Assembly (NCBI RefSeq): GCF_902713615.1
Contig: NC_052156.1
Span: 133,300,407 to 133,364,406 of the forward strand
Reading direction: 5' to 3'
DNA length: 64,000 bases
Origin: Scyliorhinus canicula
Taxonomy: Eukaryota
Both the position numbers and the translations under genes were made by a program. The notes beneath the pieces are model-generated. The model was not told where the DNA came from, ran no database searches, and saw nothing but the letters and a program-made list of their open reading frames with translations. Positions 1-64,000 of this stretch are shown here, piece after piece; the stretch's first letter is position 1, and every line of letters starts with the position of its first letter.

Positions 1-419
1 GGTCAAGAATTGATCTGACCCTGAAGTAATATTGTTGTCATCTCAGTGTACAATTAATGATTCAGAACAGAGTACAGGGAAAAAGACAATGGACAGGATC
101 GAACCAAATCTGAAGAGTCCCGGGATAGGCGTGTTTAGCCGGGTGTTTCCCAGCGCTCGCAGTGTTGAAAAACACCACTCTATCTACCGGGACTCTGGTT
201 CAATTAGGGGCCTCAGTGCGAAACTACCCTGGCGAGGCAGCACTTAGTCTCGTTTCCTGCACTGAGGCTTCCGCTTGTCAAAACTCCTCAGTGCAGTGAG
301 ATCGGGTGCGGCATTTTAAATTGGCATCTTGATCTCTTGAACCCCCCCTCCCGAAGTCGCAACTCACTAATAAGGGGGGCCTCAGGCTCCCCCAACCCAA
401 CCCCACTGGGGAATCAATC

Positions 420-1228
420 CGGATAAGAGTGAGGGCATGCACTTAGGCAGAACAAACAAGGCAAGGGTTGGACCCTGGGAAGCACTAAGGATCAGAAGGA
501 CCTTGATGTGCATGTACACTGGTCCCTCAAGGTACCAGAGCAGGTGGATACAATTGTTAAGACAACATATGGTATATTTGCCGTTATTAGCCTAGGCCTA
601 AAGTTAAGGCGGCATAGCATTTAAGAGCAGTGAGTTTTTGCTGGAACTGAAAAAATGTTGGTTAGACCACAGCTAGCTTATTGTGTGCAGTTCTGGAATC
701 CACATTATATGAGAGATGCGATAGAACTGAAAAGAGTGCAAAGGAGATTTACCAGGATATTGCCTGGGCTGGAGAGTTATAGTTGTGAAGAGATTGGATA
801 GATTTGGATTGTTTTCCTTGGAGCAGAGGAGACTGAGGGGGGGGGGGGACATGATTTGAGATGTATAAAATCATCATAAAGGGCATATATAGATCAGGCA
901 GGAAGAAATGTTTCCCCTTGGTGGAGGGATCAATGAACAGGGAGCATAGATTTAAGGTAAGGAGCAGAAGGTTTAGAGAGGATTTGATGAATTTTTTTTT
1001 TTTTTACTCATAAAAGGTGTTGGGAGCTTGAAACTCACTGCCTAAAAGGGTGGTGGATATAGAGACCCACATAACATTTAAGGAGAACCGAGATGACACT
1101 TGCGATTCCAAGGCATGCAAAGCTATGGGCCAAGTGTTGGGAAATGGGATTAGAATAGCTGGTGGTTGAATTTGACTGGTGCAGACTCGATAGGCTGAAG
1201 GGCCTTTTCTGTGCTATATGACTATGAC
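420..1228 (+). mobile_element. CR1/HER1-type LINE, degenerate 3' fragment
   Basis: Decayed CR1 ORF2 C-terminal motifs (LVRPQL.YCVQFW.PHY at about 658-710) and a CR1-type 3' tail (ggccttttctgtgctatatgactatgac). Confidence 0.8.
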
Positions 1229-2029
1229 CACACCCGCGCACAGCACCCCCAGGTCCGATACCCAGTGCAGGGAAAATGCCAGCCTGACACCTTGTCAGTG
1301 CCACCCAAGTACCTTGACAGTGTCAGGTTGGCACCCAGGTGGGGCTGCCAGTCTGGCAATGCCAGGATGCCACCCTGCCCAGAGGGCAAGCACCTGGCGA
1401 CCCCCACAAGTGCCATTCCGTAGGTACACATTTGTGGAGTCCAGCAATGAACAGTGCTCAGAGGCGAATGGGTTAGATATCAATGCCTCGGGTACCTCTG
1501 GGAAATGCATGTTAGATTGATACTAGCTATCTCACTCTAATATGCAAATCTGCAAAATAGTGATCCTGCCCACAATGGACAGGATTCAGACTGTGACGTC
1601 TCACGCGATTGCATTAGATCTCGCGAGGCGTGTGGGTAGATCCCAGAAGAGGGATCTCCCGGCAGCGCCATGCTGCTTTTCGGACTCAGCGTGGCCGGTA
1701 GGTTGCGGCCAATGTTTTAGGTTTTCATTATCAGGAATAGAGTAGAGTCAACTAAGTGTGTTAATCATTTCTTCTATAAAATGTACTTGCTTTAATACAT
1801 TCCTACTCCTTCATGCACTAACAATTTCTGTCAGCTTGTTTAAATTATTTTTGCTTTGTGTGGATGGGAGACCTCACTTTACCTTTGGCCTGTTCGTTTT
1901 CAATCCAGTTTTAGACAAAGATCCAAACACTCACAATAAATACAAGGTCTCAGATCACATTACACCAATAATTTGGGGTATAGAGCTTTGTGCAGATTAC
2001 CTTTATTGGGCTGATGTTGCCATTATGTC

Positions 2030-2232
2030 ATAATAATAATCTTTATTGTCACAAGTAGGCTTACATTAACACTGCAATGAAGTTACTTGAGATCCCTAGT
2101 CACCACATTCCAGCACCTGTTCGGGCACACGGAGGGAGAATTCAGAATGTCCAAATTACTTAACAGCACGTCTTTCGGGACATGTGGGAGGAAACCGGAG
2201 CACATGGAGGAAATCCACGCAGACACAGGGAA
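2030..2232 (-). mobile_element. tRNA/V-domain SINE with 'cttgtgacaataaagattatt' tail, 5'-truncated
   Basis: Shares V-core and tail with copies at 8085, 13813, 29857, 52697 and 54255. Confidence 0.75.
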
Positions 2233-2353
2233 TATGTTGCTGCACTGCAGGTTGTATATGCTGGAGGCTGTGTACTAGACTGAACAAAGTTTGCAAGTTT
2301 CCTGAGAGCGGCTTTGCGCTCAGGCATGTGAAATGGCCTCTTTTGTTCGCCAA

Positions 2354-2983
2354 GGGCAGCATGGTAGCACAGTTGCTTCACAGCTCAGGACCGAGGATCG
2401 ATTCCCGGCTTGGGTCACTGTCTGTGCGGAGTCTGCATGTTCTTTCAGTGTCTGCTTAGGTTTCCTCCCACAGTCCAAAGATGTGCAGGTTAGGTGGATT
2501 ATAGAATCATAGAATCTACAGTGCAGAAGAAGGCCATTCGGCCTATCTAGCCTGCACCAGCCCTTGGAAAGAGCACCCCACTTAATCCCACGCCACCACC
2601 CTATCCCCGTAATCCAGTAACCTGACCTAACCTTTTTTGGACACAAAGGTCAATTTATCATGGCCAATCCACCTACTTGCACATCTTTGGACGGTGGGAT
2701 AAAACCGTAGCACCCGGAGGACACCCACGCAGACATGGGGAGAACATGCAGACTCCGCACAGACAGTGATGCAAGCCAGGAATCGAACCTGGGACCCCTG
2801 GAGTTGTGAAGCAACTGTGCTAACCACTGTTACCGTGCTGCCCTTAGTTTCCAAAACAAAGGTTGGGTTGGGTTACTGGGATAGGGTGGAGGCATGGGTT
2901 TATGTAGGGTGCTCTTTCCAAGGGCTGATGCAGACTCGATGGGCCGAATGGCCTCCCTCTGCATTGTAAATTCCATGATTCTA
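2354..2983. mobile_element. Nested HE1-like V-SINEs: plus-strand copy interrupted by a minus-strand copy (about 2500-2840)
   Basis: tRNA head ggcagcatggtagcacag, V-core (gtgcaggttaggtggatt), then a full inverted copy, then the remaining CR1-like tail of the first copy. Confidence 0.8.
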
Positions 2984-3001
2984 TTGCTTTCGAGATTCTC
3001 T

Positions 3002-3050
3002 CCATTCTTTCTCTCACATTCCCCATTCTTTCTCTCACATTCCCCATTCT
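3002..3050. repeat. 21-bp tandem repeat (ccattctttctctcacattcc, about 2.4 copies)
   Basis: Directly visible; source of the MGNVRER repeat in the ORF track. Confidence 0.85.
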
Positions 3051-3610
3051 TGTCACTATCCCTTTCTATACTTTACTCTTCCTGCAGGAATGAAAATAAA
3101 AGCAACCTTAGCTAGCAGTGGAAGGCAACGAGAATAAAATCACTAGTGGAGGTGCCTTTGATTTACACACTTCAAATAATCAAGCATTAGTTGGGGTGAG
3201 TTGAGGACAGGGAGGGTGTAATGCCAACTGCTACCAAGTGGAGTGTGTACTCAAATTGTGTGTGGTAGGGGCAGGCAAGATTTGGCTTCGGGAAAAGGTA
3301 ATTTAAAAATCAAAAGTCTTACGGAATTAAAAAGTTTATATATTGTGTGGCTGGCTGTATACCAGAGGTTTTTTGATGGAATGTGATTTGAGAGTTTGTC
3401 AATTGGCTGAGCCTGATTGAAAGTGATTTCTGGTTTCCCAATTTGTTTTGCTTCAAGGGACGCTAAACACAATGACATGAGAGAATAATTTTGCAATAGA
3501 TATTACAGTTTTTTAAAAAGTTTTAATTAGATTTATTTAATAGGCTACCCGTTTAAAACAACGCCTCAATGTGGGAAACAAGTATTGAACAAGTTTGTGA
3601 AGACACTCAC

Positions 3611-4977
3611 CTGTCAGGCTGAATGCAGGGGACAGATACTACCGGCACAGCAGTACATTTTTCAACTAAGAGTTTACGAGCTTTCTTTGTCTTCTGCCTG
3701 GCCTTACATTTTGTTTTAGTTGCCTTGTTAGGCGAATCTTTTTTACATATGCCATTTTTCACTTCAGCTGGCTCATAAATGTTTGATGGCCTTCTCACGC
3801 ACCCAGGAGGAGTGTGCACAGCACAGAAAGCAGTCTTTTTCACATTGAATGTTGTTGTTCCATTGGATGTAGTTTCTTTAACAGGCTCCATTTTCATGTA
3901 CAGACCTGCTTGTTGAGCGCAAGTTACATGGAATGCTGTATAACAATTTGCCTTTTGGCACTGGATGCAAGCACCAAGCCCTTTCTGTTTACAGAGGTAG
4001 CATGTTAATTTCCACCTGGCTGCTGGAATGTTCTTGACACCATCTATAGGCTCTATGAATACAGTGTTAGCAAATCCAACTTCAGGAACCCACAGTGCGC
4101 AAACAACATGACCCCACTGACCATCATCTGTCTTCTTGAAAGCACCACCCTTATTTGGGCACAAGATACAATCAACAGGTCGAGAAGGGGATTGCAAACA
4201 ACGACGGCACAACCACTGTCCTTCGGGTATATAAGGAACTCCATAGCATTCCTGATGCACTGCTAAGTTACACATGTCGCAAAACAATATTACATTACTG
4301 TTTTGACATTCTCCATCCATGCAAATACAACAAACAGCATCTTCATCAATTAGTGACTGGGGATCACCTTGATTAGAATTTTCAAAGTAAGATTCCTTCT
4401 CTAGTTTATCCATAAGGAACTCAAACACATTCTGTGAAACTGCGCTCAAACCATCACTTTTGCGCCTTTCATTAATCATTTCCAACCATGCATAATCTTC
4501 TTCATCCATATCGTATTCAACTTCATTATTGAGCTCCTCTGGAGATTTCTCAATGAGCCTGTAATAAGATGAAGGCCGACGAGGTGCTGAAGGTGGTTCA
4601 TAATCAACTATTCTAAATCTGGGTTCTGGTAATGCATTCACTGGTGTTGGAGCTCCGTGTGTTGTCTGAATAGTGGCATCCTTCTTTTTCACTTTATTAG
4701 ATTTGTACCTTTTAGTCTTTACGAAAACAAGGGGACGTTCACTATTTTCCTTGTTGCTGTTACATTCAACAATTTCTTGGGCAGTTAAATCATCTTCTGA
4801 AATAATCTCCAAAGGATCGTAAATACTGATCCTGTGCAGCCGGCCATCGATCTCCATTTCAACCATTCGCTGTGCTTGAGCATATGTTAGCATTTCACGA
4901 CTTGGCGAATGTTTTAAACTGCAAGGTGAAGCTGGACGCCTTGCTGTCCCTCGGTGGCATCTTCCTTTCCTTCTCAT
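3611..4977 (-). CDS. BRD1: Bromodomain-containing protein 1 (BRPF2), first coding exon: EPC-N region and PZP (PHD-zinc knuckle-PHD) module
   Basis: Starts [10 protein letters not shown] and contains [23 protein letters not shown] and [34 protein letters not shown] at 4977, tandem CAGCAG acceptor at 4993-4998, donor CAG|GTGAGT at 3611/3610; 1367 coding nt as in human BRD1. The ORF-track start (5007) and stop (3607) are intronic. Downstream exons were not found in the window. Confidence 0.97.
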
Positions 4978-5894
4978 AATTGATAAGGAAGTCTGCTGAA
5001 AAATCATTGATCAAGAACAAGTCAAGAACAGCTATTGATATCAAAAGTTACAAAAACATTACAAAGACTAGCTAGAAGTTAGAATGGGTCAAGTAATAAG
5101 ACAAACAGGCTGCAATTGCACAGCTCCATTCCAGCAGCACTTCTGTGTACCCACTGTTAAATAAATTCCAGATTATTTTTGATCTACAAATGAGTCAAGG
5201 ATTATTGGGGTGGGGGCAGGAAAGTAGAGTTTTTTTTTAAATATAAAGTTAGAGTAGTCCAAAGATGTGCGGGTTAGGTGGATTGGCCATGCTAAATTGC
5301 CCGTAGTGTAAGGTTAATGGGGGGATTGTTGGGTTACGGGTATACGGGTTACATGGGTTTAAAGTAGGGTGATCATTGTTCGGCACAACATTGAGGGCCG
5401 AAGGGCCTGTTCTGTGCTGTACTGTTCTATGTACCCAATTCATTTTTTCCAATTAAGGGGAAATTTAGCGTGGCCATTCCACCTATCCTCCACATATTTG
5501 GGTTGTGGGAGTGAAACCCACGCAAACACGGGGAGAATGTGCTAACTCCACACGGACAGTGGCCCAGAGCCGGGTTCGAACCTGGGACCTTAACGCCATG
5601 AGGCCGCAGGGCTAACCCACAGCGCCATCGTACTGCCCCAGGAAAGTAGAGTTAACGCTTCAATCAGATCAGCCACAATCTATTGAATGGCGGAGTAGGC
5701 TCGATGGGTCGAATGGCCGGCTCTCGCTGCTAATTATCTTACATAAATCCACCAACACCTTTCCATAATGGTTCCACTTCTATTATTTCTCATTACTAAT
5801 CCCAATGCCCTGTGATCTGATGCCCATGCCTCTTCCGAATATTTATCCAATTTTACCATAAAACATCTAACAACTGCAACAACTACTCCTATGG

Positions 5895-6109
5895 CCAGGC
5901 ACCACGGTGACGCAGTGGTTAGCACTGCTGCCTCACAACTGCGAGGTAATAGGTTTGATCCCGGCTCTGGGTCGCTGTCCATGTGGAGTTTGCACTTTCT
6001 CCCTATGTTTGCGTGGGTTTCGCCCCCATAACCCAAAGGTGGCTTGGCAATGCTAAATTGCCCCTTCATTGGGAAAAATGAATTGTGTACTCTAAATTTA
6101 TTTTTTAAA
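5895..6109 (+). mobile_element. tRNA/V-SINE, short-tail variant, with 14-bp target-site duplication
   Basis: TSD aactactcctatgg at 5881-5894 and 6110-6123; tRNA-like head and V-core. Confidence 0.85.
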
Positions 6110-8084
6110 AACTACTCCTATGGTAAATTATTTCATGCTCTAACAGCCTAGAGTAAATAATTTCTTCTAACCTCCTTCTAGACTTACCCACTCTATGAAC
6201 ATAATGCCAGTATCTCCCAGTGTTACGCTAACGTCCAATTCCTCATGTCAGCCTGGTTCAATCAGCGCTGTACACCATTTTATGGCTTTAATGACTCTTC
6301 CGCAATAAGGTGCCAAAATATTTAGGGGTATTTGAACTGGCCTAACCAATGGTTTGTATATTTTTAAAAGTATATTAACTCTTCCATTCTGTCTCTAATT
6401 ATGAAAGCTAAAATGCTTTATTGGTTTGAAAAAATAGCTTTAGTCACCTGCAATTCTAAAGTTCTAACATCTATCAGAGATCCTTTATCAATCATTGTTG
6501 AAATTATATTAAGTAAATCTCAAAGTAGATGGTGCTACTTTGTTTCTTGTACTGTAATATATAAACTTCATAATTCAATCCCTGTAGAAATCTATACTAA
6601 GTGAAAATATTGTTGTGAAAAAGATATTTAACGTGAATGTCTATGTTTCTTTCTAAAATCCACTCAAGATGTTCAGAGCTTGGTTGAAGTTTGCACAATT
6701 TCTGCACTGATGATGGAAAGTGATAAACTTTGTGCAACTTTACAAACTTCATGGTTCCTTGCGAACTGCACTCTGCCCTTCCTGAAAATGTTGACTGATG
6801 CTAGAATACGAGGTCATGCCGACTAGCTTCTCAAGTAGCTGGCCTTCATTTGCAAACTGACAGTTGGCATCAGCAGATTTATCAATTGACATCATCACTG
6901 TCAAACTCGATTTCTCATAAAAAGAACGCATGCAGATCACTGGATGATGAATAGTGTGGGAACCCTCATCAATTTCCCCCTAAGTATAGGCATACTATTG
7001 TGCCCAATTACTGCCCAAACTGAGATCAACTAAGAGCAAGAATTAAAACTGAAATCTCTGAACAGTAGCACTCACTTTACCAAGTGAAAAATCAGAGGAA
7101 CTCCTGAATTTCGTTTTTCTAAATGAGCCTCTACTTCGCAATGAGAAATCGGAAATCAACATCTTTAGTTCCTGCTATAAATGTTGCATCCCTGTCACAA
7201 AATCAAGCCCTGACCTGTCATAGCCTGAATTTAGATGGATTCTAACCTGGGTAACCCTAATTAATATTCTAATCCAATACTTGCCCCAGCTCAAGAACTG
7301 CCTACTCCCATCTAACGTTGCATGCATTCCCGTACCAGCCTCCCCGAACAGGCGCTGGAATGTGGCGACTAGGGGCTTTTCACCGTAACTTCATTGAAGC
7401 CTACTCGTGACAATAAGCGATTTTCATTTTCATTCACCCTACTATAGTGTATCTGAAACCATCATTGTGCTCATCATTGGGCTGATGACAGGATGCAGGT
7501 AGTGGATAGTAATAACAATAATCTTTATTGTCACAAGCAGGCTTACATTAACACTGCAATGAAGTTACTGTGAAAATCCCCTAGTAGAGTTCAGGATTAG
7601 CTGAATTTTGTGCGTGTGTGGGGGTGGGTCAGCCAGTAATGCACTAGGATATCAGGACCAGAGAGGGGGCAAAAACATTTGAGAGATTTGTAATCTTTAT
7701 TATTGTCACAAGTGGACTTACATTGAAACTGCAATGAAGTTACTGTGAAAATCCCCTAGTCGCCACACTCCGGCACCTGTTCGGGTACACAGGAGAATTC
7801 AGAACGTCCAATTCACCTAACAAGCGCGTATTTTGGGACTTGTGCAGGGAAACCGAAGCACCCGGAGGAAACCCACGCACACATAGGGAGAACGTGCAGA
7901 CTCCGCACAGACAGTGACTGAAATCTTGTGGATGATATTGTTTTTTGGAGCAGTCTGCCATATTGCAGCATTTGACAAAGAATAAAAGTTCTGAATGCTA
8001 TTCAGTAGTTAATCAGACATAAAATATTTGAAGATGGACATTACTATAAAGGATGCAACACAATTTCATTGTCTAGATGTTATG

Positions 8085-8390
8085 TGGACAGCATGGTAAC
8101 ATAGTGGTTAGCACTGTTGCTTCAGTGTCAGGGTCCCAGGTTCGATTCCCGGCTTGGGTCACTGTCTCTACAGTCTGCACATTCTTCCCGTCTGCGTGGG
8201 TTACCTCCGGGTGCTCCAGTTTCCTCCCACAATTCCCGAACAACGTGCTTATTGAGGTGAATTTGACATTCTAAATTCTCCCTCGTGTACCTGAACAAGC
8301 GTCGTAATGTGGCGACAAGGGGATTTTCACAGTAACTTCATTGCAGTGTTAATGTAAGCCTACTTGTGACAATAATAAAGATAATTATTA
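8085..8390 (+). mobile_element. tRNA/V-SINE with 'cttgtgacaataaagattatt' tail
   Basis: Full head, core and tail; an inverted relative lies at about 7690-7920. Confidence 0.8.
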
Positions 8391-9439
8391 ATCCTAACTT
8401 AGCCTCAACTGATGTGTGCGTGCTAAAATAAAGCAGAAGGTAGGTTGGATGCTCAAGTTACAATTTGGACTCCACTGATCCCAAAAGCATGCATTCAATT
8501 ATCTGGCCCTGAAGATGGGTTCCAGCCGTTTACTTTCTGCAGATGTGCATGAAAGATTATTTTTTTAAATCTAGAACACTGTGGATACCAGCATTAAAGA
8601 CACCTAAAAAGACTTCTGAAGGATATTGCCTGCATTAGTTTTAGCACTGTTCCACTGTCCTGAACCTTCAATGTATTTGGCAGGAACCTTTTAGTTAAAC
8701 GTAATTCCCTGTAAGGTCGCTTGCTGGAATTATCTAACTTTCAAGGTTTCTTCTATGGGTAGACTGAAACTCAACATAAAGAGCTCGAGTCAAGGACATG
8801 ACTTGTGATTAATGAGTTCTAAGATAAACTAAAATGTGGGAATGAACAATCTTAAAACTATCTTGTCTTAAAGCCAAACAACACCTTTATCGTTAAGATT
8901 TCAGAAATCAACAATTAAATCTACGACCAGTATAAGGGATGACATTTGTCTTAATGACAGATTCAGGCCCAGAATATATTTAGACAATGCGGTTTCCTTT
9001 CCACGCCAAGTGCACACGAGCGATATCAGACCGTCTTCCTGAAGTAAGTTTAACCGTCAACTTGTTGTTATAACCAATCGCACTCACGAAGGCACATCTT
9101 AAACACCACCATTAACAGGCACTTTGGGGGGTGGGGGTAGGGGGAGATGACCACTCCAGCACATCCTCCGCAAGCTGGAGAACGATTTGTGTTTAAAGGC
9201 TCAAGTCAATAGAGCGGCAGTTAACGTGGGGAAGATTCTTGCAAAGGGCGGGGCGCTCCCACCACAGGATTGTTGGGGGGGGGGGGGGGGGTGAAGAGCA
9301 CAGCCCACTTGCGGACAACTGAAATGCGGTGGGTGGGTGGAGAAAGGAGGGAGGAAGGCGGCCCATGGCCGGTTGAAGAGATGTGTTTCCAAGGCATAAT
9401 TCAGGGTGGCCAGAAAAGTAGTTTTGTCAGCAAGACGGA

Positions 9440-10720
9440 CGCGGTAGGAAGTGAGTGGAGCGCCCAGGGGGGTGGGGGGACCCGGAAGTGGCTCCCGGCC
9501 TGAGTGGGGGTGACGTCAGCGCGTTCGCTGTTTGAATGGAGCGGCGGCGGCAGCGCGCGGTCCCGAGCCGGGCACGGAGGTGGGGAAACGAGCCGCGGGG
9601 CCCGGCCACTCCAACGGCACCGCCTCACGGCTCCTCCCACCGCAGCGACGCGCCATCGAGCCCGCCCGCTTTCAACAGCCCTCCGTCCTCAAAACTCCCC
9701 GGCCAAACTCACTCTTATAGCAAAGGGAACGGAATAAAATGGCGTCCAACAAAAACAAGGAGCAGGAAACGGCAACAGGCGGCTCACCACCGCGCCCCCC
9801 CTCCGTCTTGTCCCAAGTCCGGCTGTACCAGTCACACCACCTCCGCCCATTCCTCACTCGGGAAGGGTTTGTTAAACAAAAAGAGCCAACTTACCGCCCC
9901 CACCCCGCCGCCTCCTATTGCTTTTTGTTCCTCTCCCCCGGTGTGTCACCGGAGCGGACTGAGGCGCCCTTTCCGTGCAGGCCCCGGCACCACTCGGCTC
10001 TTGTTGCTCCCTCTCGCTCGAGGCCGTTCATCAAACGGACCGAGCGCGCTCCCGAGACGCTGTTCCCGGGCGAATGAAAACACGGCGGCCACGGCCCCGC
10101 GCGCCAGGACCCTCGAGCCCGCCCGCGCGCCGTCTCCCCCTCCTCGCGTTCCACGGCCAACTGTCAGGGAACGTGCAAACATTCGACAGCACCGACCCTC
10201 ACCCTAGCCCAGTTTATTTTTTTTTCGCTCGCTCGCTCCTCGGCTGCAAAGGGGCTCACAGCCTTTTTTTTTTTGCGTTTCTTCAACAACAATGCACCGT
10301 TTCGGTTGCACAAGACGTCGGAGGCGGCGACGTCACGCGCCGGCCGCCGTTGGCTGCGCGGGCTGCCAGGTGGAGGGCTGGCTCGGCTCCCTTCACCAAT
10401 CGGCGAGCGGTGGGAGGGAGCGATCGGGCGGCTGGAGCACGCGCACGCCGACCAGCCCTGGGTTTCGGGGGGGAAAACCCCGTGTGTGTGTGAGCTCGAG
10501 CGGCGGCGGTTTGGCGGCGGTGGGTGGGGGTGTCAGGAGCAAGAGCGTGTTTCTAAAATAGCCGGCGATTAGCGATCCGGCTTTTAAATTCTCTTCCATT
10601 TTGAGTGTTCTCCGCCGTTGTGTCTTATGTCGGGGAGGTCGAGGTCTGGCGGAAGTGTTGTAACGCGCGGTGACTCCATTCGGGCCCTTTAAACAGTAAA
10701 CGCAACGCGTGCACATATCT
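9440..10720. promoter_or_regulatory. BRD1: CpG island; BRD1 promoter and non-coding first exon(s)
   Basis: Very high GC and CpG density. ETS CCGGAAGTG at 9482, palindromic CRE TGACGTCA at 9511, YY1-type AAAATGGCG at 9736, CCAAT near 10397. Minus-strand donor-like sites GTGAGT (about 9712) and GTAAGT (about 9894). Confidence 0.85.
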
Positions 10721-11734
10721 GCTATATGGCGGCTTTTGTGTGCAGCCTCTCCCTCTCTGGTCTCCCAAGAACACTGCTGGGCACAGGCCTGGCTCAGCTG
10801 TGTGGGGTCAGGAATCCGGGCTGAGGGATTAACCTAATGCACATTTGGCTGCCAAGGGGCATGCTAAAGGGGGAGGGGAGCTCCTGACTCCTGAGGAAGC
10901 GAAAGATCGGCAAAACCAAAACACTCCTGCTATTGGTAGCTTCCACCTCCCCGTGGTGCCAGTCAGTAGTGGCTTTGGGAGAATTGGTTACGGTTGATTG
11001 GCTACAAGGTATGGCGGTGAATGGACAGTGGGAAACCACTTGTTGGTAATCTTCCTCGCAAATGCGTTGCGCTGAAGAACAGAAACTCGGCACAAAATAC
11101 CCATCTTGGCTTACCCAGAAATTTAGTATTAGTCTGAAAGAGGCTTGTAATGTTGCAAAGAACCGTGCTGAGTCTAGAGGATTGAGTGTGCGTTAAAAGC
11201 CACCAGAATGTTGATTTCAAAAACAGAATGATACCAGCCAGAAATATAAAAAACAGAATAAATAAAAGTTTTTTTTTAAAAAGCCTATGAAAAGGAAGAG
11301 GAGCTGAAGTAAACTTTCATCCCTCGGGCAGGAGAAATGGAGATGCAGAGACACTTCACAATAGAAGACACCAGTTGCAAACTAGAAATAGAGGGGAATC
11401 GGATATAAAAAGTGAGGAAATTGAGGTTATTAATATCAGCAGAAATATTGGAGAAACATAAGGGACTAAAATCTGAAAATTTGGACCTGATGGTTTACAC
11501 CCAGGGTTCAAAAAGATAAAGCTGCAGAGATAATGGGCCATGGTTTTCTAAAATTCCTTTGACTCGGGAATAGTCCCATCAGAAACACCAATTTTCACAA
11601 AAGAAGACAGCAAGAAAACCCAAAACTAGAGGCCAGTTATTCTAAAATTAGCCATTGGAAAAATGCTGGTTACACAAGAAAAATAATTAAGAACAATGCA
11701 CTTTGAAACGTCGCCTGGTTGTACAGAACTTGAA

Positions 11735-12290
11735 TATTGCTGAAAAGAGAGACCTGTTTTCGAAGCCTTTTGTCTTGCACTCATCAGGACAAAGACAAGA
11801 ATGCCAATTTTCAAATGAAAAAGGTTGCTAACTGGTTGGCAAGTTGGCTCTGATTGGCTTGAGGTAGGATCTCCCCAAGCTCTTGGATAATTTAAATACA
11901 GCGCGAGACGTGAACCTATTCATTTTGTTTGCAGAAAATAAGTCTCTGCATGTGAATTAACCATGTTAAGAGCTCAACCGATTATCTTAACTTGGTCATA
12001 AACAGAAAACGGGGGGGGGGGGGGGGGGGAACGCAGCAGGACTGGCAGCATCTGCTGAGCTTTTCCAGCATTTTCTGTTTTTAGTTCAGATTTCCAGCAT
12101 CTATAGTATTTGCTTTGGTTTACATTGGTTGTACTGTAGCTATCAGCACACAGGATTATTCAGCAGGTAATGCCCAATCATGGAATCACAAATAACCGTA
12201 AATGTTTATGGTTTTTCAAACACAGACAAGTTGAGTACTGTGCTTATTATGAACAACCAAAGGAGCATTGTTTGATTCGATCAACCAATC
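11735..12290. mobile_element. Penelope-like/retrozyme-type fragments with a degenerate hammerhead core
   Basis: Minus strand of 11761-11790 reads CTGATGAgtgcaagacAAAAggctt. The Penelope terminal motif (ctggcagcatctg / ttttccagcattttctgttt) is at 12040-12120. Confidence 0.55.
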
Positions 12291-12560
12291 ACTGGCATAT
12301 ATGGCCTATAGAGCTCGCATGAAACTGGCACTGAAATTCCTACATGATGTTGTTCACGTGTATGGTAGGCAAAACATCTTTTAGGATTGATGGCAGTATG
12401 CTGTTAGTGGATAACACTAGTAGCCACTCCAGTGAAACAGCTTGCTTGACCTGCTGTTCAAATTTTTCAGGTACTTTGCCTTTCCCGCATAATTTGAGGT
12501 AAACCACACACATTTCAGGTTCCAAAGGTGGCGACTTTTCATCCACGTTTGAGCTTGTCT
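12290..12560 (+). pseudogene. ZBED4: Possible ZBED4 remnant: end of BED2 and the BED2-BED3 linker
   Basis: Scattered collinear peptide matches across frameshifts: HIW..ETGTEIP vs HMW..ENGGTGIP, ATPVK vs SSPVK, VA-FSS vs VAAFSS. Weak on its own. Confidence 0.4.
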
Positions 12561-12719
12561 GATACACTGAACAATTTTTTTTTCTTTTATTCATTCATTG
12601 GATGTGGTGGTCACTGTTGGCTAGCGATGATCAGGGTAGTTTTCATATTCTCTATTTTTGTATCACATTTATCTGTGACTATTTGGTAATCATGTCTTTG
12701 TTGCGTCTGTGTATAAACT

Positions 12720-13790
12720 ATCCAATTGGCCCCCTTTCTCCATCAATAATATATCTGGCTTGTTTGAAATTTATTGAATCTGCTTCCGTCACCTTTTCAG
12801 GTAGTGCATTCCAGATCATAACTTGTCTGTTGTAAAAAAAAAAATTCTTACGTAACACCTCCTGCCTATTGGTAGATTAGGTTAGTGACAGTAAGGAGAA
12901 ATTATCAAAAGTCATGATTTTGAATGCTTCTATTAGCATTTCAGCTTTTCCCCCCAAGTCCTGTTTCCCTGCTTATCATTTGAGTAAACTTCCTCTGTAC
13001 TCTCTTTCTAAGGCTTTGACATATTCCAGAACACAGTATTCCAGTTATGGCCTAAATTGAACACAGTATTCCAGTTATGGCCGAACTTGATTTTTATTAA
13101 GGTTTTACATAATTTCCTTGCTCTTTGTGGCCAACTTCTATTTATAAAGTCAAGGATCGCGGTTTTAAATAACCGTCTCAACTTGTCCTGCCATCTTGTG
13201 CACATAACATCGCTAGTTCTTTGTTCCTTAAAAGTGCAAAGTTTTTTTGTTTTGAAAAGGATATACTTGCCAATTCAGTGAGCATTTAACTGTTTGTGCA
13301 CTGTGATCACAAAGCGACCAGCAGGACAGTGGGGAAGGAGTCCATGAAAGTTAAAATTTAACTTTTAAATTAAAGTTGGATTAAAAATCATTTGGCATAA
13401 AGCATACTTTCATGACACTGTAATGTTTAACATTGGAACAATTGGTTTACATTTCCACTCCTCATTCCTCCTCCCTATCAATTTTCATTTCTGTTAAATT
13501 GCATCTGTCTCGTGTCAATCCATTTCACCAGTCTATCTTTGTCCTGAAATTTCTTATTATCCTCCTCACTGTTTGCTGCATCTGTGTTCCATGCCATCTG
13601 CAAACTTTGAAATAATGCCTTGTTTGCAAAGGTTCAGGCCATTAATATATCAAATAGAGCAGTGATCCTAATGTCGTTCCCTGGGAAACAGCCCTGCTTA
13701 TACTTCCCTCCAGTCTGGAAATAAATACTACCTTTTACTATCTGTGCCCAAGCACTGGCCCTTTAGTTCCAGGGGCTTCAGGTTTACTGC
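12720..13790 (-). mobile_element. Degenerate CR1-type LINE fragments, including a 30-bp tandem duplication at 13029-13082
   Basis: Reverse strand reads NWNTVF (decayed LEYCVQFW motif) twice; reverse-transcriptase G.PQG-like sequence near 13680. Confidence 0.6.
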
Positions 13791-13812
13791 TCCATATTAA
13801 TGTTGTATATCA

Positions 13813-14110
13813 AGGTAGCAAAGTGGTTAGCACTGTTGCTTCACAGCGCCAGGGTCCCAGGTTCGATTCCCGGCTTGGGTCACTGTCTGTGCAGAGTCTG
13901 CACGTTCTCCCTCTGTCTGCATGGGTTTCCCCAGGGTGCTCTGGTTTCCTCCCACAAGTCTTGAAAGACGTGCTGTTAGGTAATTTTGACATTCTGAATT
14001 CTCCCTCCATGTACCCGAACAGGCTATGGAATGTGGTGACTAGGAGCTTTTCATAGTAACTTCATTGCAGTGTTAATTTAAGCCTACTTGTGATAATAAA
14101 GATTATTGTA
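13813..14110 (+). mobile_element. tRNA/V-SINE with 'cttgtgataataaagattatt' tail
   Basis: Full head, core and tail. Confidence 0.8.
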
Positions 14111-14599
14111 ATAATTGAACATCATTGAAAGTTTTTATACACTACATCAAACAGACTACCTTTGTCAACCCTGTTCGTTACTTCCAGGAAATATTCAGTG
14201 GTAACATTTTGGACGCCAACTATAAGCTTTAAATGCACTTAAATTTCACTCAGTCTAACCCCCAGCTAGCCTTTGACCCTTTTATTAGCCACACTAATCC
14301 AGCCATCGATTTGCTCAATCATTCATTCCTACCTTTAACCCATAAAATCTCTTAAATATCCTGTATCTCCATTTAGACTTTGACATTGTGACCATGTCTC
14401 TTTCTATTTTCCTGGTTGTTGGGCCTTCTTACTTGATTCCACTTTAAACATTCCAATTGTAGCAAGCGCAAAACCAGCAATTGCCTCGTATCCCATCCCA
14501 GCACCCTCGTCTGCAAGTTCACAAACTCTGTTCTCTTCCACAGCAATCTCTACCACTTCATTGGACAATTGAACATTGGACAACTGAAACTACTATAAA

Positions 14600-16250
14600 C
14601 AAATAAAGGCCACAAACCTCAGCAGGCTAGTCACTTTACTGTGTTCTGTATTTTACTGTGTTCCCAATCGACTGAGCACTGGCAGTGAGTATGTATTGTC
14701 ACTGTGATAAGCAGAGGAAAGAAAAGGGATAATCCTGGTATGATATGTCTGAGACACCTGTATCAGTTCCAGGCTCTGGTTCTTAAGCATGGGAAAGATC
14801 TTGCCAAAGGAACATCTCAGACACCCATTTCTTGTCCTTCTTGCCTTGTTCAGAACACTTGGCCTCAAATAATTCTATTCTTAGGTTAGCATCTATGGGA
14901 CTTTTCATTTGTTGCAAAAATGAGAAAATTGCTGCACTTATTGTTAATATCAAAATTATGGAAATACTTTTGCCTGTTTTGCAGATCTAACCAAAATAAT
15001 AAGCACCCACTGTAACTATAATTCAGGAAAGCAAACCTCTGTCCTGTGCATAATGTTGATCTATTAGCTGTTCCATTTTCATCCTGTTTCAAAGCTGCCA
15101 TTTGGAACTCATCTTAAAGCAACAACCTCTGAACACAGTAATGAATCAACTTATCCACTAAATTCCAAATAAGTTACAAGTCTAATTGCTGAAATGATAA
15201 AATTAAAGCTCTAGCCATTGTGTTCTGAAGAAACAAAAGGGAAAATGCTGGAAAATCTCAGCAAGTCTGGCAGCATCTGTGGGGAGAGAAAAGAGCTAAC
15301 GTTTAGAGTCCGATAACTCTTTGTCAAAGCTAACAGACAGAGAAAGTGGGAAATATTTATACTGTGGAGTGAGAATGAAAGATGAGTCATAGCCACATAA
15401 ACCCAGGGAAACAGGGTGCTCATGGCCACAGATATCATGGGGAAAGAGTGTTAATGGCAGTCCCCAGAGAGGACAAAAGATGTGAAAGGTCAAACAGCAG
15501 GGAAACTAACATCAGAGGATGAACTGTGGGTGTGGGGGGAGGGGAAGGGGCAAGCAAAGAGGAGAAAGGTGGATAAGATTGGGGGGGGGGGGGGGGTAAA
15601 TTAAATGTATATTAAGAAAGAAAGAAATGGTAAAAGACAGTTAAAATGAAATGAAAACAAATAGGTCGAAGTGGGGCTGATCATCTGAAGTTGTTGAATT
15701 TGATGTTCAGGCCGGAAGGCTGTAGTGTGCCTAACCGGAAGATGAGATGTTGTTCCTCCAGTTTGCGTTGCGCTTCACTGGAACATTTTGAATCCTCACA
15801 GTCAGTTTTGATCAACTCGACTGGAGATGAACAAAACATACTGTAAACGCTGAAGGGGAGTGGATATGCAGTTGCTCACCATACACAATTGATGGTTCAA
15901 GAAATAGCTAATAGTGCAGAACCTCAGTTACTCAAAGCGTGTGAATGAATGTCCCCAAAATTACTGAAAGCACATAAAATTGGAGAGGATAGCTTTGCAG
16001 GAAGTTCTGGAAGTAATGAGCTGCAGAATTAATTACATAGGATTGAAGAGATCAGCTACAGCAATACAAATAAGTCAACTTTAATAATCTTGTTGCACGA
16101 GAAAAGATCCACATGTAAATACTGGTATTATATTCCGTTCCAGAGAAAGTTCAACTGAAAGTCTTCAGTTTAATATAAATACAAGCACTGTAATCAGTTT
16201 GAACATTACTGTCAATTTATCATTGTGAAAATATCAATATATGTGGATGC
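14600..16250 (+). pseudogene. ZBED4: Decayed ZBED4 (domesticated hAT transposase): BED3, BED4, start of the catalytic region and C-terminus, with stops, frameshifts, deletions and a Penelope insertion
   Basis: Collinear matches to human ZBED4 from memory. FPID*ALAVSMYCHC/ISRGKKRDNPGMICLRHLY vs [36 protein letters not shown] (14660-14765). SKLWKYF/ADLTKIISTHC vs SKLWNHF..ADSTKVVCLHC (14950-15013). K*VTSLIAEMIKLKL*P vs KKITSLIAEMIALDLQP (15167-15217). VQNL..KACE*MSPK vs VQNL..KICERVHRSPK (15915-15960). EHYCQFIIVKI vs EHFEKLIFLKV (16201-16233). Position and strand match human ZBED4 between BRD1 and ALG12. Confidence 0.88.
15231..15787 (-). mobile_element. Penelope-like retroelement, 5'-truncated (GIY-YIG C-terminus plus terminal repeat)
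   Basis: 15785 to 15681 encodes CSSEAQRKLEEQHLIFRLGTLQPSGLNIKFNNFR*, a typical Penelope endonuclease end. Terminal motif aaatgctggaaaatctcagcaagtctggcagcatctg and a decayed hammerhead at about 15295-15330. Confidence 0.85.
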
Positions 16251-17072
16251 CATAATAGATGAATGGTGGTTAATAACCTGTTCTCCCCAGGAGATTTATT
16301 TTTCTTGACGGACCAAGTCTGCTTCACAACAGTAAAACAAATTCAAATAGAAAAGCCTTTTAAAAATTGGACCCTTGTAACTATTTTCCAGTGATTTTTT
16401 TTTAAGATTATTTACAGTGACTATAGTAGTGAGTGTTACTTATGAAGTTTAAACCTATATTTTCATAAGCAAGCTACTGTGGATAACATTATTTTGATTT
16501 AGAATTTATCCACCACTAAAGTAATATGTCCATCCCAAATTCCAAACCGTCAAAATTCAAACAGGACATATATATTTATCGCCTCAAATAGGGTTAGGTT
16601 AGGGTTTGTACAAATGTTGAGACCTGTTTTTGCAAGCCAGGCCTATGCTACAATAGCTTCTAGTTTCAGTGTAAGATTTGACCACCTTTATCTGTATATC
16701 AGAGGGTCAATTTAGTTCAATTTACTTAGTCTTATGACTCCAAAACAACTTTAACAATTCCTGTTAATGAAAGTTGTATTTATTATTTTAAATTCATCAA
16801 TAGACCCAGAAGTATGATGTTATCACTGCTTTTTAGCAGCTAAAGGCAGAAAAGAGCTTGGACAGGTAGATAAATCAAGCTGTCTTATGTAAAAAATGAT
16901 TTGTACGACAGCAATGCATAACTATTATAAAGTTATGTTGTGCTGAAATTCTGAGACACAGATTAAAATTCCACCCCTGTACTCATCAGCATGTAATTTT
17001 TGACCCATTCACGTCAATGGATGCAAAATTATGGGCTGGGAAACGTGGAAGCAGATTTCTTGCCACATGTTG

Positions 17073-17078
17073 TTTATT
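17073..17078 (-). terminator. ALG12: Candidate ALG12 polyadenylation signal AATAAA (another at about 16779-16784)
   Basis: tttatt on the plus strand about 300 nt downstream of the ALG12 stop codon. Confidence 0.4.
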
Positions 17079-17369
17079 GTAAAATTGAGGGGGAAGGACA
17101 GGAATCAGGTTTCGAAATCAAGAAGCAAACTGGGTCGGTGTAGAAATTCTCAGTAAAACTAGAAGTAAATGAGCAAATTAGTCAATGTCATTTTTTTTTA
17201 GATTGACACAAGTTAAATGGCAAAATCCTCACAAGTTATCTTATTCCATAAAGTACCCACTTAGCATTTTGATCAAACACTAATAAAACAGATTGTTAAA
17301 TAAAGGGGAACAAGCAAGATGTCTGAGAGTCTTAAATATTGAACAGAATGGTGGAATAAGCTGGATAAT

Positions 17370-17616
17370 TTATCCTTTTCTCATATTTTCGTTACGAATG
17401 TATATTTTTTCAAGTACCACTAATTTTGTCTCTGTTTTAATATAAAATGGAGGTAGTTGAGATAGGTTAAATCCAATTCCACTAAAACCAGAAATATTAA
17501 ACATTATGCTATGGGTGTTTCTATACTGCAATATATATACTGGATTCATTTCCATTAGGTAGTGTGTATGTGCATTGCTTTCAACATCTGGTTTAAGATC
17601 TTCCCTCTTGTCATAC
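17370..17616 (-). CDS. ALG12: ALG12 coding exon 9 (last): YDKREDL...ETKLVVLEK...MRKG*
   Basis: Acceptor TTTTGATAG at 17617; YDKRED motif; stop TAA at 17370-17372. Confidence 0.93.
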
Positions 17617-20196
17617 CTATCAAAAGAGGGGGAAAAAAATCAAAATGATAGAATCTTTTCATAATGATATGCTAATAAACACATTCAAACCAGACTTATT
17701 GAATTTCCTTACAATACAAGAACAAAAAAGAGATTTTAAAGACTTCTAGTCAAACCATTTTTTTTCTTCCCAGCAAAGACAATGGACCATAACTTCTTCA
17801 GAGTGCCAATGTGTCAGTTTGCCACTCTGTACCCACTTACCTGCACCAAATTTCATTGGTGTCTATCTTGCCCAACCTTCCTGACTCAGGCTGGGCAAGT
17901 TCCAGGCAGCACAGATATCCAAGAGGACCAGCATTGAAGTCTTAGAGTCACTGAAGGACACGTTCCATTTTTTTATTGCACAAGCTGCTGTAAAGCAGGT
18001 AAATTTACAGGCCCAGAGATGGTAGGGCATGTGAGGAAAGTTGGGGTGGAATCCTGCCATGATAAGTTAGGGATGAGAGTCAGGCACACGGAGATTAGGC
18101 AATACCTTAGTCATGGGGGGGTGGGGGGGGGAAAGAGAAGGTGTGCGAGGAGGGGTCTGAATGTATGGGGAGTTCGGTGCGGGGATTGGCCTGGGTAGTT
18201 ACACAGAAGTTAGAGGTTTTATTTCTTCTACTTTTTTCTGAGTATGAGCACAACGCTGGCAGAAACATCTGAAGATATTAATAACTTTTTGAGATGGTGC
18301 ACAGCATAATTGCCAGGGCAAGTTAGCACTTCTGGACAATTGCTGTGCAAATGCTTATCTGGGAAGTTTAGAGGGATTCGCCAGCGCATCTTTGCAGTAC
18401 CCCCTAAATCCAACACCAGAGAACCCAGAAGTTAGTGCCCAATTATGACCTACGTAAAAGTGGTAGTCTTAGAATTCTTGAATACTCACAAAAGCATGGA
18501 ATCTTGTTCTGTTAATTATTCAGAGATATCTCTACTTAAAAATGAGTATCATACCATTTACCATTCTGATTCAGAATCGAGGGATAATTTTCACTTTCAG
18601 CACTGGCAGTTATGGATCAGCCAGGAATTATGCGCTTCACCCAATTTTCCAGTTTTCAAAAATGGAATAAACAACAGGCTGCTGATTCATATCCACCTGC
18701 TTCCTGCCTGCACCAAGAGTGAAAATTGACCTACTGGATCTTAAAGCAGAGTAACAGTCTATTTGATCCTCTCCCCTCGTGTCCCATTATCCATACGCTT
18801 TTTTCCAAATTGATGCATTTATTATCTGTTGAAGAGACTAAAACTGAGGAAAAAGTTTAAAAATTAAATGTCCTCCAGTTAAGATGGAGATGGAGAAACT
18901 TTTTCTCAGAAGGTCGTTAGTCTGTGGAATACTCTTCTCCAGAAAGCAGTGGAGGCGGAGTTACTGAATTTTTTCAAGGCTGATTAACATAGATTCTTGA
19001 TAGACAAGGGAGTCAAGAGTTATGGCAGGGGAAGACAAGGTGGAATTGAGACTACAAACAGATCAGCCACGGTTTTATCAATGGCCTACTCCTGCTCTCA
19101 AGTCCGAATACTCCTTTTGAAAGCTATTGTGGATTCTATTTCCACCACCAGTTCTGAAAGGACATTCCACCAACCATACATTACAAAAATAAAAATGATT
19201 CAACCTCTTGCTTTGTTCTTTCGATGAAAGGTTTATGCCTTTTAGTTACTGACTTGCCAACCAGTGGAATTTCTTTAAAACCTTGTCAAAGCTCATTATT
19301 TTTTAACAACTCAATCAAATCTCTTGACTTTTTCTATTCTAATAAAAAAAATCCAAGTTGATCTCGTCTCTTCTCGCTAGTGCCTTTAAATCATTTTAAA
19401 GAATCACTTCAGAATTTTGTCCTTGATCTAGCAGTGTCCTTTTATACCCATGCCTCATACACACGATACCCTTAGCTAAAAAAGAGTCTTATCAATTTCA
19501 ATCTCGCAAATTTCAATTGACTCAGTATCTTGGAGAGTTTCAGATTTCCAATGCCCTTTGTTTTGGAAAAGCGTTTCCTGATTTCACTCCTCAATTGCTG
19601 AGCTCTAATTTAAAAATGATACTATTTTGTTCTGGCTCCACCAATAGAAATTATTCATCTGTATCTAGCTTATTGAATAATTTTATTATTTATAACATTG
19701 ATAATATGACTGCTCAACCATCCAAATTTGAAGAAATAAGTTTTTTTGCAACCTATATTAACATTGTAATTTCAGCATCATTCTAGTGATTTTATGCTGT
19801 ACTCAATCCAAGTTCAGTATATCTTTCCTGAGAATTGGCACCAAAACTGAATGTAGTGTTATAGATGGGATCTGATCAAAGTTCTGTATAACTGAAGAAT
19901 AACTTCTCTCCCTCTGAATTTTGTTTTTTTTTAATTTAGAGTACCCAATTATTATTATTTTTTTCCCCAATCACAGGGCAATTTAGCATAGCCAATCCAC
20001 CTCACCTGCACATCTTTGGGTTGTGGGGGTGAAACCCACACAGACATGGGGAGAAAGTGCAAACTCCACACAGACAGTGATCCGGGGCTGGGATCAAACC
20101 CAGGTCCTCGTCGCCGTGGGCAGTAGTGCTAACCATTGTGCCACCGTGACGCCCTTCCCTCTGCATTTCAAACCCCTTGACATAAATAACTAACAT

Positions 20197-20528
20197 TCAT
20201 AGAACATTACAGCACAGTACAGGCCCTTCGGCCCTCGATGTTGCGCCGACCTGTGAAACCAATCTAAAGCCCATCTACACTATTCCATTATCATCCATAT
20301 GTTTATCCAATGACCATTTAAATGCCCTTAATGTTGGCGAGTCCATTACTGTTGCAGACAGGGCATTCCATACCCTTACTACTCTGGGTAAAGCACCTAC
20401 CTCTGACATCTGTCCTATTTCTACCTCCCCTCAATTTAAAGTATGTCCCCTCGTGCTAGCCATCACCATCTGAAGAAAAAGGCTCTCACTGTCCACACTA
20501 TCTAATCCTCTGATCATCTTGTGTGCCT
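20197..20528 (-). mobile_element. CR1/HER1-type LINE 3' end
   Basis: Encodes KMIRGLDSVDSESLF..MASTRGHTL and carries the CR1 tail (cctgtactgtgctgtaatgttctatg). Confidence 0.8.
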
Positions 20529-20529
20529 C

Positions 20530-21205
20530 AGGCTGTACAATCTTTTGCCCCTCCTTCGCTTCACTTGGGCTTTCCTTTACCACTTTAACAAACCCTACTG
20601 TCTTATCCTGTTTTACCACATCAGCCTTCCCAGTGCTTTTATTCAACCACCACTGTGACTTTACATGGCCTAGTTTATTACAGTGAAAACATTTGAAACT
20701 TTTCATTTCTTTTCCACCCTCCTGGATTTCTTTTTTTAAAATCTGAGGTACACTCTCATTATCTCCCATCAGATCACCTTTACCACTTGAGTATTTCTCA
20801 TGTCCCCAGTTTCTATCCCTCACAGGCTGAAACTGATGTCGGAAACCAAGCTTTGATTTATGAACTAATTCGTAATCATCTGACATTTCTGCTGCTAACC
20901 TCGCAGTTTTAACCCTTTGCTCTTCCACATGAGTTCTCACTACATCAGGAAGTGAATTTTTAAACTCCTCCCAAAAGTATAATTTCTCTAGAGAGCTTCA
21001 TACGTTTGGTTTATTTTCAAAGCCCTTTTCCACCTATCAAAATTACTCTGTTGGATCCTTTCAAATTCCATGTATGTTTGACCAGGTTATTTCCTTAAGT
21101 TTCTAAACCTTGTCTGTAGGCTTCAGGCACTACTTCATATGCCCCCAAGATGGATTTTTTCACCTCCTCGTACGTCCCAGATACCTCCTCTGATAGTGAT
21201 GCAAG
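20530..21205 (-). mobile_element. Gypsy (Gmr1-like) LTR retrotransposon gag fragment
   Basis: SCAN-like YEEVKKSILGAYEVVPEAYRQ and zinc knuckle CFHCNKLGHVKSQ (last Cys lost); frameshifted. Confidence 0.8.
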
Positions 21206-22539
21206 TAACAGAGAGCAAGGAAAATACGAGTGAAAGACAGAACGAACAGCCAAAGTGGAGGTCAACGCGCAACAACAATGGCAACGAAAACCGTCCGGGA
21301 AAAGAAAGTAACAACACCTCACCAGATCCATTCTCGTATTGCCCTGTTGGACATAACTACTGTAATTGTTTCTCTGGCACTCAAATGTATATATGTATCT
21401 CCCCAGTTTCCCACCCCCTCCCACCCACAAACAGGTGCCAACTTATTTATTAAACGTAATATTGTTAACTGTACAGAGTTGCTGTTTTTGCGCCAATATA
21501 CAATATCCTACCAGTTTTTTTCTTCTTTATATATATATATATATATATAAAATCATATTTTAATCTGTGTACATAACTGTAAATATACTATGTTCAAAAA
21601 CCCAATAAAAAGCATTTATAAAAAAAATAAATAGCTAACATTCTACTAAAGTTTTGATTATTTTTTGTACCCGAGCACTAGCTTTTTCTATCTGCACATG
21701 GACAGGTAAATAAATACCTTTGTTCTGTTCCCCCACACCTCAGTCTTCTCGCCATTAATAAAATATTCTGATTTATCTTGTTCTGATTCATCTTGTTCTG
21801 ATTCAAGTGGTGACCTCACATTTTTCCAAACTGAAGTCACTGACCTTGTAACTTTCTACCCCCATGCACACAACTTCAACAAAAATAATTTCAACTGTAA
21901 ACTTCCCTCTCTTAACTACACAGAATTTCAGTTTTTTCTCCGAATTTCAGTGGTGCCTTTTTGGTAAAGTCACAATCCCAAACTAATCTTTTCAACAGTT
22001 TCATATTTGGAATTATCAGCAGGAAACCCAGGCGTCCCATTTCTAGAAAACAAATATATTTCCTAAGGCTCTTTGCATACACCTCAGCATAGCAGAGCAA
22101 TTTACTGGATTAGAAGAATTTATTGTTTTTTATTTTCTGTTACACAGTTACTCTACTTTTCTTTTTAGCATCAATCGTCTATTGTTGGATTCTCAGTTTT
22201 TTTGGGGGAGTTTTGGGTGGGACAGTTTTCAAATATCACTGCTCCCTTAGGAAGTGATTCATGCTGGCCTATGGTTTTCCAGTTGTGTGTTCTTCATGTG
22301 TGCATATGCATACCAAGCAGCAGATCCTGGCCTTCCTTCAACTGTACATATGTATAGAATTTCAACAAACATTGATTTGTAACTTTGAATGGACACTGAT
22401 GGGAAAGTCCACAAAAAGGGGTCAGAATTTTACAATTCGAGGTCAGCCATCCAGGGTGGTGTCAGAATACTAATTCTCCACACGAAGAGTAGTAGAGATC
22501 TGGAACTAGCCCCTAAAATGAAAGGCTATGTCATCTTCA

Positions 22540-23105
22540 ATTATACAGGCTATTAGTGAAACCACATCTCGAATACGGTGTGAAATTTTGATCGCCTTAT
22601 CTAAGGAACGATGTTAATGTATTGGAGGCGGTTCAGAGGAGGATTACTCGATTGTTACCTGGAATGAGCAGGTTGCCTTATGAGGAAAGGTTAAACAGAC
22701 TGGGATTGTTTCCACTGCAGTTTAGAAGTGAGGGGTGGCTTGATTGAAGTAGATAAGATCCTGAATGGTCTTGACAAGATGTACGTGGAAAGGATGTTTC
22801 CTCTTGTGGGTGAGTCCAGTGGGCACTGTTTTAAAATTAGGGTGCGACCTATTAGGGCAAAGATTAGGAGAATTTTTCTCTGAGGATTATGTAATTTTGG
22901 AACTCACTGCTTCAGAAGGCATTGGAGATGCGGTAATTGAAATTTGTTAAGACAAAGGCAGATTGATTCCCTTGCCTAACAAGAAACAAAAGTTGTGAGT
23001 AAATTGGATGTGGAATTCGAAACACACAGATCAGCCATGCTCTTATTGAACAGCAGAGCATACTCTTAAGGGGCTGAATGGCCTACTTCTCTTCATTTGT
23101 TCATA
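22540..23105 (+). mobile_element. CR1-type LINE 3' fragment
   Basis: LVKPHLEY..F*SPYLRNDVNVLEAVQRR motif and CR1 tail. Confidence 0.75.
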
Positions 23106-23325
23106 TGTACGTTTTATTGATAATTGATTTGAGCTGTTTCATTAAAGATAAAGAAAAACAGACAAAATAGAATACAATACAATGAGATGGAGGGGATCTG
23201 GAGAACAAAAGGATGGGGGAGGTAATTAATGCAACTGTAGCGACATTATTTCAAGTAAAGAAATGCCTCTGTTTCATTACAAATTCCTATTAAAGGTGTT
23301 GAATATCCACTAGAAAATAACTTAC

Positions 23326-23401
23326 TTCCAACTTGGATTGAGTTCAAGGAATCGGGTAACACCAGTCTGTGCAGAAGCAACATCAATGTGCACGGAAACA
23401 G
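23326..23401 (-). CDS. ALG12: ALG12 coding exon 8 (76 nt): [25 protein letters not shown]
   Basis: Conserved HIDV.AQTGV.RFL motif; AG and GTAAGT boundaries; length as in human. Confidence 0.95.
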
Positions 23402-23933
23402 CTAGAGGGAAAGATGAAGGGAGAGAGATACTAAAAAATCCTCTCATGAAATATTCACTTGGAAATAAATTTCACAACTGTTAATAAGCAACATTCTGCT
23501 TCCAATATGTGACCATTTAGTCAAATCATAATATGGAGGAAATAGAACAAATGCAATACAAGTCAACAATAAATGAGCTGCGAAGCAAAATAATTTAAAA
23601 CTAAAGGAAATATTAAGATGTGAAAGGTAATTAACTGTAAGGCCAGGTAGAATGATCATATTGTATTAAGTTGGAAACACTGAGCATTAAAAACAGTTTT
23701 TAATGAATATTGTACATACTGAAATGCAAGGCATAGTATGCAGACTGGGTCATTGCTGGACTAGAACCTCTGGGTTCGAGTTCAATTGTTGGCCATGGAA
23801 GGAGACTTTATAACACTGATTCAACAGGCTGACAGTCAGCTCGGGATCCTTCCACCATTGCCCCCACACCAAAAAGGGTAAAAAACAGTGTGAGCATGAA
23901 GATTCGCTAAAAGAAACCCGAGGCTTCAGATGA

Positions 23934-24202
23934 TGTGGAGATACCGGAGTTAGACTGGGGTGGCCACAGTAAAAAGTAGTGTAGCACCTAGTTAATTTGG
24001 AATCACTAGCTTTTGGAGTGTAGCTTCTTCATCAGGTGAGTCATCTGGCGAACGAGCTACGCTCTGAAAGCAAGTCTTATAACACCAGGTTAAAGTCCAA
24101 CAGGTTTGTTTGATATCACTAGCTTTCAGAGCATAGTTCCTTCATCAGGTGATTCCAAACAAACCTGTTGGACTTTAACCTGGTGTTGTAAGACTTCTTA
24201 CT
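23934..24202. mobile_element. Non-autonomous Penelope terminal-repeat element with inverted repeats and hammerhead cores; 11-bp TSD
   Basis: TSD gcttcagatga at 23923-23933 and 24203-24213; 41-bp inverted repeat at 24072-24112 and 24156-24196; CTGATGA...GAAA core on the minus strand. Confidence 0.75.
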
Positions 24203-26180
24203 GCTTCAGATGAAGGCTAGCTGACTGGGTTAGACTTACCAAGGAATCAACGGAGTGCTCTAGCTCGTGTGACGATGACAGTGGTGATATGCAGAAACAG
24301 CGAGTCAACTATGAAACAATGTATGGGAAATGTACAAGGATGTCTTTCTGAAACTACTAAAACCTGGAGACCATCTGTATAACTGCATGTGAAAGTCCTC
24401 ACTAAACTTTCAGCATGTTATGAGTGAATACCGTATCATGAAACTTCAATTACGTGACTGGTAAAGTTAGCAGCCACACCAATATAGATCAAGTAATTGA
24501 TGTTGATCATAAGAACATTCCTACATGCATTCAAATGCTGTTCCAATTCAAATTTCCAATATTGATATTTCTCAGTTACAGTTTAAATTTGCAATTCATA
24601 CAGTCATTGGATTACTGAGACTATAAACAACGTGCCACAGGACGTATCGGATCTCGCGCTCTCTGAACCAGAGAAGAGTGGAACATGGTATTAAGGAAAC
24701 TCACATTTACTCTTGCACACCTCCTACTGGCCAGCCTCAGAAAGATGCCAGCATAACACTGACAACAGATCACTTGCCGAGACTCACCTAGAAACTTTTG
24801 AATGACCAAGAAAAATCAGCTTGCTTACTAGCTAATGTGCTAATCATGTCAATAAGGCATTGACATCTACCAATGGGTCCCAATAATCAGGAACATTTTA
24901 AATGTAACTTAAACAATGCTTTTTAAAAAAAACTATAATAACCAAAAACTTATTTCATGACAAAAAAAACCCAAAGCGAAAATGAATTAACTATGGTGTT
25001 GTGACGGATTCCTAGTGATATAAGCTCATTCCAGGAAAATCAGTGGCTTTAAGTTTGTCAGAATATGCTCAATGTTTCACTCTCGTGAACAAATTAGAAG
25101 CTGATTCGCCAAAACAAAGACACTGAGGTGTTATGCAACAGGCGCCTATTTATCATTCTCCCAAATTCTTGGAACTCCATCTCAGTGGATGAGCTTTCCA
25201 ATAGCAGCAATTTTGATTCTGTCTTCATTGTATCTAGATGTTCTGCAGTTTCTTTGTTGATATAATTGAGGTGGCTGTTCATCTTGTTGCTTGTCCTCCT
25301 GCACAAAACGATGGAAGGGCAAATACGCATGTAAATGTGCGTGTCATGCCCACTCTACCATGCTCTAATTCTTGTGACAGCAAGCATGCAAAAGGTTAGT
25401 TTATGAATAGGCACTACCAAATGTTTGTTAGTGACAGTTCTGACATAATACATGGCAGTCCTTGGATAACCAGCAGTTCCAAGGAATTGGAAGCTCGCTG
25501 TGCTGGCCGGTTTTTATTTTTTGTGACACCTGAAAAAACATGAAAACTACAAGAAAGCAATATTATTACTGTAATATTAACCCAAAGCAACTAAAATAAA
25601 AACACTTCAATAAAAGTGCATTTGACCCTTCATTTTACCCCCTCGTTATTATTCTCCCTCTGTTTCCTATTTAACTTTGATTTTATTTCTAACTTATATG
25701 TACTTAACAATACGAATAACCTAACAATTTATTTTGTAATACCAATTAAAATATTATTACGTGTGTTGTTCTGCCTTAAGGTTATCTGTTTTGAAGGCAA
25801 GACCTGAATTGGACAATTTCACCTTTGATTGACTATGGATCACTTTTGACATTAAAAGCTCAGGAGCAAACAATGTGGACAGGAGTGTAAATTCCTTTAA
25901 ATGCAGATCAATGTTGTAATATCAATCTTACTGCAGTCAAACTTAATTTGTGGTGCACCTATATCTTATTTTGCAAAGGTTGCCAAGTGATGCACTCACC
26001 AATTGTAAATGGACAACCTGTCCTAATTAAAAATCATCACCCACGGACATATTTTACACAAATTTAAAATTGAATATCTTACAGTGTCCGCCATCTTCAC
26101 GTTATACATCCCGTATCTGTATTATAAATTTCAAAGCTGGTTTCCTTATCAAGTTATGTTAGCTTAGCAGGGTAACGGAC

Positions 26181-26350
26181 CTGTTGCTGGAGGCACAGTC
26201 TCATGTAACTTTTGCATAGCGACTCCACCAGGGTAGTTGTGGTGGGATGCATACAGTAGTATCCCAGTGTAGCAGGCATTTACCAGCAGATGTGTGATCA
26301 CAATCAAGGATCCTAACTTGTACAGAACAGATTTGCGGTAATTGATCATT
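26181..26350 (-). CDS. ALG12: ALG12 coding exon 7 (170 nt): MINYRKS...[15 protein letters not shown]
   Basis: NYPGG.AM motif; acceptor TTTCACAG, donor GTCCGT; length as in human. Confidence 0.94.
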
Positions 26351-28048
26351 CTGTGAAACAGAAGAGATATAAATAATTAACAATGTGCTTTTACTAGTCA
26401 TTATACTTAGGAAAACAGACACAGTATGCCATCACGCTTTCAAATCCATTAGATCATGATTGATCTGTACCTCAAACTCCCCTCACCTTCCTTTCAGAGA
26501 GAGAATTTACAGTGCAGAAAGAGGCTATTCGGCCCATCGAGTCTGCACCGGCTCCTGGAAAGAGCACCCCACTTAAGCTCACCCCTCCACCCTATCCCAT
26601 ATCCTTTAATACTTTTACTCTATCCATTTCAATTTTGAAAATTTCAAATGACCTAGAACCCACAAACCTTTCAGGAGAGCAAGTTCCAGATTTTATCTAT
26701 CCTTGTGTCAAAAAGTCCTGATTTCAGTTCTAAATGGTCCAGCTCTAGTTTTAAGGTGATGCTGTTTTGTTCTGGAATCGCCAATCTGTAGAAACTTTTA
26801 TATCTATCTTACTGAATCTCTTTATTATTTTGAACACCATGATTAAATCACCCATCAATCTTCTATGTGTACAGAAATAAAAATCAAGTTTATGCAACCT
26901 ATAATCATGAATTAAAGTTTGAGACTAGTAAAATTCTATTGAATCTGCACTGTACCCCTCCCAATATATACTTGCAAGTATATATTTCCTAAGGTTCGGT
27001 GACCAAAGTTCAATGCAGTATCCCAGATGAAGTCTGACCCACATATTGTACAGCTGCAGTATCACTGCTCCACTATTCACCCACCATCACATAAAGGCCA
27101 GCATCCTTTTAAAATGTTTTGATTGATTTTGTACTTGTGCACCAGCTTTTACTAATTTGTGTGCATGGACAGCTAAATTCCTTTGCTTCTTCATAGCCCA
27201 AAATCTTCCACCATTAATAAAATATCCTGTTTTGTTTCCCACAGAATCAAAATTGATGACCTTTTGCTTCTCCACATTAAACTCTTACGGTACACAGTTT
27301 TGCTCACTCACTTTGCAACTTGCTGCTCCTATCTATGCAATGTAGTGCCGCCTAATTTAGTGTAATTTGCAAATGTAGATTTACAACTCTCTGCTGCTTC
27401 ATCCAAGCCATTTGCAGTATTTAGGGTGAAAAGCTGAGGCCCTAATGCAGATCTTTGGGAACACCACAAATAGAGAATGGAAATTTTGGCCTGTACTGTC
27501 CATCCAACTAACCACGTGTGGCACAAGTTTGGCTCCAATTTCATTATTTTGCTTGCACCCTTGTACAAAAGATGTTGGGTATGATCCCAGTTCATCACGT
27601 GTATGATGCAGGCAGTTATTTAATTCTGCTAAGAGCAGGCTTTTTTAAAGAATTAAATTCAAAAGATTTGTCTCATTTATTTTTCTAAGATAAAAAAGAC
27701 CTCCTTGCCGTCCTGAAACTATTGGTGTATTATAATGTAAATAATTATAGCCCGATTGTAAATTCCCAAATGAAATCTTGCAATGTCTGTCTCTGTTCAT
27801 CTAATGGTCCTTTCTGCTGATTTAGTTATGAAAATATACTTGGGAGGTGAATTATTATTGGAGAAACAAGAATAAATTTGTCCACTCTTATTCAGTGTTT
27901 CACAGCCAGATAATGTAGGCTTAACACTCCTAGTAAAAAGGTAGGAGTAGTGGAAGAGTAATTTTGCTGCACTACAAATCTCAAAACATCTGCATGAGCA
28001 GTCGGTTTATAAAAAAGTCAGATCAAACTTGTCTTTTTAAGTACTTAC

Positions 28049-28272
28049 ATGGATGAACATCCTATTGCTGCAATGATGTTCAAGACAGGAAAAGTGTAGA
28101 TTATGAATCTCAACTCCTTGTGAGGTAGGAAAGAATATAAAAAGATGAAACCAAACGTTGGAAAGAGTAACCTCCAACTCCTCCGATCCCTGGCCCCAAG
28201 AGGCAGAAAGGTTATACTGCAACCAAGGGCACGAGGCAGCACCGAGTAAAAATACCAGAAAAAGGGCGAGGT
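28049..28272 (-). CDS. ALG12: ALG12 coding exon 6 (224 nt): [17 protein letters not shown]...[14 protein letters not shown]
   Basis: PHKELRF signature of GT22 mannosyltransferases; donor GTAAGT. Confidence 0.95.
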
Positions 28273-29014
28273 CTGAATAGATTCTCAGTCAAGGAAGCAC
28301 AAAAAATTGTAACTTAAGTCATTAAACTCAAAAAAATATATACATTTAAGGAGTCAGCAAATAACGTTGCAGCCTATCAAATGGAAATTGATTAATTAGG
28401 GATTGTTAAACTAATAGAACAGAATTGATCCTCAACTTTCCTTCAAGAGACAACTTCCAATGCTCTTATTTATGGATTAGATGCAGAGAAAAGCTCCCTC
28501 GACTCTGCTCCAAAGATGTCTCCCCCGTGCCCTCACCACAACCCCAACCGCTCCCCCCCTTCAACCCCCACCCCCTCCCACAGGAGGTGGGAGGCGGTGC
28601 AACATTTCCCAGACTAGGCATACAGGATTCAGATTGCTAGTGAGTGACAAATGTGGATTCCATGTCAATTAGCAATTAGAATGGTTTCACAGATTCTTAT
28701 AGCCAAGAGATAAAGACGTTTGTGACATCAGTCTGCACTGAATTTGAACCTATATCCTACAGTGGAAAGAATCAATGTGTGATGACTCCCACACTAATCG
28801 ATGATTAATTGTAATATTTCAAGTTAGTGATAATCACAGATTGCATCAAAATAGGACAGTCAGCAGATCTCATATTTAGCCTCATATGTAGTGAGACAAG
28901 TTTTAAAACTATATATTCCCAGTGAAGTCAATCTCAATTAAAATAAACATTTTCACTTCTCAGAATTCCGTTTTGAGTTCTACTACAGTGATTTGAAGAC
29001 CATGTAAAGGATAG
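28273..29014 (-). other. ALG12: U12-type (minor spliceosome) intron of ALG12 with CT...AG termini
   Basis: 5' splice site CTATCCTTTAC (29014 to 29004); U12 branch point TTCCTTGAC (28296 to 28288) with the branch A at -17; ends CAG; phase 0 joining WG|TSP. Confidence 0.85.
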
Positions 29015-29118
29015 TCCCCATTTGGAGCTCTTATTCAAGACTGTGTTGTACCAAAGTACTTCTCCCTCAGGCCATAGGAGACGTCGCCAAAATATAGAAT
29101 CCACGCACACAGTTAGAC
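29015..29118 (-). CDS. ALG12: ALG12 coding exon 5 (104 nt): [35 protein letters not shown]
   Basis: DS.FW...WPEG.VLWYN motif; length as in human. Confidence 0.94.
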
Positions 29119-29221
29119 CTGAAATGAAATACATCAGATGTTACTAGATGTGATTATTTGGTTGTGTGGACAAGCCTTTCAATTCAAGTCCTGGTCAAAG
29201 AACAAACAGTAAATGACTTAC

Positions 29222-29416
29222 CCAACCACACTAAACCAGCTGGAACTGCATGGCACAGAATTTCGAAAATAGAAATACGATGGTTCACCAATGATAGCAG
29301 CAGCATGAGGCCCAGGAAAATGCAAAGTTCGGATCGGAACACAATGATAGATAAAGCAGAAAGCCAGATAAAGCTGCCATAGTTCTGTTTCATCCAGGCA
29401 GTAAATGCCAAGATAA
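29222..29416 (-). CDS. ALG12: ALG12 coding exon 4 (195 nt): VILAFTAW...[13 protein letters not shown]
   Basis: FR.EL motif; TTGCAG and GTAAGT boundaries. Confidence 0.94.
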
Positions 29417-29624
29417 CTGCAACATAAAGAAAATAGGCAGTTTTCAAATTAATTTGTCCTTTAAAAAGTATGTGCTTATAGAAATATTTCTTACTGAAAC
29501 CTTCTCTGGAAGTAAAATGTTTGCATGTGAACATGTATTGCTTTAGAACAATTTCAAATCTTAATTTAATCCAGCACAGGTCCCTTTATTATATGTACTG
29601 TACATTTTCAGTCACTACCTTCAA

Positions 29625-30215
29625 TAGTCAGCCTCAGCTCACCAGCACTTGGAGCTAGTCAAAAGATTGTGGTTTCATGTCCCACTCCAGCAGTTGAGTG
29701 CATAATCTATGCTGACACTTTGGTGCAGTTCTGAGGGTGTTCAGTGGTATGGAAAGTTTTGACTTTTAGATAAGACATCAAGCCAAGGCCCGGTTTCCTC
29801 GCTCGTGGATATAAACAATCCCATTGCCCTGTTCAAAGATGCTCTCCCAGTTGCTAAGCACAGTGGTTAGCACTGTTGCTTCATAGCTCCAGGGTCCCGG
29901 GTTTGATTCACGGCTTGAGTCACTGTCTGTGAAGAGTCTCTACATTCTCCCCGTGCCTGAGTGGGTTTCCACTGGTTTCCTCTCACAAGTCCCGAAAGAC
30001 GTGCTGTTAGGTGAATTGGATATTCAGAATTCTCCCTCTGTGTACCTGAAAAGGCATTGGAGTGTGGCGACTGGGGGCTTTTCACAGTAACTTCATTGCA
30101 GTGTAATGTAAGCCTACTTGTGACAATAAAGATTATTATTACTACACTTCAACAGTACTTAGTTGTCCATGAAGTGCTTGGGGAATCCTGAAGTCGTCAA
30201 AGGTGCTATAATTTC
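29625..30215 (+). mobile_element. Deu-domain (SacSINE-like) SINE interrupted by a V-SINE at about 29857-30140
   Basis: tRNA-like head plus 'gctgacact..gtgcagt.ctgaggg' core; the tail resumes at about 30142. Confidence 0.6.
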
Positions 30216-30263
30216 CTTTTCAATCTATATTAATTTTAAACATGTTTATTTATAATTAAACAT

Positions 30264-30541
30264 TGTGATACCGTTAATTCACTGTGAGACCATGAGAACG
30301 AGTGAACATTCGGCTTTAATATCCATGAACTCGCCTGCCAGAGTCGCCTGTACAAATGAGTGCCACCCACAGGTGGCTGGGCTATATATGGCCCCGGTGA
30401 GGGTGGAGCCAGAGGTGGAGTCCACCGGGGTTCCAGTACAGTACCTGGAAGTAGCCCGTATCATCACTTCCAGGTCATGGGTCACACTATTATACAGGCA
30501 GTACAGACAGCTCATGCGTTAGGTGAAGTACATTCACCACA
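30264..30541 (-). mobile_element. Solo LTR (278 bp)
   Basis: TG...CA termini; 5-bp TSD AACAT at 30259-30263 and 30542-30546; TATA-like and ATTAAA signals on the minus strand. Confidence 0.8.
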
Positions 30542-30947
30542 AACATCTGATTTCAGGTGATACTGTATTGGAGAGTGTGGACCAAAGATGGAGTCCAAGA
30601 TGAACATCCTAACCTTCACATTTCTTATGATAGAAAACACTTAATTTCATGCCTTCTACTATTTAATTGTGATTCAAGAATGGCACAAAATAAATGTATT
30701 TCCATCACCAAATTGCCTCACCGTATTTATAGATATTGTAATGAAATATACTAACAGCTTACTGTCAAATACAAATATATACACGCATATTTCAGAATTC
30801 ATGATATTTTTGGACTTTACAGAATCCATTATAAAAATGAAATACAGTTTATATATTTCCAAATTTATTGCAGTGTCAAATTAGTTTACAATAGACCCCA
30901 TCTCCACAAAAAAAATAAACGAAAAGAAATTGCAACACTGCACTCAC

Positions 30948-31121
30948 CAATAGGAAATGCAAATATATTTGGAAGAGTTCTTGAGCAATAGAAGAGAAGA
31001 TGAAACTGGGTTGCTGAGATCCAACAGTAAAAAGAAGCTACCGTTGAGCCAAACTGCTTCCTAACTTCTTTCTGAAGCTTCCACAATGCATAAATCACAC
31101 AGAGACCCAAACATCCTCGAA
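30948..31121 (-). CDS. ALG12: ALG12 coding exon 3 (174 nt): VRGCLG...[19 protein letters not shown]
   Basis: QFH..FY..RTLPN motif; TAACAG and GTGAGT boundaries. Confidence 0.95.
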
Positions 31122-31949
31122 CTGTTAAAGAACAGAGAAAACGGAATACAGTTCAATATTCTTTCTTTAGCAGGCATCAGGGTTATGTCATATGCCGGTG
31201 AAGCTTATTGGAGATTGGACATTTTACTTTTAAAAGGCAGTATGGAATATAGACACTGTACCTTAATAAAGTGTACCCCAGAGGGGTCGGTTAACTGTTT
31301 ATGGTTTCTATACAGACAGCAACTAGCTTCATATCTGGACATGCCTCTGAAAAGTCAATAAATGTGAATGGTCTTTCAGGTGCTGATGACCGCCCTATCC
31401 ATTTGAATTGAAGAGACTTAAAGTAACAATACCTGTTATGCTGGCACCACAATGATGGGATTTCAAGTAAAGACGTTAGGGAGGCTACTCATTGTTGGCA
31501 TGTGGATGGGATATCATTCATTATCCATTTTGTGTCAATCTCACCTGCCAGATATCCATTTTGTGGACAGCAAAGTGCATCAATACTGTTATGACATGAC
31601 TAAAACTGTCTGGAACTAGTCAATGTGTTATTAATCTACAAGAGCAGCTCAGTGAGTCAGTATGGGATACAAAGGCAAGAAGGAAGTCATTTTGTATCCA
31701 GCACAAGATTGGACCCTGCTTCAAAAATAAAGTATTCTGAGGCAGTGAAGCAAGGTTAATTTATTTTACCTGCAGGATTATAAATTGCTATTACTGGGAC
31801 TCGGCACAATTTCATCCAAGATAATATCCACTTGTCTTCCGTGAACCAAGAGAGAATTATTCAGGCCTGTACTGTTTCAGCCACCACCTTTAGGGCTGTT
31901 GTGACCCGACTCTTTTACCATTTAAGTAATTTAACTGCATGTTACATCT

Positions 31950-31988
<39 letters not shown>
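31950..31988. repeat. (TG)n microsatellite
   Basis: Directly visible. Confidence 0.95.
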
Positions 31989-31990
<2 letters not shown>

Positions 31991-32449
31991 TTAGTATGTG
32001 TGAGGGGAATGTGTTGAGATTACAGGCACGATTCTCCAGAAAGATTTTGAAGTGTGGTAGTGAGCGGGAACTGCCGCGAGCTTCCCGGCATTCAGCCCAG
32101 CGAGGCCAGCAACGCTATTCAATGTTAATTGGACCACTTAACGAGGCCCCACGGGCTTCTCGTCGCAAATGAAGGCTCGCCAGCTGCCGGCACCGCACTC
32201 GCGATGGCTCGCTCTCCAGCCTCCTCGGAAGGGAGCTCTGAGGAAGTCACAATTGAGGTGTCACAGCTGTCATCCCCACCCTCCACCAAGGCAGATACAC
32301 GCACCTAGGTGGGACAAGGCTGCAGAGCATGGCCCATCACTGAGATGGAGGAAGGGTGAGGGGGCTCTCCATCGGGAAAGTCAAGAATTTATGACCCATT
32401 AAACACCCTTGAGCACAATCATTATGACGCCTCTGTCACTTTCTTCCGC

Positions 32450-35400
32450 AATACAGACCGACATCCAAATCCTTGCCCCATCTCTCCAGATACCTCCCTG
32501 GAGGTAGCCACCACCTGAGACCGCTTTGTGCGGGAGAACGTGGCCTCGTTCGAGAGAATGAGAGTAACGGAAAAGGGAAAGCAGAGTGGCAAGCGAGAGG
32601 AGTGCAGAGTAAGATGGGGAAAGAACGGGCCGGAATTACAAAGAGCAGGCAAGGGATAAACAAGACAGTAACTCCCGGGAGGGGGGGGTCACCATACTGG
32701 CGGAAAAGCTAGTGCCAGGAACATGCAGCAGATAAAGGCTGCGGCGGACCCCCGATAGAGGGGATGGCGCTTAGCTGGAGGGGGGGGACAAACAGCGGGG
32801 ACGGAGGAATAAACAGCAGAGATGGGGAAAATGAGCTGGGGGAAGGGGGACAGGGGGGGAAGCACAGGAAAGGGGAGACAAGAGGGGGGGGAGCACAGGG
32901 AAGGGGTGACAAGTGGGGGGGGGGTGGGAGGCATAGGGAGAGGGAAAAAAACAAGACCAGAATGAATGCGGCAATATGGCTACAAAGGACCACAACCAGG
33001 GGCCCGGACAAGGCAGCACTGCAAGCAACCACCTTGTACGGTCTCCGGGCGAAGGGAGATCCTGGAGTGCAGGGGACTACCCATTTGGCGGACGCACAGT
33101 TGGTGGCCATTTTGGGTGCCCCTGGACAAAGGGAAACCCCGGAGCGCAGGGACCCGACCACGTGTGGAGAGCAGTGACAACAGCCATCCTGGATGGCCCC
33201 CTAACAAAGGGAAACTGCAGGGGCGCGTCCATCAGGTAAGTATGTTTTTTTTTAAATTTAGAATAACCAATTCATTTTTGTCAATTAAGGGGCAATTTAG
33301 CGTGGCCAATCCACCTAGCCTACACATCTTTTTGCTTATGGGGGTGAAACCCACGCAAACACGGGGAGAATGTGCAAACTCCACACGGACAGCGACCCAG
33401 AGCCAGGATCGAACCTGGGACCTCGGCGCCGTGAGGCTGCAGGGCTAACCCACTGCGCCACCGTGCTGCCCACCAGGTAAGTATGGTTAATCCCACAGGA
33501 GCGGAGGGACAAAACCCCCCCACCAGGATAGTCACCTGGAATGTCAGGGGACTTCAACAGCACAGTGAAAAGAACCAGATTCTTCACCCACCTAAGAAAC
33601 ATAAAGCCGACACAGTCAAGGCTGAACGGAGTGCGGTTCGTACAGACTCATCTCACTACTAAACGTAGATGCCAAAATACTGGCCAAGATAGGCATAGAC
33701 AGATACAGTGCAGGAGGCCATTCGGCCCATCGAGTCTGCACCGGGCCTTGGAAAGAGCATCCCACTTAAGCCCACACGTCCACCCATACCCGTAACCCAG
33801 CACCCCATCCAACCCCTTTGAACACTAAGTGCAATTTAGCATGATCAATCCACCTAACCTGCACGTCTTTGGACTGTGGGAGGAAACCAGAGCTCTCAGA
33901 GGAAACCCATGCAGACAGAAGAATGTGCAGACTCCGCACAGACAATGACCCAAATCGGGAATCGAACCTGGGACCCTGAAGCTATGAAGCGACAGTGCTA
34001 ACCACTGTGCTACCGTGCCGCCCACAAGATCCTAGCCAAAAAGGCTGGAGAACTGCGTACCAGAGGTGGCCACAGAGGATCAAGCTGGTTTTGTCAAAAG
34101 GTAGACAGCTAACATCAAACATCAGGCGTCTGCCGAACGTGATCATGACCCCATCTGGGGAGAGAACACCGGAGCCGATCGTCTCCATCGACGCAGAAAA
34201 GGCCTTCGACAGAGTCGAGTGGAAGTACCTCATAGAGGGACTGGAGCGGTTTGGGCTTGGAACAAGGTTCACCTCCTGGGTGAAGCTCCTGTACAGGGCT
34301 CCCATGGCGAGCGTACGGACAAACAACACGAGTTCCCAGTACTTCCAGCTGCACAGGGCACCAACCTGGGATGTCCGTTGTCCCCGCTGCTGTTCGCCCT
34401 CGCGATCGAACCACTAGCGATCGCGCTCAGAACAGCAAAGAACTGGAGGGAGATCCAAAGAGGTGGCAGAGAGCACAGTCTCGCTCTATGCGGATGACCT
34501 GTTCCTCCACATCTCGGACCCACAAAGCAGCATGGAAGGAATCATCGCCCTGCTGAAAAAGAGTTTGGTGCCTTCTCGGGCTATAAACTCAACATGAGCA
34601 CAAGCGAGATCTTCCCGGTTAACCCGCAAGGGGAAGGGGCTGCACTGGTGGGACTGCCGTTTAAACAAGCCTGACACAAATTCCGCTACTTGGGGATCCA
34701 AATTGCTCATGACTGGACGAGGGTTCACAAATGGAACCTGACCAGTCTGACAGAGAAAGTAAAGAAGGACCTGCAGAGATGAAACATATCTCAGTAGAAG
34801 AGTGTAGATGATCAAAATGAACGTGCTGCCCAGTTACCTCTTCCTACTTAGGTCCATCCCTATCTACAACCCCAAGGCCGTTTCAATTCATTGGACAAAT
34901 TAATCATGCCATTTGTATGGATGGGAGGGGTGGAGATAGAATGATAGGATGCCACAGAAGGTCTTATGAAAGCAAAACCTACAGTACAAGACTGAACAGC
35001 GAGACAGCAGAAAGAGCAACGGGATGGATAAAGGAGCCAGAAGCCAAATGGGTACACGCAGAGGAGGCCTCCTGCAGGGGGACCTCGCTCCGGGTTCTCG
35101 CCACAGTGGCACTCCTATCCCCACCCAGAAAACACTTCAGCAGCCCAGTGGTAGCCACCCTCTAGGTCTGGAACTAGCTACGGCAACAGTTCGGCCCGAC
35201 CAAAATGTCTGACAAAGCCCCCATCTACAATAACCACTCACTGACGCCACCTTTCAAAAGGTGGAAACAGGACAGGGACACACTGACAGTCAGGGACCTA
35301 TATACCGACGGCAGGGTCATAACACCGGACAAACTGATGGAGAGCTTCCAGCTAGCCAAGGACAACGAACTCTGATACCTGCAGCTTAAAAACCTCCTAT

Positions 35401-35775
35401 GGAAGGAGACAAGGACACACTCACCATCACTGCGAAGGGCACTACTAGAAGAACTACTGGATGCAGACATTCTAGTCAGAGAGCGACCACAACAAGCACA
35501 GCAAGGTGGAAGAGCGAAAAGAAGGAACAGGAAGAAAGAACGACAGATGGCCCAAGCTGAGGCAAACGGACAAAAAAAAACGACCAACAGATGTAAGTGA
35601 CATCAGTGACACCACCCAAGTGCCCCTTCCACCCAGTTTTGTTTTGTGTAAGAAAAAATAGAACCCCCCCCCCCACCTTCTCCTATGTGTTATGATTTTT
35701 TTTTTACTTCCTATTTTTCTTGTGTGTACATTTGAAAATATATCATGTATAAAACCCAATAAAAATATTAAAAAA
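32450..35775 (+). mobile_element. L1/Tx1-clade LINE, internally deleted and frameshifted, with two nested SINEs (33245-33470 and 33695-34023)
   Basis: ORF2 start IVTWNVRG at about 33530; reverse-transcriptase motifs SIDAEKAFDRVEW, GCPLSPLLFALAIEPLA and LYADD; 3' tail aaacccaataaaaa. The first SINE has a TSD of about 16 bp (cca.caggtaagtatg). Confidence 0.85.
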
Positions 35776-37479
35776 TGAGGTAGAGAGAGAAATGAAAAGA
35801 GAGGGACTTGATTAAGAGAGAGAAAAACAAGGTAAAAAATATTCATGTCATATTCTTCAAAGTTTCTAACAAGTAAAGCTTGAAAGAATGTGATCTCTTA
35901 TTTGTAAGAGTTGCTTATCAGTGTCCGAGAGGCTGACTGACAGTAATTGAGAAAAAAACCACTTGCATTCATATAACATTGAAGTGTTTTGAAGTGTTGC
36001 AATGTGGGAAGCATGATAGCTAATTTGTGTGCAGCAAGCTCCCACACATATGAAAATGACCACATGATCTGCTTCAATTATGTTGGCTGAGGGATAAATA
36101 TAGCCAGGACACCAAGGGTAACTCTCTCGCTCTTCTTTGAAATAAGACTTATATCCATACGAGAGTGACAGAGAGCAGTTTTAATGTCTCCTCTAAAAGA
36201 GGGCACTTCAATTGACCATAACAAAATGTAGTTTTGGGGAGGAGTTTTTTAACCCGTAATTGCTGTGACTTTAAAGATCGGACCTGAAATAGGCTGTCTT
36301 GCAAGTTTAAATGAAAAGAAAGGATAACCATTTATTTCTCAAGACACAACAAACACATTCCTCACTCATACTAGATACTTCTGACAGTGCAAAGTTACCT
36401 CAGTTCCACACAAGTTTAAAAAAATGACATTTTGACACAGGAATATCAGGTAGACTACAATGCTTCTGGCATAAAGAAACAAAATGCTGGAAATACTCAG
36501 GAGGATTGGCAGCATCTGTGGAGAGAGAAACAGTTCACTTTTTAAAGTTGGTGACCTTTCATTAGAACTTTGCTCTTGTATATAGCTTTTGATGTCTGAT
36601 ATTATTACTTTATCCCATTTTGAGTGTCGAATTCACTTGAGAAAATTTGGAGAGAGAGAGAGCTTTGTGTTAAGCCAGATGGTACTCTAAGCCAGACAAA
36701 GAATCAAAAGCAAAGTACTACAGGTGATGGAAATGTAAGAATGCTGGAAATACTCAGCAGATCAGGTAGCATCTGTGCATAGAGGTAAAGAGTTAATCTT
36801 TTCAGATAGATAGCCTTATGTTACAAAGGAACAGGGTCAGAGACTCAGGCTGTGGTTGAAATGAAAGGAGTCGAAAATTACTCACTCGGTTTACTAGAGA
36901 CCAGTACTGATGCAGTACTAGTCAACTAATTCAATAATATTTGGTACTAGAGATATAGATTAATCAAATGAATCAGATATGAATCAAATAAAAAGACAGA
37001 CATACCATGCAAAACTAATCATGGTATCACTGAAGGAATAACCTAGATGCCAAAACCAGACAAATAACCTTGATGCCAAAAATAAGCAAAGACAATGGTA
37101 GATTGATGGGGGAGAAGATTTGACTTTGACTTAATGATGTATCCAGTTCCAGATAAAGATGTCATGAGCCTTTTCACTGAAACAACAGACTTTAAAATAG
37201 GGCATACGAATGTTGTTTGTGTGGTTATTCACGTACAAAGGACTATACATAGTTTATCCTTGAAACTGCCAACATTAAATCAAACTATATATCTGTAATT
37301 TTGTGATATTTTTCTACTATTTGTGGTGAACATTCTGATAACCATGCTATCTTTGCACACATGCAGTTATAAAATAACTAATGTTACAAAAATAATATTG
37401 CCTGCCCTTAATTTCATCCCCAATAATGCAACATTAAATTGTATCCAACCACTGCTGTTCGTTAGCTGAATATTTCGGT

Positions 37480-38000
37480 TGGTATGGTGGCACTGTGGTT
37501 ATTAGCACTGCTGCCTCACAGATCCACAGTCCCAGGTTCAATTCCGGCCTCGGATGACTGTCTGTGTGGAGTTTGCACTTTCTCCCTGTGTCTGCGTGGG
37601 TTTCTTCCGGGTGCTCCGGTTTCCTCCCACAGTCCAAAGATGTGCAGGTTAGGTGGATTGGCTATGTTAAATTGCCCCTTAGTGTCCAAAAGTTAGGTGG
37701 GGTTACTGGGATGAAAATGAAATGAAATGAAAATCGCTTATTGTCACGAGTTGGCTTCAATGAAGTTACTGTGAAAAGCCCCTAGTCGCCACATTCCGGC
37801 GCCTGTCCGGGGAGGCTGGTACGGGAATCGAACCGTGCTGCTGGCCTGCTTGGTCTGCTTTAAAAGCCAGCGATTTAGCTGAGTGAGCTAAACCAGCCCC
37901 TGGTCGAGGCATGGGCTTAAGTAGGATACTCTTTCCAAGGGCTGGTGCAGACTCGATGGGTCGAATGGCCTTCTTCTGCACTGTAACTTCTATGATTCGA
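37480..38000. mobile_element. HE1-like V-SINE (plus strand) with a nested minus-strand tRNA-Ile-like SINE (37712-37900)
   Basis: Head and core at 37480-37710, inserted element, tail at 37901-38000. Confidence 0.8.
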
Positions 38001-38781
38001 TGATCCAATGTAAAATGACCCAACAAGGTAAATTCTGTAGTCAAAGAAATCAGTTTCCAATATATTTTGCTGATAAATTGTATCAATTTGAAAACCAGTA
38101 TATTCCAGGTATCATCCCTATCTTTATATCTAGTTGATTCCTGAAAATGGAATATCCAAGTCCTAAGAGGAGCTCAGTACTTTGGTCCAAAATGAGTATT
38201 ATCCATTCTGACAGAGCCAGCCACTACAATATACTACTCTGTGTGAGTGTGCCAGTATTAAAAGGTTTTGTTGGGCCACAACCAGAATCAGGCCATGAAA
38301 ACCATACGATGAGTTGAACCAATCATTTCTATTTAGAAATAGCTTAGAAAGATTTACTGACAAGATGTTTGTTTTACTATAATGATTCATACACTTAAAT
38401 AATAAACTGGATCAACTACTGAGAGTATTTTCATTGAGGCAGAATGTGCAGATTGATATAAAAACAGCAGGCTTAACAGAGCATTAGTTATACTGTCAGC
38501 AGTGAGGCTGCCTACTTTAGTATAGGTCTCACATACTGTTCACTACACAATGGAAACATAATTGATTATAGCAGATTATCTAAAAAAAATACACATTCTC
38601 AGTTGTAATAAAAGTAGAGGCTATGTCGTACAACAAATATAAAAAGGGTCTAATTAAACTTTTTTTTGGTAAGCTTCACGCAAAAAATATACTCAATGTA
38701 GCTTTTTAAAAACGTGCCTCGGCATTGCTAAGATTTCTCTCCGTTTCGAAATCAACTGCATCCAAATTTAACCAGACGTAC

Positions 38782-38914
38782 CTAGAAGTTGTGAGTAAAA
38801 CTTGGACACGCCTAGAACTGAGAGGATGGAAGCTGCTGGAGCTGAGAGCAGTGATAGAAAAAGTGGCCCCACGAAGGTCCTTGGAACAACACCGGGAAAC
38901 TCGTGATGATCGTA
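38782..38914 (-). CDS. ALG12: ALG12 coding exon 2 (133 nt): [17 protein letters not shown]
   Basis: [13 protein letters not shown] signature; TCGCAG and GTACGT boundaries. Confidence 0.96.
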
Positions 38915-39010
38915 CTGCGAAAAAGAAGAACCTCAGAAAGTAAAACAGTCAGAAATGGGAAGCGTACAATGAGATGTACAATGCAGCCAGAGGAGCTGGT
39001 GCACACGTAC

Positions 39011-39175
39011 CTTGTCCAGCCGCAGGCGGTGGTACAGCAGGTCGTGCGCCGCTTGCATGTTGAAACTTTCCTCCACTTTAGTGAAAGGACAGATCATCAG
39101 GTGCAGGGAAGCGAGCAGAACCAGAAGTACCAGAAGCAACCTTTCCCTTTGCACATCCCGACTCTTCTCAGCCAT
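39011..39175 (-). CDS. ALG12: ALG12 alpha-1,6-mannosyltransferase, first coding exon: MAEKSR...[21 protein letters not shown]
   Basis: [12 protein letters not shown] signature; ATG at 39175. The nine exons sum to 1488 nt with consistent phases (495 aa). Confidence 0.96.
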
Positions 39176-39699
39176 GTTGGAGTGGAGAGTCAGAAGCGAG
39201 GAAGCGCAGTTACTCGACACGGAAGGCAGTCAAAGTGCTGCAACGTTAGCACCAGCGCTAAGTACACCGGAACACAATTGGAATGGTTGCCTGGAACTTT
39301 CTGCAGTCAGCAAATAATTCAGAAGGAATACTGTTATCGCATTTGGTCCCTATGTGTTTATTACAGAGCCATTTAGTGTCTTGATGTGTCACATTGCACT
39401 CTGAGAAGATGAGAGCCGCGCAGGAAGCTGCATAAAGCAAGAAAGGCAAATAAAGCAAATATCCAGCCGGGGAATCCCCTCCCCCTCTCGATGACTGGTA
39501 ATAACATCCAGTTCAAAGGAGACCTACACAGGATATTACTGCCCACAATATGCAGTCTCGCCGCGATTGAGCCCGGCAGTCAGTTGGTTATTGAGAATAA
39601 GTTCGGGCTCTTTTTACGTATCTGTTGTAATTTTTATCCATTATCAGTAATACGACAATCGGCTTGTTAGTATATGGATGGTGTTTGTCTGTTTATTTC

Positions 39700-40090
39700 A
39701 TAGATGTGCATTTCTGCATACGTTTACTGCCTTATGCAGAGATCTGTATACATAAGTCAGTTCACTCTAGAATTTCAGATCTGTATGCATAAATTTCCGT
39801 TTTGTATATTATAAATCTGTATAAATGTCTGATTGCCTGTATATTTTGCAGAGATCTGTATTTATACATAAATGTCAATTGTATCTAATTGTAGATCTGT
39901 ATGCATAATTTGCATTTTGTATATAATTATAGATCTACTTATTGTATAAATTTCCGATTGCCTGTATACTTTGTAGAGATCTGTATTTATGCATAAATGT
40001 CAGTTTTGTCTGTAATTACAGATTTGTATTTATGCATACATTTACTTTTTGTATATAATTATGTATATCTACATGTATACATTTCTGTTC
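39700..40090. repeat. Degenerate AT-rich minisatellite, unit about 36-46 bp, core AGATCTGTAT
   Basis: Core or variants at 39740, 39777, 39813, 39852, 39893, 39931, 39977 and 40020; higher-order period about 125 bp. Confidence 0.8.
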
Positions 40091-40189
40091 ATCCGTATTT
40101 ATGCAAGAATCTGTGTTTGCTTGCAGTTTATGTATCGACTCCGATCTGCATTGACTCCTCTATTGATTCATCATCTCACTTGCCAAAGG

Positions 40190-40340
40190 AACTCTACGTG
40201 GGTTGCGCCACCGCTCTCAGCGTGTCGACAGCTGATTGGCGTACCGGGTGATGGACGGCAGCGTGGGCCAATCGAGGTGCAGAGGGGAGGCGGGATGTGT
40301 GATTTGGAACGTCCGGATGGAACGCCGGTACCTGCGGATG
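40190..40340. promoter_or_regulatory. ALG12/CRELD2 bidirectional promoter with ER-stress elements
   Basis: CpG-rich patch. CGTGT-N9-ATTGG at 40221-40239 (ERSE with one mismatch), CGTGG-G-CCAAT at 40262-40272 (perfect ERSE-II), GC box at about 40284-40294. Confidence 0.8.
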
Positions 40341-40756
40341 GGAATGTAGCAAATTCAAGAGAAGCCCAAGGGAAAGGGAGCCCAGTCATTGCGAGGAGGG
40401 TCACGACCTGTGATCATTGGTCTGCAGCAGGTCACAGACACTTCTCAGGAGATTACTTCGAGTCACAGTGAAAAGGCACCGTGAGCTTTATCCTGCTGAG
40501 CAAACCGCAGTCGTTGCTTGCTAGTACTTGGGGACTATTGTAAGGAAAAGGCACTGACTGCAACCTACTTAACTTTCTGACGCCTCCCAGCCAGCACTCC
40601 AGCAGAAGAGAACCCGGGCAAACAACCCTGAATTAGTGTTCTACAATTTGAGTTTGTATTTCAGAGTTCAATAGCTGCAATTAACCACTACTATTGGCAT
40701 TTGATGCCTTCATTTTTTTCAGCCTAATCTTTTTGTATTATATACAAAATAAGAAA

Positions 40757-40885
40757 ATGGGTTGCTCCAGCAAAAGCTTTCACTGTTTTCTGTTACTTGT
40801 GTTGCTGCTTTTGTGTCGTCTGTCATCGGGATATGACAAACTATCGTGCCCCACGTGCAAAAAAATAACCCGCAATTTCTTAAAG
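40757..40885 (+). CDS. CRELD2: CRELD2 coding exon 1: signal peptide and CXXC (CPTC)
   Basis: MGCSSKSFHCFLLLVLLLLCRLSSG...CPTCKKITRNFLK followed by GTGAGT; 129 nt as in human; head-to-head with ALG12. Confidence 0.9.
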
Positions 40886-41616
40886 GTGAGTGCATATCCT
40901 GTTGCTTGTTCTTTATATCCTATTTTAATTCCAATGGGAATTTGGGCCAGTGGCCTTTGTTTACTCTTAGAAACTAACTGAAAGGACATTAGGGTTGGTA
41001 GATCTGGATGCGTCCCATTATCTAGTGCATTGTCTTGGTCACTACAAAATATTTAAATTGCAAAGAAGTAAGCTTAAGTAGCTGGAAGTGCAGAAGTGAA
41101 AATGTTCTGGTGTCAGAAGTTATTGTACTTAAGAAATTCATAGATGATGCAAGAATGATGCAATGTAAGTGCTTGGTGGGAGAATGGCAGGGGGGCTATA
41201 CTTTGGAGGGGCATAATCTGAAAATTAGAACTTAACTATTCAAGGGTGATGTCATAGAATTTACAGTGCAGAACGAGGCCATTCGGCCCACCGAGCCTGC
41301 ACCGGCCCTTCGAAAGACAACCCTACTCAAGCCCACGTCTCCACGCTATTCCCGTAACCCCACTTAACCTTTTTTGGATACTAAGGGCAATTTAGAATGG
41401 CCAATCCATCTAACCCACACAACTTTGGATTGTGGGAGGAAACCTGAGCACCCAGAGGAAACCCACGCAGACACGGGCAGAACCCCGCACACACAGTGAC
41501 CCATGCGGGGAATCTAACCTGGGACTCTGGAGATGTGAAGCAACTGTGCTAATCACTGTGCTATCCCGTGTCTTCAAACAAGAAGTAGTTTAAATCTGAA
41601 ACTCTTTTCAAAAAAT

Positions 41617-41860
41617 GCTAGCTGTGGCTTAGTTGGTAGCACTCTTGTCTCTAAATCACAAGGTTCAGGGTTCAAGTCCAACTCCAGGACTTGAGCACAT
41701 GAGATAAGGCTGACCGTTCAGTGCAGTGCTGTCTTTCAGATGTGATGTTAAGCTGAGGTCCCAACTGCCAGCTCGGGTAGTTGTGAAAGATGCCATGGTG
41801 TCCTGGATAATACCCCTTGACCAAAAACAAATCACCTGATCGTTATTACACTGTTAACCA
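41617..41860 (+). mobile_element. Deu-domain (SacSINE-like) SINE
   Basis: tRNA head gctgtggcttagttggtagcactc...ggttcaagtcc followed by a Deu-like core. Confidence 0.6.
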
Positions 41861-43546
41861 CATTAATAAAACATTTAGAGTCCGATGCTGACAGCCAAAG
41901 CTGGAAAAAAGGTTTTGAGACTTGATTAATGCAACAATGTAATTGATAGTATTTTGTTCAGGTAATTTAAGTGATATATATATAATTGAGGTGAGTAAAT
42001 TGGGTTAGAATACAGAATAACTGCAATCTGATTAGATTAGATTGGATTTAGATTCATTGTCATGTGTACGAGGTGCGTACAGTCCAGGCAGATCACCCCA
42101 TACATGAAAACATAGAACAAAAGAAATATATATGAGGATACATAATGAAAATACATAGACAGCGGGTGAAGTATACCATATATAGTGCTCCAACTGTAGA
42201 ACAGACGCATAGAAAAATCAGTTCAGTCAGATTGAATGGCCTGTTGTTTTATTCTATGTTCCGAACTCGCTGACATGAGAAGTTTCACAAATGTTGAAGA
42301 CTAATTATTAACACCAAAATGACTCTTTCAGAAGATTCATCAATATCACATTGACAGTTTCCTTTGCAAATGCAGTCATGTGCAAATTTACCTCGCTATA
42401 CATCAAAACTCCACCAATTTTTTTGTTTTGGTTTGGAGTTTTTGAGTGGTTTAAGGATCGGTAATAATGAGTGGCTACAAGTCCTGCATGTTCGGATAGT
42501 GTTTCTTGGAAGTCAGATTAACCTGCTTGACATTGCTTGAGCCATACCAGTAGAATCCAGTTTAAACAATTGCTGGAACTGGTGAAATACCAAGGAAACA
42601 ATAGCACTTTAACTTGTTTCCAAACATTTGGCTATTTATATTTTAAACTGTTTTCTTCAGTTAGTTGTTTGTGTTTATGCAAGATTTGAATTTAACAAAT
42701 GGTGCTTATGGTCTTTAGGGCCAATGGTTTGGTGTTCCATGGTATAGTTAACTAGTTACCTGTGGGATCTAAACTGTTTGCAAGATATGGGATCCATTCA
42801 TTTTCTAGATACTTTAAACTTGTATCTAAAGTAGGAACATTGAATAGTTTGGAGAGGAAACATGTAAATGTGCCAAATTCATTGATACACCTAATGGGCA
42901 ATTACTTGTTTTTATTTGAGTTATGATGGTGCAGTCTCTAAAATGCATTCAGTTTCTGTTAACCAAATAGCCAGATTTGTCATAATGATGAATGGATATG
43001 AAAGGAAAGGAGGCATTTTTGGTGAATATATCCTTCTGCATCTTTGCACTATATCTAGCAGCAGATGGTTCATTAGAGCATCATTTAAGAATTAGTTCCT
43101 CAGTGTTTTTAAAAATACTTCACTCTGAAAAACAAATCCCTTTCAAGTAAAAGAATAGATTCCAGCAAACTATTGGATAAAACCTACTAAAACGTGGAAT
43201 TGAAAAAATGTGAGGTTATAATTCTTTCGGAACACAAACTCAGGAATATCTCTCTCCCTCCCCAGTGACATGCATTGCAAATAAAAACAAAAGCTAGATA
43301 TGGGTTTCAATAAGGGCAATTGATTGTATGCTTAATTTTCAGAATTTGTCTGCGAGATTTGTTTTTGGGGTGGGAACACGGTGTGTAATCTGCCCATTCA
43401 GAGGGTGATTAGAGATGTGTATCGATAAACTAAAATGCAGCATTAATTCTTGTCAACTTCTTGTCAACAGCTAAATGCATGTGTCTTGCAACTGGATTAT
43501 GTACAAAAAATCTTTTGCAAATAATCAAATCATTTTTAAAAATTAG

Positions 43547-43629
43547 GGCGTAGAAGGTACTTCCAGAAAGAACTTTGGTGGCGGAAATACAGACTGGGAA
43601 GAAAGATATTTGTCAAAATATGAATTCAG
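43547..43629 (+). CDS. CRELD2: CRELD2 exon 2 (83 nt): GVEGTSRKNFGGGNTDWEERYLSKYEF
   Basis: NFGGGNT.WEE motif. Confidence 0.96.
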
Positions 43630-44289
43630 GTTTGTGTGCAGATATTTATGAATCGTGCTTTGGCATTTTAAACACCTTGCATTTTAAACACGAACAGGTG
43701 AAATTAAAGGGTGGGAAGAGATCATGTGGTCCATCAAGGATCAATGGATGCCAAGCTAATAGACTGGAAGTTCCCTAATTCATTTTTTCCTGTTGAAAAT
43801 TCGAAGTACAGGAGCTGGCTTCCTATTTAAGCAAAACTATTCCTCGCTTTCCTGTGTTAAGATTTGGGCAAGGAGCTCAAAGAGCACCTGTCCCATTTCT
43901 GTAAAAGCCTTTGGGTGTGTTTTAGCCAGATCTGGAAACCAAAAAATCTTGAGCTTTCCTAATCTGTCCAGATGATTTTGCAATCTATTCTAACATTAAT
44001 TATATTTGATACAAAGAGTTGTGTTCCGTGTTCTTGGCTCGCAATGAATCTACAGAACTGCTGGTGACTTAGCCAGAACTAGGATTTATTAATGAACACG
44101 TGCTAAGATAACGATCAGATACAGACCAAGTTATCATAGCTAGACACTCCTGGAACAATCTTTTATGCTCGACTGTCCTCATGTACACCTTTATAACCTT
44201 CTGCCGGTAGCCGGATGCCACCTGATGTATGTCTGACGCCACCTGTTGTTGGGAGGTCACACTGCTGAATACATGTAATATTATCTACA

Positions 44290-44476
44290 AATGAAAATTG
44301 AAATGAAAATCGCTTATTGTCACGAGTAGGCTTCAACGGAGATACTGTGAAAAGCCCCTAGTCGCCACATTCCGGCGCCTGTCCGGGGAGGCTGGTACGG
44401 GAATCGAACCGTGCTGCTGGCCTGCTTGGTCTGCTTTAAAAGCCAGCGATTTAGCCAAGTGAGCTAAACCAGCCCC
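44290..44476 (-). mobile_element. tRNA-Ile-like SINE with an inverted duplication of its 5' end
   Basis: Near-identical to 37712-37900; related copies at 46367 and 56235. Confidence 0.85.
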
Positions 44477-47470
44477 ATTTAGCTCACTTGGCTAAATCGC
44501 TGGCTTTTAAAGCATATCACCACACAAAGCAACTCCCATCTGAAACATAAGGATCATCTACAAGAGTATGAACAGATGCAAATTAGTTATTGCCATTGTT
44601 TATGTTCAATAATTGAGGTACACAGCCGCAGATGAAGCAATTTCTTTTTCTCTTTATTCTTTGATGGAAAGCTGGCAAGGCCAGCATTAGGTGCCCATCC
44701 CTAAATACCCTTGAATTGAGTAACTTGCTAGGCCATTTCATAAGACATAAGAGTCGCCCACATTGCTATGGGTATAGAGTCAAATGTAGGTCAGACATGA
44801 TAAGGATGAGCGATTTATTTCCGAAAGAGCATTGGTGAACTAGAAGGAATTTTATGACTATCAATGATAGCTTCATGATCACCATTATTATTAATTGCAT
44901 TTAAATTCCAACAGCTGCCTTAGGTGGTGGAATTCGAACCAGCATCTAGGCCTCTGGATTACTTGTTCAATGACATTACTATTATGTCACTGTCCCTCCT
45001 ATAAAATAGATTAAGCAAGATCAAAAAGTGTATGAGATTGGTGTTATGTTGTGCAATTGCTTTGATTTAATATGCCTCTGTGATCAAGGTTTGCAGTATG
45101 ATTGGAATGGAGATTGCATTTACTTAATGGCGTTAGTCTGTGCTGTATGAATGGCTCAGAGAACCCCTCTTCTATGTCTGTCCATTCCTGTAAAATGTGA
45201 ACATCTGGGTTTTGACTGTTGCCGGAAAGGCCAGTGAATTGAATTCAAAAAATAAATACATTGAAATGTTCAAGCAACTTAACCACTTATTTTAAATTTC
45301 ACCCTCAATATTTCCAAAATAAGTGCAGTCTATTCACTATTTGCTGTCAATCTAATGATTCACATACACTGAAATCAATAGAAACGGTAATTTTGATAAC
45401 AACTTACATTCATATGATACTTCTCACATGCAGGAAGATGTGAGAGCTTTGCAATAAGGGATGTATGTAAATATCAAAGAAAATAAATTAACAGCACAGG
45501 AAGAGGCCCTCCCAGCCTGCGCCAATCCAGGTCCTTTATCTAAACCTGTCGCCTAAAAGAACAAAGAAAATTACAGCACAGGAACAATATCAAGCATGCG
45601 GAAAGGGGAGAAATCAAATTAATAGGAAACTGAATGCAGGGTCATACATTTTTGACAGCAAGAGAGGTGCAAGAAGCTGGGAGAAAATGCCAGAAGGCTG
45701 GAGTGTAGTCGTTGAAAGACCTGCTGATATTGGCGGAACATAGGGAACAAGACATATGAAAAGTCAGTTGTTGGAGGAGCCAAGAGAGTCTGCAAACGTT
45801 AAGACAAGTTAGAAAGGTGGTATGGCTATTACGAGATTGGGGAAAAATAAGAATGTGCGTTTATCGGGTTGATAAGCTGGGGCATGGAGCCAATGGAGTT
45901 TAGAGAAGGTGGGGTTGCAGGACTTGTTATGCATGAAGGAGGTTGCTGGAACCAGCAATCTTGCAAAACAGGTTATTGGAGCTTTTGAGCCTGGAGTTGA
46001 AAGCATGGACTAGGGTTTTAGCAGAGAAGATAGGAGAAAGCTATCTTGGTAATATAGTACATGTGTGGGCAAAACGCTGAGCTTGGGGTTGAGCAAGATA
46101 CCGAGGTTTCACATCATTTTTGTTGAATTTGAGATCGGAGTCAGGGAGGTTGGTGAAATCGGGCCTGAGTTACTGAGATGTTGACTGGAGCTGAAAGGGC
46201 TTGTTCTCAGGGAAGAATTGCTGGCTCACCCTGGTCCCTAACATTGATCGATTAGTTTGAGACTGTGGTAGCAACCATTGGGTTAGTGGAGAGGTCGTTG
46301 AGTCAGTACTTCACGTCATCACTAACTTCCAGATAATTTACTATGGAAAGCAGGTAAATGGGAAAGAGGGCTGGTTTAGCACAGGGCTAAAGAGCAGGCT
46401 TTTAAAGCAGACCAAGGCAAGCCAGCCGCACGGTTCAATCCCCGTACCAGCCTCCCCGAACAGGCGCCGGAATGTGGCGACTAGGAGCTTTTCACAATAA
46501 CTTCATTTGAAGCCTACTTGTGACAATAAGCAATTTTCATTTTCAGGAGTATGTGTTTTCTAGTTACAGTGCTTTGCACAGCATATCACAATGGTTCTTG
46601 GATTGGTTTGGTCTCTTGGGTGCGATAAGTAGCCAATTGTTTGTTACAGATTACAATGATAGATGAAGCATGTAAGCCCAAACTATCTGGCCTATGATGT
46701 TTGGTGAGTTGTCCTTCTAAATCATCTTGGAAATATCTGAAACCACTTCAACTTTAATTTCCTTTGATTTTTAGATTTGGAAAGACTGATGCCATTGTTT
46801 TTGGTCCTCCGCAACCCACTGGCATTTGACCCATAGGTGGGGTTTCACCCACAAATACAGCACACATCACGTTCTTGGCTAGCTTCCCATATTTAACCTT
46901 CTGCAAACTTGAGGTCATCCAGAGCTCTGCTGCCCTTGTCCTTGCTTGTACCCAATCATATTCGCTCGCCACCCTTGTTACTGTAGTGTGCGACTAGGGG
47001 ATTTCACAGTAACTTTGTTGCAGTGTTAATGTAAGCCTACTTGTGACACTTATAAAGATTATTATTATTATTGTGCTCGCTGACCTTCATGTTTTGCCTT
47101 AGAATGGCTCTGCGAAGTGTCTTGTGACATTTTATTATATTAAAGTAAATGCAACTTGTTGAAGTGACTTATGTAGCACAGTGGTTTGAACTAAATAAAT
47201 ACCATTGTTGTCAATGAATTGATTAATTTTGCTTATTAGCAACTGGTCAATGGGAAATTGATGAGAGGGCACATAAGGGGGAAAAAAAGGATTAATTCCA
47301 TACAGTTGTGCGAATGGGTGATTCATAATGTAATCTGCTTATATGTAGCTATTTTCTCTGTTTACGTGAAAAATAGCAGATGCTTTATAAATGTTGCCCG
47401 TGAAAATCAGAGACAAGAAGATTTTAAAATAGGTATTGTAGAATTATTTTTGCTCTTAATTGTTTTTTAG

Positions 47471-47581
47471 TGAGACTCGTCTTGTGGAAATTGTTGAGTC
47501 CCTGTGTGAAAATTCTGAGTTTGAATGTAATCTTATGGTGGAAACTCATGAAGATTATATTGAGCGCTGGTGGTTCAAAAC
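47471..47581 (+). CDS. CRELD2: CRELD2 exon 3 (111 nt): SETRLVEIVESLCENSEFECN...IERWWFK
   Basis: WE-domain motif; AG and GTAAGT boundaries. Confidence 0.96.
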
Positions 47582-48293
47582 GTAAGTGTCTTTTGAAACA
47601 AAATTGTTTGCTCTTTATTGCCAAATCTACAATATAACAATAAATCCAATGGTTCTTTTATTTTATGAGTCTGTAACATTGGGTGTGGAAATTTACAGTA
47701 CCCTCCTGCTGGTGGGATTTTTAGGTCCCGCCAAAGTTAACAGACTTTTGAAGGGCTCGCTGCATTTTCCGGCTCCACTGCGACGGGGCTGTAAAGCTCC
47801 GCCCATCCTCATGTGTTTCTGCATACTTTGCTCCTCCGTTATAAAACCTGCCCCAACGCATGAACATTATGGAACTGTATTTTGCTGTGAGCCGACACTG
47901 CCCAGCAAGCTATTTCTAAGGTATTGCTGATAACCTAACCCTGTCTCTGCCTGAAATCTACACGTGCTTACTTTTACATGAGCTCACTTTCCAATAGGAG
48001 CTGCTGAGTAGTGTTCAGGAGCAGGGATTCTGGCTGGCGTTTTTCTTTTCATTCTTTACCCTCCATCCCAGGAACGATGAGGTTAATTCAAATGATAATT
48101 GGAATACGGTAATTTTTTAAAAATTGGGAATATAATTCAAGATCTCCAGGTTCCGGTATTCTTTTTCACAGTGCTGGAAAATATGGCTCTTTTGCAATTG
48201 GTATGGACTCAATGAGCTGAAAGGCTCCCATTTGTGCTGTAACATTCTATGTAAATTTGGGTACATTTTAATATAATTTCTTTTTAATTGCAG

Positions 48294-48385
48294 GCAGAAA
48301 GATCATCCTAATTTCTTCCTCTGGTTCTGTGTGGATACAATTAAAGTTTGCTGTCCTGCTGGGACCTTTGGTGCAGACTGTATTG
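48294..48385 (+). CDS. CRELD2: CRELD2 exon 4 (92 nt): QKDHPNFFLWFCVDTIKVCCPAGTFGADC
   Basis: WFCV.T.KVCC..GT.G.DC motif; phases consistent. Confidence 0.95.
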
Positions 48386-50275
48386 GTACAGTAATTCTTT
48401 TTGTGAACATTTATGAATGTCATTGCATGTAACATGATGTATGGCAGTGTATAGAAAGCAGTACGACAATGTCTGGTGGCAGAATTTTGGTGGATGGCTG
48501 TGTTAAGCAATGTCTTAATTTGGTAGATTTGCTTTCTTCCAAAAGTGAAAGCCCTGCGAGCTTCTTTTACACTGTTAATATATGAACTAAACTTTCTTTA
48601 ATAGTTCAGTGGATTCTTTTGTGTAATAATGTTATCAAGATCCCTTTGATTATCTTGAGTTGTGTGCAAAGCACGATGCCGACTGGCAAACGCTGCATTT
48701 GAACAGGGTAAAGATAACGTTATTTAATGGAACAATGGAGCAGTCACATTCAGCCAGTAGCAATTTCATGCTTTAGGCAGCCAAATGAGATTTTTGTAAA
48801 AACTTAAGTAGAATTCCTCTCGACAGATGAATGTTATTCCCCCCCCACCCCCAAATTAATGGACACTTTTCAGCCTTTTTTTTTCTAATTTTGCCTAATT
48901 TCATCCTCAAATCATATTCTAATATAACGCTCTGGTAAGCAGTGATGGAATGGCCAGCTGGCATGACATCGTGACCTAAAACATGCGTTTGATGTATCAC
49001 AGCAAAATCACTTCCAGCATCATTGAAAGCGAGCAGATTTTAAAATGGGGTTATGAGTCAATGCTAACACCCTGAATAAATAAAAGCTGACCACAGTTCT
49101 CACTGTTAACCTAATTGGAGCAACCAGCTGACATGACTGGGGTGGGAGATTCCTTTTGCTGGATTGTCTTTTTCCACAGCATGTGACCAGCCTCCATAGT
49201 TATTACAAATTTACTTTTTTTCTCTCTTGCTTCAATTTTATTGCATCCTCTCCAGGGGGCAGTGATTCACGCTGGGGTATGGTTTCACTGAGGCTTGCCG
49301 CTCTCAGTAGCTCATCCAACTGGCCATGTTTTCAGGTATGAGACCCAAAACGAGTGTCAGCTTGGCTGTTTTCAGGTATGAGTCCCAAAGCGAGTATCAG
49401 CATGGCTGTTTGACCATCTTAACATGTACCTTCCAACAGAAGCCACCAGATAGCAGTTAGCATCAGGGCCTTCCAATCTAAGAGGCACTGATGCCAAATG
49501 AAGCGGACTCTATTGCACTCAGAATGGCTACCTCAGCAGACTGGGAATTGGCCCCCGACACATTCTAACCTGTATGCCCAAATACCACACTTTGCCCAAT
49601 AAGCCATCAATGGAACTGCTGCTTCATTCTTTTTTAATGCATTTATAATCATTAATAGTACACTTCCAACCGCCTACACAAATAAGAAAAAACTGAAGTA
49701 TCTAAATATTGACTTGGAAAATATAAGCTTTTGGCCTAATTATCCTGTAAAATTTCATATTTGCTGCAACGTCAGAAATGTCAGTAAAATCTGACCAGAA
49801 ATGTTTTTGTTTTTCCTGTCAATGCATATGTGCAGTGGATATTTGAGTTTTACTGTGAAGCGGTTCTTGTGTTCTTTTAGATAGAACTGGAAAGAGACTT
49901 CCTAGTACCTCCATGGATAAATGCAGTGTTGTAGATTTTGGGTGGTATGGCTAAATTGACTTCAGCTGGGCTAGCAATGGGAGTCAAGTATTGTTGACTC
50001 ATGTGTGCATGGTCAATAATCAATGTTTCTGCTTTGATCACTATCTAGTGGACATTGTTGGAAACTACATCTGATGTGAGGATTAGGTTACAAAGCTTAG
50101 TCATTCGGATGAAGAACTAGAGGTCTGTCACTAGCTGTGGAACATTATTCCATTCTGCATCACTTCCTGTTGAGAGATTAAAATTGTGGCAAATAATACT
50201 TTTGAAGTCCTGGGATTACATTATCAAACCTGTATTCCTAAAATGGTTAGTTATGTTGAATAAACTGTGTTGCAG

Positions 50276-50452
50276 GATGTATTGGTGGCGCTGATAGACC
50301 TTGCAATGGCCATGGGTCATGTGATGGTGATGGTACACGGACTGGCGATGGCTCTTGCAGCTGTACCAAGGAATACAAAGGAGAAGAATGTCTAGACTGT
50401 GCAGACGGCTACTACAGCGAATTCCAGAATGAAACCGATTCACTCTGTGCAG
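50276..50452 (+). CDS. CRELD2: CRELD2 exon 5 (177 nt): EGF-like CIGGADRPCNGHGSCDGDGTRTGDGSCSC
   Basis: EGF cysteine pattern; TGCAG and GTAGGT boundaries. Confidence 0.96.
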
Positions 50453-51304
50453 GTAGGTTTCAGAGTTAAAAATGTAAGTCCCATCAGTTCTTTTGCATTT
50501 GTAAGAGTATTCCAAAGTGGTTCAGCCGATTGATTCCTTGTTAATTTGTTGTTGCTTGGAGTCAGTGTGTGCAATGCAAGGTACCACAAGTAGCAATGTG
50601 ATAATGATCAGATAATTTGTTTAGTAATGTAGCTGACACCACTATGTTTGGCACTGAAGACATTAATTAAATAGTAACCAGCATCTCAAGGTTGTGGTTC
50701 ACCTTTCCTAAAAAGGCAAAGATTAATACTTCATTGTCGTGTTGTGAGGAAAGTGCTTCTGCTTCGACTCATTTTGAAGCTTTATTTTTGAAACAGATCT
50801 CGTGCTTTCTTCAAATTTTGAAGTTTTGTGTGATTTTCCACGTGAGAGAGTGGTTTGAAAGGATCTAGAGCTGCTCAGTGTGGGAGCAATTAACCTTCAG
50901 ACGTTCAGTGCTGCTGATGTTGCTTCTTTCCTTTACTTTTGTAGAAGGTTAACGCTGTCAGTGATCCTCCAGACCCAGTGCTGGACAAGCCTGTGGCTTC
51001 AAACCTCTGTTCTCTTTTTGGTGCAGTACCCATCTGTGCCCTTGATTCCAATGTAGCAATTCCCTGAAGGTGACTTGAGATAGGTTCCGAGATACCAAGA
51101 GGTTGGGTAGACGCATGCCTGTGCAGAAAAATGTAAGTAATTGTAGCAAGACAAGTTCGAAGAGTTCACCGGTAGGTGATAGAACTAATTCAAAACCGAG
51201 TACGTTTTGGAGAAAATCAAGCAAAAAGAGATAATTCCAAATGGTGGAATACTTAATGGAATGCAGGAACAGGCAGATAGACTTGGATTTATGGAGCATT
51301 TTTT

Positions 51305-52695
51305 ATGGTCTCGGGAATAGATAGGATAGATGCGGACAGGTTGTTTCCACTGGCGGGTGACAGCAGAACTAGGGGGCATAGCCTCAAAATAAGGGGAAGT
51401 AGATTTAGGACTGAGTTTAGGAGGAACTTCTTCACCCAAAGGGTTGTGAATCTATGGAATTCCTTGCCCAGTGAAGCAGTTGAGGCTCCTTCATTACATG
51501 TTTTTAAGGTAAAGATAGATAGTTTTTTGAAGAATAAAGGGATTAAGGGTTATGGTGTTCGGGCCGGAAAGTGGAGCTGAGTCCACAAAAGATCAGCCAT
51601 GATCTAATTGAATGGCGGAGCAGGCTCGAGGGGCCAGATGGCCTACTCCTGCTCCTAGTTCTTATGTTCTTATGTTCTAAAGCAGTTTGCAGTCAGAAGT
51701 GCTGTGAATTGTCACTGTAATGAAGGAAATATAGGATCCAGTTTACACACTGAAGACTCCCATGAACAGCAATGCCATAACCATGTAATCTGTTTTTGTG
51801 ATGTTGTTTGATAGTTCTATATTGGTCGTCTTCAAAATAGTATGAGATATATATTATTGAGGAGGAACGTCTTCAACCAAAGGGTCGTGAACCTGTGGAA
51901 TTTCTTGCCTCGTGAAGCAGTTGAGGCGACCTTGGTAAATGTTTTTCAGGCAAAAGTAGATAGATTTAAGGAATCAAAGGTTACGATGAGCAGGCGGTAA
52001 GTGGAACTGAGTCCACAATAAGATCAGCCATGATCTTATTGAATGGCGGAGCAGGCTCGAGGGGCCAGATGGCCTACTTATGCTCCCAGTTCTTATGTTA
52101 TTACGTTCACCTGAGCGAGCAGATTGGATCTCGGTTTAACATCTTCATCATTACCGTCCTGGTCTGTCAGCCTAGTGTTTGTGACCGAGCCTTTGGAGTT
52201 AGACTTAACGCCACAACCTTCTGACAAAGGACAGTGGTGAAAAGATTTGGGATGGAGATATAGAACTTTTTAAACATGAATTGCCGGTAGAAAGGCCATA
52301 AAGGCACATTAACTTCTAAGCTTTGTACATTGGGGAACTGGATATAAAAATAAGTAAATCATGGATGGGACCGGGTAAACTCAGAAATGATGTTCCCAAT
52401 GGTGGGGGATTCCAGAACTAGGGGGGTCATAGTTTGAGAATAAGGGGTAAAGCTTTTAGCACTGAGGTGAGAAGAAATTTCTTCACCCAGAGAGTGGTGA
52501 ATCTGGGGAATTCACTACCACAGAAAGTAGTTGAGCTCAAAACATTGTGTGGTTTCAAGCAGGAATTAGATATAACTCTTGGGCCAAAGGGATCAAGGGA
52601 TTATGGGGGGAAGGTACGATCAAGGTATTGAACTTGATGATCAGCCATGATTATAATGAATGGAGGAGCAAGCTTGAATGGCCTACTTCGTCTAT
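51305..52695 (+). mobile_element. Three same-orientation CR1/HER1 3' ends (51305-51678, 51860-52105, 52350-52695)
   Basis: RNFFTQRVVNLWNSLP motif three times; ttcttatg tails. The first copy is open and looks young. Confidence 0.85.
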
Positions 52696-54984
52696 TTAAT
52701 AATAATCTTTATTAGTGTCACACGTAGGCCTACATTAACACTGCAATGAAGTTACTGCAAAAATCCTCTAGTCGCCACACTCCAGTGCCTGTTCGGGTAC
52801 ACCTGAGGGAGAATTCAGAATGTCCAATTCGCCTAACGAGCACATCTTTCGGAAACCAGAGCATCTGGAGGAAACCCACGCAGACACGGGAGAACGTGCA
52901 GACTCTGCACAGACAGGGACCCAAGGCAGGAATTGAACTCGGGTCTCTGAAGCTGTGAAACAACAGTGCTAAGCACTGTGCTACCGTGTCACTGTTTCTA
53001 TGTTGAATTTATATCAGATATTAGTTAGGCTAGAGTTGAAATATTACATACAGTTCTGGGAACACTATTACAGGAAGATTATCTGAGTCATAGGAAGGCA
53101 TTTTCAAAAGGCCTTTGATAAAGTGGCAGCATGGCCAAGGACAGAATATGTGGAGTCCGGGTACAAGAAGCAGAATAAATAACCAATCTCATTACAAAAT
53201 AGAAAACAATAGTTTCCAGATATTCACAGGTAGGTAGACTCTGTGGACCATTAAAAATCTGCTGGCGGGGCCTTGAATTGGAAGCCCTACTCCCAGTACT
53301 GATGGATCCGATTTTTACAGACGGGGGAAGGAGACGCGGCGTGATGCAAACATGAGGAAAACCAAAACTTAACATGGCTATTTGGACTCCATGTTGAGGT
53401 CAAATAGACTGCATATTGCCTGCTTAAAAGGCTGTAACCCTGTGTGGGAATCACAAATTGATGGGGTATGTTTAAATGCTCCTGAAGAGTGAATAAGGTC
53501 TGTTTAAATGTCATGAGGTGACGTTTTTTTAAATGTTCCACCCTTTAAACTGTTTAAGCTGCAGCTGTAATCGATAGTTTAAAAAAACATCTACTGGGTT
53601 GCTTTGATTGACAGGCCAGCTGGCGCAGCATCTGTTTGTGCAGTTTTAACAGAGCTCTTTGTTTACATTTCCCAAAGGCTATTATAATATCAGGTTGAAA
53701 GCTTGGCTGAGTTTCAAAAGGTAAATTATCTCTGGGGTGGGGGTAGTTTGATTGACAGTTTAAAGAGTCAGTTGTTTTCAGATTAGATGTTAATTGAAGT
53801 TTGTTTTCATTAGTGGTTCACCACTTAATACATAATTGAAAAACCTCCAAGGGATCAGGGGTTAATGCAGGACTGTGTTTTTGGAAGGCCAAGATCAGCC
53901 ACAATCATGTTGAATCGTAGAGGGGTTCGAAGGGCTGAATGACCTACTCCAGCTCCTAATTCGTATGTCCTTGCGTTCTTAAAAGCTTTGAATGGACTTC
54001 ATAAATTGAAGGTTTTTTCACTAGCAAACATGTCGAGTGAGAGCCCTCTTAGATTTATAAAATTTTATTCCACATGACTCCTGAGATCTGCCCACAGTAG
54101 ATACTGGATGAGTTGGCATTGGTTTGCATCGATATATGACAGGCCATGGGAAAATAGGTAGAGGGGTGAGAGGGTGTAAAGGGTGAGAGCTAAAGGGCCT
54201 GATATCTTCTAAAACATCAGGGACAAGGTCCCCCAGATAACCAAAGCTTTATTTTATAATCTTTATTGTCACAAGTAGGCTTACATTAACACTGCAATGA
54301 AGTTACTGTGAAAATCCCCAAGTCGCCACATTCCGGTGCCTGTTTGGGTACACGGACAGAGAATTCAGAATGTCCAAATTACCTAACCACTCGTCTTTCG
54401 GGACTTGTGGGAGGAAACCGGAGTATTTGGAGGAAACCCACGCAGACACTGGGAGAACGTGCAGACTCCACACAGACAGTGACCCAAGCCGGGAATCGAA
54501 ACTGCGACCCTGGAGCTGTGAAGCAACTGTGCTACCGTGCTGGCATTCTAACTAGCACTTACTACTGCTGTGCGCCCTCCTAGGATCTGTCTCTGTGGTA
54601 GGAGGACCGGACTCCATCCCACATCCCCGGAGTGAAAATCTTGTGACTCGTGGTTCTCTTTACCGAGGGGTAGCACTGGCAAGTCATGGAAGTTCAACTA
54701 CCCGACTCGGTAGTCAAAATCAGGCCCTGGGGGTTTATAGGTAGTCTGACAAAGGTGGGAAGTGATTGTCAGTGCTGAGACTTGCATAAAAGATTTAAAG
54801 TCTGGAATCGGAAATATTTTGGGCTGGCTCCAAACTGGGGGGAAAGTGTAGTTATTGTAGAGGAGGACTGCATCAAAATATGGTAAGACAATAATAAACT
54901 TGTAGAATGGGCACGTAATCAGCAAATGAGCTTCAATATAAATACATTTGAAGTGCTACATTTGATAGGACGAATGAGATGTCA

Positions 54985-57895
54985 CTAGACAGACCACCTG
55001 GTATCAATCTAGGCACCAGAAATGACAATGTACACCCAGCTCTATTGACCCTGCAAGTTCTCCCAGTAACATCTGGGGTCTTGTGCCACTTGTCCCACAC
55101 TAGTCAGGCAACAGCCTGACACAGTCATACTCTTTGAATCATATCTTCCGGACAATGGCCCAGGCATCACCGTCCCTGACCCCTCTTTCTCTGCTCCCCA
55201 CCCCCCAAAAAAAGCTGGTACATCAGTGACCCTCCATATTGAGCCTCACTTGGAAGAAACACTGAGGATGACAAGGACAGAGAATTAACTCCAGTTGGGG
55301 AATTATCAAAGAGTGGATTGGTAGCACTACTGTGGACCGAGCTGGCCAAGTCCTGATGGACATAGCTGCTCGACTGGACCTTCAGCAAGTGACGAGTGCC
55401 TCACCCTCACCAACCAACTTGTCGCACTTACGTCTGTCGATGACAGTATTGGTAGGAGTGACCACTGTACAGTGCTTGTGGAGACTTGTATCCTGTCTTC
55501 ACATTGAGGATATCCTCCATCATGTGTCGCACTACCACCATGCCGAATGGGATAGATTTCAAAGCAACTTGAAACTGGGCATCCATGAGGCACAATCTAC
55601 TATTACCATAAAGCCAGGGATTAAACCTGGTTCAATAAAGAGTGAAGAGGGGTATGCTAGGAGCAGCACCAGTTATACCTAAAAGTAAGGCGTTAACGTA
55701 CTGAAGCAACAACACAGACAAACAGTGGAAGTAGCATGCAGTAAACAGAGCCAAGTCATCCCACAATCAACGGATGCAACCTAAGCTCTGCAGTCCTGCT
55801 GGGCATGAATATGGTGGACAGTTAACTAACTGGGGGAGAACACTCCACAAATATTCCCCCATCCTCAAATGATGAGAGAGCCCAGCACCTCCATACAAAG
55901 GACACGTCTGAAGCATTTGCAACTATCATCAGCCAAGTGCTGATTGGATAATCCATCTCGGCCTCCTCCTGAGGCCCTAGCCGGTCTTAAACCAATTTGA
56001 TTCACTCCCATGGCTGAAGGCATTGAATACTGCAAAGTTATGGGTCCCAGCAACATTCCAGCAATAGTACTTAGATTTATGCTACAGAACTAGCTGCTCC
56101 CTTTGCCAAGTTGTTGCAGTACAGCTACAACACTGGCACCTACCTAGCAATGTTGAAGATTGCCCACTTATGCCCTGCCTACAAAAAGCAGGGCATCTCC
56201 AAACCGACAGATTACTGCCCCGTCAGCCTCCTCTGGGGCTGGTTTAGCACACTGGGCTAAATCGCTGGCTTTGAAAGCAGACCAAGGCAGGCCAGCAGCA
56301 CGGTTCAATTCCCGTACCAGCCTCCTCGAACAGGCGCCGGAATGTGGCGACTAGGGGCTTTTCACAGTAACTTCATTTGAAGCCTACTTGTGACAATAAG
56401 CACTTTTCATTTCATTTCATTTTCATTCACCAGATCAACAGCAGAGTGATGGAAGGGGTCGTCAACTGTACTACCAAGCGGCACTTCCTTGGCAATATTT
56501 TCGCTGATGCTCAGTTTTGGGTTGCGTCAAGGCAACTCGGCTCCTAACCTCATTACAGCCTTGGTCCAAACATAGACAAAAGATCTGAACTCAAGATGAG
56601 ATGACAGTGACTTCCTTTGACCTAAGACAGCAGTTGACTGAGTATGACATTAAGGGGGCCCTAGCAAAACTGAAGCCAACGGGAATAAGGGGGAACACTC
56701 TCTCCACTGGATGATGTCATACCCAGCACAAAGGAAGATGGTTGTGATTGTAGGAGGTCAATAACATCAGTTCCCGGACACTGCTGCAGGAGTTTCTCAG
56801 GATTCTATCCTCGTCCAACTATGTTCAGCTCCTTTAACAGTTGCCCCCCCCCCCCCCCCATCACATGGTCAGAATTGAGTGTTTTTGTTGATGATTACAA
56901 TACTTGGTATTATTAACACCTCAGATGCTGAAGGAGTCTATGTCTATATACGGCAAGACCTGGACAGAATTCAGACTTGAACTGATATGTGGGAAGTAAC
57001 ATTCATGCCACGAAAGTGCCAAGCAATGATTACCTCCAGCAAGAGATAATTTAATCATTTCCCCTTGACATTTAAGGCATCACAATCACTGAATTCCTCA
57101 CCATCAGAGTCCTGGGGTTACCATTGACCAGAAGCTGAACTGGACCATCCATATAAATACTGTGACTACAAGAACCAGTCAGAGGCTGGGAATTCTAATG
57201 AACAAATCACCTGACTCGCTAAGCCTGTGCACTATCTACAACCCACAAGTTAGGAGTGCAGTTGAGTATTCTCCACTTTCCTGGATGAATGTGGCTGTAA
57301 CAACACTCAAGAAGCTCAGCACCATTCAAGACAATGTTACTATAACTCTTGGAGCTAAAGGGTTCAAGGGCTATGGGGGGGGGGGGGGGGGGTGGGGGGT
57401 GTGATCAGGGTATTGAACTTGATGCTCATAATGAATGGCGGAGCAGGCTCGAAGGCCCAAATGGCCTCCTGCTTATATTTTCTGTCTAGTCAGCTTAATT
57501 GACATCCCAACCACAACCTTCATTACTCTCTCCAAGTGGCATCAGTGTGTACAATCTACAAAATACACTGGAGCAACTCACAGACACTCCTTTCACAGCA
57601 CCTTCCAAATCTGACACCTCTACCACCTAGAAGGACAAAGGCATGGGAACATCACCATCTGCAAATTCCTCACCAAGCGACACACTTTCCTGAATTCAAA
57701 ATATATCACTGTTCCTACTGTGTGGCTCAGTCAAAATCCCTGGAACGCCTTTCCGAAAGGCATTGTGGGAGTCCTTACACCATGTGAACTGCAGCAATTC
57801 AAAAGGGCAGTTCACTGCCACCTCCTCAAAGGCATTTAAGGATGGGCAATAAATGCTGGCCTAGCCAGCGACGCCCATATCCTGTGAAAAATCAA
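54985..57895 (+). mobile_element. CR1/L2-group LINE, degenerate (endonuclease to reverse transcriptase to tail), with a nested SINE at 56235-56428
   Basis: ELAAP.AKL.QYSYNTG, GV.Q.S.L and F.DD motifs; tail gggcaataaatgctggcctagccagcgacgccca. Related tail fragments at about 44650-45000 and 58970-59215. Confidence 0.75.
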
Positions 57896-58200
57896 TTCAA
57901 AGAAAAACACCTTGGAGCATAAACCTCTTAATTGGGTTTGGAGGAAGAGGGACCTGGGGTTACAGATATGTAAAGCACTAAAAATAGTGACACAGGTTAA
58001 AAATGTCACTTTAAGAAGAAATCAAATCAAGGGATTCTTTCCGACATAAATAGAGGGGCTATGTTAAGCTGAGGGAGAACATTGGTTAGATCTCAGTTAA
58101 GTACTGTTCAGAGTTCAGATTTCCATATTGTATAACGATATAGAGAGATTGGAAGGTGCTTAATGGATTTACGATGGTGATATCAAAGCTGAGAGACTAT

Positions 58201-58373
58201 GGGCTGAGACTACTCCGCCGTCGGGCTGCTCCATTTTGCCAGCAACATGGGGGTTTCCCGACAGCGTGGGGCTGCCCCACAATGGGGAACCCCATTGGCC
58301 GGCCTGCGAAAAGGAGCATCCTGCCGGCGTGCTGAACCAGAAATCTGGCACGGCGGGACGGAGAATCCAGCCC
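58201..58373. mobile_element. Palindromic non-autonomous DNA element (MITE-like) inserted in a CR1 fragment
   Basis: Ends gggctg...ctccg and ggagaatccagccc with TA flanks; internal symmetry. Confidence 0.55.
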
Positions 58374-59675
58374 TATACCTGTCGGAAATTTGAGGGGTGA
58401 CCTGATGGAGTTGAAAAGATTGTGAAAGGGTTTCATAGGAGAGACGTGAAACTGGTGGTAACACTTTGAGGTGGAGACTAGCAGTTGGGGCCATAAATAT
58501 AAGATAGTCACCAATAATTCCAATAGGGATTTCAGGAGAAGTGTCTTTACTGAAAAAATGATTAGGAAGTAAAGCTCAGCACTGTACCACGATGAGTAAT
58601 TGAGGCAAGTAGCATAGATGTGCTTGAAGGGACGCTGGATAAATGCACAAGAGGGAAAGGAATTGAAGCTTCTATTGATGGTGTTAGATTAGACAGGTTG
58701 GAAGGAGGTTGATGTGTAATGAAGACTGACATGGACATTTGTTTCTGGTTAATACTGCATAACTATGCAAGAAGACAACAACAAGGAATTATTAGAATGT
58801 TGATAATGAACGTTTCTAGTTCTGAATGAGGTTCGAACAATTGAAACAATTTGATTGTGGCAATGACAATCCAGCTGGGATCTAATGGAGGTTTTCAAAA
58901 TTTCTGAACTGTTTATAAGGAGATGAATAGAAAAGATGGTTTTCATTGGTTTCAGTATTAGTAACAGACTAAGGATTATCACCAGCGAGTTCCCTTCCAA
59001 GCCACACACCATCCTGACCCTGAAATATATCGCCATTCCTTTGCGGTTGCTGGGTCAAAATCCTGGAACTCCCTCCCTAATAGCACAGTGGGTGTACCTA
59101 CACCACAGGGTCTGCAGCAGTTCAATAAGGTAGCACACCACCATCTTCTCGAGGGCTGTTGGGGACGGACAGTATGTGCTGGCCTAATCAGTGACATCCA
59201 CATCCCGTGAAATAATTTTTAAAAAAAATTATAAGTGCGAGTTTTCTTTTCAAGCTGAATTATTGGAACCGGGAATGTTTTGCCAGAAGTTGGCTATTGA
59301 GGCAGAGTGCAAAATGACTGTGTTTCCTTGCAACAGTGACTACTCTTCAACAGAGCTTTTAATTGGCTGTAAAATGCTTTGAGATGTCCTTGTGAAAAGT
59401 GCTAGTTAGTTGACTGGCCCTATAACACGCTGTGAAAAGTGCTGGTTGTTTTTCTTTCTAAATGCGAAGGCAGGGAAATGAAATTATGATCACTCCAACT
59501 GAACAGATATGATGGGAAATGTGGCGACCTCGTATGCTAATCTTTACTGTGGACCCAAACTAACAAAGTAGTCGGACAGATGTGTTCCGTAACAGATGTG
59601 TTCCGCAACAGGTAGTTTATCACCAAGGAATAAAATTGGCCTGAGTCAATTAATTGGCCTACAGCCAATTAAAAG

Positions 59676-60020
59676 GGGGCAGCAGGGTAGCATGGTGGTT
59701 AGCATAAATGCTTCACAGCTCCAGGGTCCCAGGTTCGATTCCCGGCTGGGTCACTGTCTGTGTGGAGTCTGCACGTCCTCCCCCTGTGTGCGTGGGTTTC
59801 CTCCGGGTGCTCTGGTTTCCTCCCACAGTCCAAAGATGTGCGGGTTAGGTGGATTGGCCATGCTAAATTGCCCGTAGTGTCCTAATAAAAGTAAGGTTAA
59901 GGGGGGTTGTTGGGTTACGGTTATAGGGTGGATACGTGGGTTTGAGTAGGGTGATCATGGCTCGGCACAACATTGAGGGCTGAAGGGCCTGTTCTGTGCT
60001 GTACTGTTCTATGTTCTATG
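59676..60020 (+). mobile_element. Full-length HE1-like V-SINE with CR1-type tail
   Basis: tRNA head, V-core and ctgtactgttctatgttctatg tail; low divergence. Confidence 0.85.
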
Positions 60021-60057
60021 AGTCAGTTACAAAATGAATATTTTGAATTCTATACAG

Positions 60058-60168
60058 CCTGTCATCCTGCCTGCAAAATGTGTAGTGGTCCATCGAGCAA
60101 AAACTGCACTGAATGCGCCACTGGCTGGGTAAAAGCTGGCCCTGATGATGATGAACATGCCTGTGTGG
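60058..60168 (+). CDS. CRELD2: CRELD2 exon 6 (111 nt): furin-like ACHPACKMCSGPSSKNCTECATGW
   Basis: Furin-like repeat cysteine pattern; ACAG and GTAAGT boundaries. Confidence 0.94.
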
Positions 60169-62932
60169 GTAAGTATGCTTCTATCATTACAGTTCATTGT
60201 ATTACATTCCTTTCTCTTTCTCATTTATTTTCAGGTATTTAGAATTCATTAGCATCATATGCACGACCAAGCTAAATGTTTCTTCACTGCTGATGATAGT
60301 TAGATATACTCTGTAAACTCAAGGGACAGTAGTGTTTCAGTCACTAAACTTCCAATTGTTCCAGTCAATTGATCCTGTGAGTAATGTAAATGTTGCTTTA
60401 TGACAGTTTCATGCACGAGTAATTTGGCTTTTTAAAAAATTGATTCCAAAGTAGTATTATACATTTTTCCCCTTTTCAACTATTTGACGTTTCGGAAATA
60501 TTGTAGGACTGGTAGCTGAATAAACTAATTTTCCTTGAAATGCTACAGAGCTATCAAGTAGAACAAACTTCATTTGGAAAATGCCTGTAATACCATATTT
60601 CTGCCAGCAGATGACATGAATGCACTTTACAAAGGTACTGACAAAGTACCAAATTGTAATCCTTCGCTCAATAATGTCCGAAGCAATTCAAACAATATAT
60701 CAAAATAAAATAAAGTGTTCACAATGTATTTATTGGGTACTTATATTCAATTTAAAGTAGCATTCGCCAACGAGCCAATAATAGTCACTAGATAGCTGGA
60801 GGTTTAAAAAAAGTTTTAAAGTGAGGTGAAGGATTCTATCACGGACTTGCAAAGCCATTGTTTAAACTTTGATTTCAGAGCCTCTAAACTACAGAACCGT
60901 GAACGTTCCAGTATGCTGTGCGGCACGGTAGCGCAGTGATTAGCACTGTTGCCTCACGGCGTTGTGGACCCGGGTTCAATCCCAGCCCGGGTCACTGTCT
61001 CTGTGGAGTTTGCAAATTCACTCCATGTCTGCATTAGTCTCACCCTCACAACCCAAGGATGTGCAGGGTAGGTGGATTGGCCTCTTAATTGGGAAAAATC
61101 GAATTGGGCACTTTAAATTTAAAAAATCCAGTATGTTTTGTTCCAAAACACTGGCGATTTAAAATCCTGTGAGTCATTTGCTGTTTCTAAAATTTGAATT
61201 TTCTTGGCTATTATCTTCAAATTACCACCAAGGTTGTCTTCAGAGATAGACTTTCTGGACGCTTGTTCCTCTTGACTGATGAGATTGTTTTGTTTGAATT
61301 AAGATTGTTTGGCATGAGGCCTTCAATTCAGCCCAAAGCAGCTCAGTCTTTTGACTTGATTGGATTCCTAAACAAAGGCATTTATTGATGAGCTGTTACT
61401 CTCGATGTTGAACTCTTGTCATGGGAGAGCACTCCAATAGAACATGAGCGTGTAACTATTACTTAAAACCCTGTAAGAAATAGAAATTATCCTATTCGTC
61501 ACACTTGATCCAAGCGTCTGCCCAATTGTATGGCTGATGCAATGATTTTTTTGCATTTCTCTATGTTCACTGCTTCTCTTGTTTGGCAGCACACTCGTTA
61601 GAACTACTGCCTCACAGGGTCAGAGACCGGAGTTTGATTCCAACCTTCTGGAGTCTGCATGTTCTCCCCGTGTCTGCGTGGGTTTCCTCTGGGCGTTCCG
61701 GTTTCCTCCCACAGTCCAAAGAGGTTAGGTGGATTGGCCGTGCTAAATTGCCCCTTAGGTGGGTTTACTGGGTTGCAGGGATGGGGTGGGGGCATTGGCC
61801 GAGGTCAGGTGTGCTTTTTCGGAGAGTTGGTGCAGACTCAATGGGCCTAATGGCCTCGTTATTCCCAGTAGTGATTCTGTGATTCTAAGTTTGATTTGGC
61901 TTGCAGCTGTTTTGCAGCACCACGGTATTTAAAGAATTTTTTATTAAGTATTGCTGAAAAAATATACTGCATGGGAAGAGTGCAATATAACTTGTGGTTC
62001 CCATTTTACTGCTGAGGCAATTTCTTATAAACCCCCTGATGAGTGCAAGATGAAAATCTTTGTGCTGATGCTGATTGACCTTCTTCCATACCACAAGGAT
62101 GCGTGCATGCACACGCATAACATATAATGCCACCAAAGAGCACTCTTGTTTCATGATTTTTATCTGGCTCCTCATCCCTCCTTATATTTCTCTGTTCAGC
62201 TTAATTCCACATCTTCCATTTGGAGATTTTTTTTTTCGCCAAGAATCCTAAAAATCTACCTCTACCTAGTTGTGGTCAATGTATCTGGGACATTCTTCAA
62301 AAAATATGATTTATCAACTGTCAGGTCGTCTAGTAATACATTTTTTGTGTTGTACAATTCTCCTTCCTTCTCTCTGCCCCACACAGTCCAATGTTCACTT
62401 ATCATGTGTGATGGCGATACTCTGAGACCACCTTAATGGGTTTGATAGTGAAATATTTTGTAATGGCAGTCGAGGTATAAAACAGAACAATTTTCTACGT
62501 TGGCTACCTATTGTTGGGACCCAGCACACATGAGTCAAAAATTGTCTGTTTCAGCAATGGGCCTTCAAACCCGACTGACGCTGGTGCAGTGTTAAGTTAT
62601 CGTTAAGTTTTAGCATTTTCTAAATGAACCACCTTTTTTTTTTTTAGTTTCTCTGAGTGAGATTGACAATCTAATGACAGTTAGCAGCAGTTCTGCTGTG
62701 GACGTGCTCCTGCTCGGTTTGACGATGTCCAAATATGTTTCAAAAGCATTCTTAGCAGCAACTAAGATTTATGTTCTGTGCCACAAAGTACCCTGTTCTT
62801 CTGTTTGTAATAGTGTTACGCGATTGGGCCCAGATTTTGCACCCTTGCGTGGGCTAAATTGTCAAGTTTTAGATTACAAAGATTGTTTGCTCTTCTATCT
62901 ACTGTATAACTGAACCTTTCCAATCATTGTAG

Positions 62933-63016
62933 ATGTCGATGAGTGTGCAGCAGAAACTTTACCTTGCAAACAACATGAGTACTGTTCAAACACCGAAGGG
63001 TCCTACTCCTGTGAAG
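62933..63016 (+). CDS. CRELD2: CRELD2 exon 7 (84 nt): calcium-binding EGF DVDECAAETLPCKQHEYCSNTEGSYSCE
   Basis: DVDEC...C.N..GSY.C consensus; the gene continues past the window. Confidence 0.95.
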
Positions 63017-64000
63017 GTATGTCTGTTCATTTTAACCTTCATTTCACGAGCCCCACAAAAGCAAATTTACATTTTCGGGTATCTGCACTGATAACCTACA
63101 TAGACTAACAATTTCACTCCATTGGTATTGTTCAAAGCAGGCTGTGCATATAAGGATTGGAAATTGAAAGCAGCAAACCAGCACGCCTTTGACAGCGGGA
63201 CTACCTCCTACTATAATAAAAACCATCTTAAACTGGAGACAGAATTAGCAACAAAAGGCCACCACATGTTGAATGCACAAAATCTTCTCCCTTCCCCTTT
63301 CTACAGGTTTCAGAATCACTCTCTCCCAGAACAGCTTTCCAAACAATTGAGAACATTTAAAAGAAACTAACACCTGTTTATACTGTTTTCAAAACATTTA
63401 TGCATGTCACGTCATTGTTTGATTAAAGTCCATCTTTTTGGTTCCTTCAAATTGGCCCAAACTGTGCAGATTAGGTGGGTTGGCCGTGATTAAATAATTG
63501 GCCCTTCGTATCCAGGGATGTTCAGATTAGGTGGGTTACGGGGATAGGATGGGGGAGTGGACCTAGGTAGGGTGTTCTTTCAGAGGATCAGTGCAGACTT
63601 GAAGGGCCAAATGGCCTCCTTCCAGCACTGTAAGGATTCTGAGATTCTGTGAAGTTCACTAGTAGCTTTACAAGTTCCACACGGATGAAAGCAGCTGAAA
63701 ACCACTCCTAAAATGTACAGAAAAGTTTCTGCCCCTCACCTGTGGCCAGCATGAATACACAGTCTACACTAAACAGGATTTCAAAATGTATGTGCAGTGT
63801 TAATAATATTTCTTTGGAAGCAGTTCCAACAATTAATTGGCTTTTTATTGAGTTCAAAAACAGGAATGAATAAAAGGCACCAAAGCAGGAAGGTCTTTAT
63901 TTGTCTCAGCCCTTGTTGAGTATTGAATTGGTTGTTCTAGGTCAAAAAGCAATGGAGTGCAACAATTGGTCAGGACATCTCTGAACTGGGCAAGGAAAAG

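Follow-up and report, generated by a model that had tools for sequence, protein, structure and literature searches.

A pyrimidine-first, probably U12-type intron in ALG12 of the catshark and other elasmobranchs

The ALG12 gene of the catshark Scyliorhinus canicula contains an intron that starts with C, and public reads confirm that the RNA is spliced exactly there, between CT..AG ends (28273-29014 on the minus strand of the window, by which we mean the whole 64,000-nt stretch of DNA that was analyzed). Very probably, this is an ancient U12-type intron in which the purine at +1 has been replaced by a pyrimidine, and in which the register of the splice-site box sets the place of the cut. Its orthologues show that both the position of the intron and its U12 boxes go far back in evolution, with G or A as the normal first base. 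The catshark RefSeq model already contains the CT..AG junction; new here is the recognition that it belongs to a conserved pyrimidine-first U12-type intron, together with the RNA proof, the spread of the pyrimidine among elasmobranchs, and an annotation trap associated with it.

Recent work splits minor introns into A-type and G-type. The natural non-canonical U12 subtypes described by Sheth et al. 2006 (PMC1557818), namely AT-AG, AT-AA, AT-AT, GT-AT, GT-GG, and GC-AG, have A or G at +1 throughout. The elasmobranch ALG12 introns resemble these subtypes in having intact U12 boxes, off-consensus termini, and a subtype that switches between related species, but they differ in that +1 itself is a pyrimidine, whereas in the published subtypes +1 is a purine and it is +2 or the 3' end that varies. 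Supplementary Table S1 of the pan-eukaryotic survey by Larue and Roy 2023 (PMC10639083) counts two CT-AG and ten TT-AG introns among ~73,670 conserved animal minor introns; the termini are the same as those described here, but they appear as bare counts with no gene, lineage, RNA evidence, or discussion, and they may or may not be these ALG12 introns. ALG12 itself is a documented minor-intron gene, conserved as such between human and plants.

In current models of the second catalytic step, the two terminal bases of an intron contact each other. In the minigene used by Dietrich, Fuller and Padgett (RNA, 2005), a 5' C or U in a U12 intron was reportedly highly deleterious. By contrast, the elasmobranch ALG12 introns naturally combine C or U with a 3' G, and the catshark intron is spliced as the main form. 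The minigene and the ALG12 case are alike in addressing the pair formed by the +1 base and the last base of U12 introns, and a passage on the minigene in Parada et al. 2014 states that a 5' A is compatible with every 3' base and a 5' G with G or T. A natural C- or U-start intron in an essential glycosylation gene, used as the main form in the catshark and very likely kept since sharks and rays split, is a ready-made natural substrate for studying what the minor spliceosome needs at +1. Its cut site appears to go by the register in which the TATCCTTT box sits, and not by the dinucleotide. Splicing specialists should find the case clearly interesting, and others modestly so.

The catshark ALG12 intron and its RNA junction

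The host gene is the catshark ALG12, which lies on the minus strand of the window and whose product we take to be the Dol-P-Man:Man7GlcNAc2-PP-Dol alpha-1,6-mannosyltransferase (Pfam PF03901). At the protein level, its homologues bear PF03901 and ALG12 names. A Scyliorhinus ALG12 protein (P0477) maps exactly onto the window with 495 out of 495 residues, in nine coding blocks that make up a coding region spanning 17373-39175 on the minus strand. All ALG12 donors in the window start with GT, except that of the 742-nt, phase 0 intron at 28273-29014. Upstream of this intron lies a 104-nt coding exon (29015-29118, minus strand), which ends ...AAATGGGGA (Lys-Trp-Gly), is covered by RNA contig pieces at 29015-29116, and exactly matches residues 224-257 of P0477. 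Downstream lies a 224-nt coding exon (28049-28272, minus strand), which starts ACCTCGCCC (Thr-Ser-Pro) and is supported by the sequence, the RNA contigs, and the P0477 mapping. The flanking translations read ...NKSSKWG and then TSPFFWYF..., and the junction WG|TSP is common to the ALG12 proteins of catshark, sheep, mouse, and bird. An earlier sequence-only reading had proposed this gene, the exon sizes of 104 and 224 nt, and the KWG|TSP junction, on all of which the sequence, the translations, and the P0477 mapping agree.

The intron start reads CTATCCTTTAC. Its 5' splice site, CTATCCTTT (29006-29014, minus strand), has C at +1 (29014), followed at +2 to +9 by the U12-type box TATCCTTT; set against RTATCCTTT, eight of the nine positions fit, in register, and the ninth, +1, is C and not A or G. 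A U12-type branch-point box, TTCCTTGAC (28288-28296, minus strand), fits TTCCTTRAY and has its presumed branch A at 28289, i.e., at -17, or 16 nt before the last intron base. Boxes of the TTCCTTRAY type usually sit ~10-20 nt ahead of a U12-type 3' site. The 3' splice site, seen in both the sequence and the RNA joint, is CAG (28273-28275, minus strand); the sequence preceding it, TGAGAATCTATTCAG, is not pyrimidine-rich, and no pyrimidine tract was found ahead of the CAG. The 5' box and the branch box with its A at -17 had both been pointed out in the sequence-only reading and are borne out by the sequence. The terminal dinucleotides fall outside AT-AC, GT-AG, and the listed variants with a purine at +1, the RNA joint being CT..AG, and no GT or GC donor was seen at or near the used donor at 29014. 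Over the whole 64-kb window, TATCCTTT and TTCCTTRAC are found at chance level; the motifs gain their significance from being placed exactly at +2 to +9 and at -24 to -16 of one and the same intron, and from orthology. A perfect AT-type U12 5' box, ATATCCTTTT, also lies downstream of ALG12 (13256-13265, minus strand), and one such 9-mer per 64 kb is within chance.

Four public runs were aligned to positions 27300-29800, one of them DNA (X9) and the others RNA from three different studies (X10, X15, and X32). In both X10 (contig depth 55.6) and X15 (contig depth 47.4, a single 1402-nt contig with three exons), the RNA runs directly from 29015 to 28272 and leaves out 742 nt with CT..AG ends, and the same joint is present in two raw reads of X32 that share one start. 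The joint has 0 mismatches and zero letters common to both sides, so that the position of the cut is unambiguous, and the lack of a direct repeat argues against template switching by reverse transcriptase. As a control, the same RNA contigs splice the adjoining 103-nt intron (29119-29221, minus strand) as an ordinary GT-AG intron; this joint skips 103 nt, and its plus-strand CT..AC with a cut of +2 corresponds to GT..AG on the minus strand.

The C at 29014 was found again in two independent places, namely in the DNA contig of X9, a sample differing from the assembly, and in an unspliced 449-nt contig (28596-29044) of the RNA run X10. X9 represents an independent haplotype or individual, because it departs from the assembly at three positions, all of them ordinary intronic polymorphisms: part of its depth carries an inserted ATT after 28830, position 29690 has A in place of G, and position 29753 has G in place of A. 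Non-canonical splice sites first of all raise the suspicion that a single base is wrong, and beyond this nothing was found to suggest that the C stems from faulty assembly or sequencing, or that it is private to one individual; since X9 and X10 both carry the C, the sawfish likewise has C, and the whale shark and the electric ray have T, assembly error and private variant are excluded, and this explanation as a whole has practically no chance of being correct. The description of the intron as CT...AG with C at +1, which the sequence-only reading had put forward together with the 29015-28272 junction and the view that splicing at a CT start was plausible, is upheld by the X9 DNA, the unspliced X10 contig, and the RNA of X10, X15, and X32, in which the CT..AG joint is in use.

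An alternative AT..AC junction and gene models

The KWG|TSP junction had also been claimed to be the only one that preserves the frame, which turned out not to be so. An AT at +3/+4 of the 5' box, combined with an AC at the start of the downstream exon, permits a second intron that keeps the frame, has canonical AT..AC ends, and has either end 2 nt further downstream (28271-29012, minus strand); it would give Trp-Gly-Leu-Ser-Pro. The same 2-nt shift is possible in all five species checked, mouse included. It could thus be argued that the AT..AC intron is the true one and that CT..AG is merely a choice made in alignment, the more so as the shifted intron keeps the frame and has canonical ends in every species examined, and as the models of Narcine, Heptranchias, Cetorhinus, and Mustelus have WGLSP or WGLLP. 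However, the resulting mRNAs can be told apart by two letters, reading GGAACCTCG after a CT..AG cut and GGACTCTCG after an AT..AC cut, and the catshark RNA matches the first with 0 mismatches; only the CT..AG form is present in the catshark RNA contigs and reads. Furthermore, skate transcripts encode WG-T-SP, the threonine is conserved as far as an amoebozoan (Protostelium), and an intron start of ATCCTTT would sit 2 nt out of the U12 5' box register. As an account of the true intron, the AT..AC pair is thus highly improbable, and as the main form in the catshark it is refuted by the RNA; a minor use of it may lie below what contigs can detect.

The CT..AG cut is not the one found in all gene models. 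While WG|TSP is already found in the models of the catshark, whale shark, and sawfish, the RefSeq model of Narcine bancroftii uses the AT..AC shift (L005 7388-8664, checked on DNA), the ALG12 models of Heptranchias perlo and Cetorhinus maximus have WGLSP, and that of Mustelus asterias has WGLLP. Leucine thereby takes the place of threonine in four of the ~22 elasmobranch species for which an ALG12 model was seen here, and in these four the leucine appears to be an annotation artefact that results from forcing canonical AT..AC ends. The arrangement YT|AT...AG|AC always leaves a canonical AT..AC pair 2 nt off, and the trap yields a false Thr-to-Leu replacement at a residue that is conserved from amoebae to mammals. 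The tripeptide after the junction does vary, being WG-TLP in Hemiscyllium ocellatum (epaulette shark, P0474), WG-TFP in Polypterus (bichir, P0363), and WG-TSP elsewhere; at the junction, serine is less constrained than threonine.

Orthologous introns and the origin of the pyrimidine

The intron of mouse Alg12 (L002 4677-5211, 535 nt; ...TGGGGC|GTATCCTTTCAG...CTCCTTAACcctaagccgaag|ACTTCC) is a canonical GTATCCTTT...TCCTTAAC...AG U12-type intron with G at +1. Mouse Alg12 and mammalian ALG12 share with the catshark the WG|TSP codon position, phase 0, and the exons of 104 and 224 nt, which places the catshark intron at the same position as an accepted U12-type intron. The mouse and catshark introns are further alike in their identical TATCCTTT at +2 to +9 and in having a U12 branch box shortly ahead of the 3' site. 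They differ in that the mouse intron has G at +1, TCCTTAAC 13 nt before AAG, and a length of 535 nt, whereas the catshark intron has C, TTCCTTGAC 16 nt before CAG, and a length of 742 nt. A canonical U12-type intron, GTATCCTTT...TCCTTTAC...AG, with codon position and phase likewise unchanged, is also found in a TARA metagenome scaffold from a marine eukaryote (L001; GGT|GTATCCTTTCC...TTTCCTTTAC...TAG|ACC).

For three further elasmobranchs, the first base of the intron could be read directly on DNA, as for the catshark. The sawfish Pristis pectinata (L004 12194-13562) has the 5' end CTATCCTTTAC (CTATCCTTT) and TTCCTTGAC...CAG at the 3' end; the whale shark Rhincodon typus (L006 9800-13070) has TTATCCTTTTA (TTATCCTTT) and TTTCTTAAC...CAG; and the electric ray Narcine bancroftii (L005 7386-8662) has TTATCCTTTTC (TTATCCTTT) and TTCCTTGAC...CAG. 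All four elasmobranch introns end in G. An alignment of six species (A3) shows no variation at +2 to +9, whereas the bases at +1 are C, T, C, T, G, and G.

Indirect evidence for C or T at +1 comes from the skate and from three sharks. A search with the open reading frame that runs from the exon into the intron returned fragments from many species, mostly with WG|VSF (GTA TCC TTT), along with WG|ISF (ATA) in two teleost-like fragments and WG|LSF in one (P0272). The latter is a genomic open reading frame whose exon is identical to that of skate ALG12, for which both the Leucoraja erinacea model and skate transcripts have WG|TSP, and the combination of LSF on the genomic side with WG|TSP in transcripts implies that the skate intron starts with CTA or TTA and is spliced at the same position. 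A pyrimidine at +1 is likewise implied in Heptranchias, Cetorhinus, and Mustelus by their WGLSP and WGLLP models. The proteins were collected with a profile built from an amoebozoan ALG12 and four exon pieces of the window (A2), in which chondrichthyan proteins ranked top; 90% clusters of the chondrichthyan ALG12 proteins name some twenty species. A scan of metagenomes for the exon end followed by YTATCCTTT found nothing.

Among sharks as well as among rays, some species have C and others T. From this distribution, the pyrimidine at +1 probably dates to the ancestor of sharks and rays and has since undergone at least two switches between C and T, a dating that rests on sharks and rays among the cartilaginous fishes. 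Sharks and rays split ~250-300 million years ago.

Between the catshark and the rays (L004, L005), the first 70-110 nt (28901-29014) and the last 70-90 nt (28273-28359) of the U12 intron can be aligned, and so can several other ALG12 intron flanks. Between the catshark and the whale shark (L006), long stretches of most ALG12 introns align. This conservation of flanks looks like slow sequence evolution in elasmobranchs rather than the mark of a specific element or enhancer.

Splicing machinery and efficiency

In the mechanism that we favor, the terminal dinucleotide would not decide where the intron is cut; this would fall to the U12 branch box and to the register in which the TATCCTTT box lies. 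Base pairing of U11, and later of U6atac, with the TATCCTTT box would begin at about +4, while U12 would pair with the branch box. The cut would fall one base before TATCC, whatever that base may be, and the AT..AC pair 2 nt downstream would be ignored; that the RNA is in fact cut before TATCC rather than at the nearby AT fits recognition by register. For the 3' site, the machinery would take the first AG that it can use, 16 nt past the branch A. The change at +1 would have arisen before sharks and rays split and then drifted between C and T, the pyrimidine being tolerated at about the normal efficiency of a U12 intron and somehow, we infer, passing the second catalytic step together with the terminal G. 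Both the branch point and the dependence on the minor spliceosome are deduced from motifs and orthology, and we hold the latter with high, if incomplete, confidence.

The idea, raised in the sequence-only reading, that recognition by U11 does not depend on +1 was correct in part. The pairing of U11 snRNA does skip +1, but the U11-48K protein contacts +1 to +3 according to a passage in Moyer et al. 2020, so independence does not extend to the protein. In a paper on the U11 snRNP, U11-48K cross-links to U+2, the pairing of U11 is short, and the interaction between U12 and the branch is dominant. The first base is not irrelevant to recognition, but in the catshark ALG12 intron it is evidently not decisive.

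Introns bearing U12-like motifs are in some cases reportedly spliced by both machineries (PMC10853781), and one might suppose that the catshark intron, its U12-like boxes notwithstanding, is handled by the major (U2-type) spliceosome or takes a hybrid route. We consider this quite unlikely, given that the used donor has no GT or GC at or near it, that AAATGGGGA|CTATCC has essentially no complementarity to U1, that the CAG lacks a pyrimidine tract ahead of it, and that the U12 boxes at this position are perfectly conserved across animal evolution.

With removal by the minor spliceosome as the preferred reading, the RNA runs also give a rough view of its efficiency. Unspliced contigs on the 742-nt intron in X10 and X15 cover the intron in part and have depths of 3.4-6.4, compared to 47-56 for the exons, which corresponds to an unspliced share of ~7-13% of exon depth, contig depth being a crude measure. 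On the other introns of the aligned region (27300-28048, 29119-29221, and 29418-29800), these two runs have no RNA contigs, and the silence of the neighboring introns indicates that the signal on the 742-nt intron is not due to DNA contamination. By the rough measure of contig depth, the intron is thus removed more slowly than the neighboring major introns in two RNA runs; contigs lose rare isoforms, and their depth gauges efficiency poorly. The minor intron of human ALG12 has a retention of 8% in unaffected controls (PMC4667643), a similar baseline, and the unspliced share in the catshark, near this value, is about normal for a U12-type intron.

A G-rich low-complexity tract with GGGGG and TGGGGG runs lies inside the U12 intron (28540-28620, minus strand). 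The contigs of all DNA and RNA runs break at this tract, where the depth of X9 falls to 0.15.

The sequence-only reading had suggested that the intron could be a rate-limiting step for ALG12, and in a stronger form of this idea, the pyrimidine would be an adaptive brake through which ALG12 expression becomes unusually responsive to minor-spliceosome activity. The pyrimidine has been kept across elasmobranchs, and the unspliced signal is limited to the U12-type intron among the introns in 27300-29800, as a brake would lead one to expect. On the other hand, the ~7-13% unspliced in the catshark is no higher than the 8% of the human orthologue and gives no sign of unusually limiting splicing, and the free interchange of C and T fits tolerance as well as it fits selection. 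A brake is therefore unlikely, and the pyrimidine at +1 gives the impression of a variant that is tolerated, not of one that specially throttles ALG12.

A broader and rather doubtful possibility is that sharks and rays have a third, so far undescribed class of minor introns ("Y-type", with a pyrimidine at +1), which might stem from a relaxed minor spliceosome or from a common sequence context. If this were true, ALG12 would be the first visible Y-type case, others being hidden by pipelines that force canonical ends.

Elsewhere in the window, an interspersed, SINE-like repeat of ~285 nt (29857-30141) lies in the ALG12 intron upstream of the exon at 29222-29417. It has many copies in the window at 70-92% identity, for example at 13817-14107, 54256-54534, 8100-8390, and 52697-52982, and a second short repeat is found at 26502-26598.
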